From positions 4,736,001 through 4,800,000 of the forward strand of contig OZ220744.1 of the NCBI GenBank assembly GCA_965116925.1: a DNA stretch of 64,000 nt. The letters run 5' to 3'. Shown here piece after piece: positions 1-64,000 of the stretch. Both the position numbers and the translations under genes were made by a program. Positions within the stretch are counted from its first letter, which is position 1, and every line of letters starts with the position of its first letter. The stretch is from Candidatus Poribacteria bacterium. GTDB taxonomy: Bacteria; Poribacteria; WGA-4E; PCPOR2b. Below the pieces are notes generated by a model. It made no database searches. It was not told the DNA's origin and worked only from the letters and a program-made list of their open reading frames with translations.

Positions 1-789
1 CTGTTGATATTCTTTGTCTGTCAAGGTTTGGGCGGGTGCAACCGTAATGCTGTCGCCGGTGTGAACCCCCATCGGATCAAAATTCTCAATGGAACAGATA
101 ATCACGACGTTATCCGTCCCATCTCGCATCACCTCAAGCTCAAACTCTTTCCAACCGATTACCGATTCTTCAATCAACACCTCGTTGACCGGACTCAACC
201 CCAATCCGTACTCGACCATGTCCCGAAATTCTTCAATATTGTAAGCAATTCCACCGCCGGTGCCGCCGAGCGTAAATGCTGGACGGATAATTGCTGGGTA
301 GCCGATCTCATCAATAATGGCAATGGCATCATCAAACGAATGGGCGATCCCACTTTTTGGCACCGCCAAGCCGATGTGTATCATCGCCTTTTTGAACAAC
401 TCTCGATCTTCCGCCTTTTGGATGGCGGGAAGTTTCGCACCAATTAACTCAACTCCATACTTATCCAATGTACCCGATTCGGCAAGTGCAACAGAAACAT
501 TTAGCCCTGTCTGTCCGCCCAAAGTTGGGAGTAGGGCTTGGGGGCGTTCTTTAGCAATAATTCTTTCGGCGATATCTGCGCCAATCGGTTCAACATAGGT
601 TCGGTCTGCAAGCTCCGTGTCCGTCATAATCGTTGCTGGATTACTGTTGACAAGGACAACCTCATACCCCTCCTCTTTCAAGGATTTACACGCCTGAGTG
701 CCCGAATAGTCAAACTCGCAGGCTTGACCGATAATAATCGGACCGGAGCCGATGATTAAAATCTTTTCGATGTCAGTTCGCTTTGGCAT
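1..789 (-). CDS. carB: Carbamoyl-phosphate synthase large subunit, 5' part (runs off window)
   Basis: Reverse strand from ATG at 789 reads [30 protein letters not shown]..., with [13 protein letters not shown] near the window edge; follows carA. Not in the ORF track because its stop is outside the window. Confidence 0.95.
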
Positions 790-904
790 GGTAAATAACC
801 TTATCGTATTGTTATCGGGACAGAATTTAACGCAAAGGTACGAAGACGCAAGGATTTTTTCCCTTGCTTCATTGCAGCATTGCGTTGTTTGTCTTTCTCA
901 CGTT

Positions 905-2083
905 TTACGTTTTACGCATCATATCTGTAAACCGCTTAAAAAGATAACTCGCATCATGGGGACCGGGAGACGCCTCCGGATGGTACTGCACAGAGAAGAT
1001 TGGATACTCGCTGTGTTCCATCCCTTCAAGGGTTTGATCGTTCAGATTAATATGCGTTACTTTTACATTGTTTGGCAGTGAGTCAATGTCCACGCAGAAA
1101 CCGTGATTTTGTGAAGTAATTTCGACCTGATCTGTGTCAAATCGTTTGACAGGTTGATTTGCGCCACGATGTCCGAATTTGAGTTTGAAACTCTTTCCGC
1201 CGAATGCAAGTCCTAACAATTGATGCCCTAAGCAGATGCCAAAGGTCGGTTTCGTTCCAATCAATTGTCGAATCGTCTGGATACCGTATTCAATCGGCTC
1301 TGGATCGCCGGGACCGTTGGATAAGAAGATACCATCTGGATCCGCGGCGAGAATCTCTGCTGCGGAGGTGTGTGCTGGCACAACTTGCACCTGACAACCG
1401 TGTTGGGTCAGTTGGCGTAAGATATTATATTTGACCCCGAAGTCCACCGCAATGACGCGGAATTGGGGGGCTGACGGCACCTCAATCTCTGTTGTGTCAA
1501 AGTCAATTGTGAGTTGGGAATTTTTATCATTAGCAGTAGCGGTTAAATCAGGAAAGGGGTTTGATTCGGGATTGCGCGTCTCCCATAAGTACGGATTGGG
1601 GCATGTCACGTATTGAACCATGTCCCTCCCGACGAGTCCGTGCCACGCCTGTGCTTTGGCAACCAAACTTTGGGGGTCAAGGTCTTCGGTCGAAAGGACA
1701 CCATCCATGACGCCCTGCACTCTGAGCCGTTTGGTCAATGCACGTGTATCAATACCGTGGATGCCGATAATCCCATTATCTTCGAGGTAGCTACCGAGGT
1801 TGGATTGTGAACGCCAGTTGCTTTCGTAAGCACTATATTCACGCACAACAAACCCTTCCACCTGCGGTCGAATTGATTCGACATCGATATCGTTGCAGCC
1901 GTAGTTCCCGATCAGCGGGTAGGTCATCGTGACAATCTGCCCCTTATAGGATGGATCGGTCAGGATCTCTTGGTAGCCGGTCATGCTGGTGTTAAAAACC
2001 ACCTCACCGGAGGTTTCTCCGGTCGCGCCGAAATGTTCACCTTCAAAAACTGTTCCATCTGCTAATGCGAGAATTGCTTTCAT
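905..2083 (-). CDS. carA: Carbamoyl-phosphate synthase small subunit
   Basis: [10 protein letters not shown] start with AGGA upstream; [40 protein letters not shown] motifs. Confidence 0.96.
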
Positions 2084-2146
2084 TGGATTAACCGTCCTTA
2101 CTCTCAAATCGTAATTCGTTTGCAAATTCACAGGATATACAGGTTT

Positions 2147-2413
2147 CTACAAATCTTCTCTGAAGCTTCGGAACCGGGGCGTACGAATCCGTACCTGCTT
2201 GACGTGTCGAGGAACAAGAAAAAGCGTCATCTTTCCGTCATGGATTGATGGAGAAGAAGCAGCTAGCTCTTCTCGTTTGTGCTTTGCCTCTGTAAAGTCT
2301 TCCGCTACACCTACGATCTGGGTGTCGTTCAAAATGATAACGACCTTGCCTTCATACCGCTTTGGATGTTTATAGATTTCTTGGAGCCATTGTTGTGTTC
2401 GCTGTTTCTTCAT
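2147..2413 (-). CDS. Small DUF5678-like protein, possibly truncated by an amber stop
   Basis: RYEGKVVII..IVGVAEDFTEA pattern; the frame continues as KPVYPV after the TAG. Confidence 0.5.
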   Translation of the reverse strand: MKKQRTQQWLQEIYKHPKRYEGKVVIILNDTQIVGVAEDFTEAKHKREELAASSPSIHDGKMTLFLVPRHVKQVRIRTPRFRSFREDL

Positions 2414-2466
2414 GCGTTTCTCACCCCTTCAGGGAATAAACGGTGTTGCTATCTAGGGCGTACCTC

Positions 2467-3027
2467 TCATCTGCTACGAGCACTGATTTCATCCCTCAGA
2501 ATCGAATATAACTTCATATCATGGAACTGTCCTTTAGTGTAGATATATTCTCGCAAGACGCCCTCCAGGGTCATGCCAGCTTTCTCCATCACGCGAGCGG
2601 AGGCACGGTTTTCAACCATGCAGGTCCCCTCAATCCGATTGAGCCGCCAACTCTCAAAGCCGAATCGGATAATCGCCTGAGCGGTCTCGGTCGCATAACC
2701 CTTACCCCAATACCGCCGACCAATATTGAAGGCGATCTCAGCCCTTTTGTGTTCAAAGTTGACATTGTGCAAGAAGCAGTTGCCAATGACCTTACTGTTT
2801 TCGGTCAGGACAACCCCCCAACACGCAAAATCATCGGCTGTTACCCATGCAATAAAGTCTCTGCTGTCCTCTATCGATTGGTGCGCCCGCCAGAAGAGGT
2901 AGGCTGTCACCTGTGGATCGGAAACCCACTCAAATATATCTTCGGCATCCTCCATCTCTAACGGTCTCAAAAGCAACCTCTTGGTCTCTATCGCAGGCAA
3001 ATCGTTGAAGCACTCGTCCTTAGCCAT
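2467..3027 (-). CDS. GNAT N-acetyltransferase, RimJ/RimL family
   Basis: IETKRLLLRP, YWGKGYATE, N.AS.RVMEK.GM..EG motifs. Confidence 0.9.
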   Translation of the reverse strand: MAKDECFNDLPAIETKRLLLRPLEMEDAEDIFEWVSDPQVTAYLFWRAHQSIEDSRDFIAWVTADDFACWGVVLTENSKVIGNCFLHNVNFEHKRAEIAFNIGRRYWGKGYATETAQAIIRFGFESWRLNRIEGTCMVENRASARVMEKAGMTLEGVLREYIYTKGQFHDMKLYSILRDEISARSR

Positions 3028-3091
3028 ACTCTACCCCGCTTAGAAATGACTTCCTCTGTTCTTTTCCGCATTACGTTTCACGTTTCATGCT

Positions 3092-4360
3092 TCAAGTAAC
3101 AACACCGTCACGGATAGTCATCACGGGCCACCCTTTCAATTCCCAACCGTCAAAGGGAGTATTGCGACTTTTGGAGTGGGACTGTGTTACATCTACCGTC
3201 GCAACCTTTTCCGGATCTATCAATGTCACGTCAGCGGCTGCACCGATTGAGAGGGTCCCCCGATCAATCTGCAGAATCTTCGCCGGAACGCAGGTCATCT
3301 TCGCTATCGCGTCCGACAGCGTGAGTTGTCCAGTGTGGATAAGCCGATCAAACACAAGCGGTACGCAGGTCTCTGATCCGATGATGCCCGGTGGGGCTTC
3401 GAGCATCCCCTGCGCCTTCTCAAACGGAGCGTGTGGCGCGTGGTCTGTCGCAATCGCATCAAGTGTGCCGTCCTTGACTCCTTCGATAACAGCGTCAACA
3501 TCAGCTTGTGTGCGTAAGGGCGGGTGCATCTTGGCATTCGTACCATGTTCTTCAATTGCTGCGTCGGTGAGTGTAAAATGATGCGGCATCGCTTCGGCAG
3601 TGACATTGACCCCTCTGCGTTTGCCCCACCGGACAAGATCAACAGATCCCGCTGTGCTGACGTGGAGGACATGGAGGTGCCCGCCGGTCAGTTCAGCGAG
3701 CATGATGTCGCGGGCAACGATAATATCCTCCGCAGCGTTGGGGCTTCCGATTAGGTTCAATCGACGTGACGTTTCGCCGAGATTCATGACCGCCCCCACA
3801 TCAAGGTTATGCTCTTGGCAGTGCACCATCACGGGGAAGCTGTGTTTCGCACTCAACGCCAACACATCGCGCATCAATCCAGCATCCATGACTGTTTTGC
3901 CATCGTCCGATAGCCCAACCACACCGGCTTCTATCAACGCTAGTACATCCGTCAATACTTCGCCATTGAGATTTTTCGTGATGCTACCGATTGGGTACAC
4001 ATTCGCCGCACCATCTTTCCGCGCTTGCGACCGTATCAATTCGATAACGTCAGGCGTATCCGCTACCGGATCGGTATTCGCCATGCACGCAACGGAAGTA
4101 AATCCACCAGCCGCCGCCGCACGGGTGCCCGATGCGATCGTCTCCTTATGCTCAAAACCGGGTTCCCGAAGATGAACGTGCATATCGATCAAGCCCGGCG
4201 TAACAATCAAGTCCGTTGCGTCAATAGTTGGAGAGGCATCAGTTTCAATCCGATCGTCAATCCGATCGATTTTCCCATCACGAATCAGGAGATCGCCAGT
4301 GGTGTCAATCTGGTTGGCAGGATCAATAATTCGACCGTTGCGGATGAGCATCCGACTCAT
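3092..4360 (-). CDS. pyrC: Dihydroorotase (type I)
   Basis: DMHVHLREPG, ATDHAPH, SKSRNTPFDGW; overlaps the pyrR stop (ATGA). Confidence 0.95.
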   Translation of the reverse strand: MSRMLIRNGRIIDPANQIDTTGDLLIRDGKIDRIDDRIETDASPTIDATDLIVTPGLIDMHVHLREPGFEHKETIASGTRAAAAGGFTSVACMANTDPVADTPDVIELIRSQARKDGAANVYPIGSITKNLNGEVLTDVLALIEAGVVGLSDDGKTVMDAGLMRDVLALSAKHSFPVMVHCQEHNLDVGAVMNLGETSRRLNLIGSPNAAEDIIVARDIMLAELTGGHLHVLHVSTAGSVDLVRWGKRRGVNVTAEAMPHHFTLTDAAIEEHGTNAKMHPPLRTQADVDAVIEGVKDGTLDAIATDHAPHAPFEKAQGMLEAPPGIIGSETCVPLVFDRLIHTGQLTLSDAIAKMTCVPAKILQIDRGTLSIGAAADVTLIDPEKVATVDVTQSHSKSRNTPFDGWELKGWPVMTIRDGVVT

Positions 4361-4911
4361 GAATCGTCCTCCTCGTAGATCGTCGCCTGATCGACCCCAT
4401 CTTCTTCAACCAACTGAACCCGAACAATCTCCTTACGCGAAGTCGGAATATTCTTACCGATGTAGTCCGCTGCAATCGGAAGTTCACGATGCCCCCGATC
4501 AATGAGAACCGCCAATTGAATCGCTGCGGGTCGTCCAAAATCCATGACTGCGTCCATAGCAGCGCGGACAGTACGCCCGGTGTAGAGCACTTCATCAACC
4601 AAGATGACACGTTTTCCTGTGGGATCAAACGGGATTTCTGTGCGATTCACCTTAATTGTCTCATCATATAGGTTCACGTCATCTCGATAGAGCCGCACAT
4701 CAACGACACCGACTGGGACTTCAATCCCTTCGGTTCGCTCCAGATTGTCAGCGATTCGACGCGCCAAATGATCTCCCCGGCTTTTAACACCAATGACTGC
4801 CAGCTCCGCAATTTCTTGGTGACTCCGCTCCAAAATCTCATGTGATATTCGGACCACCGCCCGCCGAATGTCCTCTGCTGTCATGACTTGTGTTTTTTCA
4901 CGCATTTGCAT
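4357..4911 (-). CDS. pyrR: Pyrimidine operon regulator / uracil phosphoribosyltransferase PyrR
   Basis: LYRDD, VLYTGRTVRAA, DRGHRELPI.ADYIGKNIPTS motifs. Confidence 0.95.
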   Translation of the reverse strand: MQMREKTQVMTAEDIRRAVVRISHEILERSHQEIAELAVIGVKSRGDHLARRIADNLERTEGIEVPVGVVDVRLYRDDVNLYDETIKVNRTEIPFDPTGKRVILVDEVLYTGRTVRAAMDAVMDFGRPAAIQLAVLIDRGHRELPIAADYIGKNIPTSRKEIVRVQLVEEDGVDQATIYEEDDS

Positions 4912-4935
4912 AATCTTCCCTCACACCAATACTTC

Positions 4936-5514
4936 TCAAGTTAGATCTTCCCGCCGCTGATACAAGAGGTCAATAATCTCCTGTATCAAGGGAGAATTGT
5001 CAAAACTCCGAAAATTCCAAGGATTTGTCCAAAATTTGTCCAGCGATCGATAGCCAACCTTTTCGTATTCCAAAACCTGAATCATCAACTCAAGTTTATC
5101 AGCAGCTCGCACCAACTTCCCTTCAATAGATGTTGCGTTTTCAAACTCCTCCCAAAGTTGCATATATTTTTTTTGAAGGGGACCAAAATGTTCAAACATT
5201 GATTCAACGGCGGTCCGTTCCCCCGCTTTTTTGACTTCTTCGGGAATATATTTAAGTGTCGGAAACGGTAAATCCCCAACTCGCGCTTCAGCGACCTCGT
5301 GCAATAACGCGAGACGCATCACCTTTTCCACATCCACCGGAACCTCCTGCTCTGTCAACACATCCGCCAGAATCATCGACAAAAGCGACACCCGATAGCA
5401 GTGGTCCGCGATACTCTCGGCATCTTTGATACCGCGAATACGCCAACCGGTACGCGGCAGATTCTTGAGAACGCCAATCTCCTCAATAAAATCTAGTACA
5501 ACCTGTGCATTCAT
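4936..5514 (-). CDS. HD-domain hydrolase (YfbR/HDDC2-like 5'-deoxynucleotidase family)
   Basis: LK.LPRTGW, ESIADH, LLHEVAE, ADKLE. Start moved to MNAQV because the longer ORF runs through the attenuator terminator. Confidence 0.85.
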   Translation of the reverse strand: MNAQVVLDFIEEIGVLKNLPRTGWRIRGIKDAESIADHCYRVSLLSMILADVLTEQEVPVDVEKVMRLALLHEVAEARVGDLPFPTLKYIPEEVKKAGERTAVESMFEHFGPLQKKYMQLWEEFENATSIEGKLVRAADKLELMIQVLEYEKVGYRSLDKFWTNPWNFRSFDNSPLIQEIIDLLYQRREDLT

Positions 5515-5534
5515 CAGCAACCAAATCCAGGCAT

Positions 5535-5567
5535 AAAAAAAGCCTCCCCTACACAAAGAGGGAGGCA
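5535..5567 (-). terminator. Intrinsic terminator of the pyr attenuator
   Basis: Minus strand GCCTCCCT-CTTTGTGT-AGGGGAGGC followed by T7. Confidence 0.85.
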
Positions 5568-5621
5568 CTTAACAGTTCAATAGTTTTTGGGATATGCGGA
5601 TAGCCGTAAATCATGTTGATG

Positions 5622-5656
5622 CCCTTTCCTAACCTCACGGGATCAGATTAAAAGGG
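5622..5656 (-). promoter_or_regulatory. PyrR-binding RNA loop (anti-antiterminator)
   Basis: Minus strand CCCTTTTAATCTGATCCCGTGAGGTTAGGAAAGGG resembles the CUUUAA...ARUCCNGNGAGGYU...AAGG consensus, upstream of a terminator and pyrR. Confidence 0.85.
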
Positions 5657-5695
5657 AAAAATTTTCATACACGCCAATATCGTTAAACTTATTTA

Positions 5696-5724
5696 AGTGT
5701 AACACAATCGATCTATTTTTGCAA
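5696..5724 (-). promoter_or_regulatory. Putative sigma70 promoter of the pyr operon
   Basis: TTGCAA-17nt-TACACT on the minus strand. Confidence 0.55.
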
Positions 5725-5739
5725 GGGAAATGTTGAGCA

Positions 5740-5768
5740 TTGACATCGTGCGAAAATTCTGCTAAACT
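5740..5768 (+). promoter_or_regulatory. Putative sigma70 promoter for the DapA-like genes
   Basis: TTGACA-17nt-TAAACT. Confidence 0.65.
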
Positions 5769-5837
5769 TAATCCATCAATAAATTTTTGGTTAGCCAGAA
5801 AGTATCATTCCGAATTTAGATCAACGGGAGAATATCT

Positions 5838-6776
5838 ATGTCTATTGATACACCAACCCTTTTAGATGCTTTAGATTCTGTGACAGCGATTCCAATCATC
5901 CCCTTCAAAGATGGCGAAATTGATTACGCAGGACACGTAAAAAATATCAACTACCTGATGCAGAATAACTACCTCGAAGGCGATCGGAAGCGCGTGATTG
6001 CAATCGCTGGGACGAGCCTCATCCACCACGTCAGCTTGGAGGATCAAACCCGTATCATGGACGCCACAGGCCGCGAGATGGCAGGTGATGGGGTTCTGAT
6101 GTCAGGTATTGTGCCGAACCCAATCGGGGATGCAGGGAAACTCATTGAAGCACAGTCTAACCTGCAGCGTCCGCCCGATGTGTATCTGATAATGCCTTTA
6201 ACGGGAATCTCAAATCCTGAAGGTATATATGAACAGTACATGCAGTTTGGCAAACAGTACGGCGAATCCTGCGATGCACGATTCCTCTACTACTTCCGCC
6301 AGAAAAAAGAACTTGATGCAATGATTCGTCTGGTCAATGATTCACCACATTTTATCGGTGTGAAGATTGGCACAGGTGTAGAAGATGTAGAATCAATCAT
6401 TGATGGTGTGGGAGACAGTGGACTTGTGGTATGGGGTATCGGTGATCGATGCACACGCCCGGCAGAACTCGGTACGAAAGGACATACGTCCGGAATCGCT
6501 GTCCTATGCGCCCGTGCCTCCGACGAAATCAACAATGCCCAGCGTCGCGGTGATTACGAAACTTCCCATCAAATTGAAGCGGACATCTTTGGTCTTGAAG
6601 AGATTCGCTTCATGAATGAGCGCCTCTATAACTATTCCGCTGTGATAGAAGCGATGAACCTCAGTGGGTTTAGTGATATCGTAGGCGGCACCGGCGGCCC
6701 ATTTAACCCGCGTGTTCCGTCAGAAATTTCAGCACAGGTACAGGAAGCGATTCAACCGCTCAAGAAGTACCATTGA
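5838..6776 (+). CDS. Divergent DapA/NanA-family class I aldolase/dehydratase
   Basis: AIPIIPF..GEID start and Schiff-base Lys in FIGVKIG; lacks the canonical GTTGE. Confidence 0.7.
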   Translation: MSIDTPTLLDALDSVTAIPIIPFKDGEIDYAGHVKNINYLMQNNYLEGDRKRVIAIAGTSLIHHVSLEDQTRIMDATGREMAGDGVLMSGIVPNPIGDAGKLIEAQSNLQRPPDVYLIMPLTGISNPEGIYEQYMQFGKQYGESCDARFLYYFRQKKELDAMIRLVNDSPHFIGVKIGTGVEDVESIIDGVGDSGLVVWGIGDRCTRPAELGTKGHTSGIAVLCARASDEINNAQRRGDYETSHQIEADIFGLEEIRFMNERLYNYSAVIEAMNLSGFSDIVGGTGGPFNPRVPSEISAQVQEAIQPLKKYH

Positions 6777-6808
6777 TACAGTGGACAATCAAGGAGAATT
6801 AAAAACTT

Positions 6809-7705
6809 ATGAAGGGAAGATTTGAAGGCATTCTGACACCAACGATAACGCCTTTGGACGAAAAAGAGCGGATTGATGAGTTGGGATTTGTGAGGCATCT
6901 CAACCGTTTAATCGATAACGGTGTGCACGGTATTTACCTGCTCGGCACCTCAGGCGAATTCACAACGCTGACAAACACAGAACGGCAACACGCAATCGAA
7001 ATCGCTGCCAACACAGTCGGTGGGCGTGTCCCGATTATCTGCGGTGTGATGGATTCAAGTACGCAACGGGTCGTTCAAAATATTGAAATCGCACAGGATT
7101 TTAATATTGATGCCGTTGCGGCAACGCCACCCTACTACTACCCATCAATCAGCAACGCTGACATCGTCGATTTCTACAAGACTATCGCCCAAAGCACGGA
7201 TCTGCCCGTGGTTATCTACAATATTCCAGTGATGGTGAAAACCGCAATCCCGCCGGAAGTTGTCCGCGATTTAGCGGAGGATGTGGAAAATATCGTCGGA
7301 ATCAAGGATAGCTCAGGGGATTGGACGAACTTTCTCAAGATGCTCGCCTACCTTGAAGACAATGAGGATTTCTCGATCATGCTCGGTTCTTATACCTTAG
7401 CGGGTGGAGCAATCTTGTTCGGGGCAGCAGGTGCCGTTATTTCAATCTCCAATGTCGATCCGAAAACCTCTGTTCAACTGTATGATGCCGCGAAGGCGCA
7501 GCAGATTGATGAAGTGCATCGCCTGCAGAAACAGATCCTTGAACTGAGCAAACTCTACGGCTACGGCGCAGCAATCAGTTGTCTGAAAACCTGCATGGAG
7601 CTGCTCGGCGTTTGCAGCCACTATACCACCAGTCCTCTTCTGCCGGTGGATGATGCAGCGAAAAGTGCATTACAGGAACTGCTGACCAAACATGGGCTGA
7701 TTTAA
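6809..7705 (+). CDS. DapA/NanA-family aldolase
   Basis: GTSGE, PPYYY, YNIP, GIKDSSGD. Confidence 0.9.
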   Translation: MKGRFEGILTPTITPLDEKERIDELGFVRHLNRLIDNGVHGIYLLGTSGEFTTLTNTERQHAIEIAANTVGGRVPIICGVMDSSTQRVVQNIEIAQDFNIDAVAATPPYYYPSISNADIVDFYKTIAQSTDLPVVIYNIPVMVKTAIPPEVVRDLAEDVENIVGIKDSSGDWTNFLKMLAYLEDNEDFSIMLGSYTLAGGAILFGAAGAVISISNVDPKTSVQLYDAAKAQQIDEVHRLQKQILELSKLYGYGAAISCLKTCMELLGVCSHYTTSPLLPVDDAAKSALQELLTKHGLI

Positions 7706-7720
7706 GCGAAAAATAGAGAA

Positions 7721-7851
7721 GCTCATGTAAAAAGAAAGTGGAAAATATAAAGCGTAATCGTAGGGGCGGGGTTCCCCCACCCGCAGTAGGGGTTGGGTGA
7801 CCCAACCCCTACGAAAACTCGGTTGCTGGTGTACGCTTTCTTAACATGAGC
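7721..7851. repeat. MITE-like element (TIR GCTCATGT..AAGA) carrying GTAG-REP hairpins, copy 1
   Basis: Similar to 49507-49636; ends GCTCATGTAAAAAGA / TCTTAACATGAGC; internal GTAGGGGCGGG..CCC and GGGTTGGGTGACCCAACCCCTAC. Confidence 0.8.
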
Positions 7852-7870
7852 CAATAGAGAAAATCCCTCA

Positions 7871-9139
7871 ATGATCGAAATCCAACCCCTCCAAGAACCA
7901 ATCAACACAACAGTCACAGTGCCCGGTTCAAAAAGCTACACCAATCGGGCATTGCTTGTCGCTGCGCTGGCTGAAGGACGTTCTCAATTGACAGGTGCCC
8001 TTTTCAGCGATGATACCCACTATATGTTTCAGGCGTTGCGGAAACTTGGCGTGGGGATCGAGGCGGATGAGGAAGACTGTTCATTTCAAGTAGTCGGAAA
8101 TGGCGGAAAGATTCCTGTCGATCACGCTGAACTCTACATCGGCAATGCAGGCACAGCAGCTCGTCCGCTCGTCAGTTATGTTGCACTCGGCAACGGTGAA
8201 TTTATTATTGACGGCGATGCGCCGATGCGTCGGAGTCGTCCTATTTCGGACCTGCTTGACGCGCTCAAGCAACTCGACGTTGATGTACGTTCAAAATTCG
8301 ACAACGACTTTCTGCCGTTAATTGTTCGAGCAAACGGACTCAAGGGGGGAAAAACCCGCCTCGATGCCAGCAAGAGCAGTCAGTTCTTGACTTCGCTTAT
8401 GCTCGTCGCTCCCTATGCGGAAAAAGGGATGGCGATTGAGGTTTGGGGGGAGATGAAGACACCCTACATTGACATCACTACTTCAGTGATGAAAGGGTTC
8501 GGTGTGGACGTGGCTCACGACAACTACAAATCCTTTCACATTGAAGGTGGACAACGTTACCAACCCCGCGAATACGCCATCGAGCCAGACGCTTCCAATG
8601 CCTCCTATTTCTTCGCTGCGGCTGCGGTCACCGGTGGTCGCGTCCGGGTGACTAACCTTAGCACAGATTCCGCACAGGGCGATGTCCAGTTCGTCAATGT
8701 GCTAGAACAGATGGGCTGCCAAGTGCAACGCTGCGGCGATGATATAGAAGTTATTGGACCAGAACGGCTCAAAGGAATTGATCTGGATATGAAAGCGATC
8801 TCCGACACATCGTTGACTCTCGCCGCAATTTCCCCCTTTGCGGAGAGCCCAGTGACCATTCGGAATATAGAACATACGCGCTATCAAGAAACAGATCGCA
8901 TACATGCCATGGTCACAGAACTCCGAAAACTTGGTGTCCCTGTCGTTGAACGTCAAGATGGGGTTGAGATTTCACCCTCTCTAATTACGCCTGCGGAGAT
9001 TGAAACATATAAAGACCACCGGGTTGCAATGAGTTTTTCGCTGATTGGATTGAAAGTGCCGGGGATTCGGATTAAAGATCCGGGGTGCGTAAGCAAAACC
9101 TTTCCGACTTTTTTTGATGTGTTGGCAAGATTGAGGTAG
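7871..9139 (+). CDS. aroA: 3-phosphoshikimate 1-carboxyvinyltransferase
   Basis: PGSKSYTNR, GNAGTAAR, SSQF, ETDRI, DHRVAM. Confidence 0.96.
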   Translation: MIEIQPLQEPINTTVTVPGSKSYTNRALLVAALAEGRSQLTGALFSDDTHYMFQALRKLGVGIEADEEDCSFQVVGNGGKIPVDHAELYIGNAGTAARPLVSYVALGNGEFIIDGDAPMRRSRPISDLLDALKQLDVDVRSKFDNDFLPLIVRANGLKGGKTRLDASKSSQFLTSLMLVAPYAEKGMAIEVWGEMKTPYIDITTSVMKGFGVDVAHDNYKSFHIEGGQRYQPREYAIEPDASNASYFFAAAAVTGGRVRVTNLSTDSAQGDVQFVNVLEQMGCQVQRCGDDIEVIGPERLKGIDLDMKAISDTSLTLAAISPFAESPVTIRNIEHTRYQETDRIHAMVTELRKLGVPVVERQDGVEISPSLITPAEIETYKDHRVAMSFSLIGLKVPGIRIKDPGCVSKTFPTFFDVLARLR

Positions 9140-9311
9140 AGGGCGATGAGCACCCTAAACAAAGAAGGTAGAGGATAGATGAAAGGTGTTATTTGGACGG
9201 TGGACTAATGATCTAAGGCATGAATATGTGGATAGTTGGCTCGCGGACAAAACGCGAGGCCGAATATGTATAGTTGGCAAATCTGCAGATTCATTTTAGA
9301 GGAGGTACACA

Positions 9312-10307
9312 ATGTTACGTACTTTAATTGGCTGCATCATGATTGTTTTTATGTTCGTAATTATCAGCGCAATAAGTGCAAAGGAGAAACAGATGGAAAC
9401 ATTCAAAGATCTAAAAGTTGGCATGGCAGCACCAGATTTCGCACTCAATGACGGAAATGGAACTGCCCACAGCTTACGCGATTATCTGGGGGAAAAGAAT
9501 GTCGTCTTGGCGTTTTATCCCAAAGACTTCACCGGCGGCTGAACGACAGAACTCCGCTCGCTCCGGGATGAGTTGAGCCAAATTCAGGGGACAGATACAG
9601 TCCTTTTGGGTGTCAGCGTTGATGATGAAGCCTCTCATAAAAAGTTTCAAGAGGAAGAAAATTTTGGATTCCCTCTACTCGCTGATACGGAATTCGCAGT
9701 CAGCAAGGTCTATAGCGGCATCATGGATAGATTTAAGGCTTCTAACCGATCGACCTTCATTATTGACAAAGCAGGATACATTCGTGCAATAGATCGAAAC
9801 GTGAACACGCAAACGCACGGCGAGGATCTCGTTAAACTAATCAATGAAAGCATTCCGGGACCGATTCAGGTCGGACAGCCTGCACCAGACCTTATCGCTT
9901 CCGATCAGGATGGCAACACCTATCAACTCAGCAGCTTCGAGGGGAAAAAGAACGTTGTGCTGGCGTTCTATCCCAAAGATTTCACCGGAGGCTGAACGGC
10001 AGAGGTATGCTCGCTCCGGGATGAGTCGAGTACATTTGCTGAACATGATACACAGGTCTTTGCAATTAGCGTACAAGATGCAGCGTCTCATAAGAGGTTT
10101 GCTGAAGAAAATAATCTTAACTTTCCATTGCTAGTGGACACAGGACGTCATATTAGTTTGCTCTTCGGTGCGACGGACAAACCGGACGGTTTGAGCAGTC
10201 GCATAACGGTTGTCATCGACAAAGACGGAAAGATTATCAAGCTCGATAAACAGGTCAACGCAAGGACACACGGCAAAGACCTAGCTGATTTCTTTGAGGC
10301 GATGTAA
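9312..10307 (+). CDS. Exported tandem BCP/PrxQ-type peroxiredoxin with two in-frame UGA (selenocysteine) codons, 331 aa
   Basis: ORFs 9312-9542, 9573-9995 and the untracked 9996-10307 share one frame. Both TGAs (9540, 9993) fall at the peroxidatic position of FYPKDFTGG-x. N-terminus resembles a signal peptide. Confidence 0.88.
9556..9578 (+). promoter_or_regulatory. Putative bacterial SECIS hairpin 1
   Basis: GCTCGCTC-CGGGAT-GAGTTGAGC, starting 13 nt after the UGA. Confidence 0.7.
10009..10031 (+). promoter_or_regulatory. Putative bacterial SECIS hairpin 2
   Basis: GCTCGCTC-CGGGAT-GAGTCGAGT, same 13-nt offset and identical 18-nt core. Confidence 0.7.
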
Positions 10308-10447
10308 TCTGCGCGAAAGATGGTACTTCTAAAGCCGAATTGCGAATCTAATTCACGCTGATAGCGCCTTCCATATCGGGCAAAGAATTACTTTACAATT
10401 AGCTACAATATGTGTATACTAATACCCTTGCGGGGTGGGGAAAATCT

Positions 10448-10963
10448 GTGAGAAATATTGTCCTGGTGGGTTTCATGGGAACAGGTAAGACCTCAGTGGG
10501 GAAAAGACTTGCCGAGCGTCTAGGGATGCCGATGATCGATACAGATGATATAATCGCAGAAGATAGCGGAATGGATATCCCCGACATCTTCGCTCGGTAT
10601 GGCGAACCGCACTTTAGGGATTTAGAGAGCACAGCTGTTTGTAAGGCAGCGAATCTAGAGAACCATGTGATCTCAACAGGCGGTGGGGTCGTCCTTCGAG
10701 AATCAAATTTGGATATGCTCAAGCGCAACGGTATTGTCTTCTGTTTGACAGCAACAACAGCAGAGATTTGGCGGCGTGTTAGGAGCGGAACCCATCGTCC
10801 GTTGCTGCAAGCACCCAATCCATTGGGTAGGATCGAGCAGATGCTTATAGAACGTCGTCCCTTTTATGCTCGCGCTGATCACCAGATCGTAACCACAGGA
10901 CTATCAATTAAAGCGGTTACAGATAAAATTGTAGGGATATTTCATTCCGAAAGAATCCTTTAG
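10448..10963 (+). CDS. aroK: Shikimate kinase
   Basis: GFMGTGKTSVG P-loop, DTD, GEPHFRDLE, STGGG, RPLL; GTG start assumed. Confidence 0.95.
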   Translation: MRNIVLVGFMGTGKTSVGKRLAERLGMPMIDTDDIIAEDSGMDIPDIFARYGEPHFRDLESTAVCKAANLENHVISTGGGVVLRESNLDMLKRNGIVFCLTATTAEIWRRVRSGTHRPLLQAPNPLGRIEQMLIERRPFYARADHQIVTTGLSIKAVTDKIVGIFHSERIL

Positions 10964-11037
10964 AACTTGTTTTAACAAGCAAGAAACAATCCCATGGTGC
11001 TGTGGATTTGTCAATCCACAGCGAGCCGTATCGCAGG

Positions 11038-11102
11038 GTAGGAGTTGGTTTTCCTAACCCGTCAGGCGAGGGGACCTCGCCTCTACGAAATCAAGCTCCT
11101 AC
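11038..11102. repeat. GTAG-type REP-like compound palindrome
   Basis: GTAGGAGTTGGTTT...AAATCAAGCTCCTAC enclosing GGCGAGG..CCTCGCC, which also occurs near 61804. Confidence 0.65.
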
Positions 11103-11263
11103 GATTGACCTGACACGGTTTCCTAAATTATAGCGCGAATGTGCCGCTGAGTAGTAGATTACGGAAGAAACCGAGTTTTGAAGAAAAAACTCGGTTCAGG
11201 GCAAATAACTTTACCCCAAATGGCTTTTCAAAGCTGAAAGGCCTTGCCCAGAGAAATTGATAT

Positions 11264-11704
11264 ATGAACATCTCACTGATTCACGGACCCAACCTTCAAC
11301 TCTTGGGAAGACGACAGCCTGAAATTTACGGTAGCCAGACGCTGGATGACATCAATTTACACCTAATCGAAATCGCTGCGGGACGAAGCGTTAATCTCAA
11401 GATTTTTCAGGCAAATTCCGAAGGTGAAATTGTCTCCTTTATTGGGGACAATATCGACTGGGCGGATGGCGTTATTATCAATCCTGCGGCTTACACGCAT
11501 ACGAGTGTCGCAATCCGGGATGCTCTGTCCGCTGTCAATCTCCCTGTTATTGAGATCCACCTCTCTAACGTGCACACCCGCGAGTCTTTTCGCCAGCATT
11601 CTTACATTTCTCCTATCGCTGTCGGTGTGATTTGTGGATTTGGGGCGCATGGCTATGATTTGGCGTTGGACGCGATGATTCAGGTTTTGCAGCAGGCAGA
11701 TTGA
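11264..11704 (+). CDS. aroQ: Type II 3-dehydroquinate dehydratase
   Basis: HGPNL.LLGRRQPEIYG, INPAAYTHTS, EIHLSN. Confidence 0.96.
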   Translation: MNISLIHGPNLQLLGRRQPEIYGSQTLDDINLHLIEIAAGRSVNLKIFQANSEGEIVSFIGDNIDWADGVIINPAAYTHTSVAIRDALSAVNLPVIEIHLSNVHTRESFRQHSYISPIAVGVICGFGAHGYDLALDAMIQVLQQAD

Positions 11705-11775
11705 TAGGATCGAGGAAAAGCAGATGAGAACAATTTTGGATACTTATTTTTTGAAAAGTGGAAAAGGAGAATTTT

Positions 11776-12333
11776 ATGGCAGCACTCAATGACTTACGAA
11801 ACGGTTTAGTTGTCCGACTCGATAACGTTATGTACACCATTACCGATTGTCAACACGTTAAGCCCGGCAAAGGGGGTGCATTTGCTCGTACAAAACTCAA
11901 GCGGGTCACCGACGGAGCAGTTATCGATCGGACGTTCCGTTCAAAAGACACAATCGAAACCGTTCGCCTTGAAGAACGTGATATGCAATATATGTATAGT
12001 GATGGAACGCTGTTATACTTCATGGATAACGAAACCTTTGAGCAAAATCAACTACCGGAAAACCTCCTGAACGATGGAATGAAGTTCCTCAAGGAAGGAG
12101 AAACGATCCGAGTCAAAGTTGACGAGAATACCCCTGTGGCGATCGAATTACCGACATTTGTAGAACTTAAAATTGTTGAAACAGATCCCGGCTTACGCGG
12201 CGATACCGCCAGCGGCGGGTCAAAGCCAGCAACGCTGGAAACAGGCGGGGTGGTCCAAGTGCCCCTATTTGTTGAAAATGGTACGACAATCAAGGTTGAT
12301 ACCCGTACAGGAACATATGTAGAGAGGGTTTAA
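11776..12333 (+). CDS. efp: Elongation factor P
   Basis: HVKPGKGGAF, GDTASGGSKPATLETG, DTRTG.Y.ERV; GGAG upstream of ATG 11776. Confidence 0.96.
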   Translation: MAALNDLRNGLVVRLDNVMYTITDCQHVKPGKGGAFARTKLKRVTDGAVIDRTFRSKDTIETVRLEERDMQYMYSDGTLLYFMDNETFEQNQLPENLLNDGMKFLKEGETIRVKVDENTPVAIELPTFVELKIVETDPGLRGDTASGGSKPATLETGGVVQVPLFVENGTTIKVDTRTGTYVERV

Positions 12334-12336
12334 TCG

Positions 12337-12804
12337 ATGCCGAGAGAAAAATCACCATCCGCTACAGAACTCCTGCAACAAGTCTGCGACATCATGGAAG
12401 AGCGAGATTTGACAGAGGTGCTTCTGCGTGAGGAAGGTATTACTTTGAAGGTCCGGCGAGGCAGTGAACCTGTACCTGTCGCGTTTTCGCAGCCAAGCGA
12501 CATGGTGCCCTTACCAGGTGCGGAACAGGTCGAGTCTTCTGCGGCACCGCTGTCACCAGAAGTGGGAGAACTCGTACGGTCACCGATGGTAGGACTGTTT
12601 TATGCGTCACAATCGCCGGAGGCTGCGCCTTATGTGGAAGCTGGAAGCGTTGTATCCGAAGACGATACTTTGTGCTTGATTGAAGCGATGAAAATTTTCA
12701 ACGAAGTCAAACCGGATTTTCCCTGCGAGATTCTTGAAATTCTCGTTGAAGATACAACGACCGTTGAGTTTGATCAGCCCCTGTTCCGCGTGAAACGGGT
12801 ATAA
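12337..12804 (+). CDS. accB: Acetyl-CoA carboxylase biotin carboxyl carrier protein
   Basis: SPMVG.FY, EAMK biotinylation motif, VEFDQPLF. Confidence 0.93.
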   Translation: MPREKSPSATELLQQVCDIMEERDLTEVLLREEGITLKVRRGSEPVPVAFSQPSDMVPLPGAEQVESSAAPLSPEVGELVRSPMVGLFYASQSPEAAPYVEAGSVVSEDDTLCLIEAMKIFNEVKPDFPCEILEILVEDTTTVEFDQPLFRVKRV

Positions 12805-13087
12805 GGACGGATTTAATTTTCTTCTTCTTATCAAGAACAATTTTGTGCACTTTTATATCGGTCATCCGCCGGAGCAGAACTTTATCCCAACCGCGGCGAT
12901 TGTTGTTACCCAACCCAGACTAGATTTCAGGATTGAAGGACAAAACAACATCTTAAAGTTCCTATTTTTCCTGCTAATCATTGAATCCTGATTGGATTTT
13001 TGCGGGCACCGGTGTAATTACAATAGGAGACCAAATCTAGGACAACGGTGTTGTCCCCTAAAATAATCGGAGATGTAGGAAGGAAGT

Positions 13088-14767
13088 ATGAGAAACGAAC
13101 TCAAACGTCAAAGCTATGTGATTACTGATGGTCCAGATCGAGCAGCAGCGCGCGCCATGTTGATGTTCGGCGATGATGGACTAAAACCTGAAGATCTAGA
13201 TAAACCAATTGTGGGGGTCGCCAATACATGGATTGAGATTGGACCTTGCAACTACCACCTCCGCCGCCTTGCTGCAAAAGTGAAGGAAGGCATCCGGGCA
13301 GCAGGTGGCACGCCTCTCGAATTTAATACAGTTAGCATTTCAGATGGAATTAGTATGGGCACCGAGGGAATGAAGGCATCGCTCATCAGCCGAGAGGTGA
13401 TCGCGGATTCCATCGAACTGGTTTGTCGCGGCAATATGTTTGATGCAGTTGTTACGCTTTGCGGCTGCGACAAAACTGTGCCCGGTACAGTGATGGCACT
13501 TGCCCGTCTAGACATACCCTCATTGACGCTTTACGGCGGGTCAATTATGCCCGGCCGTTTTCAGGAAGAAGATGTGACAATTATGGAGGTTTTTGAGGCG
13601 GTGGGGGTGCACGCTGCAGGCAAAATCACTATCGAAGAACTTGATGACCTCATTAGCAAAGGCTGCCCCGGTCCGGGGGCTTGCGGTGGGCAATACACCG
13701 CCAACACAATGGCAACCGCTGTTGAGATTCTTGGGATGGCACCAATGGGTAGTGGCAGTGTTCCGGCAGTGGATAAAAATAAAGATGATGTCGCATTCCA
13801 AGCCGGTCAACTAGTTATGGAGATGCTAGCCGCTGACCGCCGTCCCAGCCAAATCATCACGCGACGTTCGCTCGAAAATGCAATATCCTCGGTGGCGACA
13901 ACCGCTGGTTCAACGAATGGCGTCCTTCATCTGCTCGCAATTGCACACGAAGCCAATATTCCATTGACGATCGACGACTTTGAAGAAATCCGATCAAAGA
14001 CACCAATCTATGTAAATCTGAGGCCCGGTGGACGTTTCGTTGCCGCGGATCTGCATGAAGCGGGTGGCATTCAGCTTGTCGCCAAACGCCTTATGGAAGC
14101 CGGACGCCTCCACGCCGACGAACTCACCGTAACGGGGCAGACTATCGGTGAAGCTGCTGCTAACGCTGTCGAAACAGAGGGGCAGGAAGTTGTTTTCCCC
14201 GTGTCGAAACCGATTAAACCGACCGGTGGGTTCGCAATACTCAAAGGCAATCTCGCTCCCGATGGCTGCGTCATCAAGTTAGCCGGTCATGATAGAACTG
14301 TCCATAGAGGTCCAGTGCGTGTATTTGAACGCGAGGAAGATACCTTTGCAGCGATTAAGAACGGAACTATCCAGCCGGGTGATGTAGTTGTCATCCGTTA
14401 CGAGGGACCTGCCGGGGGTCCAGGTATGCGAGAGATGCTCGGTGTTACCGCCGCAATTATCGGGGCCGGACTGGGTGAAGATGTCGCCCTCATGACGGAT
14501 GGCAGGTTCTCTGGTGCCACGCACGGCTTCATGATTTGCCACATTGCGCCGGAAGCAGCGCATGGTGGACCGATTGCAATATTACGTGATGGTGATATTG
14601 TGGTGATTGACGCTGAAGCACTTCGGATTGATGTTGAGCTTTCAGACGAGGAAATCCAAGCGCGACTTGATAAATGGACGCCTCCAGCCCCGCGCTACAC
14701 CCGCGGCGTGATGGCGAAATATGCACGTCTTGTGTCATCTGCCTCCGAAGGGGCAGTCACTGGATGA
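13088..14767 (+). CDS. ilvD: Dihydroxy-acid dehydratase
   Basis: [32 protein letters not shown]. Confidence 0.95.
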
Positions 14768-14778
14768 GGCGCGAACAG

Positions 14779-15006
14779 ATGCTGTGTGATACTTGTGGTA
14801 GAGAGGGAGCACGAACCCGCAGAGTTACAGAAACCTACGGCAAGGGTGGAGATTTGATAGTCATTGAGAATATCCCTATGGTGAGCTGCTCCCATTGTGG
14901 AGAAAGCTACTTTACAGCGGATACGCTTCATGAAATTGAGCGTATCAAGCTCCACCACAAGAGTTTTGCTGTTGAACGTCCGGTGCCGGTAGCCAAGTTT
15001 GTATAG
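14779..15006 (+). CDS. YgiT-type zinc-finger protein (MqsA N-terminal-like, stand-alone)
   Basis: CDTCG...IENIP..SCSHCGESYF; the alternative start at 14764 overlaps the ilvD stop. Confidence 0.8.
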   Translation: MLCDTCGREGARTRRVTETYGKGGDLIVIENIPMVSCSHCGESYFTADTLHEIERIKLHHKSFAVERPVPVAKFV

Positions 15007-15027
15007 AGAATTTCCCCATACAAAGAT

Positions 15028-15828
15028 ATGCAAGATAAAATTGTCGGTCGAAATTCAGTGCTAGAACTTCTACGCCGCGGCAACCGCGAAATTGAACGGA
15101 TACTGATCGCACAGGGAAATAATCACCCGCGCCTCCGGCAAATCCGTGCTATCGCTGAGAAAAATGGCATCCGCTGTGATTTCACGCCACGTCGGGAATT
15201 AGATCCGATAGAAACCGAAGTCCCGCATCAAGGGGTTATCGCCCTTGTCAGTCCTGCCAGTTATATCGACCTTCCGAGTCTCATCACAAACACACAAGAC
15301 TCAAATCATCCACCGTTATTCATTATGCTCGATCAGGTCCAAGATCCCCGGAATCTTGGTGCAATTATCCGCACAGCGGATGCTGTCAATGCCGATGGGT
15401 TAATCCTTCCGAAGGATAGAGCCGCCGGCATCACAACCGCTGCACACAAAGCTTCGGCGGGCAGCTCTGAATATATGCCAATTGCTCAAGTGACCAACCT
15501 TGCCCGAACAATCGAGACCCTCAAGGATGCTGGTATCTGGGTGATTGGCGCAGATCAGACAGCACCAACGCCCTATACTCAGGCAGATTTGACGGCACCG
15601 ACTTGTCTTGTCCTCGGTAACGAGGCAGAGGGTCTCCGTCGCCTCGTTAAGGAGAAATGCGACCTACTGATCCACCTCCCGATGTTCGGACACGTTCCAT
15701 CGCTCAACGTTTCGGTCGCTGCGGGCATTTTGCTTTATGAGGTCATTCGTCAGAGGGGAAATACCGATTCAGTATCAGAGCGTGTGAAAGCGGGTAGGGA
15801 ACGCAGATCTGCGTTCCCTACAATCTGA
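15028..15828 (+). CDS. rlmB: 23S rRNA Gm2251 methyltransferase (TrmH/SpoU family)
   Basis: HQGVIA, DPRNLGAIIR, GNEAEGL, SLNVSVAAG. Confidence 0.9.
   Translation: MQDKIVGRNSVLELLRRGNREIERILIAQGNNHPRLRQIRAIAEKNGIRCDFTPRRELDPIETEVPHQGVIALVSPASYIDLPSLITNTQDSNHPPLFIMLDQVQDPRNLGAIIRTADAVNADGLILPKDRAAGITTAAHKASAGSSEYMPIAQVTNLARTIETLKDAGIWVIGADQTAPTPYTQADLTAPTCLVLGNEAEGLRRLVKEKCDLLIHLPMFGHVPSLNVSVAAGILLYEVIRQRGNTDSVSERVKAGRERRSAFPTI
15794..15821. repeat. Perfect 28-bp GTAG palindrome in the rlmB 3' end
   Basis: GTAGGGAACGCAGATCTGCGTTCCCTAC equals its own reverse complement. Confidence 0.8.
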
Positions 15829-15854
15829 CCGCTCTTATAGGACAAAAAATCATT

Positions 15855-17231
15855 ATGCAGATCAACGACTCAATTACCGTCGAACAACTCAAACCGAAAC
15901 TTGAGCATCTGTTTGAGCTATCGGGAAAGAAGATTTTATCAATTGAAGACACATGGCTTCCCGAAAAAGGGACGCCGGTGTTCACTGTTGCCGGTCAGTA
16001 TACCACGCGAGGGTGGACGGAGTGGACGCAGGGATTTCAATTCGGTTCCGCGCTATTGCAATTCGACGCAACAGATGACGAGCAGTTCCTTGAAATCGGG
16101 CGGAAGAACACAGTCGAAAAGATGGCACCTCATCTGACGCATATCGGTGTACACGACCACGGGTTCAATAACGTCTCGACCTATGGTAATTTACGGCGCA
16201 TGATCCTTGAAGGTCGTATTCCATATAACGATTGGGAACTCCATTTCTACGAACTTGCGCTGAAAGTGTCATCAGCGGTGCAAGCAAGTCGCTGGTCAAA
16301 GATAAAAGATGGGAAAGGCTATATCCCCTCTTTCAACGGTCCCCATTCACTTTTTGCAGACACCATCCGCTCGTTGCGGGCATTGGCGTTGGGACATAGC
16401 CTAGGGCATGTACTGATGGGCGAGAACGATCAGCCAATCACTTTGCTAGAGCGATTGTTACACCACTCCGAGACAACCGCAACCTATAACGTCTACTACG
16501 GCGAAGAACGCGATGCGTTTGATGTACGCGGGCGTGTCGCACACGAATCGGTCTTTAATATGAATGATGGGAATTATCGCTGTCCAAGTAGCCAGCAGGG
16601 ATATTCACCGTTTACAACGTGGACGCGGGGACTCGCTTGGATTATCACAGGCTATGCCGAGCAGCTTGAGTTCTTTGAGACACTGGCAGACGACGATCTT
16701 ACCCCTTACGGCGGGAAGGCAGAGGCAGCCGATCATATACTGAAAGCCGCCAGAGCAACTTCCGACTTTTATATTGAAAACACAGCCTTAGACGGCATCC
16801 CGTATTGGGACACTGGGGCACCGGGGCTGCCTCAACTTGGATCCTATCTCCAACAACCCGCAGACCCGTTCAACGATATTGAGCCTGTCGATAGTTCCGC
16901 AGCCGCTATCACGGCGCAGGGGTTGATCCGACTAGGGAATTATCTCAAGAAACAGGGAGAACAGGCAGCAGGGAAATGCTACTATCAGGCGGGATTAACA
17001 GTTGCTGCGACACTCTTTTCTGAACCGTATCTTTCGGAATCTGACGAGCATCAGGGTTTAATCCTGCATTCAATCTACCATCGTCCAAACGGTTGGGATT
17101 ATATCCCCGAAGGCAGGGCTATTCCGTGTGGCGAATCGTCAATGTGGGGCGATTACCATGCACGGGAACTTGGACTGCTTCTGCTACGGGAATTGAAGAA
17201 TCAACCGTATCTGACTTTTTGGGGGAACTAG
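15855..17231 (+). CDS. Glycoside hydrolase, GH88-like (unsaturated glucuronyl hydrolase-related)
   Basis: WT.GF, HDHGF, QQGY...TWTRG.AW, PYWD, DSSAAAI, WGDY. Confidence 0.75.
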   Translation: MQINDSITVEQLKPKLEHLFELSGKKILSIEDTWLPEKGTPVFTVAGQYTTRGWTEWTQGFQFGSALLQFDATDDEQFLEIGRKNTVEKMAPHLTHIGVHDHGFNNVSTYGNLRRMILEGRIPYNDWELHFYELALKVSSAVQASRWSKIKDGKGYIPSFNGPHSLFADTIRSLRALALGHSLGHVLMGENDQPITLLERLLHHSETTATYNVYYGEERDAFDVRGRVAHESVFNMNDGNYRCPSSQQGYSPFTTWTRGLAWIITGYAEQLEFFETLADDDLTPYGGKAEAADHILKAARATSDFYIENTALDGIPYWDTGAPGLPQLGSYLQQPADPFNDIEPVDSSAAAITAQGLIRLGNYLKKQGEQAAGKCYYQAGLTVAATLFSEPYLSESDEHQGLILHSIYHRPNGWDYIPEGRAIPCGESSMWGDYHARELGLLLLRELKNQPYLTFWGN

Positions 17232-17277
17232 TAAAGAACAAAAATCTTCATTTTGTAAAAATTAGGGGAATCTATCA

Positions 17278-18018
17278 ATGCAATTAACAGACAAGCAGGT
17301 GCAGCAGTTTCATGAAGAAGGGTACTTGATTTTTGAAAATCTAATCCACGGTGAAAAACTCAAAGCCTATCAGGAACTCTTCGATGATCTCGTTGAGCGT
17401 AGCCTCACCGTCCCACCTGATATACCACACTGGACCTTTGAATTCGGCGAAGACCACAAACCGATTGCGGGATTTTTACACAAAATTCAAGGGGTGTGCG
17501 TTGTTGAACCAAAGGTACTGGATCTCGCTCAAGAGACGGAAATTCTTGACCGAGTGCAAACACTCGTCGGTCCTGACATTGATGTATTCGGCACCAAGTT
17601 CTTTCCCAAGTTGCCGAATGGCGGCACCTCGGTAGACTGGCATCAAGACAACTACTACTTCGGTACAAATACAGACCGAATTGTCAGTTGCGGTATTTAT
17701 CTTCAGGACGCTGACCGTGAGAACGGCTGCCTGAGAGTTGTACCGAAAAGTCATCTGTCTCAAGAGATTGTGGAGCATCACCGAAAGCAGGGGGCACATG
17801 GGAGTTGGACAGAGGTGGACGAATCGAAAGCTGTCGATGTAGAGGTGCCCGGTGGTACGGTGGTCTTCTTCTCATCGAATCTTCTCCATGGGACTTACGA
17901 GAATCGTAGTAATCGCCCCCGCTACAGCACCGCTTGGCACTATATCCCCGCCGATCTGCCTCTAGACCGGTTCCCACGCGGCGGTTACGAAGATCGGCAC
18001 ATTGTTCGGGGGGATTAA
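17278..18018 (+). CDS. PhyH-family Fe(II)/2-oxoglutarate dioxygenase
   Basis: F.EEGYL, WHQD, NGCLRVVP.SH, LLHG, N.S..PR. Confidence 0.9.
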   Translation: MQLTDKQVQQFHEEGYLIFENLIHGEKLKAYQELFDDLVERSLTVPPDIPHWTFEFGEDHKPIAGFLHKIQGVCVVEPKVLDLAQETEILDRVQTLVGPDIDVFGTKFFPKLPNGGTSVDWHQDNYYFGTNTDRIVSCGIYLQDADRENGCLRVVPKSHLSQEIVEHHRKQGAHGSWTEVDESKAVDVEVPGGTVVFFSSNLLHGTYENRSNRPRYSTAWHYIPADLPLDRFPRGGYEDRHIVRGD

Positions 18019-18037
18019 TACACCGAAAGAGGGCAAT

Positions 18038-18829
18038 ATGCTCAGTCGTTCTGAAATAGAATCATTTCTTCAAGAAGGCTACGTTATCCGTAGAGGCGTA
18101 TTAAGCCAAACGGATATCGAAACATATCGTGCCGCTGTGGATTCCATCCTTCACAAATGCCGCGTCGAAAAGGTACATGAATATCTGCGCTACGTTGATG
18201 GCGAACAGGATGACATCTGGGGCGTAAATCACATCTTTCATCCAAGCATCAGAGAACAAGCACTCGTCGAATCGCTTGCACATCCCCAAATTTTGGATGT
18301 CATCGAAAGCCTAATTGGGACGCGGTTACGCTATCACCTGTGCACACTGTTGGTGAGTTCGGAACGCAAGCCGTATCACATCAACTGGCATCGGGATTCC
18401 GCACGAGATGGTGAAGTGCCGCTCGAACGACTGCTCGCCAGACTCCGGAGCAGCGTTCAGCTGAATGGGGCGTTGTACGACGATGAGACCCTCTTCATCG
18501 TCCCCGGCAGCCACCGACGGGAAATTACCGGCACTGAACGACATATCATACAGCATTCGCCCAAAGCCGATATGCCCAACCAGATGGCTGTCCAACTGAA
18601 AGCAGGTGATATTGTTTTCTACAACTCCAGTTTGCTCCACAAGGGGTATAATCGATCTGGCGTGATCCGTCAAACGCTGCATTACGCGCTTGTGGTTGCA
18701 CCGCCCGAAGGAGAACCGCCAAACCCGGATAGCCCCACGAGTCAGGAGTGGCTGAACGATTCGGCGTTCCTTGGAAGTCTTAACCCGCGAATCAAACCAC
18801 TTTTCGATAATTGGTTAAAGTATGGATAA
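18038..18829 (+). CDS. PhyH-family dioxygenase
   Basis: F.QEGYV, WHRD, VPGSHRR, LLHKG, R.TLH. Confidence 0.88.
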   Translation: MLSRSEIESFLQEGYVIRRGVLSQTDIETYRAAVDSILHKCRVEKVHEYLRYVDGEQDDIWGVNHIFHPSIREQALVESLAHPQILDVIESLIGTRLRYHLCTLLVSSERKPYHINWHRDSARDGEVPLERLLARLRSSVQLNGALYDDETLFIVPGSHRREITGTERHIIQHSPKADMPNQMAVQLKAGDIVFYNSSLLHKGYNRSGVIRQTLHYALVVAPPEGEPPNPDSPTSQEWLNDSAFLGSLNPRIKPLFDNWLKYG

Positions 18830-18843
18830 TAGAGGAGGGATTT

Positions 18844-19779
18844 ATGGCAACACATCATTTTGACCCAACTGTTTATCACGTCGCAATTGGGGCACACGAA
18901 CCGGTGCTCCACATCGACAGCGGCGATACCGTCGTGACAACAACCGTTGACGCCGGTGGTGTTGACGCTGCCGGGGAGCAAGTCACTGAAGGCGGAAATC
19001 CGCAGACGGGACCATTTTATATCAACGGTGCAGCACCGGGGGATACACTTGCCGTTCACTTTGATCGACTGGTTCCCAATCGCAAGATGGGCAGAACCTC
19101 AACGGTAATTGCTCCGCATGTCCTAGATGCACAATATGTAGCCTCCGATCTACCGGAGAACGGTCGTGGAGACTGGGAAATTGATCTGGACAAATGGACA
19201 GCGACCCTTGTCTCACCGGAAACGAGCCTTGGTCGGCTCACGCTGCCGTTGGAGCCGATGGCGGGATGTTTTGGAGTTGCGCCACCGCGTAAACAGGCAA
19301 TCTCTACAGCAACCTCTTCAACGCACGGCGGAAACATGGACTACCGCGGTTTTTGTGAAGGTGTCACCGTTTATCTTCCCGTCTTTGTGGATGGTGCGCT
19401 GTTTCATATCGGGGATGGACACGCTGTACAAGGTGACGGTGAGATTGTCGGAACCGGGATTGAGATCTCGTTTGACGTGCAGTTTACGGTCAATGTAATC
19501 AAAGGCAAAGAGATCGGCTGGCCTCGCGCGGAAAACGACGACTATATCCTAGCGGCTGGAAATGCGCGCCCCTTGGATCAGTGTGTGCAGCACGCGACGA
19601 CAGAGATGGTCCGCTGGCTTAACGAACTCGGCTTGGAGGGAAATGCTCCCCACATCTTACTCGGTCAGTGTGTAGAGTACGATATGGGCAATGTGTATGA
19701 CCCAGCGTATACGATGGTCTGCAAGGTGAAAAAGAGTATCTTGCGGGATATTGGTTTAACCCTGAATCCGCTGATCTGA
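18844..19779 (+). CDS. Acetamidase/formamidase family protein
   Basis: TGPFYI.GA.PGD.L, HGGNMD, GDGHA.QGDGE. Confidence 0.9.
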   Translation: MATHHFDPTVYHVAIGAHEPVLHIDSGDTVVTTTVDAGGVDAAGEQVTEGGNPQTGPFYINGAAPGDTLAVHFDRLVPNRKMGRTSTVIAPHVLDAQYVASDLPENGRGDWEIDLDKWTATLVSPETSLGRLTLPLEPMAGCFGVAPPRKQAISTATSSTHGGNMDYRGFCEGVTVYLPVFVDGALFHIGDGHAVQGDGEIVGTGIEISFDVQFTVNVIKGKEIGWPRAENDDYILAAGNARPLDQCVQHATTEMVRWLNELGLEGNAPHILLGQCVEYDMGNVYDPAYTMVCKVKKSILRDIGLTLNPLI

Positions 19780-19796
19780 AAGTAGGAAAATTGGTA

Positions 19797-20435
19797 TCAG
19801 AATAGGGTCAACTTGGGGGACTCAGGGGCTTCTAACATTTTACGTTTCGCTTCGGCAATATCATCAATCAGAACCTGTCGGGCACGCGTATACGCTTCGC
19901 CATCCTGCCTCAACACGAATGCCGGATTATAGGTCGCCAAAACGAATGGGGCGTAAAGTGTATCTGTGAACCATTGACCCCGCTCCTCGGTCATGCGAAA
20001 ACCTTTGTGGATGAGGGTATTGGCAGCAGGGCTCCCCATACATAGGATGACCGAGGGGCTAATCAACGTGAGCTCTCCGTCGAGCCATTTTGAGCACGCC
20101 TTAATCTCCCCGGCTTTCGGCGGACGGTTCTTTACCACGCCCCCCTCTCGGACAGCAGCCCGACATCTGAGGACGTTTGTTATCCAGAGTTCGTCACGGT
20201 CTAAGTCGTTCGCATGAAGCACCTCATCAAGCAGAACTCCAGATGGACCCGAAAATGGAATTAGCGTGTGTTCATCCGTCGCTGACGGACCCTCAGCAAC
20301 AATAACAAGTTTGGAGGTAGGATCGCCGTTACCGAAGACAACGTTCAACCGGGTTTCCGCCAGTCCGCAATCGGTACAGACGATCGCTTGTGCTTTCAAT
20401 GCTTCCATTTTTTCAAAAACTTCGGTCATTTCCAT
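19797..20435 (-). CDS. Uracil-DNA glycosylase, family 4 (4Fe-4S) type
   Basis: CTDC.L, VFG.G, AEGP, PFSG.SG, ITN.LRCR, NRPP...EI.AC. Confidence 0.88.
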   Translation of the reverse strand: MEMTEVFEKMEALKAQAIVCTDCGLAETRLNVVFGNGDPTSKLVIVAEGPSATDEHTLIPFSGPSGVLLDEVLHANDLDRDELWITNVLRCRAAVREGGVVKNRPPKAGEIKACSKWLDGELTLISPSVILCMGSPAANTLIHKGFRMTEERGQWFTDTLYAPFVLATYNPAFVLRQDGEAYTRARQVLIDDIAEAKRKMLEAPESPKLTLF

Positions 20436-20573
20436 CCCTCCTCAAATAAGTGTAGGACGAATAATAACACAGGGGATTGAAGGTTGTCAATTTCTATACC
20501 CAAATGCGGTTGTGTCAGAAAGTTGTTAGTCTGCTGCTTCCATTGGAAAACAACCCAAATCACCAACCGGCGA

Positions 20574-20778
20574 TAGGGTCATTTAATTCTCCCATATTAT
20601 TGCTGAATCACGGATAGACGCGGATTAACAGATTACACGGATAACAGATGCTATCGACAGTTGGCACAAGAACGCGCAATGAATTGCGCTACTACAAACG
20701 GTGGGGAGACCGGCTGCGCCGCCTGCGGATTCGTGTCATCCCGAAATCGCTCAAAAAATGGAAAACTAAATAGCCCTA
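20574..20778. repeat. MITE-like element (TIR TAGGGTCATTTAATT), copy with internal expansion
   Basis: Ends and internal GCCGCCT.CGGATTCG.GTCA shared with 36385-36505 and 43592-43686. Confidence 0.75.
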
Positions 20779-20796
20779 AACCGGCGAAACTTCCTA

Positions 20797-20825
20797 TTGA
20801 CAAAAAGGGGCTAGGCGTGTATCCT
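20797..20825 (+). promoter_or_regulatory. Putative sigma70 promoter
   Basis: TTGACA-17nt-TATCCT upstream of the amidohydrolase pair. Confidence 0.6.
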
Positions 20826-20859
20826 ATAAAAGACGCTACAACTGTTTAAGGAGAGAATT

Positions 20860-21942
20860 GTGGAGACATGGGATACAAAACCGAGCTTTGTTCGGTCAGA
20901 CCTTCCATTGATTGACGTTGACATTCATAATCGCGTACCATCGCTAGGCACCCTCTACCCATACCTACCGGACTTTTGGGTTGAGTACTGCAGCACCTCC
21001 GGATTCGGAGGACCCGAAATGGGTGACTACCCGGGAGGCGCACCGACATCAGCACTTCCAGATACGAAACCTGAGGACGGACCGCCGGGATCAGACTTAG
21101 AGTTGCTGCGAGAGCAGACGCTCGATTTCTGGGAAGCGGATTACGGCATCCTGAACTGCGCGTATTGGGTACAAACTGTCCATAATGAATATTTGGCAGC
21201 GGCACTCGCTACCGCGACCAACAACTGGCAGGTCGAACATTGGCTCGATCCAGAGCCGCGCTTGCGCGCTTCACTGGTTGTTTCGAGTCAGAATCCACTC
21301 ACAGCAGCGCAAGAAATTGAACGCATGGGCGACCACCCCGGATTTGTGCAGGTACTGTTACCCGTGCGCTCGTTGATGCCCTATGGCAAGCGACACTATG
21401 ACCCGATTTTTGAAGCTGCTGTCCGCCATAACCTTGTCGTTGGTATCCATTACGGTGGGGCTGCGGGTATTCCCCCAAGTCCGAGCGGTTGGTTTTCGAC
21501 CTACCTAGAGGAATATGCCGGCGCGGGTCAGATTTTCCAAGCCCAAGTCATCAGCTTGGTTACGGAAGGCACGTTCGACCGATTTCCAGATCTGCGAGTC
21601 GCCTTAATTGAAGGCGGCTTTACGTGGCTACCGTCCGTCATGTGGCGGATTGATAAGGAGTGGAGAGGGCTACGTCACATTACACCGTGGATTAGACGAT
21701 TGCCCTCGGACTATATGCGCGAACACCTCCGTTTTACGCTTCAGCCCATGGACGCACCGCCGGATCCCACGCAGTTCCTTCGGATGATTGGGCAGCTCGA
21801 TTCGGACGATATGTTGATGTTTTCAACTGACTACCCACACTGGCAATTTGATTCCCCGGAGGAGGCGTTGCCGATGGGATTACCAGAATCACTGATGAAG
21901 AAGATTCTAGCGGAAAATGCACGAGAGTTCTATCAGCTGTAA
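20860..21942 (+). CDS. Amidohydrolase-2 fold protein (AibH1-like subunit candidate)
   Basis: IDVDIH, GIHYGG, LIEGG, FSTDYPHWQFD. Confidence 0.85.
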   Translation: METWDTKPSFVRSDLPLIDVDIHNRVPSLGTLYPYLPDFWVEYCSTSGFGGPEMGDYPGGAPTSALPDTKPEDGPPGSDLELLREQTLDFWEADYGILNCAYWVQTVHNEYLAAALATATNNWQVEHWLDPEPRLRASLVVSSQNPLTAAQEIERMGDHPGFVQVLLPVRSLMPYGKRHYDPIFEAAVRHNLVVGIHYGGAAGIPPSPSGWFSTYLEEYAGAGQIFQAQVISLVTEGTFDRFPDLRVALIEGGFTWLPSVMWRIDKEWRGLRHITPWIRRLPSDYMREHLRFTLQPMDAPPDPTQFLRMIGQLDSDDMLMFSTDYPHWQFDSPEEALPMGLPESLMKKILAENAREFYQL

Positions 21943-22075
21943 AATGTATCAGGGTTGCTTTGCAAATCCTGTTCCAATCCATTTGGGGTGAGCGCATCTA
22001 AACTTGTTTAGCTAGCGAACCCCCAACTTGATCCTGAAAATCCAGAATTTCACGTTCAAAAAGGAGGAAACATAG

Positions 22076-23137
22076 ATGAAAAGCACACGGGAAAAAGTAC
22101 CCGTCATTGACACCGATATTCACAACACCCTTGCATCGCCGGAATCGCTGCATCCATACCTCTCTGAACGCTGGCGCAAGCATCAGGCGATGATAGGTGG
22201 GCGCGGACACGCTGGATCCAACTATCCACGGGGTATGCCCCACGCAGCGCGGCACGATGCCTGGCCCTCATCCGGGCTTTCACCGGGCGCAGATCTTGCC
22301 TTCATGCAGGAGCAATTGCTAGACGCTTGGGATTTTGAATACGGGGTTCTGAATCCATTGATGGGCGGCAGCGGACTCAATCTGGAGTACGTCGCAGCGA
22401 TCGCACGAGCGATTAACGATTGGCAAGTCGAAGAGTGGACTACACCCGAACCGCGCCTGAAAGCATCAATTGTCGTTCCCTATGAAGATGGGGAGTTGGC
22501 AGCGGAGGAGATTCATCGACGTGGTGAAGATCCGAATTTTGTGCAGGTGCTGTTGATTGCACGGACGGACGAACCCTTGGGACGGCGGAAGTATTGGAAG
22601 CTGTACGAAGCCGCAACGCAGTATGATCTCCCAATCGGCATCCACTTTGGTGGTACCGGTGCCGGTCCAATTACCGGCGCGGGTGCACCCTCCTACTACA
22701 TCGAGGACCACGGTGGTATGCCACAAGCGTTCCAGACGCAGGTGATCAGCCTTGTTTGCGAAGGCATCTTTGAACGCTTCCCCACACTCAAGTTTGTCTT
22801 AATTGAAGGGGGTTTCGCTTGGTTCCCACCGTTGATGTGGCGGCTCGATCAGAATTGGAAGAAACTGAAAGAGGAGGTTCCCGATCTGAAAAAGTTGCCG
22901 TCAGAGTATATGAAGGAACATTTTTGGCTCAGTTCGCAGCCGGTGGAAGAACCTCCCAAACGGGAATATTTCGACCTGTTACTTGAGCAGCTCAACGCAA
23001 AAGAGAAGTTAATGTTCGCAACCGATTATCCGCATTGGGACTTCGATGCGCCCGATCGCGCCTTCCCGACGAGTATCGCGCCGGACGTAAGGCGACGGAT
23101 TATGGCGGATAATGCACGCGAACTGTATAACTTGTAG
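22076..23137 (+). CDS. Amidohydrolase-2 fold protein (AibH2-like dinuclear oxygenase candidate)
   Basis: IDTDIH, GIHFGG, LIEGG, FATDYPHWDFD; paralog of the preceding gene. Confidence 0.85.
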   Translation: MKSTREKVPVIDTDIHNTLASPESLHPYLSERWRKHQAMIGGRGHAGSNYPRGMPHAARHDAWPSSGLSPGADLAFMQEQLLDAWDFEYGVLNPLMGGSGLNLEYVAAIARAINDWQVEEWTTPEPRLKASIVVPYEDGELAAEEIHRRGEDPNFVQVLLIARTDEPLGRRKYWKLYEAATQYDLPIGIHFGGTGAGPITGAGAPSYYIEDHGGMPQAFQTQVISLVCEGIFERFPTLKFVLIEGGFAWFPPLMWRLDQNWKKLKEEVPDLKKLPSEYMKEHFWLSSQPVEEPPKREYFDLLLEQLNAKEKLMFATDYPHWDFDAPDRAFPTSIAPDVRRRIMADNARELYNL

Positions 23138-23160
23138 AGTTCTGCAAATCAACAAATCGT

Positions 23161-23210
23161 TCAGGGGTTCGGTTCATGGAGAGTTCATGATATCTGAACC
23201 CCTGATCTTT
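23161..23210 (+). terminator. Hairpin / possible terminator after the amidohydrolase pair
   Basis: TCAGGGGTTC...GAACCCCTGA followed by TCTTT. Confidence 0.5.
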
Positions 23211-23218
23211 ATACTACA

Positions 23219-23339
23219 TAGGACTTACGCAGCGCGTTCATAAGTCCCCCTGATTTTCATAAGTCCCCCTGACAAGGGGGATTTAGGGGGTTAAAAATCA
23301 AAAATCTACCTCTCGTCTGCTAAATTTGCGTAAGGCCCG
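23219..23339. repeat. MITE-like element (TIR TAGGACTTACGCA) carrying a CCCCCTGACAAGGGGG palindrome
   Basis: Ends TAGGACTTACGCA / TGCGTAAGGCCC, same family as 57631-57975; internal direct duplication TTCATAAGTCCCCCTGA. Confidence 0.75.
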
Positions 23340-23368
23340 CTACATTTCACACAATACAATAGAATCTT

Positions 23369-23800
23369 ATGGCAAAACATGTAGTTGCAACCGTAGACGA
23401 AATTCCGCCGGGTGAACGCAAAATCGTCGAACTTGAAGGACGATCACTCGGCGTTTTTAATATTAATGGCGAGTTTTATGCCGTGCGAAACATCTGCCCC
23501 CATCAGGGTGCTCCCCTGTGCGAGGGACGTTTGACAGGTCTTCTTCAGTCTGATATGCCCGGTGAATACAGATACACCCGCAAAGGCGAAATCTTGCGTT
23601 GTGTTTGGCACGGTTGGGAGTTTGATATCAAAACGGGGCAGTCGTGGTGGAACCCCGCGCAGAAGCGTGTCAGAAAGTACCCGGTGGAGGTAGAGGACGG
23701 GGCGACGGTGGCATCGGGGCTGCAAAAGGGGCCGTACACCGCCGAGACCTATTCTGTATCCGTCGATCAGCAGTATGTGGTTATTGACATGCCTGAATAG
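23369..23800 (+). CDS. Rieske [2Fe-2S] ferredoxin
   Basis: CPHQG...CVWHGWEFD. Confidence 0.92.
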   Translation: MAKHVVATVDEIPPGERKIVELEGRSLGVFNINGEFYAVRNICPHQGAPLCEGRLTGLLQSDMPGEYRYTRKGEILRCVWHGWEFDIKTGQSWWNPAQKRVRKYPVEVEDGATVASGLQKGPYTAETYSVSVDQQYVVIDMPE

Positions 23801-23817
23801 AAGAGTGGAGGCAAACA

Positions 23818-24039
23818 GTGTTACAAACCATTGAAGCTACGATTGATGAACAGGGCAACGTGCGATTATTAGAGCCAATCTAGTTGTCAAAACCACGCCG
23901 AGCATTTGTGACGATTCTTACCGAAGAGCAAGAGCTGCCCGAAACTGCATTGCTCAGTGAAGCTGCACTTGCTGAAGACTAGAATCGTTCTGAGGAAGAC
24001 ACCGCATGGCCACACCTACAACAAGGACAGTTGTCTTAA
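23818..24039 (+). pseudogene. Antitoxin-like gene with two internal TAG stops
   Basis: GTG after GGAGG reads MLQTIEATIDEQGNVRLLEPI*LSKPRRAFVTIL...LLSEAALAED*NRSEEDTAWPHLQ; stops at 23881 and 23980. Confidence 0.7.
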
Positions 24040-24110
24040 TACCTTTTCCATTTTCTGACTTGTCACAAGCAAAACTAAGACCTGCGGCGGATGCTGAACT
24101 AAAGCATTAG
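24006..24110 (+). pseudogene. Truncated PemK/MazF-family toxin (N-terminus only)
   Basis: MATPTTRTVVLIPFPFSDLSQAKLRPA, a typical MazF N-terminal motif, then diverges and stops after 34 aa. Confidence 0.75.
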
Positions 24111-24142
24111 ATGAAAACTCAATTAAAAAGAGATAACTCAGA

Positions 24143-24370
24143 ATGGCAAGGATTGATAAACTAAAGGAAGAAATTGGTTGGTTAAAAATTATATTCGCCA
24201 TCCTGATTGCCACCGACATTTCACTGGTCGCTTGGGTGATTCAGCACTACGGAAAAACCAGCCTCCTTTTGCTTATAGTTGGTACGATAGGGGTGCTCCT
24301 GCTTACACTTGTGATCATTTGGATCAATAGAGTTGCATATCGAAAGATTAATGAATTGGAGGAATTGTAA
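24143..24370 (+). CDS. Small two-TM hypothetical protein
   Basis: 75 aa with two hydrophobic segments. Confidence 0.65.
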   Translation: MARIDKLKEEIGWLKIIFAILIATDISLVAWVIQHYGKTSLLLLIVGTIGVLLLTLVIIWINRVAYRKINELEEL

Positions 24371-24462
24371 TGGAATGGTTTGCAGTTGTTGTGCTTGTAG
24401 TGTTTCTCGTTGGCATAGGCATAGTTACACGAGACGCCATAAAAAATGCCAACAAACGTTAA
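24370..24462 (+). CDS. Putative 30-aa single-TM peptide
   Basis: MEWFAVVVLVVFLVGIGIVTRDAIKNANKR; TAATG overlap with the upstream stop and GGAGG upstream. Confidence 0.55.
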   Translation: MEWFAVVVLVVFLVGIGIVTRDAIKNANKR

Positions 24463-24550
24463 CAATAATTCGCCATCCCCACTGCCGGCAGATTTTGGGG
24501 CAAACTTTTTTCGTTAGACTGATATACAGCAAAAGAAATTGGAAGATAAT

Positions 24551-24774
24551 ATGAAAACCAACTGGCGGGATTGTATCGTTAGTACACCCGATATACTACG
24601 GGGCAAGCCGCGTATTAAGGGTACGAGAATCCCTGTAAGTCTTATCCTTGGATATTTGGCAGCAGATCAGACCGCAGACCAGATTATTGCTGAGTTTCCA
24701 GATCTACGGCAAACACAAATTCTCGCATGTCTCGATTATGCACGGAGTTAGTAGAAGCTAAGGTGGCAGCTTAA
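24551..24774 (+). pseudogene. DUF433 antitoxin-like protein with probable 1-nt deletion near the 3' end
   Basis: GKPRIKGTRIPV, I.AEFPDL...I.ACL.YA. The ORF stops at 24751; adding one G gives ARELVEAKVAA* ending in TAATG overlap with the MTase. Confidence 0.65.
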
Positions 24775-26042
24775 TGGAATTGATCAGACCCGCATCAGAG
24801 TCAAGGAGTTCTGTGTCGTTTGACCAACCCTTGGATCAAGCTCATCTGGATATTGATGACAAGAAGCGGGCAAATCTCCTCGCGTGGCGTGGTCAATTCT
24901 CGCCTCAGTTCGTCCAAACTATCCTTGAAAACTATGCCAATAAGGATGATGTAGTTCTTGACCCATTTGTTGGTAGTGGAACAGTATTAGTGGAGTCTGC
25001 TCATCTAGGTCACAAAGCATTTGGTTATGAAGTAAACCCAGCTGCTGAATTGTTGGCAAAGGTTTACACATTTGCTAGTTATAGCAGAAAAGAACGGAAG
25101 TCCCTGATTTCAAATACGGACAGTTACCTATCAAAGTTTATTCCTTTGGGGCTTCCCCTCTTTGAACAAGGTGGCGTAAGTTCTAGTGACAGCATATCCA
25201 TCACGCCTCTTATTTCTAACTTGACTCAACTAAAAAATCGCGATGTTAAAGCTTTGGTTGAAGCCTTAATCGTAAAATTAGATTTGAGGGACTACAGTAT
25301 TTCGACGGAATCCTTCTGGTCAAAATGGAATGAACTCCGTTGCCTTGTTGAAACCTTGCCACAAGCTAAAAAAACGATTTCCGTATCATTGGGAGACGCA
25401 AGATATCTACCGCTAGATGACAACGTTATTGATTTTGTTCTTACTTCCCCGCCTTACATTAATGTGTTCAATTACCATCACAATTACCGCGCTTCGGTTG
25501 AGATGCTGGGGTGGAAGCCGCTTGTATCAGCAAAGTCTGAAATTGGCGCAAATCGTAAGTTCCGGCAGAATCGATTTCTAACAGTTATACAATACTGCAT
25601 TGATATGAGTCTATCGCTATCTGAGTTGGTACGGGTTTGTTGTGATATTGCAAGAGTGGTCTTTGTCGTAGGCAGAGAGTCCAACGTGCACAGAACCGCC
25701 TTTTTCAACGGTGCTATTTTACGCCGCCTTGCGGAAGATGTTGTCGGTATCCAAACGACTTTACAACAAGAACGCAAATTCCAGAACAAATTCGGCAATA
25801 CTATCAAAGAGGATATATTACACTTTATTCCTAGAGGTGCAAGTCCCCCCAGTCCTGCTCTTATTATCAGTCAGGCTCGAGAAATTGGAGAAGAAATGCT
25901 CTCGATTGCACGGCAGACAGTACCAGCAGATAGACGAAAATATCTCGAAGATGCAATCTCGCGCGTACAGGATATAGACCCTTCACCGCAATTCATACCG
26001 TCACAAGCAAAAGAATCATGGCACTACCAACACCACACTTAG
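24774..26042 (+). CDS. Amino-DNA methyltransferase (SPPY type, likely N4-cytosine)
   Basis: VLDPFVGSGT followed by TSPPY; AT-richer than the flanks. Confidence 0.88.
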   Translation: MELIRPASESRSSVSFDQPLDQAHLDIDDKKRANLLAWRGQFSPQFVQTILENYANKDDVVLDPFVGSGTVLVESAHLGHKAFGYEVNPAAELLAKVYTFASYSRKERKSLISNTDSYLSKFIPLGLPLFEQGGVSSSDSISITPLISNLTQLKNRDVKALVEALIVKLDLRDYSISTESFWSKWNELRCLVETLPQAKKTISVSLGDARYLPLDDNVIDFVLTSPPYINVFNYHHNYRASVEMLGWKPLVSAKSEIGANRKFRQNRFLTVIQYCIDMSLSLSELVRVCCDIARVVFVVGRESNVHRTAFFNGAILRRLAEDVVGIQTTLQQERKFQNKFGNTIKEDILHFIPRGASPPSPALIISQAREIGEEMLSIARQTVPADRRKYLEDAISRVQDIDPSPQFIPSQAKESWHYQHHT

Positions 26043-26929
26043 ATAAGCTTAACGCACTGCTTGATAACGACAAACTCCCTATCAACGACAAGGAACGAAT
26101 AGATCATGCCATAGAAAAATATCATGAATGGATACAGGCCATGATTGACACTGAAGGAGAGCAATCAGCCGTTATTAACCGTTTGGTTACCTTGCTCTCC
26201 GAATACAAACAGTTTATTGATCTCAATACCATATTTGATAGTGAGAGTGATTTTCTATATCGGCAAAAAGGACAACTAAAGCTTGATAATACAGTAGTCG
26301 AGGAATTTTTGCCTCACCTGATTTCCAAATCCCTGCCCGAACTTGATGAAGATATGTACGTTGGTCCTCAATCGTGCTTTTCTGCCGCATACTTTACATC
26401 AACTATAACACGGCGCGAATACGGGGGTGGCCTTCATATACGCACAAAAGCTCAAGACTTCACGATTGCAAGAAAACTCTTTATACAAACGTCATATGAT
26501 TCAGATTTTAACAACCAAATCCTAAAACGAGAAACATACCTCGGCTATATATGTGCCGAGTGTAAAACAAATCTTGATAAAACAATGTTTCAGGAGGCCT
26601 CAGCAACCGCACATGATGTAAAAACAGCAGTACCTGGGGCGAAATATTACCTGCTTTGTGAATGGCTTGACATGACTCCTATCAACACTACACCAACCGA
26701 TATTGACGAAGTACTTCTTCTGCGGAAAGCTAAAAGAATTGGTTCACAGGTAAGACATCACTATGCAACATATCAAGGTAGGCAACAAGTTCGTGAGGAA
26801 TATGCGAGATACCTCAATGAGAATCCATTTTCGCCGGAGGTATTTGCCCGCTTTGTGTCCCACATAGCGGGTGTTCTAACTGATACGGATCCGGATGAAG
26901 GAAGCGTGTTAAGCGGAGGCTATTTCTGA
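26018..26929 (+). CDS. Type II restriction endonuclease, Bpu10I-like family
   Basis: TPH.DKL, RQKGQLKLDN..EEFL, QDF, ECKTNLDKTMFQEA, LCEWLDM; overlaps the MTase. Confidence 0.82.
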   Translation: MALPTPHLDKLNALLDNDKLPINDKERIDHAIEKYHEWIQAMIDTEGEQSAVINRLVTLLSEYKQFIDLNTIFDSESDFLYRQKGQLKLDNTVVEEFLPHLISKSLPELDEDMYVGPQSCFSAAYFTSTITRREYGGGLHIRTKAQDFTIARKLFIQTSYDSDFNNQILKRETYLGYICAECKTNLDKTMFQEASATAHDVKTAVPGAKYYLLCEWLDMTPINTTPTDIDEVLLLRKAKRIGSQVRHHYATYQGRQQVREEYARYLNENPFSPEVFARFVSHIAGVLTDTDPDEGSVLSGGYF

Positions 26930-26954
26930 ACAAGGAACAACAAGGAAACCACAC

Positions 26955-28145
26955 ATGTCAAAACTAAATATCGCGCTGATCGGTGCAGGCAGACGCGGTG
27001 GGGGTGCACACCTGCCGGTGATTGCCAAACTGAAAGATGTTTACAACCTCGTCGCAATCTGTGATATAGACCAAACGGTCGCTCAACAGTACGCCGAGCA
27101 GTACGGTGCGACCCCCTACACCAACGTCCGAGATCTGGTGGCGCATGAAAAACTGGATGCCGTGGACATCACTGTGCCCGGAGTCGCCCATCACGCCATC
27201 GCTTGTTTCATGGCAGATGCCGGTGTGAACATCATCGTTGAAACGCCAATCGCTGTGACATTGCCAACGACGGATCTCATGATCTCAGCGGCAAAGAAAA
27301 ACAACGTCAAGTTGGAAGTGGCAGAAAACTACTACCGTGCACCACGAGAACGTTTTCTATCCGCTGTGATTGATGCAGGTGTAATAGGCGAGGTAGGGCG
27401 AATCTACCGGATTTTCTACGAAGGCGGCTACCACGGCATGAGTATGCTTCGGCTGCGTGCGAATGGAGAGCCGAAGTCAATCCTCGGTATCGCTCAATCC
27501 ACGCCGGTCATTCCAATCATTGATCGCATGAAACGGCACCACACAAGCGATAACTGGACATTCGGTTTCCTAGAGTTTGACAACAACGCAACCGCCCTGA
27601 TGGTCTATTCCAACGTCATCCATGCCCGTTCGCTGGGGCGTGGGCAGGGCGGCATTTCGCAGATTGACGGCAGCAAAGGAACAATTGTCGGGGAAGAGAT
27701 CCACGTTGTACCTCCCGAAGATCTGGAGAACGGCGCGAAAAGTATCGGTTATCAGCCGAAGCGTACGACAATTGATGTGGATGGAACAGAGGTGATCGAG
27801 AAGATCGAACTGGAGCTTCCTGACCAACTGATTACATGGGAAAATCCGCTAAAGAATTACCCGCTCACCGAGGGACAGATCCCTGTCGCCGACGAACTGT
27901 TGAGTCTCGCAAATGCAATCCTCCATGACACCGAGCCGGCGTACGGAGCACAACTAGGACGGCAAGATCAGGAGATGAATATCGCCATGAGCGAATCCGC
28001 TAAACAGAGTCGAGCTACCTTGACCTTCCCGCTGACCGATCTCACCGAAACCGAGCGCGACATACACGATAGATATGAAGGACAGCACGGCCATCCGATA
28101 GATGATGTCGAAGCTGGTATTGACCTCTTCTTCCCGCGTCAATGA
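26955..28145 (+). CDS. Gfo/Idh/MocA family oxidoreductase
   Basis: IALIGAG, LVAICD, VETPIA, VAENY. Confidence 0.88.
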   Translation: MSKLNIALIGAGRRGGGAHLPVIAKLKDVYNLVAICDIDQTVAQQYAEQYGATPYTNVRDLVAHEKLDAVDITVPGVAHHAIACFMADAGVNIIVETPIAVTLPTTDLMISAAKKNNVKLEVAENYYRAPRERFLSAVIDAGVIGEVGRIYRIFYEGGYHGMSMLRLRANGEPKSILGIAQSTPVIPIIDRMKRHHTSDNWTFGFLEFDNNATALMVYSNVIHARSLGRGQGGISQIDGSKGTIVGEEIHVVPPEDLENGAKSIGYQPKRTTIDVDGTEVIEKIELELPDQLITWENPLKNYPLTEGQIPVADELLSLANAILHDTEPAYGAQLGRQDQEMNIAMSESAKQSRATLTFPLTDLTETERDIHDRYEGQHGHPIDDVEAGIDLFFPRQ

Positions 28146-29272
28146 TATTCCGCTGATACCAAAGAACTGAAATGTTCCTCGTCCCATTCCGCACCCCACC
28201 CCGGTGCGTCTGGTGGAGACAGGTGCCCCTCTGAAACCAACGGCGCATTCAGCATCCCCCACTCCTGCCCTTGCTGGCGGTTTCCATCGGCGGCAGCGGA
28301 AAAGGACTCGTAGAAATCCGTGTTATCAATACAGCATCCCAGGTGTGCATGAAGGAGTCCAAATAACCCACCCTGACCGTTGAGTTCCACATTCGTCCCA
28401 TACAGTTCAGCGAAGTGAGCCAACTTCAGGACCTGAGTTGTACCGTGCCGAGCATTGACACGGAGGCGGTCTGTTGCGCCGTGGATGAGCCACTGTGAGG
28501 ACAGTCCAATATCGTGCATCAACATCTCCGTCGCCATCACCGGAATTGTTAGCTCTCGGCACAGTTCTTGGTAGAGATTCATCTTCTGTTCATGGAACGG
28601 CTCCTCCAGCCAGACAAAGTCCAATTCCTCCATGACATGCCCTACCTCAATTGCCTCACGCAAGGTATAAGAGCAAACCGGATCGTGGAGCAGTACATAG
28701 TCAGGTCCGACAGCCTCCCGGACCTCACGTAAAATCGGGATATCCGCTTTGCCGCCCTTGTAGGAATGGAACTTGTAGGCACTGATCCCTATCTCTCGTC
28801 CTGCCTCAATGGCTCCCAGATAATCCGCCACCGTGCCATCCCCACCCGTCAGGTAGACAGGGAATTGCTCTCGCACCCGCCCCACCAAGGCATAGACAGG
28901 AAGCCCCGCAGCTTTGCCAGCGATGTCCCAGAGACAGTTGTCAAAATCCCCAAACCAACCGGGCGGTTGGTAAACCCAGCGCGTTCCTTTGTGCAGCATC
29001 TGGTATAGTTTTTCCCGATCCAGTGGGTCCTCGCCCACCACCTGCGCCCGCAAAATCGCGGCCTGTGCAGGAGACATCGTGGTGGTACATCTGCCCGTGA
29101 TGCCAGCATCGGTTTCCACCTGAATAAAGGTCTGTTGAGTTGGCTGATTGCTCGGTAGCCCTTTGTGGGTATACTGAATGCGGCGCAGATTCGGAACTTG
29201 TACCAACTTATGTCCACTGCCCTTGCGCTCTGAATGCTCAAGGACGTAGAGTTTTACAGCTGTGATTTTCAT
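28139..29272 (-). CDS. Mandelate racemase/muconate lactonising enzyme (enolase superfamily)
   Basis: MKIT.V, LWDIAGK..GLPVY.L.G, YKFH, WLEEP, P..PGWG.E. Confidence 0.88.
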   Translation of the reverse strand: MKITAVKLYVLEHSERKGSGHKLVQVPNLRRIQYTHKGLPSNQPTQQTFIQVETDAGITGRCTTTMSPAQAAILRAQVVGEDPLDREKLYQMLHKGTRWVYQPPGWFGDFDNCLWDIAGKAAGLPVYALVGRVREQFPVYLTGGDGTVADYLGAIEAGREIGISAYKFHSYKGGKADIPILREVREAVGPDYVLLHDPVCSYTLREAIEVGHVMEELDFVWLEEPFHEQKMNLYQELCRELTIPVMATEMLMHDIGLSSQWLIHGATDRLRVNARHGTTQVLKLAHFAELYGTNVELNGQGGLFGLLHAHLGCCIDNTDFYESFSAAADGNRQQGQEWGMLNAPLVSEGHLSPPDAPGWGAEWDEEHFSSLVSAEYH

Positions 29273-29571
29273 AGCGTTTCTCCGTTAAATCGTCTCATGG
29301 ATGTTTCTCTATAAGAAATGGTGTGCAGCAGAGTACGACGTCCGGATAGTGTAGCCGATTGACCAATCTGGATCAACCTCAAAAAATCGATTGCGAGTGC
29401 AAATAGGCTATTTTCCACTTGACGTGCTCACCAATTTCTGCGAAGATAAAATAATATTCAAAATCCCTGTTGATAAAATATAACGAAACTTGCCTGAAAG
29501 AATTGGAGATACGCCCACTAGGGCGAAGTTCCATCTATTTTATCATTACTTACAACTTAGGAGGAGTAGTT

Positions 29572-30474
29572 ATGAAAACTGAATTTCACGGTATATTTCC
29601 GGCGATTATTACGCCGATGACGCCTGAAGGAAGGTTAAACGAAGTCGCTTTTCGCAAAGTCATCGAATTCAACATCCAAGCGGGTGTTCACGGCTTCTGG
29701 GTAGCTGGAGGTACTGGAGAAAGCGTTCTGTTAGAAGACGAAGAGAACAATCGGGTTGCGGAGGTTATTGCAGATCAATCCAACGGTAGAATAAAGAACA
29801 TCATGCACGTCGGTGCGCCGACGACCGCACGGGCTGCCAAGATGGCAGAACATGCCGCCAAGGCTGGCGTTGAGGCGATCTGCTGTGTGCCACCCTTCTT
29901 CTATGGGCGCGACGATGCGGAGATTGTCGAGCATTACCGTATTGTGGCAGCTGCGGCTGACCTGCCCCTGTTTGTCTACAATTTACCCGGTGCCACCGGC
30001 GTAGAAATTACCCCTGCCTTGATGCGGAAAATTCAGGATGGGGTGCCGCAGTTGGCTGGGCTAAAACATTCTGCGGTAACATTCGGTAATGTCCGCGCTT
30101 TTGCCAAGATGGGACTCTTCTGCTTAATCGGAAACAGCCGATTAATGCTGCCTGCCCTGACGATTGGTGCCACAGGCTGCGTAGATGGTCCACCAAACAT
30201 GGCTCCCGAACTTTGGGTAGAGATTTGGAACGCCTACCAAGCTGGAGATTTGGATCGAGCGGAAGCTGCCCAAGACAGGGCTTGTGATGTGGCAGACAGA
30301 GTCATGGCGTGTGGTGGTGGGTTTCACGCTCTCCTCAAGGCAACCCTCAGTGAACGGCTTGGGATCGATTGTGGTCATCCCAGACCTCCCGGATCTCCCT
30401 TGACTGTTGAACAACAGACAGCATTGAGGAAATGTGTCGCTGAACTTGGGTTGACCAATGTCACTGTTTCTTGA
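29572..30474 (+). CDS. DapA/NanA-family aldolase
   Basis: GGTGES, PPFFY, YNLP..TG, GLKHS; GGAGGAG upstream. Confidence 0.9.
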   Translation: MKTEFHGIFPAIITPMTPEGRLNEVAFRKVIEFNIQAGVHGFWVAGGTGESVLLEDEENNRVAEVIADQSNGRIKNIMHVGAPTTARAAKMAEHAAKAGVEAICCVPPFFYGRDDAEIVEHYRIVAAAADLPLFVYNLPGATGVEITPALMRKIQDGVPQLAGLKHSAVTFGNVRAFAKMGLFCLIGNSRLMLPALTIGATGCVDGPPNMAPELWVEIWNAYQAGDLDRAEAAQDRACDVADRVMACGGGFHALLKATLSERLGIDCGHPRPPGSPLTVEQQTALRKCVAELGLTNVTVS

Positions 30475-30618
30475 TGAGATCTGTTCTTGTGTAGAAGGCC
30501 CAGGCAAAAAGAAAGTTAAAGTATGAAAGACGTGAAACGTGATGCGTGAAACGTGAAAACTATTTGCTCACTATTTCATTGGTTCATTCGGTTGCCCTAA
30601 TTTAACAGGAGAGAAGTA

Positions 30619-31809
30619 ATGAAGGTCAATCCAGAACAATTGCGAGACGACGGTTATATCATCTTGCGGGAGGTTATCCCCCCGGAACAACTGGACGATG
30701 TTCGCGCTAGTTTTGAGGTGCTTGTTGAACGTCAAAAGGAGATATGGGCACAGGAAGGCAATCGGAGTGTGTGGGAATCCGGGGCGCAGCCGCGGCTGGT
30801 ACATTTCGAGAACCTCATCAACGAAGAAACCGCCAACACCGTTGAGACATGGATGCACGAAAACACCCTAGGTGTCGGAAGTCAACTGTTGAGTGTCCCC
30901 AACCAAACGGGAATTGCCGGGATGATGTTGATGTGTAGTCCTCAACGTGATCACGGTCCAGCCCACTGGCATCGCGATGTTCATCCCATCGACATGGCAC
31001 CTATGGCAAGTCTGCAAGCGGATTTTTTGGAGAACGGACCCAAGTATGTCCAATGGAACATTCCGCTCTACGACGATGATGTACTTTGGGTGGTGCCCGG
31101 CAGCCATCGTCGTCTCAACACCGAAGCGGAAAACCGTCAACTGCTCGAAAATCCCCGCGTCCCTTTGCCGGGAGGCATCCCCGTCGAATTGAAAGGTGGC
31201 GATGGCGTCGTGTACTCTAACTACATTCTGCATTGGGGGAGCAACTACAGTGCCAAGCTGCGCCGAACAATCCACGGAGGGCACACGATTTTTCCGTATT
31301 ACCCGGACTTAAACTTCACGCAGTTTCTCTCCCCGGAGGCACGACAGACCTTCGAGAATTGGACGCAGGCAAGCAGCCGGATGCAGGACCTCACGGAAGC
31401 AGCGTTGCGAGCGATTTTGAAAAAGGATGCTGAAACATACTACGAAGCAGTGGAGGAGCTTCAGCCCGGTGCAGGTGAGAAGGGCAAAATGGTGCTAGCG
31501 ATATATCTCTCCAAGGCAGCATATCACATCCACATCTTGAAAAGCACCGACTTTGATGAGCTGCCGCCGGAGGTTCGCAGGCGTGCCTCTAGCCCACATT
31601 CGATAAGTATCAACTGGGGGCCCCAGTTCGCCGATCGTTTTTCAAAAGAGGAGGCGGATCTCCTCTGGCAACGGTTCGAGGTGCTCGATACCAGACTCCA
31701 AGCGGAGGAAGAGCTTTTCGTTCCCGGGTTCCAGTCTGGTCCGATGCGATACTTCTTTGAAGAAGAGCCGAGCAACTTTGAGGTCGAAGACTTCATTGCT
31801 AGCTGGTAA
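30619..31809 (+). CDS. PhyH-family dioxygenase with C-terminal extension
   Basis: DDGYIIL, WHRD, VPGSHRR, ILHWG, RRTIH. Confidence 0.82.
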   Translation: MKVNPEQLRDDGYIILREVIPPEQLDDVRASFEVLVERQKEIWAQEGNRSVWESGAQPRLVHFENLINEETANTVETWMHENTLGVGSQLLSVPNQTGIAGMMLMCSPQRDHGPAHWHRDVHPIDMAPMASLQADFLENGPKYVQWNIPLYDDDVLWVVPGSHRRLNTEAENRQLLENPRVPLPGGIPVELKGGDGVVYSNYILHWGSNYSAKLRRTIHGGHTIFPYYPDLNFTQFLSPEARQTFENWTQASSRMQDLTEAALRAILKKDAETYYEAVEELQPGAGEKGKMVLAIYLSKAAYHIHILKSTDFDELPPEVRRRASSPHSISINWGPQFADRFSKEEADLLWQRFEVLDTRLQAEEELFVPGFQSGPMRYFFEEEPSNFEVEDFIASW

Positions 31810-31812
31810 TTA

Positions 31813-31860
31813 TATGGTAGTAGGCACACTCCGTGTGCCGTAACTCTGAAATCTACCATA
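31813..31860. repeat. Short TIR-bounded REP-like element
   Basis: TATGGTAG...CTACCATA enclosing the hairpin GGCACAC-TCC-GTGTGCC. Confidence 0.55.
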
Positions 31861-31878
31861 ATCGTGTAGATCTATGTC

Positions 31879-32628
31879 CTACGGAAACAGGACCCGTCCC
31901 CCGCTAGCGATGACGGTCGAGCCGGTCATGTAGCTGGCGTCTTCGCTGAGTAGGAATGCGATGACATTTGCCATCTCTTCGGGCGTGCCCAGACGTTGCA
32001 GCGGTGTGGTTGAGCGCAGCTGTTCGAGCATCTCTGCCGAGATCTCATAGATCATATCCGTATTAATGGCACCGGGGGCAAGCGAATTAATCCGAATGTT
32101 ATGTTGTGCTAACGGATCGCAGGCAGATTTTGTGAAGGAGATTACGGCCGCCTTTGCCGCTGCATAGGCGAACTGACTGGGACGCGGTGCCAACGCTGCG
32201 ATTGATGAGACATTGACAATTCGCCCAAACTTCTGCTCCACCATCCCGCCCTTGACCGCCCAGATAACATTGAAGTGACCGGTCAGATTAATTGCAATAA
32301 TCCGATCCCAGTGCTCGGGTGTAAGTTGATCAAAATCCATATTGCCGACATCGCCGGCGTTATTCACCAGTAGCTCGATGGGACCGAGTGATGCTGTAGC
32401 TTCCGCTACCATTTCGTTGACCCCAGCACGGTCTGCAATGTCAACCTGAAGGGCGACTGCGCGTCGTCCCAGCGCACGGATCTCTTCGCAAACCGTTTCT
32501 GCCGGTTTTGCTGACCTCACATAATGCACCGCGACATCAGCACCTTCGCCGGCTAGCTTTATCGCCGTTGCCCTGCCAATACCACGACTGGCACCCGTCA
32601 CCAATGCAACTCTTCCCTCAAATCTCAT
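31879..32628 (-). CDS. SDR family oxidoreductase (FabG-like)
   Basis: TGASRGIG, NNAG, YAAAK. Confidence 0.92.
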   Translation of the reverse strand: MRFEGRVALVTGASRGIGRATAIKLAGEGADVAVHYVRSAKPAETVCEEIRALGRRAVALQVDIADRAGVNEMVAEATASLGPIELLVNNAGDVGNMDFDQLTPEHWDRIIAINLTGHFNVIWAVKGGMVEQKFGRIVNVSSIAALAPRPSQFAYAAAKAAVISFTKSACDPLAQHNIRINSLAPGAINTDMIYEISAEMLEQLRSTTPLQRLGTPEEMANVIAFLLSEDASYMTGSTVIASGGRVLFP

Positions 32629-32664
32629 ACAGCAATCTCCTTCTGTGAAATGTGAAAACGATAG

Positions 32665-33831
32665 TTACCCAATGCCTTCAATCGCAGCTTTGACCCATTG
32701 GAGGTTACGTTTGGGCATGATCCCGTAGTTGTAGAAAGATACAGCACGGACGCCGAGCCCTACCACCGCTTTTACGTTTGCGGCAAGCGTCTCGGCGATT
32801 GGACTCGCTGGAGGATAAGCACAGGTCCCAACCCAGACCCGATCCACCTCCCCGTTCATTAGGTCTGCGGCGTCCCTCACAGATGTTTCAACGGATTCTT
32901 GCGACGGGGTGTAGCATAGAATCTCAAACCAATCCGCAATATCCCGAACCCCTTCTGTGTTGAGACCCGAATATCGCCGGTCTCCCATTGCCATTGATGA
33001 AATTGAAGCTTGGGAAACAGATTTAATTTCTGCAATGAGCGAACTCACAACGGATTCGCGCATTTCGAGATACGCACGGATTTCGGGAATTTTATCGCAA
33101 AATTCGTCAAACCCGATCTTGATCGGAGCCCCAGATTCAAAACTGGCTGCGAGTTCCGATTGAACACCGTTTGCAAGGGCGGTAACATCAATTCCCTCCG
33201 CAGTCGCACGCTTGCGACAACTTTCGCAGAAGCACAGCCCAAGCAGGAGTCGATCTGTTTCTCCGAGCGGGATGCCAATTTTCTCATGTCCGTGGTAATG
33301 ACGGCCGCCTTGATAATCGCACGATTCCAGCTCGACGGTGGCAAAATTATAATTCGTCGTCAAGTCCGTTACAACCGCCCGCATATACTCGCGTACATCC
33401 TCATTTGCCGGACAGAGCGCGTGCCAACACGGGTTCCCAAATACATCGTGCTGCGCCACCTCTGGCTGATTTCGTCCAATTGTTGAGTTGTGGAGGCACA
33501 CCGTCCATGATGAGAGTTTCATGCCGTGCCGCTCACAACCGTCGGAGATCCCTCGCAGAGGGTTCATTTCTTCCGCAAGTGGTGACACAGGCGGCTCGAT
33601 TTGGGTGTTCCGATACAGTGATCGATCGGGCTGAAAATAGATCGCTGCCTGCGAGCTATAAAAATTGTTCTCCAAACGATGAACGCGCAAGTGATCGACG
33701 CTATGATAACATGTCGCAACACTGAGTGTGTTCAAGCCAATCTCGTTCTTGAGGGTCGGAATTATCGAATCAACCTCTTCATCGACTATATCCCAAATGT
33801 ATGCCCAGAGACTCAAAATGTCCATATTCAT
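32665..33831 (-). CDS. Hypothetical protein, probable glycoside-hydrolase-like TIM barrel
   Basis: Long ORF with GGAGG; WTVCLHN, LCPAN..VR.Y, LCFCESC, FYNYG. Confidence 0.6.
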   Translation of the reverse strand: MNMDILSLWAYIWDIVDEEVDSIIPTLKNEIGLNTLSVATCYHSVDHLRVHRLENNFYSSQAAIYFQPDRSLYRNTQIEPPVSPLAEEMNPLRGISDGCERHGMKLSSWTVCLHNSTIGRNQPEVAQHDVFGNPCWHALCPANEDVREYMRAVVTDLTTNYNFATVELESCDYQGGRHYHGHEKIGIPLGETDRLLLGLCFCESCRKRATAEGIDVTALANGVQSELAASFESGAPIKIGFDEFCDKIPEIRAYLEMRESVVSSLIAEIKSVSQASISSMAMGDRRYSGLNTEGVRDIADWFEILCYTPSQESVETSVRDAADLMNGEVDRVWVGTCAYPPASPIAETLAANVKAVVGLGVRAVSFYNYGIMPKRNLQWVKAAIEGIG

Positions 33832-33864
33832 TTTGTCCGTTTATCCTCCATAAAAGCATCGTGC

Positions 33865-36291
33865 TTATTGTAGCGGGAACATCTCCAATTGCCCTTTCGC
33901 GGTCGGTACAAAGACCACACATGGTATAATCATCTCTTGTATAGAAACCCCGCCGTGCACATAACGTTTTGCAGAAAGAACTTGCGTACGCCCCGTCGCA
34001 AACCCATAATGTGATATATCTCCGGTAGGTTGCAAGCCGATTTGGTCCGCACTGAAAAAGACAAAGGGCCCTAAATCTGTGTGCGTGGGAGGGTTTGATA
34101 AACCAACGTAGCGTTGATGACGTGACACACCGGAGGACATTTGAAGAGCTTCCTCCGAAAAGCCATGAGAATCTGTCGACTCAATAAAACCACGATCCGA
34201 AATCAGAAAGATGAGTGAATCACTCGGAATCCGCTCAAGATACGGTTGGACCAAGCGTTCAAAGTTGACCTTCATCTCCTCATAAACCGTGGACAGGTTT
34301 TGTGTCGCCCCCTGAAGTTTCTGGTCAATAAACGAAAAATTGAGAACCTTAACAGGAACATCATCTGCCTCAATGAGAGCGAGCATCTCCGCCTGATTGT
34401 TTCCACCGTCATTTATCCATCGGACACCGTGGATTCCGCGTTTTTGAAAAGCGGGTATCAGCGCCTCCTTCCAATCGTTATCCACCTCCCCATTCGGAAA
34501 TTCGCCTGTAAAAATGGCGTATTTATTATATGCTGTCGTCGAAGGTAGAATCGAAACCAACGGAAAAACACCGTCGAGGGCAAGCCGTCCTTGAAACGTA
34601 CTCAACACCTTCGGTTTGATTGCCTCCCACGTATCCCACCGCATCCCATCAAACATGAAAATGTAAGCCGATTGTGATTTTTCTTGAAGGTATTGTTGAT
34701 AGCGAGGTAAAAAAAGCATCTCCAAGAAATCGACTGTCAGTAGTGGCTTATCTCCATTCGAGGATATCCACGTAGGGAAGGATCCCCCAATCCGTTGGGC
34801 AAATTCTATGTTGTATTCATCTACCAATCCCTTGACACGCCCCAAGACCTTACCAATCACGGGGACGGGCAAGAAATCGCATTGGAAGTTAAGCTGCTCC
34901 AATTCAGCTGCCATTAACTCTAACTTTGCGAGATCCGCTAGATATCCCCAACCCGTTACACCCCCGATTTTGTCGGGACAACCCCCCTGCGAAGGGGGGA
35001 AAGATAAGGGAGGGCCTCCCTTCGCCTCTCCCCTTGTCAGGGGGGTCAAAGGGTCCTGATTTTGCTCTTGACTGCGATTCTCCTCAGCCGACCAACGCTT
35101 GCGTTCTACTCTTGCAATTAACTGATTCAACGCAACCAGATCGGCAAATGCCCGGAACAGATCTTTAATCCGTAGGTAGTTTGCGGTATCCGCCTGAAAC
35201 AGATGTCGTCGCTGAATGTTTTCAATAATTTTGCGAATCTCAGCTGCATCCAACGATTCAGGAGAATGGCAGAGCTGCGCCGCAAGCAAACGCAAGGCTT
35301 CACGCACCGGAACGCAAAAGAGGATCTCTTTTTTTACATATTCTATCGTCTTGCTCAGATTAGAAGCATCAAGCCCCACCCACTGCTGGAAGAGTTCCAA
35401 TCGTTGTTGATCTTGGGTCAGCCAGATCTCTGTCTGCCTAATCTGGTCCATGACCCGTTCTGGATCGCTCCGGATGAGTTGAGGGCACGCTCTCCATATC
35501 TCCTCCGGTGGGGTATTGCCATATTTCTTCCAGATCGTATCTCCGAAGAGTTCCGGAAGAAAAAGATCATAGTCCTCATTATGCTGTGCCAATGAATACG
35601 AAGTCCAGAGAAAATGCACAAAATCTGCATCCCCCTCCAACTTGTCCATCAGAGGCAGCGCGGCCCGAACCTTGAGATTGAGCGACTGAAACAGCCGAGG
35701 GTATTTCTCGCCCCACGCAATCAGATCTGTATCTCTCTCCATCCGTTGCCATATCTCTATCGCCTCCCGCACCGATAAATTGCCTCGCAAATCGATATCC
35801 AGCTGCGCCGAAAACAGGAGATTCGTCGCTTCAGCAGGCGTTATAGACGGGGGATAGTTTAAGCGGTATGTCTGAAGCCGTTCAAAAAGCGTCCAGAAAT
35901 CTTCGCCACATAATTGGTTGACCGAATGCGTCCAACTGTATTCCGGCTGGGCAAATTCCAGAATCGATTGCGGCGTCATCTCGACCGATTGACTCCGCAC
36001 AATGTAGTCAAGAATGTGGAGATTCGTCTCATGCGATTGGCGAGAAACAATACAGGCAGCAGGTGCCTCCGGGCTATCTTTGTAACGCTCCAAACTTTGC
36101 CGTATCCGTAGATCGCTCTCGAAAAAGATGACCTCGTATTCACGGTCAAAGAGTTTGAAAGAATGAAGATTTGGGAAGATACATGACGTATCATGGACAA
36201 AGAGCCAAGACTCCGTAATAGGAACGAAATCTGTCAAATAGTCTTCAATCCAAGAACCGTCAATCCAATCTTCTGATCTGTTAGTGGACAT
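33865..36291 (-). CDS. PglZ-domain protein (alkaline phosphatase superfamily), orphan
   Basis: C-terminal FDGMRWD, SILPSTT..K.AIF.G, ISDRGF, YVHGG.S.QEM..P. Confidence 0.78.
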   Translation of the reverse strand: MSTNRSEDWIDGSWIEDYLTDFVPITESWLFVHDTSCIFPNLHSFKLFDREYEVIFFESDLRIRQSLERYKDSPEAPAACIVSRQSHETNLHILDYIVRSQSVEMTPQSILEFAQPEYSWTHSVNQLCGEDFWTLFERLQTYRLNYPPSITPAEATNLLFSAQLDIDLRGNLSVREAIEIWQRMERDTDLIAWGEKYPRLFQSLNLKVRAALPLMDKLEGDADFVHFLWTSYSLAQHNEDYDLFLPELFGDTIWKKYGNTPPEEIWRACPQLIRSDPERVMDQIRQTEIWLTQDQQRLELFQQWVGLDASNLSKTIEYVKKEILFCVPVREALRLLAAQLCHSPESLDAAEIRKIIENIQRRHLFQADTANYLRIKDLFRAFADLVALNQLIARVERKRWSAEENRSQEQNQDPLTPLTRGEAKGGPPLSFPPSQGGCPDKIGGVTGWGYLADLAKLELMAAELEQLNFQCDFLPVPVIGKVLGRVKGLVDEYNIEFAQRIGGSFPTWISSNGDKPLLTVDFLEMLFLPRYQQYLQEKSQSAYIFMFDGMRWDTWEAIKPKVLSTFQGRLALDGVFPLVSILPSTTAYNKYAIFTGEFPNGEVDNDWKEALIPAFQKRGIHGVRWINDGGNNQAEMLALIEADDVPVKVLNFSFIDQKLQGATQNLSTVYEEMKVNFERLVQPYLERIPSDSLIFLISDRGFIESTDSHGFSEEALQMSSGVSRHQRYVGLSNPPTHTDLGPFVFFSADQIGLQPTGDISHYGFATGRTQVLSAKRYVHGGVSIQEMIIPCVVFVPTAKGQLEMFPLQ
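34951..35060. repeat. Palindromic repeat inserted in frame in the PglZ gene
   Basis: CCCGATTTTGTCGGG, CCCCCCT..AGGGGGG, AGGGAGG..CCTCCCT and CCCCTTGTCAGGGG hairpins; related motifs at 23266 and 61884. Confidence 0.75.
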
Positions 36292-36384
36292 GATTTCGAT
36301 ACGCCTCGGTGGGAGTTATACAACAGCTAAAATGCACTTGGCATATTTTACTTGGTTGTTGAAGGGCTGTCAAGATGATTCAAA

Positions 36385-36505
36385 TAGGGTCGTTTAATTC
36401 TCCCATAGCTCGATCCCCCGGTTAAGGCTACGGCGGGGCAAGATGCCCCGCCTACGGATTCGGGTCAACTCGAACGGTCAAAAAGCGAAAAACTAAATGA
36501 CCCTA
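36385..36505. repeat. MITE-like element (TIR TAGGGTC.TTTA), complete copy
   Basis: TAGGGTCGTTTAATT...AACTAAATGACCCTA. Confidence 0.8.
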
Positions 36506-36522
36506 GACTACAAAAATAGGAC

Positions 36523-36551
36523 TTGACCTTGTACGTTCTTTGTAGTAGAAT
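36523..36551 (+). promoter_or_regulatory. Putative sigma70 promoter
   Basis: TTGACC-17nt-TAGAAT. Confidence 0.6.
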
Positions 36552-36686
36552 GCTACTAACACGGATTTGAGACAGGCGCGCCGATTCGGCCAATAGGTGA
36601 TGAGGCCCGCACTGCTTTGATTCGTGGGGTGTTAGAATTACAAACACTTTCACCAACCAAACCCTCCACAATCGAAAGGGAGAACG

Positions 36687-37112
36687 ATGGCGCCAGAACA
36701 ACAAGGAAGAAGAGATCTGGTCGAATATCCGCTAGAAGATAATGTCCGATTGGAAGTCTACTGGCGGGATGACCGCGCCGGGTATGGACCCGCAGCATCT
36801 GTCTTCGCCTATGACCAAGAAATCTTGCGGCTTGACTGCTTTGGCGAGGCAAAAAAACAGGGCGGAACAGGACACTGTCACATCAACCTGAAACAGAACA
36901 GGGCGCGGCAGTGGATGTATCCCGCCGGGCCCGTCAGCGCTCATATTGAGCAAGCGATGCACGATCTCAAGTACAACCTCGGTTTCTGTCTTGCGACAAA
37001 CACCGATGAACGGATTCAGCAGACAACAGTCGATTCCGAAACGCTGGAGCAAGTTGCCGAACAAGCGGAAGCAAAAATGGTTGCATTTATGCAGCAGCTT
37101 GATCTCGACTAA
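36687..37112 (+). CDS. Hypothetical protein
   Basis: 141 aa; GGGAG upstream, terminator downstream; RLDCFG...GHCH motif. Confidence 0.7.
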   Translation: MAPEQQGRRDLVEYPLEDNVRLEVYWRDDRAGYGPAASVFAYDQEILRLDCFGEAKKQGGTGHCHINLKQNRARQWMYPAGPVSAHIEQAMHDLKYNLGFCLATNTDERIQQTTVDSETLEQVAEQAEAKMVAFMQQLDLD

Positions 37113-37130
37113 ACCGCCAAATCCACTATA

Positions 37131-37173
37131 GAAGGGGCTGACACCTCTGTGTGCGGTCCCTTCTTTTTATTTT
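37131..37173 (+). terminator. Intrinsic terminator
   Basis: GAAGGGGCTG...CGGTCCCTTC followed by a T-run. Confidence 0.65.
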
Positions 37174-37314
37174 TGATCGATACCACCCCAACGCGAGATA
37201 ACCATCTCGTGCTAATTTTCTGCTATCACATGAGAGATCCCCATTCAGAAATAGTATCATCTCAACTTTTGTGGCTTCCCTCCTTGAAACGGTTTCAAAC
37301 CCTCGGATAGACCG

Positions 37315-38178
37315 ATGAATTTCATTTCTAACGCTTCTACGATTACGCTGCGGCGGCTATTCATACCCCTATTTTGTATCACCACGTTTTGCTCCTCTCA
37401 CCTTTGGGCAGCCCCATACTGCCGGGATAGCGGCTTGGTAGATATACCGACGGGAAAGGTTATCGAACACGGGATATTTAACCTTGGAACCTATTTTGGC
37501 TTCCGTAACGAGGGCGAATTGCCACGCGACGAAGCTGCACTCCAACTCGATTTTGGACTTTTCGACCGCGTTGAGATCGGTTTGACAAGTGTTCGGCACA
37601 ACCAACAGAGTTTTTTATTGGGAAATCTCAAAGTGCTGCTGCTGCGCGAGGCGGGAGTTGTCCCCAACGTCGCAGTCGGACTGGAAAATATTGGCGACAG
37701 TATTGAGGACGGACTAAACGATATTGAACGCTACGAGCGCAAATCGGCGTTTCTCGCGATCAGCAAGCAGTTCACCTTACCAAGTATCCATCATATCACC
37801 GGACATATCGGTATTGGGAATCGTCGTTTTGTCGAAGATATCGGCATGAGCGCGGTATTGAACGGCGTGTTCTTCGGTATCAGTAAAGATTTTCACCCCG
37901 CCTTCGCAAGGGGCGGTCTGACTTTCAGCGTTGAGGTTGATGGCAGAGGTGTTAATACGGGACTTCGCCATACCGCAGATAACGGTTTGCAAGTTTATCT
38001 CGCTGCGGAGGCGTTGAACGCGCCGGCGACGGATGGAAAGGAGATCCGGTATTTGGCTGGTGTTTCTTGGACGAACCGCGCATTGATGAAGCGGGTCGAA
38101 GAAGCCAAACGCTTGGCAAAACAAGCCGGGCGGCTTGCAAGTCAGGCGAAGAAAACGGTCAAAGAAAACAACAAATAA
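37315..38178 (+). CDS. Exported YjbH-like beta-barrel protein
   Basis: Signal-peptide-like N-terminus, SGLVDIPT, FGLFDRVEIG, amphipathic beta strands. Confidence 0.6.
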   Translation: MNFISNASTITLRRLFIPLFCITTFCSSHLWAAPYCRDSGLVDIPTGKVIEHGIFNLGTYFGFRNEGELPRDEAALQLDFGLFDRVEIGLTSVRHNQQSFLLGNLKVLLLREAGVVPNVAVGLENIGDSIEDGLNDIERYERKSAFLAISKQFTLPSIHHITGHIGIGNRRFVEDIGMSAVLNGVFFGISKDFHPAFARGGLTFSVEVDGRGVNTGLRHTADNGLQVYLAAEALNAPATDGKEIRYLAGVSWTNRALMKRVEEAKRLAKQAGRLASQAKKTVKENNK

Positions 38179-38209
38179 TACCAATGAGTATGGAAAGGAA
38201 CGGTAAGCT

Positions 38210-38455
38210 ATGCTGACGAATTATATCCAAGCAGCTATGCGTAAAGCACACTATGAAATATTACCTGATGGGGAAGGTTATTTTGGCAGCATTCCCGATC
38301 TTCAGGGAGTTTGGGCAAATGCGGATACGCTGGAGGCTTGTAGAGAGGAATTACGAGAGGTTTTAGAAGAATGGATTTTAATCGGTTTGAAAATGGGACA
38401 CTCCATTCCACAGATTGATGGCATTGAATTGAATGTTAAAGAGGACGCTGCCTGA
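38210..38455 (+). CDS. hicB: HicB-family antitoxin
   Basis: YFGSIPDLQGVWANADTLE...L.EVLEEW. Confidence 0.85.
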   Translation: MLTNYIQAAMRKAHYEILPDGEGYFGSIPDLQGVWANADTLEACREELREVLEEWILIGLKMGHSIPQIDGIELNVKEDAA

Positions 38456-38673
38456 TGCCAACATTTGGCCCAATTAAACGCAGAGAGTTGATTAACTACT
38501 TGCGACAGGCTGGATTTAGTGGTCCTTATTCAGGGAGTAAACATCAATTTATGATCAAAGGACATCTAAGAGTTAGCATTCCTAATCCACATAAGGGTGA
38601 CATAGGGAGAAACCTGCTCAGACGGATTCTCAGGGAAGCAGAAATTGATAGAGAAGAATGGGAAAACCTTTAA
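38455..38673 (+). CDS. hicA: HicA-family toxin
   Basis: L...GF, GSKH.FM, IPNPH.GDI...LL.RIL; TGATG coupling. Confidence 0.88.
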   Translation: MPTFGPIKRRELINYLRQAGFSGPYSGSKHQFMIKGHLRVSIPNPHKGDIGRNLLRRILREAEIDREEWENL

Positions 38674-38704
38674 GCCTGCCTTGTGTCGAACTGTCCTGCG
38701 ATAG

Positions 38705-38836
38705 GGTAAGGTGGACACTGAGATGTTACGTTGGGCGAACCTACTTGCTGATTTCGCTTTCTATTGCGGCACCGGCTATAAAACGACGATGGGGATGGGC
38801 CAAACACGACGCCAAGAATCTCGATCACAAAATTGA
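38705..38836 (+). pseudogene. cas6: C-terminal fragment of CRISPR endoribonuclease Cas6
   Basis: Untracked frame reads GKVDTEMLRWANLLADFAFYCGTGYKTTMGMGQTRR, the Cas6 Gly-rich loop; preceded by an in-frame TAG. Confidence 0.75.
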
Positions 38837-39184
38837 CATTAAATCAACATCAAGTGCCTCAGCAAGCACCTTCAACGTTTTGACAGAGCCGGATTTTCGT
38901 CCTGTCTCAATTTCTGCCAAATATGCACGTTGAATGCCCACTTTATCCGCAAGTCGCTTCTGTGTCAGCCCTCGGTATTCGCGGTATACTTTGATAGGGT
39001 TCTCATCATTGAGAATCAGCCGATTAATCACTTCGGCGGGGAAGGTTTCTTCATCAACGGCTTTCGCGCCGCGAAAATCACGAATGTCTCTTAACATCTC
39101 CAGATCCGCGAGAAGCTGGTTATACTGCTCCATCGGGACAAGGACAAATTTCTGACTGTTTCTTTCAACTGTTTCAAAGTTCAT
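38825..39184 (-). CDS. XRE-family HTH antitoxin-like regulator
   Basis: FVLVP.EQY, NPIKVYREYRGLTQ..LA..VGI...YL.EIE.G. Confidence 0.85.
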   Translation of the reverse strand: MNFETVERNSQKFVLVPMEQYNQLLADLEMLRDIRDFRGAKAVDEETFPAEVINRLILNDENPIKVYREYRGLTQKRLADKVGIQRAYLAEIETGRKSGSVKTLKVLAEALDVDLMSIL

Positions 39185-39240
39185 CTATAGACACCACCTC
39201 TCGGTCCAATTTTTACGATTTCAATGACGAGCGTGTCATC
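39181..39240 (-). pseudogene. C-terminal fragment of a RelE/ParE-family toxin
   Basis: DDTLVIEIVKIGPRGGVYR* overlaps the antitoxin start (ATGA); upstream codons are TAA TAA. Confidence 0.7.
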
Positions 39241-39410
39241 TTATTACGCTGTGACAGATTTCTCCTGAAGATTCGATCGGTTTTGAATTCGTGTTATCCG
39301 CGTCATCTGCTTAATCCGCGATTCAGACAATTTTGTGTGTAAAATGTTACCTTTTTCGGTGTTCTGATCTACTTTTGTTTTTCGTCCTATGTAACAAGGC
39401 GCATAAACCC

Positions 39411-40154
39411 CTACCAACGCGGTATCCCACCGAGGAGAAGCTGCTGCTCCGGTGTACCATTTTCAATCAGCTTTGTGACACGGGGCCCATCGAACGGCTC
39501 GCGGGACTTCATCCACGAATTCTGGTAGCACATTAGGCACACCCGTCGCTGCTGGTCAGAGTTGTTGGCGACACCACGATGATAAATCCATCCGTCAAAC
39601 ATAACCGCCTGACCCGGTGTGGCAAGGACGAATTTTTCGTCGGGGAAATGTGGATGCCCTTCAGGCGGACGGAAAGGAACCCGTTGGCTGCCGGGGACAA
39701 TCGCAATCGGACCATTCTCCATCGTCAATTCATCGAGAAAATAGCCGCAGTTTATCTGACCGGGGATACTGCCGTAAGGTGTGTTTTCCGGTGCCATGGG
39801 CCATGGTCCATCACGGTGCCAGTTCTGATCTGGCTCACCCGGCTGCGTCACGCGAGCGGTCGCACTGTGGAGTTGGACGCAGTTGCCGAGAATGGCTTTC
39901 ATGCGTGTAAGCACCGGCGGGTTATCCAAAAGAAATGTAAAGCGGTCGTCCTCCTCCAACAGTTGGTGGGTGAACTGCTCCCCTTTCCTGTCAAAGGTTT
40001 CATCCAACGCCTCGCGCAGTGCCTCCACCTGTTTTTGGCTGATGGCTTCCTCTACAACGAGATACCCCCACTTGAGAAAAAAAGCGACCTCCTGCGCTAA
40101 TTCAGGACTAAGCTCAGGATTCAACTGTTGTGGGATAATTGAACGATCAACCAT
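39411..40154 (-). CDS. PhyH-family dioxygenase
   Basis: F..WGYL, WHRD, NGP..VPGS, YHRG..N.S...R. Confidence 0.88.
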   Translation of the reverse strand: MVDRSIIPQQLNPELSPELAQEVAFFLKWGYLVVEEAISQKQVEALREALDETFDRKGEQFTHQLLEEDDRFTFLLDNPPVLTRMKAILGNCVQLHSATARVTQPGEPDQNWHRDGPWPMAPENTPYGSIPGQINCGYFLDELTMENGPIAIVPGSQRVPFRPPEGHPHFPDEKFVLATPGQAVMFDGWIYHRGVANNSDQQRRVCLMCYQNSWMKSREPFDGPRVTKLIENGTPEQQLLLGGIPRW

Positions 40155-40184
40155 AGTTTATCTTCCTTTAAGCGATGGGAGATT

Positions 40185-41510
40185 TCAATCCGCAGCCATC
40201 TCAATGGATTGCTCAACATCTGATAACATCCCGCGAACCGTTCCCAACATTATTTCCACATTCTCCGCCATATATCGCGTCAGGAGTTGATTGGCGGTCC
40301 TTTCGCATCCCCGCTCAATGAGGAATTTACCCTCTTTCGCTATTTCATAAGCGGTTGTGAACAGTTGGGTTTGGAGTTTTTGCCATTTTGCTTGGACAGT
40401 TGGAATTAGTTCAGGTTCCTCCAAGCGCAGTTTGAGACTCAATTGGCGAAAGAGCCACCACGGACTATCATCCGAAGGGGTCTCATCACCGATCGCTAAG
40501 ACCTCTGGCAATCTCCCTTCAATAAACATCGGCAGAAAAACAGCCAAACAGGGTGAATAGAAGCTACACCAATAGACAGGTAACCGCGAACCATCGTCGC
40601 AGAGGTGTGCAACTAGGCTCGCAGCGGTGTTTCCACCCTCCCCCTTATCATCGTGATGAACACAGATGGAGGTCCCGCCCGTAATTTCCCTTTGAAACGG
40701 TTCATCGGGGTTGCTCCCATCGGAGTGATCACTCAACAACGCCATCATGGTTTGTATCTCAACGTTCCCGGTATATTTACTAAGTACCGCACAGGAACGT
40801 CCTCGCCGCATGGCGCCACTTCCGACCGAGCGGTCTGCTTCACGGCTGTAGGCTTCCGAAAAATTAAACCGCGCTGAAGTATCCGCCCACCAACCCTGTG
40901 CAATTGCTTCGCCCACACCGTTGAGAGATAGGCGATCCCAGTCCTCCTCAAGGGAATAGACGTTGCTGATTCCTACCGCGCCTTGAATCTGCTTAACCGC
41001 CCACTCATGACCCGCAGTCTGGAGGATATACGCTTCTCTCGGATCAGCGATGATGTAGCCGTTGTCGTAGGTGCGAACCCCTTGATCATTGCTGAATTTC
41101 CCCTGACCATATTTCGTAATCAACTCTGTCATGACGGTAACAGCTTCGGCGGCAGTTTCCGCGCGTTCCAAACCGAGCCGTATCAACTCCATACCAATCA
41201 ACTTCGGTGAATCAAACTCATATTTGGAGGCTAACCCCTCGTTTCCGATTACGACCTGATGCTCGTTAAACCCATGTTCGTATCCCCAACACCAATACGG
41301 GCGCGAACCGATATGACGATAGGTTGTAGTCACTCCGGGAAGTTCCACAAATTGGCATTTCGTGCTCGCACCGGCAGGATGGGCCTCTCTTGCGCGTTGC
41401 ACAAGTGGTTGACATTCGGTCGCTGGGCGGTCGCTATTTTTGGCAAAGATCGTTTGATTCTCTTTAGTTGCACTCGGTAGAGCAACCATCGTGTCACAAC
41501 TTTTAGGCAT
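40185..41510 (-). CDS. Peptidase C69 / secernin-like dipeptidase (Ntn hydrolase)
   Basis: SCDT.V N-terminal Cys, FAKNSDRP, WGYEHG.NE..V.IGNE, LRLGLER-like segment. Confidence 0.85.
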   Translation of the reverse strand: MPKSCDTMVALPSATKENQTIFAKNSDRPATECQPLVQRAREAHPAGASTKCQFVELPGVTTTYRHIGSRPYWCWGYEHGFNEHQVVIGNEGLASKYEFDSPKLIGMELIRLGLERAETAAEAVTVMTELITKYGQGKFSNDQGVRTYDNGYIIADPREAYILQTAGHEWAVKQIQGAVGISNVYSLEEDWDRLSLNGVGEAIAQGWWADTSARFNFSEAYSREADRSVGSGAMRRGRSCAVLSKYTGNVEIQTMMALLSDHSDGSNPDEPFQREITGGTSICVHHDDKGEGGNTAASLVAHLCDDGSRLPVYWCSFYSPCLAVFLPMFIEGRLPEVLAIGDETPSDDSPWWLFRQLSLKLRLEEPELIPTVQAKWQKLQTQLFTTAYEIAKEGKFLIERGCERTANQLLTRYMAENVEIMLGTVRGMLSDVEQSIEMAAD

Positions 41511-41535
41511 TACAACCCCCTTCATGTTATTCGGG

Positions 41536-43473
41536 TTAATAGTAAAAGGTATATGTTGGTCGGTTAATCATAATACTTAAGATATTCCAAAAACTTCCAA
41601 CCACAAAATCTCCCAATATCAGTCCCAAGAAAAACGGGACAGCCCTCCGATAAAGCCTGATGCCTCCATACTTCAGCACTCCCCATTTAGCAATAGCGGC
41701 GACGATGAACGCCGCCCAAAAGGTGTACATGTGGAAGGAGACACCGTAACCGAGGGGGTGGATGGGCCACCAGAAAAGATGACCACGTACCACCGCTAGC
41801 AGAATAGTAAACAGGAATCCGATGGTTATAGCGATGATGTGTGCGGTGTCCGCATCTCGCGGTGCGGTGAGCCAACCGTGCAGAAAGCGATACGAGCGTC
41901 CCCCAAAACTGTTGATCTGCCCGCCTACTTTGCCGGTATCTACGCCGAGATCAAAAAAGACATTCACCAACATCAGAATACACAACGGCATCGCAATAAT
42001 GATGAGTGTCAGCATCAGACGGGACAATCCTTTGACATCAAGGTTTCCGCGCTCCGCAAGTTTGAATGCTTCGAGCTGGTGCGGCATCGGGTGGCTTCGA
42101 TTGTCTCGATTGAACCAGAAAAACAGGGAAAACCAGGTGAGATTTTGCCCGCCAATCCTTCGAGTACCAAACAGACTGACGAGGCTATGGTGGGGTCCAA
42201 TGAAGGTTGTATTATGGATGGAAAGACCAATCTGAGCACGGATGCGCGTGACGGCAATGGCAATGGTTAGAAAATGTGCCACGAAAAACAGGACAGCAAT
42301 CCAGAGTGCCATTCCGCCCCGCATCGCAAACCAGACGAGGAATATCCCACCGAATAATAGACCGAGAAATGCCGTCCGATATCGCATCGGTTCGTTGTCA
42401 TCTTCACGTGGTCTCCGTCCAACAGCCTGCTGAAGTGCCCGCCATATCTGCCGTCGTGTTCCCCACAGCACAATCACGGAAACCCCTGTATACGCCCCAA
42501 TGTTCTGCTCATAAGGGAAAGGAAAACCGGGCAGACTGTCCAGCCCAGATATAATTCCAATGAAGGCTTGCATCTTATATAAGAAGAAAAAGAGGATACA
42601 TGACATGAGCAGGTCAAGTGGCATTAAAAAGCTAAGTCCAACCGCAAACGGATAGACCAGAATCGCACTTCCGCCCGTCAAAAAGGCAGTCCACGGTTTT
42701 TCCGTGAAGAACATATTTAAGGAGAAATGCTTCACCGGAATCTCAGGGAGAACAGGGAGAAAGAGGTGGAGCCCATTGAGAATACTGATAAATGCCGCGA
42801 TCGAAAATCCCCACCACATTGGGACACTGCGAAAGAAGTTTCGACTGTTGTAAGAAATCTGGTAAGGCAGCTCAACAATCGGATAAACAAGCCGTTCCTG
42901 CTCCGCCCACTGCTTACGGATAATTGTATTGATACACTGCATCACAAAAAGCAAGGCAAAGCTGAAGGCACACCACCAGATTGTAGGTTCTATCCAGTGA
43001 CGAATATAACGCCACTGAAGGAAGTCTTCATCACCACGATAAAAAGGGATTAGAATATCCGGGTCGTTAATGGTCAACCACTCTGGTAGGTACTTCCAGA
43101 ACAGGTCGCGCCACTCATTCTCCGGCGTGGCGAAATAGAAGGCGTGGACAATGATCGAGACCAGTGGCAGGAACATGTCGTACGACATGAACAGGAGCGT
43201 CATTGACATCAAGACGTAGAGGGAGATTAATTCCCCACCCGTAAAGGCGTACTTGGCTGCGAACTTTTTTAGGGGAGCATTGATTATAACTAAAATTAGG
43301 ATGGTAAAAACGACACTGTAAAAGGGAGCCATCAGCGTCGGGAAGGTGTATCGCAGTGCCTCACACTCGATGTGCCAAACATAGATGAACGGCAGGAAAA
43401 GCAGTGAAAGTATTATCGTTCGCCAAGTAATTTTTTCGGGCGGTTGTCTGGAAGACAGGGCAGGCGTCGTCAT
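41536..43473 (-). CDS. Multi-TM putative peptide transporter (DUF6785/DUF6784, OPT-like)
   Basis: Many TM segments; RKQW...ERL.YP, WWPIHPLGY, KYGG..LYR...PFFLGLILG. Confidence 0.7.
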   Translation of the reverse strand: MTTPALSSRQPPEKITWRTIILSLLFLPFIYVWHIECEALRYTFPTLMAPFYSVVFTILILVIINAPLKKFAAKYAFTGGELISLYVLMSMTLLFMSYDMFLPLVSIIVHAFYFATPENEWRDLFWKYLPEWLTINDPDILIPFYRGDEDFLQWRYIRHWIEPTIWWCAFSFALLFVMQCINTIIRKQWAEQERLVYPIVELPYQISYNSRNFFRSVPMWWGFSIAAFISILNGLHLFLPVLPEIPVKHFSLNMFFTEKPWTAFLTGGSAILVYPFAVGLSFLMPLDLLMSCILFFFLYKMQAFIGIISGLDSLPGFPFPYEQNIGAYTGVSVIVLWGTRRQIWRALQQAVGRRPREDDNEPMRYRTAFLGLLFGGIFLVWFAMRGGMALWIAVLFFVAHFLTIAIAVTRIRAQIGLSIHNTTFIGPHHSLVSLFGTRRIGGQNLTWFSLFFWFNRDNRSHPMPHQLEAFKLAERGNLDVKGLSRLMLTLIIIAMPLCILMLVNVFFDLGVDTGKVGGQINSFGGRSYRFLHGWLTAPRDADTAHIIAITIGFLFTILLAVVRGHLFWWPIHPLGYGVSFHMYTFWAAFIVAAIAKWGVLKYGGIRLYRRAVPFFLGLILGDFVVGSFWNILSIMINRPTYTFYY

Positions 43474-43591
43474 AAAGGTTTCTGTTGAATTGAATTGTGT
43501 TGCTCTCTGGAGGTGGCAATTAAAGTTACATCATCAAAGAAGTAAGTATACCCGATTTCTGTTTTATTGACAACTTAAAAACCGACATTCC

Positions 43592-43686
43592 TAGGGTCAT
43601 TTAATTCTCCCGTAGTTCGATCTCCCGGTCAAGGTTACGGCGGGGAGACCAGATGCGCCGCCTACGGATTCGGGTCATTCCGAAAT
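43592..43686. repeat. Truncated copy of the TAGGGTCATTTA MITE
   Basis: Aligns with 36385-36470; no right TIR. Confidence 0.75.
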
Positions 43687-43818
43687 TATCCAATATCAGT
43701 CAGCAAAATTTGCATAAACAGATATGTAAAATCCAAGCGCAAACCTTTTTGCTGGACACGCCTTCGCCCCTGTGGTAAACTAATTTAGGTTGCTATCAGA
43801 CATTGTTTCCATACGGAA

Positions 43819-44598
43819 GTGATTGATCCGATGAATATGCTCCCATTTACCATCAAAACAACAGATCAGGCGACGATGCATCTCTGTCGTATTACATCAC
43901 CGGCGCAGCACGAGGAGCTCGATGTTGAGGTTGGATTTCTGCTCCGTTCATGGGAAATTCATCGCCTGCACGCGCTCAGAGATAGCACACGCCGTAACCT
44001 CACGAAGCAAATTCTCAATGAGGTCCCCAACGATGCGTACAAGATGTTTATAAGGTTCTTGAGAGGTGCTGCTGAGCCCGAAGTCTTTTTGCCAACAGTC
44101 CGCTTAGACCACTATCTACATCGTCAATATTGTCTCCTTTTATCTTCCGGACGGACACGCGAACTGTTTGAGGTTTATAACAGGGGCAGTCGCTATAGCC
44201 GACGGCTTATCAACTTCAGTGGATACGATCTTATTGTGGGTGCAGGGATTCAACTGTTAGACACGGAGGCTTACCTAATTGCTCCAAACAAGTATACAAT
44301 TTTTCTTCGTCAGGTCAATGCAGCCAATGAGATCAACGTCTATCATAGCGATTTCATTGATCTCGCCGGCAGTACGCCTCCGCCGTTAGCACTCCGCCCC
44401 CAAGAGATCATTGATACTGTTCGGAATAACATCAGCGCAGAGACCGAAGCCAAAGCCCCTCATCAGCAACGCGATCAGGAAAAATCATCCGCCACGATAG
44501 CAGAATGTCCGGAATGTGGTGGGGAGGTTCAGCAGATTGGCGGGGAGAACTGCTTCTGCCTTGAGTGTAATTGGGATAATTTGCCGGCACTGAGGTGA
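43819..44598 (+). CDS. Hypothetical protein with C-terminal zinc ribbon
   Basis: CPECGG...CFCLECNW; start uncertain. Confidence 0.65.
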   Translation: MIDPMNMLPFTIKTTDQATMHLCRITSPAQHEELDVEVGFLLRSWEIHRLHALRDSTRRNLTKQILNEVPNDAYKMFIRFLRGAAEPEVFLPTVRLDHYLHRQYCLLLSSGRTRELFEVYNRGSRYSRRLINFSGYDLIVGAGIQLLDTEAYLIAPNKYTIFLRQVNAANEINVYHSDFIDLAGSTPPPLALRPQEIIDTVRNNISAETEAKAPHQQRDQEKSSATIAECPECGGEVQQIGGENCFCLECNWDNLPALR

Positions 44599-44614
44599 GA
44601 ACCTACGGCTCAGA

Positions 44615-45046
44615 TTAATTCCGCACTCAGCGGAATCCAGAATTCGGTGGGTTAGGCTTAGGACGCTGCCAACTCCGATTCGCAACGCGGATTTGGATGC
44701 GTTTGTTGTTCCAGGCACCGCCACGTAGCACACGCACACCCCCTGTTTCAACGCCGGTCGGATTTCGGATCGGGCTAACCGCGTAATAGTCGGGTTCGTA
44801 CCAATCGTGGCACCACTCCCATACGCTGCCTGCACAATCGTATAAGCCGAATCCATTCGGTGGAAAACTCCCCACCGGCAGCGGTACGCTGTGCTTTTGA
44901 CCGAAGTCCGCACGATCTTTCGGAGATTCATCGCCCCATGGATATTCCTTTAGGACGAGACCCCCTCTTGCCGCTTTTTCCCATTCCGCTTCGGTAGGCA
45001 GCCGTTTACCAACCCATTTGCAGTAGGCAACGGCATCGAACCAATG
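44615..45046 (-). pseudogene. 5'-truncated FGE-sulfatase (SUMF1/EgtB/PvdO) domain gene with TGA at the GFRC cysteine
   Basis: One frame reads [28 protein letters not shown]...NGFGLYD..G.VWEWC.DWY...RVLRGGAW...SGFR*VRN*; no start codon upstream of the homology. Confidence 0.8.
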
Positions 45047-45129
45047 AGCACAGGATCCCCTATTGTATTTTGATTTGCTTAATCGCCAACATGCTGCTAT
45101 ACTTTTGTTTAGTAGATCCCGTCAAATTA

Positions 45130-45696
45130 ATGAGAAAGGATAAATCTCCTGTGACTTTAGCAGAAGTATTCAATTTATGTCAAGATATAGAACTAAGACA
45201 TGCAAAACTATACGCAACGCTATCCCTTCTGCTGGGGAACGTCGATGAGCGGGTCGCTCGGTTTTGGGAACAGATGAGCACAGAGGAATGGCAACACTAT
45301 ATCCTTGTCGATTTTGGAAGGTCACTGTGCGCTCGAAGCTTTGGATTGAACACGCCAGCCACAGAAATGCCACCTGTATCTATTCAGCAGATTACGCAAG
45401 CACTAGACAAATATGAGGGACAAGTGGGTTCAGAACAGGTTACGCTCCAAGAGGGATTTGAGATTGCTATTGAGATAGAAGGAAGCGAAGCGGACACGGT
45501 CTATATGTATCTGCTTTCAATTATCAGAAAGGCGATTTATCAGAGCCAAGAAACCTACTTACTGGACCGTATTTCCCAAATCGAGAAGGACATGCACACA
45601 CACATTGATCACCTAATTGATGCAACAAAGCGGTTTGCCAAGGATCCGGAACTCGTCCGAAGAGCGTATAGCTTGAAGGAACACCACTCCCACTAA
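45130..45696 (+). CDS. Ferritin/rubrerythrin-like protein
   Basis: IE....LY, EE..H, AIEIE, E..MH..H helical-bundle pattern. Confidence 0.65.
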   Translation: MRKDKSPVTLAEVFNLCQDIELRHAKLYATLSLLLGNVDERVARFWEQMSTEEWQHYILVDFGRSLCARSFGLNTPATEMPPVSIQQITQALDKYEGQVGSEQVTLQEGFEIAIEIEGSEADTVYMYLLSIIRKAIYQSQETYLLDRISQIEKDMHTHIDHLIDATKRFAKDPELVRRAYSLKEHHSH

Positions 45697-45751
45697 CTGA
45701 GGCAGTATTAACTCCTAATGATGCAGTGGAGGTAGAAAACTGGGTATGATT

Positions 45752-45969
45752 TATAGTGGATCTTAGAATTAATGAGACGCTCCCAACCGGTGCGGTTAGA
45801 TGAAGTTTAAGTATTTAAATCGGTAATCCCTATTTTCCTCGAAACATACGGTAGGCGCGGTTTTCAACCGCGCCGGCGTCGCTAGCAAATTACCGAATTA
45901 TTTTTTTAATTTTCATGAAACCGCACCTACCGGGGGGCGCAAGTGTCTATTTTTTTAGAATTCACCATA
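45752..45969. repeat. MITE A (TIR TATAGTGGATC) interrupted by nested MITE B (45800-45916)
   Basis: Flanks match the uninterrupted copy at 57520-57622; the insert has its own TIRs ATGAA...TTCAT. Confidence 0.85.
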
Positions 45970-46025
45970 ATGTATTATTTCACCCGAGTTTTGAATCACA
46001 AATATCTTTAGAGAAGGAAATAGAG

Positions 46026-47039
46026 ATGACATACTACGTTTATATTCCGATTGCAGGCGAGAATAAAATTTCAACCTTTACCTTGAATCCAGATACAGGG
46101 CAGCTCACGTTTCAGCGTGATGTAGCGGTCGGCGCCGGACCTGGGCCGCTGGCAATCGATCCTGAGAGTAAATTTCTTTACGCAGGACTCCGCTCGATAC
46201 AGGAAATCGCAAGTTTCAGCATTGACCCAAGCACAGGCGATTTGTCGCCCATAGGATCGGTATCGCTTGAGTCAGATCCCTGCTATATCTCCACAGATGG
46301 AAACGGCAACTTCTTACTCGCCGCTTACTACGGTGCCGGGGCGATATCGGTACATCCCATCGGTGAGGACGGGGTTGTGGGTGGTCCCACCATCGAATGG
46401 CGCGAGACAGCAAACAACGCGCATTGCGTCATGACCGATGCGTCCAATAAGTTCGCCTTTCTGCCCCACGTCGGTGAATCCAACGCAATTTTTCAATTCC
46501 AATTTGATGAAAACACCGGCGCACTAACTCCCAATACTTCCGTTCCTGTGCTTGCCGCTGGCGAAGGGGAAGGACCCCGCCATTATGTTTTTCATCCAAA
46601 TATAGATGTGCTCTATACCTCAAACGAGCAGGGGTGCAGCATAACCGCCTACAATTTTGACTCTTCAGCGGGCACCTTGTCCGCTTTTCAGACGGTTTCG
46701 ACGCTACCGGAGGATTTCAATGAGGAAAACTCCTGTGCACAGATCCATATCACACCCAACGGAAAATTCGTGTATGTTTCAAACCGTGGGCATGATAGTA
46801 TCGCCGGGTTCGCAACCGATGATGAGACAGGCGCACTCACCGCAATCGGACAGCAGCCAACAGAGCCAACACCGAGAGCGTTCAATGTTGACTTGACGGG
46901 GAACTTCCTGTTTGCCGGCGGTCAGGGGTCGGGGAGACTTGCTACCTACCGGATTGATTCCCAGAGCGGTCAACTCCAACCTTTGGAAACGTACACGGTT
47001 GGGGACAACCCGATGTGGGTGCTTTTTGTGCAGTTATGA
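46026..47039 (+). CDS. pgl: Lactonase, 6-phosphogluconolactonase (beta-propeller) family
   Basis: GPRH..FHP, YVSNRGHDSI, PR.FN.D; AGGA upstream. Confidence 0.85.
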   Translation: MTYYVYIPIAGENKISTFTLNPDTGQLTFQRDVAVGAGPGPLAIDPESKFLYAGLRSIQEIASFSIDPSTGDLSPIGSVSLESDPCYISTDGNGNFLLAAYYGAGAISVHPIGEDGVVGGPTIEWRETANNAHCVMTDASNKFAFLPHVGESNAIFQFQFDENTGALTPNTSVPVLAAGEGEGPRHYVFHPNIDVLYTSNEQGCSITAYNFDSSAGTLSAFQTVSTLPEDFNEENSCAQIHITPNGKFVYVSNRGHDSIAGFATDDETGALTAIGQQPTEPTPRAFNVDLTGNFLFAGGQGSGRLATYRIDSQSGQLQPLETYTVGDNPMWVLFVQL

Positions 47040-47077
47040 GGAGGACAGCAAGGGGTTGTGATTCTTGTTCTTCAGTT

Positions 47078-49102
47078 CTATGAAGGATTCTCCTCATTTG
47101 TTTGTATTGGGTTTTGACTTTCAGGGTTATCAAACAGATCGGCGACCTGAGCGATTTTCTCAGGATTTCCGAGCAGATAAACTTCGTCATCGAACTCAAT
47201 CCGTAGTTCACCGTGCGGATTAGTTAAAATCTGTTCGTTTCGTCGGACTGCTAAGGCTGTTACCTCGTATATCCCTCGTAAAGCGATTTCTGCCAGCGAT
47301 TTTCCAACAAAAGGTGATTTCGGATCGACCCATAGGACTGAAATCTCAAGGTCAGGAAAATGCACTTTCAGATCGGAAACGGGCGGCACGTCTTGGGACA
47401 GGGTACGGAACATTTTATAACCGTCGGCGCGCACCTCCGCGACGAACTGTTCAATCTGATCGTGAGGGATGAGGTATTCCATCAACACCCGCGTGAAAAT
47501 TTCGACGGATGTCTCGAACTCCTCTGGAATCACTTCGTTTGCCCCGACACGGTATAGCGGCTCCACTTCAGCAAGATGGCGCGTTCTGGCGATAATGTGC
47601 GCCGTTGGATTCAAGGCATGGGCGGTTGCCACAATTCGACGCGAGGCAGCGTCGTCAGAAATCACCACCACCACCACTCGCGCCGCCTTGATGTTCGCAT
47701 GATAAAGCACCGCATCATAAATAGCATCACCGTAGAAAATCGGCTCACCATTTGCCCGTTCTACGCGGACGGTTTCAGGATTCATTTCGACGATGACATA
47801 CGGGATATTTGCCGCCTGCGCCGCTTTTGCGACGTTTCGGCCGTTGACTCCGAAGCCAATGATGATGACATGGTTCGTCTGCTCGACATCCTGCGTTGAA
47901 GCGATGGGTTTCAATCCTGACACGAGTCGTCTTGGCAGCGGCAATCGTAATATCCCACCGGCGACATGAGGTGCCGCCGAGATAATAAACGGCGTTGCAG
48001 CCATCGTTACAACCGAAACAGCGAGAAACAGTTTGTAATTTGTGTCACTGAGCAAGCCGTGTTCGATACCCGATTTGGAGAGGATAAACGCAAATTCCCC
48101 CACCTGACTGAGTGTGAGCCCTGCCAAAATCGCCGTGCGTAGTGGGTATCCGAGCATCGAGGTTACCCCTCCTGCAATGATACTTTTTGCAACGAGAACA
48201 CCGATTGTCACTCCTGCAATTAACAACGGCTTTTGAACTAGCACGTGAAGATCAAGTAGCATCCCAACGGACACAAAGAAGAAACTGGTGAACACATCCC
48301 GAAACGGTGAGATGTGGCCAAGTGCGTCGTGGCTCGACTCCGATTCGGAGACGATCAGTCCCGCGAGGAAGGCACCAAGTGCCAAAGACACGCCGAAACG
48401 CGACGTCAACCAGACGACAGCGAGGCAGATGGCGAGAACGCTCAACAAGAAAACCTCTCGGCTGCGCGTTTGAAGTACCTGTGATAGAATCAGTGGCACG
48501 ATGTACTTTGCACCAACAAACACCACACCAATCATTACAGCGGCTTTTGCCAACAGTAAAATGAGCGCTCTGCTTATGTCACTCGCTTCACCAGCGAGGA
48601 TTGGGGTGATGAGTATCATCGGGACAATGGCAATATCCTGAAAAATCAGGATTGCCAATGCGGTGCGCCCGTGTGGTGTCCGCGTTTCGTCGCGTTCTTG
48701 TAGCAGTTTCATCACAATTGCTGTGCTGCTGACGGCGGCGAGGCACCCCATAAAAAGCGATTCGTTGGTCGCCAGACCGAAGTACCGGGCTACTGCAAAC
48801 GCCACCAGAAGCGTTAATCCGACTTGTAACGATCCGCCCAGCAACACCGCTCGCTTAATCTGGAGCAGATTTTTCAGCGAGAATTCAATCCCGATAGTAA
48901 ATAGCAGCAAGATGACACCAATTTCCGCTAGAATTTCGACTTCATGGCTTGCCTGAATCAGACCCAATCCGTGAGGGCCTGCAATCAGTCCTGTCAAGAG
49001 AAAGCCAACAATCGAAGGCACACTCAACCTATGACAGATCAGTAGAACACCAATCGATAAACCGAATATGATGCAGATGTCATAAAGCAAAGGAATTTCC
49101 AT
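47078..49102 (-). CDS. CPA2 cation:proton antiporter with TrkA-N/TrkA-C domains (Kef-like)
   Basis: AEIGVILLLF.IG.E, IFQD, LGAFLAG, QVGEF.F, IIGFG.NG. Confidence 0.92.
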   Translation of the reverse strand: MEIPLLYDICIIFGLSIGVLLICHRLSVPSIVGFLLTGLIAGPHGLGLIQASHEVEILAEIGVILLLFTIGIEFSLKNLLQIKRAVLLGGSLQVGLTLLVAFAVARYFGLATNESLFMGCLAAVSSTAIVMKLLQERDETRTPHGRTALAILIFQDIAIVPMILITPILAGEASDISRALILLLAKAAVMIGVVFVGAKYIVPLILSQVLQTRSREVFLLSVLAICLAVVWLTSRFGVSLALGAFLAGLIVSESESSHDALGHISPFRDVFTSFFFVSVGMLLDLHVLVQKPLLIAGVTIGVLVAKSIIAGGVTSMLGYPLRTAILAGLTLSQVGEFAFILSKSGIEHGLLSDTNYKLFLAVSVVTMAATPFIISAAPHVAGGILRLPLPRRLVSGLKPIASTQDVEQTNHVIIIGFGVNGRNVAKAAQAANIPYVIVEMNPETVRVERANGEPIFYGDAIYDAVLYHANIKAARVVVVVISDDAASRRIVATAHALNPTAHIIARTRHLAEVEPLYRVGANEVIPEEFETSVEIFTRVLMEYLIPHDQIEQFVAEVRADGYKMFRTLSQDVPPVSDLKVHFPDLEISVLWVDPKSPFVGKSLAEIALRGIYEVTALAVRRNEQILTNPHGELRIEFDDEVYLLGNPEKIAQVADLFDNPESQNPIQTNEENPS

Positions 49103-49506
49103 AATTCATTCCAAGTTGTGATGCGTCGTGAGTATTAAATATCTGTTGATTTGATTTCGTCGAGGTCGTTGGTTTTCACCGCTGGATAAGACCTCTTGAT
49201 TGACACGAGTGCAAATGTCTGAACGCCGAGAGCGTTTAATGTTATGGCGGGAAACTTTCTGTTCGCTAGCGGTCAAGGGTCGGGAAGCCTCACCACCTGC
49301 TGAATTGATCTACAGAGCGGCGAGTTCTAGCATTTGGAAATATATAAGGTTGGAAATAATCCAGTGTGAGACTTTTTGTGCAGCTATCTGGCTAGTAGTC
49401 TACTATATCAGTTTCTAGGCGGTTTGAGTCAAGTTCGCTGCTGGTTCAAGGCGGGCCAGCAGCTCGCTCGACTTAGCATTGAACATTCAACAGCATTTAC
49501 CCATTG

Positions 49507-49636
49507 GCTCATGTAAAAAGAAAGTGCAAAACACGAAGCAAAATCGTAGGGGCGGGGTCTCCCCGCCCGCCGTAAGGGTTGGGTGACCCAACCCCTACGA
49601 ATATTCGGTTTCTTTGCACTAAATCTTAACATGAGC
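49507..49636. repeat. MITE-like element (TIR GCTCATGT..AAGA), copy 2
   Basis: Homologous to 7721-7851. Confidence 0.8.
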
Positions 49637-49644
49637 GTACCCAT

Positions 49645-51048
49645 TTAGGCGGCGGTCAGTTCATCCGCTATATCTTCTGCCGGATAACTGAGTGCCTCCC
49701 CAAGGGTTGGATGCGGATACGGGATATTCAGAACATCAAAAACGGTGTCGTTGTGGTAGAGGTGTGGCAGCGCAATCTGCATAATATCGGTCGCGTGGGG
49801 TCCAAGAATATGTAGACCAACGATGCGCCCTGAAGGTCGTTCGGCAATCATTTTTACGAAGCCATCTATCTCACCGATTGCTACAGCTTTGCCAATATAG
49901 TCCATCGGCGTTTTCACAGTTATCACGTCCAACCCCTGTGCCTTTGCCTCCGCTTCGGTAAGCCCCACTGTCCCAATCTCTGGGTGAGAGAAAATGATGT
50001 TGGAAACCAAGTCGTAGTTCATTTTAGTCTCTCGTTTTCCCGCCGCATGTAAGCCAGCAACCTTTCCTTCCATCGTAGCAGCGTAAACTAATCCCGCTTT
50101 GCCGGTGACATCCCCGACCGCATAGATGTGTGGAACATTGGTCTGCATATAGTCATTGACCTCAATCTCACCCTTTTCACCGAGAAGCAAGCCAGTTGTT
50201 TCCATGCCCAAACCGTCTATTGCGGCACGACGACCTGTATTTACCATAATCTCTTCTGCACTGACTATCTTCTCCTCACCGTTCTGCACAAAATGGACCT
50301 CTTTACCTTTATCCGTGCGCGTAAATGATTTCAGTTGGGTCTCGGTCAGGATATTCATCCCATCTCGCCGAAGCAGGTCCTGTAATTCAAAGCCGATATC
50401 TGGATCAAGCCGCCTTAAAACCCGCGGGCTGCGGACTAACATAGTCACCTCAACCCCCACCATGTGGAAAAGGTATCCCAACTCCAGAGCGATATAGCCG
50501 CTGCCGATGACAATCAAAGAACTCGGGAGATGTTCCAGATAGAGTGCCTCATCACTGGTGATGTATCCCGTCTCTGCTAACCCATGCAGGGGAGGAACAT
50601 CCACCACGGATCCGGTGGCGATAACGATTTTCTCACCAACGTAGCGGTTATCCCCAACCTGAATGGTATGGGGATCAGTAAAACTAGCACTACCTTCTAC
50701 AATATCGACCGATGCGTTGAGGATTGCCTCCCTGCGTGCAGCAAAAAAATCATCTTCCACTAAGGTTCGGACACGTTTCTGAACGGTTGACCAATTGACC
50801 TGTAAATCGCTAGCTGTGATACCGAACTCGGGACTCTCTTCAAAGATACGCTTTACACTCGCGGAGGCGAGCAGGGTTTTGGAGGGCATACAGCCTTCGT
50901 TGGTGCACAAGCTGTATCCGACGCGACGTTTCTCTATCAAGAGAATTTTCTTCATTCCTTCGGCTTTGGCGGCCATCGCCGCTGAAAACCCGCCGCTACC
51001 GCTGCCGATACAGATAAGGTCATAATGATGTATATTCGTATCGCTCAT
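49645..51048 (-). CDS. Pyridine nucleotide-disulphide oxidoreductase (dihydrolipoamide dehydrogenase-like)
   Basis: IGSGSGG, CTNEGCMPSK, IGSGYIALE, YAVGDV, HPTLGE. Confidence 0.88.
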   Translation of the reverse strand: MSDTNIHHYDLICIGSGSGGFSAAMAAKAEGMKKILLIEKRRVGYSLCTNEGCMPSKTLLASASVKRIFEESPEFGITASDLQVNWSTVQKRVRTLVEDDFFAARREAILNASVDIVEGSASFTDPHTIQVGDNRYVGEKIVIATGSVVDVPPLHGLAETGYITSDEALYLEHLPSSLIVIGSGYIALELGYLFHMVGVEVTMLVRSPRVLRRLDPDIGFELQDLLRRDGMNILTETQLKSFTRTDKGKEVHFVQNGEEKIVSAEEIMVNTGRRAAIDGLGMETTGLLLGEKGEIEVNDYMQTNVPHIYAVGDVTGKAGLVYAATMEGKVAGLHAAGKRETKMNYDLVSNIIFSHPEIGTVGLTEAEAKAQGLDVITVKTPMDYIGKAVAIGEIDGFVKMIAERPSGRIVGLHILGPHATDIMQIALPHLYHNDTVFDVLNIPYPHPTLGEALSYPAEDIADELTAA

Positions 51049-51091
51049 ATAAATCTTCTCTCCTCGGGTTCTGGTTTATCCTGACTCAGAC

Positions 51092-51124
51092 AAAAAAATA
51101 GACCCCGATCTTCGACCGGGGTCT
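51092..51124 (-). terminator. Intrinsic terminator of the tig-clp-lon operon
   Basis: AGACCCCG-GTCGAAGAT-CGGGGTCT followed by AT7. Confidence 0.75.
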
Positions 51125-51130
51125 GAGAAT

Positions 51131-51397
51131 TTACTCACTATCTTCTGATTCATTGATTCGCCGGTAGAGGGTTGAGGCTTTCCCTCTCGGCACATTGCCA
51201 GAAGGGACCTCCAGCACTTCATACACGGCGGGCTCTTCTTCCCCAAAGTCAATTGACAATATGTCACCGACAGACAGTTCTTTGCCAGCCTTCGCTGGGT
51301 GTCCATTGATCAGCACACGTCCACGGCTACAAATCGAATTGGCAACGGTACGACGCTTAATGAGGCGGCTCACCTGTAGGAATTTGTCGAGGCGCAT
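51131..51397 (-). CDS. S4-domain RNA-binding protein (RqcP/YabO/Hsp15-like)
   Basis: MRLDKFL.VSRLIKRRT.A...C..GRV.ING; overlaps the lon 3' end. Confidence 0.9.
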   Translation of the reverse strand: MRLDKFLQVSRLIKRRTVANSICSRGRVLINGHPAKAGKELSVGDILSIDFGEEEPAVYEVLEVPSGNVPRGKASTLYRRINESEDSE

Positions 51398-53837
51398 CGG
51401 GTGTCCCCAGAGGTAAATCCAATACTTCAGCCATATCATCACCCTCTTGGGTGAGATCATCAGACGAATCGGACTTCTTCAGAGCGAGATCTAACACTTC
51501 ACTCATATCAGAGACTTTGTGAAAATGCAAAGTGTCTCGAATTTCTTCAGGAATATCGGGGATATCTTTATCGTTTTCTTCGGGGATAATAACGTTCTTG
51601 ATGCTATTGCGGTGCGCTGCGAGTACCTTCTCTTTCAGTCCACCGATCGGCAGGACATGCCCACGCAAGGTGATCTCACCGGTCATAGCGATATCCTTAC
51701 GGACCCGCTGCCCCGTCATCGCAGAAATCATCGCAGTAGCGAGCGTAATGCCCGCCGAAGGTCCCTCTACGGGAATCGCGCCTTCAGGCACGTGGATGTG
51801 GATATCCTGCTTATTAAACTCAAAATCAGATGGCACCTCAAGCGATTCTGATTGAGAGCGGATGTAACCGAGTGCGGTTTGAACAGATTCACGCATAATC
51901 TCCTGAAGCCTGCCTGTCATGCTCAGTTTACCCTCCCCAACCATTGTCGCCACTTCAATAGGAACGACATCGCCACCAGCCTGTGAAACGACTAAGCCCG
52001 TCGCAACACCGACCTCATCCTCTTTTTCCGCCTTTCCCTGTGCAAATTTTGGAGGACCGAGATATTCTGTCAAATCCTCGACACCGACCTCAATTTTGAC
52101 CTCTGTGTCGCCGCTTTTTACAACCTCTTTAGCGATTTTGCGACAGATACTGGTAATTTCGCGTTCTAGGTTTCGGACACCCGCTTCACGCGTGTACCGG
52201 TGAATGATGTCAAAAATTGTATCGTCCGCGAATGTGAGGTTCTCCTCCTTGAGCCCGTGGGCTTCGATCTGCTTGGGTATCAAGAATAGGTTAGCGATTT
52301 TATGCTTTTCATATTCCGTGTAGCCGGGGAGTTCGATAATCTCCATGCGGTCTTCCAACGCGGGTGGGATTGGTTCCCGTGTATTTGCGGTGGTTATAAA
52401 CATAATCTCCGAGAGATCGAACGCTACATCTAGGTAGTGGTCACGAAATGTCCCATTCTGCTCTGGGTCAAGCACTTCAAGCAGCGCCGATGCCGGATCG
52501 CCCCGGAAGTCCATGCTCATCTTGTCGATTTCGTCTAGGAGGAAGAGAGGATTTCTCGATTTTGCATCCCGCAGCCCTTGAATAATTCTGCCCGGCAAAG
52601 ATCCGATGTAAGTCCGGCGATGTCCACGGATTTCGGCTTCGTCCCGGACACCACCCAAGGACATGCGGACGAAGTTTCGCCCGGTTGCTCTAGCAATTGA
52701 CTGACCCAATGAGGTCTTTCCGACCCCCGGAGGACCAACGAAACAGAGGATGGGGCCTTTGAGTTTCTTGACCAATTGGAGCACAGCAAGATATTCAAGG
52801 ATGCGTTCTTTCGGCTTTTCGAGCCCATAGTGATCTTCCTCTAATATTTTCTCCGCTCCCTCTAAGTCAATTTCGCTCTCCGTCTGTTTGTCCCAAGGCA
52901 AAGCGACAAGCCAGTCGATATAGGTGCGGATGACACCCGATTCTGCCGACATCGGCGGCATCTGCTGTAATCGATCAAGCTCTTTCAACGCTTTTTCTTG
53001 TGCTTCCTCGGTCATGCCTGCTGCTTCAATCTGTTCCCGCAGCTCATCAAGGTCCCCCTGTTCATCCCCTCGACCGAGTTCCTTCTGGATGGCTTTCATC
53101 TTTTCCTGAAGATAGAACTCCCGATGCGTCCGCTCAACGGACTTACGCACCTGCGTATTGATTTTATCGTCCAGTTTGAAAAGTTCTAGATCTTCCTGAA
53201 GCAGTTCGACAACAATCTGAAGTCGCTTAATCGGGTTAATCTCGTCCAATACCCCTTGCAACCGCTCCGCCTCCATACTGGTGAAGCTAGCAATCGAATC
53301 CGCAAGATGACCCGGTTCAACCTCTTTCTGGACAACCATCATCGCTTCTTCAGGCGTTTGGCGATTTCCTTTGATATACTCCTCAAAGGCTGAAATCGCT
53401 GCTTCCATCAATGATTTTGCTTGGTTTGATTGCTCCAATTCCTCGTGAACAATTTTTACCTCCGCTTGTAGAAACCCATCCGTTTCAAAGCAGCGTAGCA
53501 CGATTGCACGGCTATAGCCTTCAATCGCAATCCGAATGCTTCCATCGCGTGGATCATAAGAATCTGCAATGCTCGTGGCTGTACCAACACGATAAAAGCC
53601 ATCGGGGCCCGGGTTTTCCTCGTCTTTGTCCTTTTGATTGAGCAACAGCACATCTTGATTTGCTTTTACGGCGTATTTTGTTGCCCGGACTCCCATCTTG
53701 CGAATGACATTTAAGGGGGTACTTATACGGGGGAAGAAAACTTTTCCGGGGGTAGGAATAACTGGAAGTATAACAACTTCATCAGGCTGATTATCTTGTT
53801 CATCAGCCTGACGGTCTTTGGTCGAATCTTGGCTCAT
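51357..53837 (-). CDS. lon: ATP-dependent protease Lon
   Basis: GPPGVGKTS, RGHRRTYIG, EGPSAG, IGGLKEK. Confidence 0.97.
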   Translation of the reverse strand: MSQDSTKDRQADEQDNQPDEVVILPVIPTPGKVFFPRISTPLNVIRKMGVRATKYAVKANQDVLLLNQKDKDEENPGPDGFYRVGTATSIADSYDPRDGSIRIAIEGYSRAIVLRCFETDGFLQAEVKIVHEELEQSNQAKSLMEAAISAFEEYIKGNRQTPEEAMMVVQKEVEPGHLADSIASFTSMEAERLQGVLDEINPIKRLQIVVELLQEDLELFKLDDKINTQVRKSVERTHREFYLQEKMKAIQKELGRGDEQGDLDELREQIEAAGMTEEAQEKALKELDRLQQMPPMSAESGVIRTYIDWLVALPWDKQTESEIDLEGAEKILEEDHYGLEKPKERILEYLAVLQLVKKLKGPILCFVGPPGVGKTSLGQSIARATGRNFVRMSLGGVRDEAEIRGHRRTYIGSLPGRIIQGLRDAKSRNPLFLLDEIDKMSMDFRGDPASALLEVLDPEQNGTFRDHYLDVAFDLSEIMFITTANTREPIPPALEDRMEIIELPGYTEYEKHKIANLFLIPKQIEAHGLKEENLTFADDTIFDIIHRYTREAGVRNLEREITSICRKIAKEVVKSGDTEVKIEVGVEDLTEYLGPPKFAQGKAEKEDEVGVATGLVVSQAGGDVVPIEVATMVGEGKLSMTGRLQEIMRESVQTALGYIRSQSESLEVPSDFEFNKQDIHIHVPEGAIPVEGPSAGITLATAMISAMTGQRVRKDIAMTGEITLRGHVLPIGGLKEKVLAAHRNSIKNVIIPEENDKDIPDIPEEIRDTLHFHKVSDMSEVLDLALKKSDSSDDLTQEGDDMAEVLDLPLGTPDAPRQIPTGEPPH

Positions 53838-53899
53838 GATGAACTCCTTGAACGTAGAACGTAATCCGTCATAGGTAATTCGCCCATTTTGTTAATTTG

Positions 53900-55171
53900 C
53901 TAGGCAGTTAAAGCTTCTTGTTCGTCCTCATAAACTAGTATAGGCGATTTACTTTCTAAAATAGCCTCCGCTGTGATAATACATTCTTTGACCAGTTTAG
54001 GAGAAGATGGTATCTCATACATGATATCTAGCATCAGGTTTTCCAAGATTGCCCTTAGCCCTCTCGCGCCTGTTTCACGCCTTATGGCTTCTTGGGCAAT
54101 AGCTTTGATTGCATCTTCCGCGACATGCAGAGATACCTTATCGTAATGAAGCAGTTGGGTGTATTGTTTTATAAGGGCATTCTGAGGCTCGGTCAAAATC
54201 TGGGTTAAAGCCGATTCGTCAAGGTCGTGCAGCACCGCAGCGACAGGGAGGCGTCCGACGAATTCTGGGATGAAACCGTACTGGATTAAATCCTTCGGCG
54301 CAACCTGTGAGAGGGTTTCGTGGAGCTTTCTTTCGCTCTTCGCTTGAACTGCGGATCCAAACCCTAGCCCTTGGTGTCCGGTCCGTTGTTCGATAATTTT
54401 ATCAAGCCCCACAAATGTCCCGCCGCATATAAATAAAACCTTTGAAGTATCCACCTCAATTAATTCTTGATGCGGGTGTTTTCGACCTCCCTGCGGGGGA
54501 ACATTCGCTGTTTTTCCTTCCAAGATTTTCAACAATGCTTGCTGAACACCTTCTCCTGAAACATCTCTCGTAATCGAGGGATTTTCGGATTTACGACTGA
54601 TCTTGTCGATCTCGTCAATATAAATAATTCCTTGCTCTGCACGTGTGATATCACCGTCTGCAGCTTGTACCAGTTTTAGGATTATATTTTCAACATCTTC
54701 ACCCACATATCCGGCTTCCGTCAGCGTCGTTGCATCGGTGATAGCGAAAGGCACATTTAGAATCCGTGCTAAGGTTTGCGCCAGAAGGGTTTTGCCTGTG
54801 CCTGTGGGACCAATTAACAGGATATTACTTTTTTCTAACTCGACATCTGAATCTGTATGAAATTGTAGTTTTTTGTAATGATTGTATACAGCAACGGCAA
54901 GAATTTTCTTTGCATCATCCTGACCAATTACATATTTATCAAGCTGTGCCTTAATTTCAGAGGGATGCGGGAGAGACAAGGAATCTGAAATTTCAGTGTA
55001 TTCTTCCTCCTCCTCTATCCCATACAGATCAGCTAAGATGTCGTTGCATAGTTCAACGCACTCATCACAAACGTAGACACCAGATCCAATAGGGCTTGCA
55101 ATGAGTTTGCGCACTTCCTCTTGGCTCTTATCGCAAAAGGAGCAGCGCTGGGCATCAATAATGTCCTGCAT
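53900..55171 (-). CDS. clpX: Clp protease ATPase subunit
   Basis: CSFC...CDEC zinc finger, [17 protein letters not shown]. Confidence 0.97.
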
Positions 55172-55247
55172 AAAAATCTCCAAATTTGTTCAATAATGAC
55201 TACAATATCACCCTATGTATGTATGAATTATTTGATGTCAATGCACA

Positions 55248-55859
55248 TTAGGCATCACGCCCAACTTCTTCAGTAGACCGGCGGGAAGCAACTGAATCAA
55301 TAATACCATATTCGAGTGCCTCTTGGGCTGTCATATAAAAATCGCGGTCTGCATCCGCTTCAATTTTATCCGGCGATTGTCCTGTGTGTTCTGCTAAGAT
55401 AGCGTATAGCCTTTCGCGCTCTCGTAGAATCTCCCTCGCATGGATATCAATATCGGACGCCTGACCGCTAATACCACTGGTAAGAGGCTGATGAATGAGG
55501 GTCTTGGAGTGTGGCAAGGCATACCGTTTTCCACTTGTGCCGCCGGCAAGCAAGACCGCACCCATGCTGTAGGCTCGCCCGACGCACCACGTTTGCACAT
55601 CAGGTCTGATATACTGCATTGTGTCATAGATTGCTAACCCGGCCTCTATCCCGCCACCCGGAGTGTTTACGTAAAGCACGATATCCGCATCAGGATTATC
55701 ACTCTCTAAAAAGAGCATCTGAGCCGTGACACTGTTCGCTACATTATCATCAATTACCGAACCAACAATAATGATTCGATCTCTCAGCAGTCGCGAGTAA
55801 ATATCGTAAGAGCGCTCGCCACGACTTGTTTGTTCCACAACAATCGGAACAAGGTTCAT
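55248..55859 (-). CDS. clpP: Clp protease proteolytic subunit
   Basis: [23 protein letters not shown]. Confidence 0.97.
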
Positions 55860-55902
55860 GCTAAAATTTCTCCTCAAACCCTGATAGGATGCCTTCCTGT
55901 TA

Positions 55903-57204
55903 TCAAATAATCAGAGACTGTTTGGCAGAAGAACGCTGGATTAAAAGACGGTAAACTTTTTCATTCCGCAGCGTGTCTCGAAACTCCTCCAAACGATTGC
56001 TCTCCCTCAGCAAACTCGCATATTTTTGAGGGTCTCGATTTTGCTGTTCAGCGATGCGCCGAATCTCTATGTCCAACTCATCGTCCGTGACCCTAATATT
56101 TTCACGTTCGGCAATAACATCAAACATCCACGCCTGCTTCGTTTGCCTGATTGCATCTTTGCGCAATTCCGTCGGCAGCTTTGCCATGTCTATTCCTGCT
56201 TGTTCAGGAGTTTGTCCTTCTTGCCTTAATCGTAGGAGAATGTTTTGAACCGTTTGCTGCACATGCTGATCAACAATAGATTCAGGAATATTAATCGCCG
56301 TTTTTTCGATTAACTGTTCAAGGATGTCCTCTTGCTGACGATGAGTGTGGATTGCCTTCTGCTCCTCAACGAGATTATTCCAAATTGCGCCCCTCAGTTG
56401 TTCGTAGTTTTCGTATTCCAGATCTTTTGCGAATTCATCATCAAGGGATGGCAGCTGTTTCTCTGTGATTGCTCGAAGCGTTACGTTAAACACGGCATGT
56501 TTGCCGGCAAGCTCAGGATTTTCGTGATCGCCATCGAAATCCATTTCAACTTGTCGGCTCTCCTCCACACGCATACCAATGATCTCAGACTCAACCGCTG
56601 GCAGCAGCATCCCCTTGCCAATGTCAATATCCGCGTCCTGTTTGCTCCCATCGGTAATTGGCGCGCCATCGACAAGACACTCCCAGTCAATCCGCACGGA
56701 GTCACTTTCCTCGGCCGGACGGTCCACTTCAAGTGGGATGTAGGTCGCAAACTGTTCTTGTAACCGCTGAATATACTCCTCCACTTCCTCACGAGGAACA
56801 TTCGGCGGCGATTTATCAATAACTAAATCTTCGTACTCTGGGAGGACAAAATCAGGTTTGACATCAAGCGTTGCTTCAAAAGCAAGCGGCTGACCCTCCT
56901 TAAGTTCCATCCGGTTCATGGGCGGCGAAAGCTCAAGGTTACCCAGGGGAATCAGCCGTTCAGAAATCAAAGCCTGTTCATAGGCAGGTGGGACGAGATT
57001 TTGGATGGCTTCAGCTTTGAGATGCTCTGCAAATCGTGATTTAAGAATACTTAAGGGAACTTTTCCTTTGCGGAAGCCGGGAACTGAAACCTTGGTTCGC
57101 AAAGTCTGGCAGTTACGTTCAAGTTCTTGGCTGATTTCTTCAGCAGAAATTTCGATGCTTAAACGGACCTGACTGTTTCCCAGCTTTTCAACTTCAACCT
57201 TCAA
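55903..57204 (-). CDS. tig: Trigger factor
   Basis: [25 protein letters not shown] start with GGAGG. Confidence 0.95.
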
Positions 57205-57236
57205 GTAGACCTCCAGATTCTATCAGAAAAGGCGTT

Positions 57237-57324
57237 TGGTGGGCGAGGAGGGATTTGAACCCTCACGGGGGATAACCCCAATAGATCCTAAATCTATCTT
57301 GTCTACCGGTTCCAACACCCGCCC
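57237..57324 (-). tRNA. tRNA-Leu(TAG)
   Basis: GGGCGGG..., anticodon arm ATAGA-TT-TAG-GA-TCTAT, long variable arm, GGTTCAAATCC, CCA encoded. Confidence 0.93.
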
Positions 57325-57333
57325 ACGTCAAAA

Positions 57334-57410
57334 TGGTGCGCCGTGAAGGAATCGAACCTTCAACCGCCTGATTAAGAGTCAGATGCTCTGCCTGGTTGAG
57401 CTAACGGCGC
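57334..57410 (-). tRNA. tRNA-Lys(CTT)
   Basis: GCGCCGT TAGCTCAA..., CTGA-CT-CTT-AA-TCAG, GGTTCGATTCC, CCA. Confidence 0.95.
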
Positions 57411-57420
57411 AGAAGAAAAG

Positions 57421-57494
57421 CGCGCCCGGAGGGACTCGAACCCCCAACTTATAGATCCGAAGTCTATTGCTCTATCCAATTGAACTACGGACGC
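57421..57494 (-). tRNA. tRNA-Arg(TCG)
   Basis: GCGTCCG..., ATAGA-CT-TCG-GA-TCTAT, GGTTCGAGTCC; CCA not encoded. Confidence 0.92.
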
Positions 57495-57519
57495 ATGATA
57501 TTATGGTAGATTTTAGAAC

Positions 57520-57622
57520 TATAGTGGATCTTAGAATTAATGAGACACTCCAAACCGGTACAGTTAGGAAACCGCACCTACCGGGGGGCGAAAGTGTCTA
57601 TTTATTTTTAGAATTCACTATA
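57520..57622. repeat. MITE A, uninterrupted copy inside the tRNA cluster
   Basis: TATAGTGGATCTTAGAA...TTTAGAATTCACTATA. Confidence 0.82.
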
Positions 57623-57630
57623 AATTTCAA

Positions 57631-57975
57631 TAGGCCTTACGCAGTTGAATCCTCAAAGCTACCCCCCCGATACTCAGTTCCATTTCAATGCCCCACCGGC
57701 ACGATTCGGCGATTTGGCAGGGCACTGGCAGGTCCAAAAAAAAAATTCAACCTCATATCGGGGGTTCATCATTAGCCGGTGTCTCTCTGAACCCTGACGG
57801 GGCCTAGCTTCAGGGCGTTTGTAGATTTTTACCACGCAACAGAAGATACGCCCAGAAGGCTTTTTAACCTGCCAAATACGCACTGTTTATGAACCGTTTT
57901 TCACTCAAATGGCACCATAACCAAGCCAAATGGCAGGGATTTGGCAGGGCAAAGCTCTAAAATGCGTAAGTCCTA
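57631..57975. repeat. MITE-like element (TIR TAGG(A/C)CTTACGCA), 345 bp
   Basis: TAGGCCTTACGCA...TGCGTAAGTCCTA; internal repeated GATTTGGCAGGGC. Confidence 0.75.
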
Positions 57976-57984
57976 TACAATAAA

Positions 57985-58059
57985 TCGGGGCGAGAGGATT
58001 TGAACCTCCGACCTTCTGCTCCCAAAGCAGACACGCTAACCGGACTGCGCTACGCCCCG
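57985..58059 (-). tRNA. tRNA-Pro(TGG)
   Basis: CGGGGCGTAGCGCAG..., TCTGC-TT-TGG-GA-GCAGA; CCA not encoded. Confidence 0.94.
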
Positions 58060-58066
58060 AACAAAG

Positions 58067-58140
58067 GGTGGATGATGGGATTTGAACCCACGACCACTTG
58101 ATCCACAGTCAAGCGCTCTACCGCCTGAGCTACATCCACC
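58067..58140 (-). tRNA. tRNA-His(GTG)
   Basis: G-1 plus GTGGATG..., CTTGA-CT-GTG-GA-TCAAG; C discriminator. Confidence 0.94.
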
Positions 58141-58150
58141 ATAAAAAGGT

Positions 58151-58227
58151 TGGCACGCCCGGCAGGATTCGAACCTGCGACCACCTGATTAGAAGTCAGG
58201 TGCTCTATCCAACTGAGCTACGGGCGC
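58151..58227 (-). tRNA. tRNA-Arg(TCT)
   Basis: GCGCCCGTAGCTCAG..., CCTGA-CT-TCT-AA-TCAGG, CCA. Confidence 0.95.
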
Positions 58228-58602
58228 ATACAAAAGGCGAAAAAAATAAGGTGGCAAAGGATTTACCTCCCCACCCTTCCGGATATTTTAGATCAGAAGA
58301 CATTAACCGGGCCATGCTACACCCGTCTTTTTTCGGACTTGCTGCAAAAAGGTTTGGAAAATATACCACATTTTATAGGTAGTTGCAAGTCAAAATTCAG
58401 ATTGATAGAGAAGGAAAACCCATTATCGCAGCAACCCTCAAACGACTTTGGTGTAACGAAAAGCGTGATAGGACAAGGGAAATCTTTTATGCTCAAGACA
58501 TTTGTCTGGCAGTTTAGGCAACGGTCTGGTAAAATAGTATCCTGTTGCAGCAACTAATGACAACCTGAGTTGTCTTTTGATTCGTTTGGAGGTGGACAAC
58601 CA

Positions 58603-59478
58603 ATGCCCCTTTTAGACGCAAAATTTCTCAAACAGATTGCGCGCCTCCAAATTCGTTCCGAGGTTGTATTTCGGGGAAAGTTCAAAGGCGAACGACGCAG
58701 CCTCAATCGGGGTGCGAGCGTTGAATTTGCGGATTATCGCACCTACGAACTTGGCGATGATTTGCGCCACATCGACTGGAACGTTTATGCCCGATTGGAT
58801 CGGCTTTTTCTTAAATTGTTCAACGCAGAAGAGGACCTACCAGTCTTCATCTTGATTGATAACAGCATCTCAATGGATTTCGGACAACCCACGAAACTGG
58901 AGTGTGCCAAACAGATTGCTGCGGCACTGAGCTATATCGGTTTAATCAGTTTTGATCGCGTCTCCGTTTACACGTTTTCAGATCAGCTGACTCCTATCGT
59001 CCCCTCCATGTACGGAAAAGCGCAGTTTCCAAAGCTGTCAGATGCGATTGAAGGAATCGCCGGGGGTGGAGAAACACATCTGGCAACGTGCTTGCAACGT
59101 TTCCTCACCGAAATAAAGGGACCTGGTGTTGGAGTTATCATCTCCGATTTTTGGGATATGGACGGTTATGAGACAGCCATTAAAGGGCTCCTATCCCGAA
59201 GTTTTGACTTAACACTCATTCATCTCCTCAGTGATGAAGAGATACACCCACAACTTTCGGGTGAGCTGCAGTTGGCAGACGCAGAGACGGGACAGGCTAA
59301 AGAAATTACCGTCAATGAGGGGGCACTCGTGAGTTACACCGAGCGATTGAACGCTTTTTGTGAAAATTTGAAACGTTATTGCCTGAATCGCGGTGCGACG
59401 TATATTCGTATGAATCAGCAGACACCCATTGAACAGTTCATTTTGCAAGATTTACGACGGAGCAGCTTTATCCATTAA
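58603..59478 (+). CDS. DUF58 / vWA-like protein
   Basis: G.SVEFADYR.Y..GDD.R.IDWN.YAR, D.S.SM, ISDF; GGAGG upstream. Confidence 0.9.
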   Translation: MPLLDAKFLKQIARLQIRSEVVFRGKFKGERRSLNRGASVEFADYRTYELGDDLRHIDWNVYARLDRLFLKLFNAEEDLPVFILIDNSISMDFGQPTKLECAKQIAAALSYIGLISFDRVSVYTFSDQLTPIVPSMYGKAQFPKLSDAIEGIAGGGETHLATCLQRFLTEIKGPGVGVIISDFWDMDGYETAIKGLLSRSFDLTLIHLLSDEEIHPQLSGELQLADAETGQAKEITVNEGALVSYTERLNAFCENLKRYCLNRGATYIRMNQQTPIEQFILQDLRRSSFIH

Positions 59479-59496
59479 GGACAGGGAGGATAACTC

Positions 59497-60918
59497 ATGG
59501 CACAACCAATCGTAGCAATCGTTGGAAGACCCAACGTGGGGAAATCTTCCCTCTTCAATCTGATTGCGAAAGAGCAGATCGCTGTCGTTCACGATCAGCC
59601 GGGTGTAACGCGAGACCGGATTTATGCTGATGTCGAGTGGGATGATGGTTATTTTACCGTTGTGGATACCGGCGGTTTAGATCTCGATCCGGAGGATCCC
59701 CTCATCGACAGCGTCCAGTGGCAGGTCGAAGTGGCTTTAGAGGAGGCGACGGTTATCCTGTTTGTCGTTGACGCGCAGACGGGAATTATGCCGCAAGATT
59801 TGCTAATTGCGGATATGCTGAGAAAAACGGATAAAGAGATTTTTGTCGTCGTCAATAAAGCGGATAACGCTCGGTTAGAGACCGAAGGGACAGAGTTTTA
59901 CCAACTTGCACTCGGCGAACCCTTCTTTACCTCGTGTGCACAGAACATGGGGATTAATATTCTACTTGACGAAGTTGTATTCGCCATGCCGGAAGCAGAG
60001 GCTGAAAGTCCCGATGCCGTTACCGAACCGATTAAAATTGCCATCGTCGGCCGTCCGAATGCAGGTAAATCATCTCTCATCAATGCAATTCTCGGCGAAG
60101 ACCGGATGATTGTCGATGACCGTCCTGGCACAACGCGCGACGCCGTAAACATCAGTTTTACCCATGACGCTGTGCCGTTTGAGTTGATTGACACCGCAGG
60201 GATGCGTCGGAAATCTGCTATCAATAGCCAACTTGAACAATCGACCGTCCAACGCGCTATCCGTAGCATTCGCAAAAGTGATATTTCATGGCTCGTCGTC
60301 GATGCCACCCGCGAAATAGCGCATCAAGACAAGACCATCGGCAGTTACATCGCCAGACAGGGTAAACCGTGCATCTTGGCGGTCAACAAATGGGACTTAA
60401 TCGCAAAAGATAACTCCACCTTTAATGAGTTCGTCAAGTCAATTCGCCGTCAGATGCCGCAGCTATTCTATGTCCCGATGCTCTTCGTTTCGGCACTTAC
60501 AGATCTGCGTGTGATGAAGCTGCTTGACCTCACACTTACTATTCATCGTGAGTATTCAACGAGTGTCCCCACACATGAGTTAAACAACCTGCTCGCATAC
60601 CTCAAAAATGCCCATCAACCCCCACGCTCTGGAAATGTGCGCCCCTCTCTGAAATATATGACACAGATTAAGACCCAACCGCCAACCTTTCTGCTTTTTG
60701 CTCGCCATGCAGATAAAATCCAGCCTCATTACGAAGCCTACTTGATAAACGGTATCCGTGAGGCATTCGGGTTCAGCGGGACGCCGTTACGAATTTACTA
60801 TCGATCGGCAGACGCGAAACCGGAGCCAAATTCCCGTGGCAAGCGGAAAGCAGGCAGAAAGAACGAGAGGCGCAATTTGCCGCTGCGGGAAAATGCAGGG
60901 CGTGAAACAGGAGAATAG
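59497..60918 (+). CDS. der: Ribosome biogenesis GTPase Der (EngA)
   Basis: Two GTPase domains: GRPNVGKS/DTGG/NKAD and GRPNAGKS/DTAG/NKWD. Confidence 0.97.
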   Translation: MAQPIVAIVGRPNVGKSSLFNLIAKEQIAVVHDQPGVTRDRIYADVEWDDGYFTVVDTGGLDLDPEDPLIDSVQWQVEVALEEATVILFVVDAQTGIMPQDLLIADMLRKTDKEIFVVVNKADNARLETEGTEFYQLALGEPFFTSCAQNMGINILLDEVVFAMPEAEAESPDAVTEPIKIAIVGRPNAGKSSLINAILGEDRMIVDDRPGTTRDAVNISFTHDAVPFELIDTAGMRRKSAINSQLEQSTVQRAIRSIRKSDISWLVVDATREIAHQDKTIGSYIARQGKPCILAVNKWDLIAKDNSTFNEFVKSIRRQMPQLFYVPMLFVSALTDLRVMKLLDLTLTIHREYSTSVPTHELNNLLAYLKNAHQPPRSGNVRPSLKYMTQIKTQPPTFLLFARHADKIQPHYEAYLINGIREAFGFSGTPLRIYYRSADAKPEPNSRGKRKAGRKNERRNLPLRENAGRETGE

Positions 60919-60919
60919 C

Positions 60920-61747
60920 ATGTCATTAGAGCAAGACTTGGGATTTTTTGCAACAGACGTTTCACTGGAAGGCAGAAGCGCGATCGTCACCGGTTCGAGT
61001 CGAGGCATCGGCAGGGCGATCGCTATTGAACTCGCACGGCAGGGGACGAATGTCCTTGTTAATTACAACAACAATCGTGAAGCGGCGGAGGAAGTTAGGG
61101 ACGAGATCGAAAAACTCGGTCGAAAAGCGGTTATCGTGCAAGCGGATGTCAGCGATCTTGCACAACACCAGAAATTGCTTGATACGGCGATGGATGCCTT
61201 TGGCGGGGTTGATATTCTAGTCAACAATGCGGGCATTACACGGATCGCCGACATCCTTGAAGAATCCGAAGAGGATTTTGATATCCTCATTAAGACCAAT
61301 CTCAAAGCACCGCACTTTTTGACACAACGGGTTGCAAACTACATGATCGCCGAGGGGATTCGCGGGTGTATCGTTTATACCCTATCCATTTCAGACTCGC
61401 TCGCATCTGACAACCGCGCTGCCTACTGTATTTCCAAAGCGGGTTTAGAGATGGATATGAAGGTCTACGCAGGACGATTGGCAGAAGAAGGCATAAAGGT
61501 CAACGGAATTGAGGCGGGTGTTATCGACACAGATCTATCGCGGATTCGCATTCCAGACTACGAGGAGGCGTCGAAAAAGGGATATGTCTTTATGGTTAGG
61601 CCGGGTAAACCGGAAGATATCGCCTATGCTGCCATCGCTGCGATGAAGATATACGACACAGGCCGATTGATTCCTGCGGCGGGGGGAACCATGACCCACC
61701 TATTGAATCTGCGGATGATGACCGAATTGGACAGCAATCGATCGTGA
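60920..61747 (+). CDS. SDR family oxidoreductase
   Basis: TGSSRGIG, NNAG, YCISK. Confidence 0.9.
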   Translation: MSLEQDLGFFATDVSLEGRSAIVTGSSRGIGRAIAIELARQGTNVLVNYNNNREAAEEVRDEIEKLGRKAVIVQADVSDLAQHQKLLDTAMDAFGGVDILVNNAGITRIADILEESEEDFDILIKTNLKAPHFLTQRVANYMIAEGIRGCIVYTLSISDSLASDNRAAYCISKAGLEMDMKVYAGRLAEEGIKVNGIEAGVIDTDLSRIRIPDYEEASKKGYVFMVRPGKPEDIAYAAIAAMKIYDTGRLIPAAGGTMTHLLNLRMMTELDSNRS

Positions 61748-61845
61748 GGATAACGTAACTTTTTAGCAGAAATGTTAAAATTAGACTAAACGGCAACTCG
61801 TTGGGCGAGGCAACCTCGCCCCTACGATTGGATGCCTATCGGTAA

Positions 61846-62012
61846 TTGACATACTCCCAAACCTAAAGGATTGGGATTCTTATCCCGATTTATCGGGACT
61901 CCGAGAATCGGAGCGCGCCCCGTGCCAATAGGAGTCGAATTGCGCTATCAACAAGGACAGCTATCCGAAGATAGTCTTACGTCCTCTCCTTCGAGGGTTG
62001 ATGCCCCAACCC
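61846..62012 (-). ncRNA. Putative TnpB reRNA (omegaRNA) scaffold
   Basis: Hairpin-rich segment overlapping the tnpB 3' end (GGTTGGGGCATCAACC, CTATC-TTCG-GATAG) and running to the right end; position follows the established TnpB architecture. Confidence 0.6.
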
Positions 62013-63084
62013 GGTAGATGTTAATCGCAGCGTTGCGGTCTCGGTCATGCCGCATGCCACAATCGCTACACTGCCAGTTTCTATCACGCAGATTCAACGT
62101 TTCATTGACCACACCACAAACCGAGCAAGTTTTACTGGAGGGATACCACTTATCAATGAAGGTGATTTTGACACCTTTTTTCTTGGCGATATACACCAAT
62201 TTCTTGACGAAATCGGCAAATCCTAAGTCACTGACTTTGCGGCCCCATAGGGCTTTCATGCCTTTAAGGTTCAAGTCTTCAAGACGGATTTCGTCGTATT
62301 CATCGGTCAGTTGGTGTGCCAACTTCCAGTGGAAATCCTCCCGTTGGCGCTCAATCTTACGGTGTTGTCGGGCTAAATCAAGCCGTGCACGTTCACGGTT
62401 ATTTGACTGCTTCTTTTTCCGTGAATGGTTACGATTGGCACGTTTGATAACGTTGATGCTTCGTTTGAAAAACTGTGGCGATTCTATATCGTGTCCGTTA
62501 TGACCGGCGAGATACCGTTTCAGACCGAAGTCGAAGCCTGCGATTTTACCCGTCATGACTCGATTGAGGTCTGGTTCATCATAGTCCGTTAGAATCGTGA
62601 TATAGACATCACCTACGGTGTCCCGTTTAATGGTGCAACGTTTTGGACTACCAAACACATCACGGGACTTGAAATACTGATAGATACGTTTACCAATTCT
62701 AATACGATTGCCCGGCAGTAACTTCCAACCGGCTTGAAGTAAGGTGAATGATTTGTACTTACGACGGGGCTTGAAACGGGGACGACCCCATGCTTTGCCT
62801 TGCACACGCGCTTCAAACATTGCCTTATACCCTTTGTCAATACGGGAAGCCACGTCCTGTATCGATTGGCTTGGCAGCTGATTCCAATGGGAAAAACGAG
62901 GTAATCGTTTCAGTTTGGATATATGATTGATTAACCTAAACTTGCTGATATATTTGCCATAGATTGCATAGTAACGACGCTGAAGGGCAACGCAGTGATT
63001 CCAGACGTGAGCATGACCATCTATCGTCTTATGCAATTCGCGATTGCCGTGATTGCTATACAACTTGAACTTGTAAGTTTTCAT
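61948..63084 (-). CDS. tnpB: RNA-guided endonuclease TnpB
   Basis: MKTYKFKLY, RuvC-I GFDFG, RuvC-II LEDL, CSVC/CSDC zinc finger, RuvC-III DRDRNAA. Confidence 0.95.
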   Translation of the reverse strand: MKTYKFKLYSNHGNRELHKTIDGHAHVWNHCVALQRRYYAIYGKYISKFRLINHISKLKRLPRFSHWNQLPSQSIQDVASRIDKGYKAMFEARVQGKAWGRPRFKPRRKYKSFTLLQAGWKLLPGNRIRIGKRIYQYFKSRDVFGSPKRCTIKRDTVGDVYITILTDYDEPDLNRVMTGKIAGFDFGLKRYLAGHNGHDIESPQFFKRSINVIKRANRNHSRKKKQSNNRERARLDLARQHRKIERQREDFHWKLAHQLTDEYDEIRLEDLNLKGMKALWGRKVSDLGFADFVKKLVYIAKKKGVKITFIDKWYPSSKTCSVCGVVNETLNLRDRNWQCSDCGMRHDRDRNAAINIYRVGASTLEGEDVRLSSDSCPC

Positions 63085-63100
63085 CGGAGAATAGCTTTCT

Positions 63101-63174
63101 GGCTTTCATTTCCATGACAGTGGAGCGTGGGAGACCCTATCGTGCGATAGGGCTGTCATTCTCCCACGAAAGCC
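63101..63174 (-). ncRNA. Structured pseudoknotted 5' leader of tnpB
   Basis: Four perfect pairings: GGCTTTC/GAAAGCC, GTGGGAGA/TCTCCCAC, CCCTATCG/CGATAGGG and crossing ATGACAG/CTGTCAT. Confidence 0.65.
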
Positions 63175-63180
63175 GAGACA

Positions 63181-63209
63181 AGTATACCATTTTTGACCTA
63201 CAAAATCAA
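63181..63209 (-). promoter_or_regulatory. Putative sigma70 promoter of tnpB
   Basis: TTGATT-17nt-TATACT with an extended TG; predicted +1 near 63174. Confidence 0.7.
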
Positions 63210-63325
63210 TGAAAAATCACGCTAAAGCGTGTGTGTATCCCAAATCTAAAGATTTGGGTTTTACACCTAAAGGATTTTTTGATAACAGACACACTTCACA
63301 CAAACGTCAACACGCCCGAACCACA

Positions 63326-64000
63326 TCACGGATTCACATAGGTTTCATTCATATACCGAGCGATGATTTTGATATCCTCCTCTTCGAGGAAAAGGCCGTT
63401 ATCAATCATGCGAGCGATAAGTTCTGTAGTTTCCTCCTCCGATGTTGGCGGAACGTTATCAACGTCTGAAAGGTCATGGCAGAGGGAACAGGTGATTTCA
63501 AATAGTTCCCTCGCAGCTTCCGGGTCGTAGGCATCTTCAACCGGCGTTTCATCGGTCTCCCCAACCTCATCCGGATTCACAATTTCTTCGTCTGGATTCA
63601 CAATCACTTCATCCGGATTTACAATCACCTCATCTACCACTTCATCCGGATTTGTCAAAACAGCTAAAGCGTTTTGCGCTTGGCTAGCCTGCATTCGCTG
63701 CCTCCGCTGTTCTTTCGCTGAAACTTGCAGTTCGGGCGTGATCGCGATAAGATATGCGGATACCGTCCACTGATCTTCTAGGGAAATTGGTTCCCCTACC
63801 ATCGGCTTGATCGCCATCCGATCCACCGTTCGCACCCAATCCGGCGGGGTACGTGGACGCGCTAAGATAGTTCTTAAATCGTGGCACTGAACGCACTTCT
63901 TCAATAGAACGTCCTGCCCCTCGCGCAATTTCCGCCTCGTAGCCAGCTTATCAAGTGGCGCGTCAGGCGGCAATCCCGCCATTTGCAGTCGTGTATGTGT
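63326..64000 (-). CDS. c-type cytochrome protein with at least two haem motifs, 3' part (start outside window)
   Basis: CVQCH...W..TVDRM and CSLCH...RM domains. Confidence 0.8.
   Translation of the reverse strand, partial: THTRLQMAGLPPDAPLDKLATRRKLREGQDVLLKKCVQCHDLRTILARPRTPPDWVRTVDRMAIKPMVGEPISLEDQWTVSAYLIAITPELQVSAKEQRRQRMQASQAQNALAVLTNPDEVVDEVIVNPDEVIVNPDEEIVNPDEVGETDETPVEDAYDPEAARELFEITCSLCHDLSDVDNVPPTSEEETTELIARMIDNGLFLEEEDIKIIARYMNETYVNP
63565..63653 (-). repeat. 21-bp coding tandem repeat (VIVNPDE)
   Basis: NPDEV...VIVNPDE VIVNPDE EIVNPDE linker between the haem domains. Confidence 0.8.

Follow-up and report, generated by a model that had tools for sequence, protein, structure and literature searches.

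The window analysed here is a stretch of 64,000 nucleotides from a Candidatus Poribacteria bacterium (contig OZ220744.1). On its forward strand, positions 9312-10307 hold a single reading frame of 331 codons and then a TAA, with TGA at codon 77 (9540-9542) and at codon 228 (9993-9995), and FYPKDFTGG directly before each. The initial annotation had proposed one 331-codon frame with two BCP/PrxQ-type domains, and the frame and the Pfam and NCBIfam matches described below agree with this; likewise, the TGA that it placed at the peroxidatic position of each domain is there, at codons 77 and 228. It had overlooked the Arg that takes the place of the resolving Cys in domain 1, as well as the further in-frame SD and ATG at 9381-9395. 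The two codons lie in the same context, GGC-TGA-AC (window 9537-9544 and 9990-9997); all 88 orthologues use GGC for the Gly preceding the second UGA, and this may influence readthrough. The features of the gene are as follows.

9300-9314, forward strand: outer ribosome-binding site AGGAGGT (9300-9306) and ATG (9312-9314), predicted start of the long, signal-bearing form; anti-SD duplex -13.4 kcal/mol.
9312-9380, forward strand: putative Sec-type signal peptide, residues 1-23, with probable cleavage after Ala23, judged from the hydrophobic core and the junction residues.
9381-9395, forward strand: inner ribosome-binding site AAGGAG (9381-9386) and in-frame ATG of Met28 (9393-9395), putative start of a signal-less 304-aa form.
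9411-9851, forward strand: peroxiredoxin domain 1 (BCP/PrxQ fold), with PKDFTGGU and catalytic Arg146, and without a resolving Cys (Arg82 instead).
9540-9542, forward strand: UGA 1, predicted Sec77; 88 of 89 loci have TGA, and the remaining one, a degenerate paralogue, has TCA.
9556-9578, forward strand: bSECIS-type hairpin 1, apical loop CGGGAU (9564-9569), 21 nt after the UGA; assigned from folds and frozen synonymous sites.
9864-10304, forward strand: peroxiredoxin domain 2 (BCP/PrxQ fold), with PKDFTGGU-TAEVC, resolving Cys233 in helix 2 and catalytic Arg297.
9993-9995, forward strand: UGA 2, predicted Sec228; TGA in 89 of 89 loci.
10008-10032, forward strand: bSECIS-type hairpin 2, apical loop CGGGAU (10017-10022), 21 nt after the UGA; assigned from folding and conservation.
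10305-10307, forward strand: TAA stop; the orthologues end in TAA (64), TAG (14) or TGA (11).

The gene lies between two others (window 7871-9139 and 10412-11704) that we take, from their translations, to be aroA-like and aroK/aroQ-like. Only some 20 loci share this setting, all from the same genus, and the neighbours change between lineages; among the common neighbours (the 14 largest clusters, read from sequence only) we recognised no redox partner. A promoter and terminator scan gave three promoter-like sites against 1.8 expected, and no terminator. Rfam returned nothing credible, only one chance snoRNA match (E 0.76). All four runs examined consist of contigs. Two RNA-library contigs cover the whole stretch with 32 differences; because DNA carry-over is possible, we do not take them as evidence of transcription. 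Neither TGA is altered among the 40 contig differences listed (there are 76 further ones).

Pfam AhpC-TSA (PF00578) matches the protein in two stretches (E 3.9e-72), and the NCBIfam BCP model NF006960 gives 171.6 bits against a cut-off of 140, a score reached only as the sum over two stretches; the PrxU model NF040737 falls below its cut-off (135.5 bits against 270). Aligned with each other, the two domains agree at 69 of 140 residues (49%). Residues 31-331, modelled with AlphaFold from 61 orthologues, reach a pLDDT of 93.2 and a pTM of 0.91, and a structure search with this model returned BCP and AhpE chains as the best matches, one domain each. The closest PDB entry by sequence is AhpE, and PrxQ and AhpE are not sharply resolved from one another. 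The PxxxT/SxxC(U) motif is intact in both domains of the window protein, and the catalytic arginines, Arg146 and Arg297, are invariant in all 88 orthologues. Thiol-dependent peroxidase activity is probable.

Recoding of UGA as selenocysteine requires a dedicated machinery, and the proposed check for selA, selB, selC and selD found all four by profile and tRNA matches. In the host genome (6.47 Mb, one contig), selA, selB and the tRNA-Sec gene adjoin one another, and selD bears an in-frame TGA of its own. The three proteins exceed their curated cut-offs, and tRNA-Sec(UCA) scores 76.6 bits. Across the phylum, selA is present in 163 of 176 genomes.

To look at the conservation of the two codons we compared 110 loci (the best 30 of one search and the best 80 of 199 confirmed), a set that is biased to close relatives and reduces to 89 distinct loci of at least 59% identity. 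TGA states were called from the alignment; motif patterns had missed variant second sites and given misleading counts. TGA stands at both sites in 88 of these 89 distinct Poribacteria loci. In the paralogue L084 the first active site has degenerated (TCA, FCPTDFLIGS), and the second has TGA. A search of 176 phylum genomes found a match in 154 of the 159 genomes of the same order, and exactly two TGA codons occur in 144 of the 150 matches listed (with 14 further matches), so the arrangement is not due to chance. G101, a genome with three TGA codons, was left out of the count of signal-peptide losses, since its sequence suggests a homopolymer frameshift. Behind Met28, dN/dS is 0.07-0.13 in all five segments, both post-UGA segments included (57-143 usable pairs of 300 sampled). 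Purifying selection and the conservation of two TGA codons together make a dead or split gene unlikely.

Two expectations of the initial annotation did not hold. No Cys codon occurs at either site in any of the 89 loci, so the TGA/TGC alternation that it predicted is absent among orthologues; Cys at the motif position is seen only in distant homologues and in solved structures, and the usual pairing of Sec and Cys therefore holds only against distant homologues. The argument that two independent nonsense mutations at one catalytic codon would be far less likely than recoding also fails, because the domains are duplicates and single-domain Poribacteria relatives already carry TGA, so that a single TGA inherited from an ancestor would account for the two. 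It is conservation and selection that truly speak for recoding.

Both UGAs are almost certainly read as selenocysteine, as had been proposed; the Sec machinery, the conservation of both codons and a conserved hairpin 3' of each support this. SelB and tRNA-Sec would decode each UGA with the help of its own coding-region hairpin. The alternative is that UGA is a stop in a pseudogene or split gene, a sequencing error, or a codon for Trp, Gly or Cys under a changed code. It can point to public collections, which carry the gene either as fragments of 140 aa and 61-96 aa or as full-length versions with W at both sites. In this genome, however, TGA is a normal stop that ends 763 of 2563 long open frames, RF2 is present, and the only UCA tRNA among 48 is tRNA-Sec. 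Selection persists beyond both UGAs, and exactly two TGA codons recur in 144 of the 150 matches listed; we consider this alternative very improbable.

Both hairpins fit the bSECIS model as set out in the main text of a 2026 selenoproteome review (PMC13188914), which asks for a loop of 3-9 nt, a G in the first two loop positions, a distance of 16-37 nt from the UGA and a minimum free energy of at most -7.5: each has the loop CGGGAU at 21 nt, with energies of -10.6 and -11.4 kcal/mol on 43-nt pieces. Stability measured against shuffled sequences is less telling. On 61-nt pieces, hairpin 2 has a z-score of -2.14 (-0.81 on the 43-nt piece), and hairpin 1, at z 0.48, is not more stable than its shuffles by this measure. 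The codons are more informative. The 15 columns that follow the UGAs have a mean codon homozygosity of 0.73, compared with 0.39 for 105 other columns, a difference whose p-value is overstated since the sequences are related; Leu in the hairpins is always encoded by CTC (87 of 87 and 88 of 88 sequences), and the Arg codon is solely CGG or CGT. When all 288 codon positions were scored for a G(G/U) loop at this distance, position 228 came first (88/88) and position 77 second (53/88), followed by one at 32/88, although this test was defined from the two UGA sites and is partly circular. The loop G of hairpin 2 falls within the apical loop in all 88 orthologues. Hairpin 1 adopts another register with a larger loop in 53 of 88, and its G lies in the apical loop in 21 of those 53; in many orthologues of the larger lineage it deviates from the bSECIS model. 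It is conservation, not folding energy, that provides the real evidence for SECIS hairpins here.

The relatives of the gene suggest how it arose. Sequences of domain 1 group together in a quick tree of 79 rows, with support 99, as do those of domain 2, with support 97. Since both clades span four families, the fusion is older than the order; the same tree does not resolve whether the two domains are sisters. PrxQ genes with a single domain and a TGA also occur in Poribacteria beyond this order, implying that Sec is probably older than the fusion. In one genus (g5), a single-domain, signal-less Sec-PrxQ gene occurs (L158, L172, L177 and L183; G067 has two copies), and a promoter-like site, TTGACG-17-TATAAT, lies just 5' of L158. 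The g5 gene is domain 1-like before the active site and domain 2-like after it, which suggests a collapse through recombination between the repeats. Domain-1-only genes with a signal peptide are found at L159, L160 and L161; in G005 and G011 such genes are second copies beside the tandem gene. A distant whole-query match with 28% identity and two TGA codons (G032:C1:1503440-1504372, L168) is possibly another double-Sec redoxin. A plasmid search returned three single-domain bcp genes only.

We then considered where the enzyme resides. Read from the sequence, the N-terminus combines an Arg, an uncharged hydrophobic stretch of 17 residues and the junction ISA/KEK, bearing out the claim that it resembles a signal peptide. 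Across the 86 loci in which both start regions are usable (a set that leaves out L036, L056 and L084 because no usable outer start is present in them), the extension is 27-34 codons long, keeps the frame and always contains an uncharged hydrophobic core of 11 residues, with small residues and then acidic ones at the junction; 56% of its codons have T at position 2. Its dN/dS is 0.81, so it is weakly constrained and fast evolving. With such features, we regard export of the long form as probable.

Directly behind the signal lies a second start, whose SD sits six bases 5' of the ATG at codon 28. An inner ATG or GTG with an SD-like duplex (at most -5 kcal/mol) is present in 89 of 89 loci; the outer SD and start are present in 85 of 89. 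At a stricter threshold, a start with an SD occurs at the inner offset in 84 of 86 loci and three codons earlier in 2, and the next-best offset reaches 5 of 86. In nine further, more distant loci the inner start shifts with local insertions, and eight of the nine pass the threshold. The codon itself is ATG in 33 and GTG in 53 of the 86 loci and nothing else, and the switch between them maps to one event on the tree. Among distant homologues a Met after the signal is not the rule: 19 of 119 have one. The gene has a second in-frame SD and start under selection, as expected of genes with PilB-like N-terminal proteoforms. The initial annotation had described the protein as secreted or anchored. 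A signal-bearing form fits that description, but it is probably only half of the picture, because initiation at the conserved second start, past the signal, would add a cytoplasmic form. Relatives without a signal point the same way: in G026 there are stops in the signal region and the inner SD and ATG are kept, and the single-domain gene of genus g5 begins at the inner start. From these relatives and the frozen GTG, two products are the simplest interpretation, and the gene probably makes both forms. The outer start would yield a 331-aa precursor that is exported, with a mature mass of about 34.0 kDa, and the inner start a 304-aa form of about 33.5 kDa that stays in the cytoplasm.

Two other accounts have to be weighed against dual initiation. 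If the outer start alone were used, the enzyme would be exported only, and the inner SD with its ATG or GTG would be a relic of a signal-less ancestor or kept for other reasons. In the window the outer SD is indeed the stronger (duplexes of -13.4 against -8.7 kcal/mol); acidic residues past the cleavage site would by themselves yield GAG-rich DNA; and the domain-1-only paralogues L160 and L161 have kept the signal and lost the inner SD. A relic GTG, however, would be expected to drift, yet this one shows no synonymous change in 53 sequences, against 4-18 changes in 19 other Val columns. Moreover, the codon three positions 5' of the inner start is GAG in 76 of 86 loci although Glu in the mature part favours GAA (1136 GAA, 623 GAG), and an inner start of this kind is found in just 10 of the 414 signal-like genes of the genome. 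Exclusive use of the outer start appears rather unlikely. The converse, that only the inner start is used and that the extension is not a working signal peptide, would make the enzyme purely cytoplasmic. Such an account gains from the nearly neutral evolution of the extension and from the relatives that manage without it (G026 and genus g5), but it leaves unexplained why an extension with its own SD and start in 85 of 89 loci should keep its frame, its length range, its hydrophobic core and its bias to T at position 2; we consider it quite improbable. Use of both starts is, in our judgement, rather likely. The combined reading, a two-Sec peroxidase with both starts in use, we hold with moderate confidence, and we lean, a little more cautiously, to the view that one order-wide gene supplies both sides of the inner membrane through two starts 27 codons apart.

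How would such an enzyme work? Each Sec would attack a hydroperoxide in its PxxxTxxU...R pocket. Domain 2 would then resolve through Cys233 on the same helix, forming a selenylsulfide; a helix-2 resolving Cys is reported for about 60% of PrxQ members (PMC4749874). Cys233 is the only Cys of the mature protein. Domain 1, which has no resolving Cys here, would have to regain its reduced state from domain 2 or from a thiol of another molecule. The second route leads to a further idea, compatible with the two-start reading, in which the domains are specialised: domain 1 would be the peroxidase and domain 2, with its U-x4-C, a relay that re-reduces it. The pattern of residues makes this possible. 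The motif Thr of domain 1 is present in 88 of 88 orthologues and a Cys at +5, the resolving position, is absent from that domain in 63 of 88 (present in 25, not in this genome), whereas domain 2 has the +5 Cys in 87 of 88 and Gly for Thr in 53 of 88 (Thr in 35). The pTM of the model would also imply a fixed packing of the domains. On the other hand, both pockets are canonical in this genome; the loss of Thr, which turns domain 2 into PRDFGRGU and takes it outside the PxxxT/SxxC motif, is a single event on the tree, and 24 of the 53 Thr-less orthologues have the +5 Cys in domain 1; and each domain is also found alone. Division of labour between the domains is an unlikely refinement of the two-Sec peroxidase.

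For electron donors our proposal is tentative: the exported form would plausibly be recycled through DsbD and an exported thioredoxin-like protein, and the cytoplasmic form through thioredoxin. The genome encodes a single member of the DsbD family, 619 aa long, which at 315.8 bits stays below the NCBIfam cut-off of 330. It also encodes a thioredoxin-like protein that has both a signal and WUGFC. PF00578 has 20 matches in the genome, six of them with TGA, of which two are the tandem gene. Five candidate selenoproteins have signal-like or lipoprotein-like N-termini, with TGA at 996697(+), 2098070(+), 3775202(+), 519567(-) and 150426(-) of the single contig (G000:C1): a Prx-like fusion with WUGSC, a Prx-like protein with YUPHC, the thioredoxin-like WUGFC protein, a metal-binding-type protein with MTUGGC and a WUPLC protein, labels which, apart from the Prx-like ones, were read from motifs. 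The exported form of the tandem enzyme would join this set of exported selenoproteins in a sponge-associated lineage. Four signal-less candidates (TGA at 6018658(+), 2541663(-), 1526837(+) and 4721121(-) of the same contig) include SelD, two Prx-like proteins and one that, from its motif, we presume to be formate-dehydrogenase-like. A genome-wide TGA census by codon statistics, which is noisy and incomplete, gave TGA with high coding scores on both sides at 6017887(+) and 4898682(+).

Overall, the gene is a real and conserved variant within the Sec-peroxiredoxin family, and a dual start is likely. Its chemistry and the recoding mechanism are already known. Poribacteria are common sponge associates, and a gene that nearly all genomes of one order share (154 of 159) is fragmented or mistranslated in public collections, so that the antioxidant repertoire of these bacteria and their use of selenium are misread. 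If both starts are used, the gene would be a compact example of a selenoprotein sent to two compartments through alternative initiation. It is also a natural test of bacterial readthrough of two UGAs in one mRNA. The literature listings that we searched for Poribacteria together with selenoprotein or selenocysteine concerned other subjects, and none of the listings from our literature searches describes this tandem two-Sec protein; the main text of the 2026 review mentions neither Poribacteria nor signal peptides nor the periplasm, and its supplements and the surveys that it cites could list the family (PMC13188914).

The nearest known selenoprotein is the Sec-peroxiredoxin "Prx" family (PF00578, TxxU; the Eubacterium acidaminophilum enzyme), for which the main text of that review tabulates one Sec (PMC13188914). 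The two share PxxxTxxU, an in-frame UGA accompanied by a coding-region hairpin and dependence on SelA/B/C/D; the Poribacteria gene differs in its two fused domains, two Sec, signal peptide and second start. Other predicted double selenoproteins in the same text (MbdU, MduS, methyltransferase/UXPK-star and a Prx-like UxxU protein) likewise have two Sec but belong to different families, and the "Prx-like" UxxC/UxxU is one site rather than two TxxU domains. In fold, the enzyme resembles BCP/PrxQ (NF006960; Sulfolobus Bcp1, 3drn) and the 1-Cys AhpE of M. tuberculosis (1xvw), with TM scores of 0.83-0.88 on the target. The Pro/Thr/Arg pocket is shared, and these enzymes have either a helix-2 resolving Cys, as in domain 2, or none, as in domain 1. 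The solved matches are, however, single-domain Cys enzymes, and the top ones cover less than half of the model (TMq 0.40-0.47).

Export of a PrxQ-type peroxidase has a precedent in Caulobacter PprX, described as a periplasmic PrxQ that is reduced by ScsB via TlpA (PMC3322552). The Poribacteria genome has DsbD-family and exported thioredoxin-like proteins to set beside these, but PprX is a single-domain, Cys-based enzyme, and the partners proposed here are drawn by analogy. For two starts, the closest parallel is Neisseria PilB, in which internal initiation is reported to give a periplasmic full-length and a cytoplasmic form from one antioxidant gene (PMC6210582); N-terminal proteoforms are reviewed in PMC13515050 (see also PMC2907840). 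PilB, a methionine sulfoxide reductase, drops a whole thioredoxin domain in its short form, whereas in the Poribacteria gene the signal peptide alone would be skipped. Finally, one distant protein, P0125, is a Cys-based tandem PrxQ of 375 aa that has, like the Poribacteria enzyme, a signal-like N-terminus and two intact active-site motifs, here PxxxTxxC. Unlike that enzyme, it uses Cys in the two active sites, and each of its domains has a resolving Cys; it is the sole such distant protein among the 264 proteins compared.
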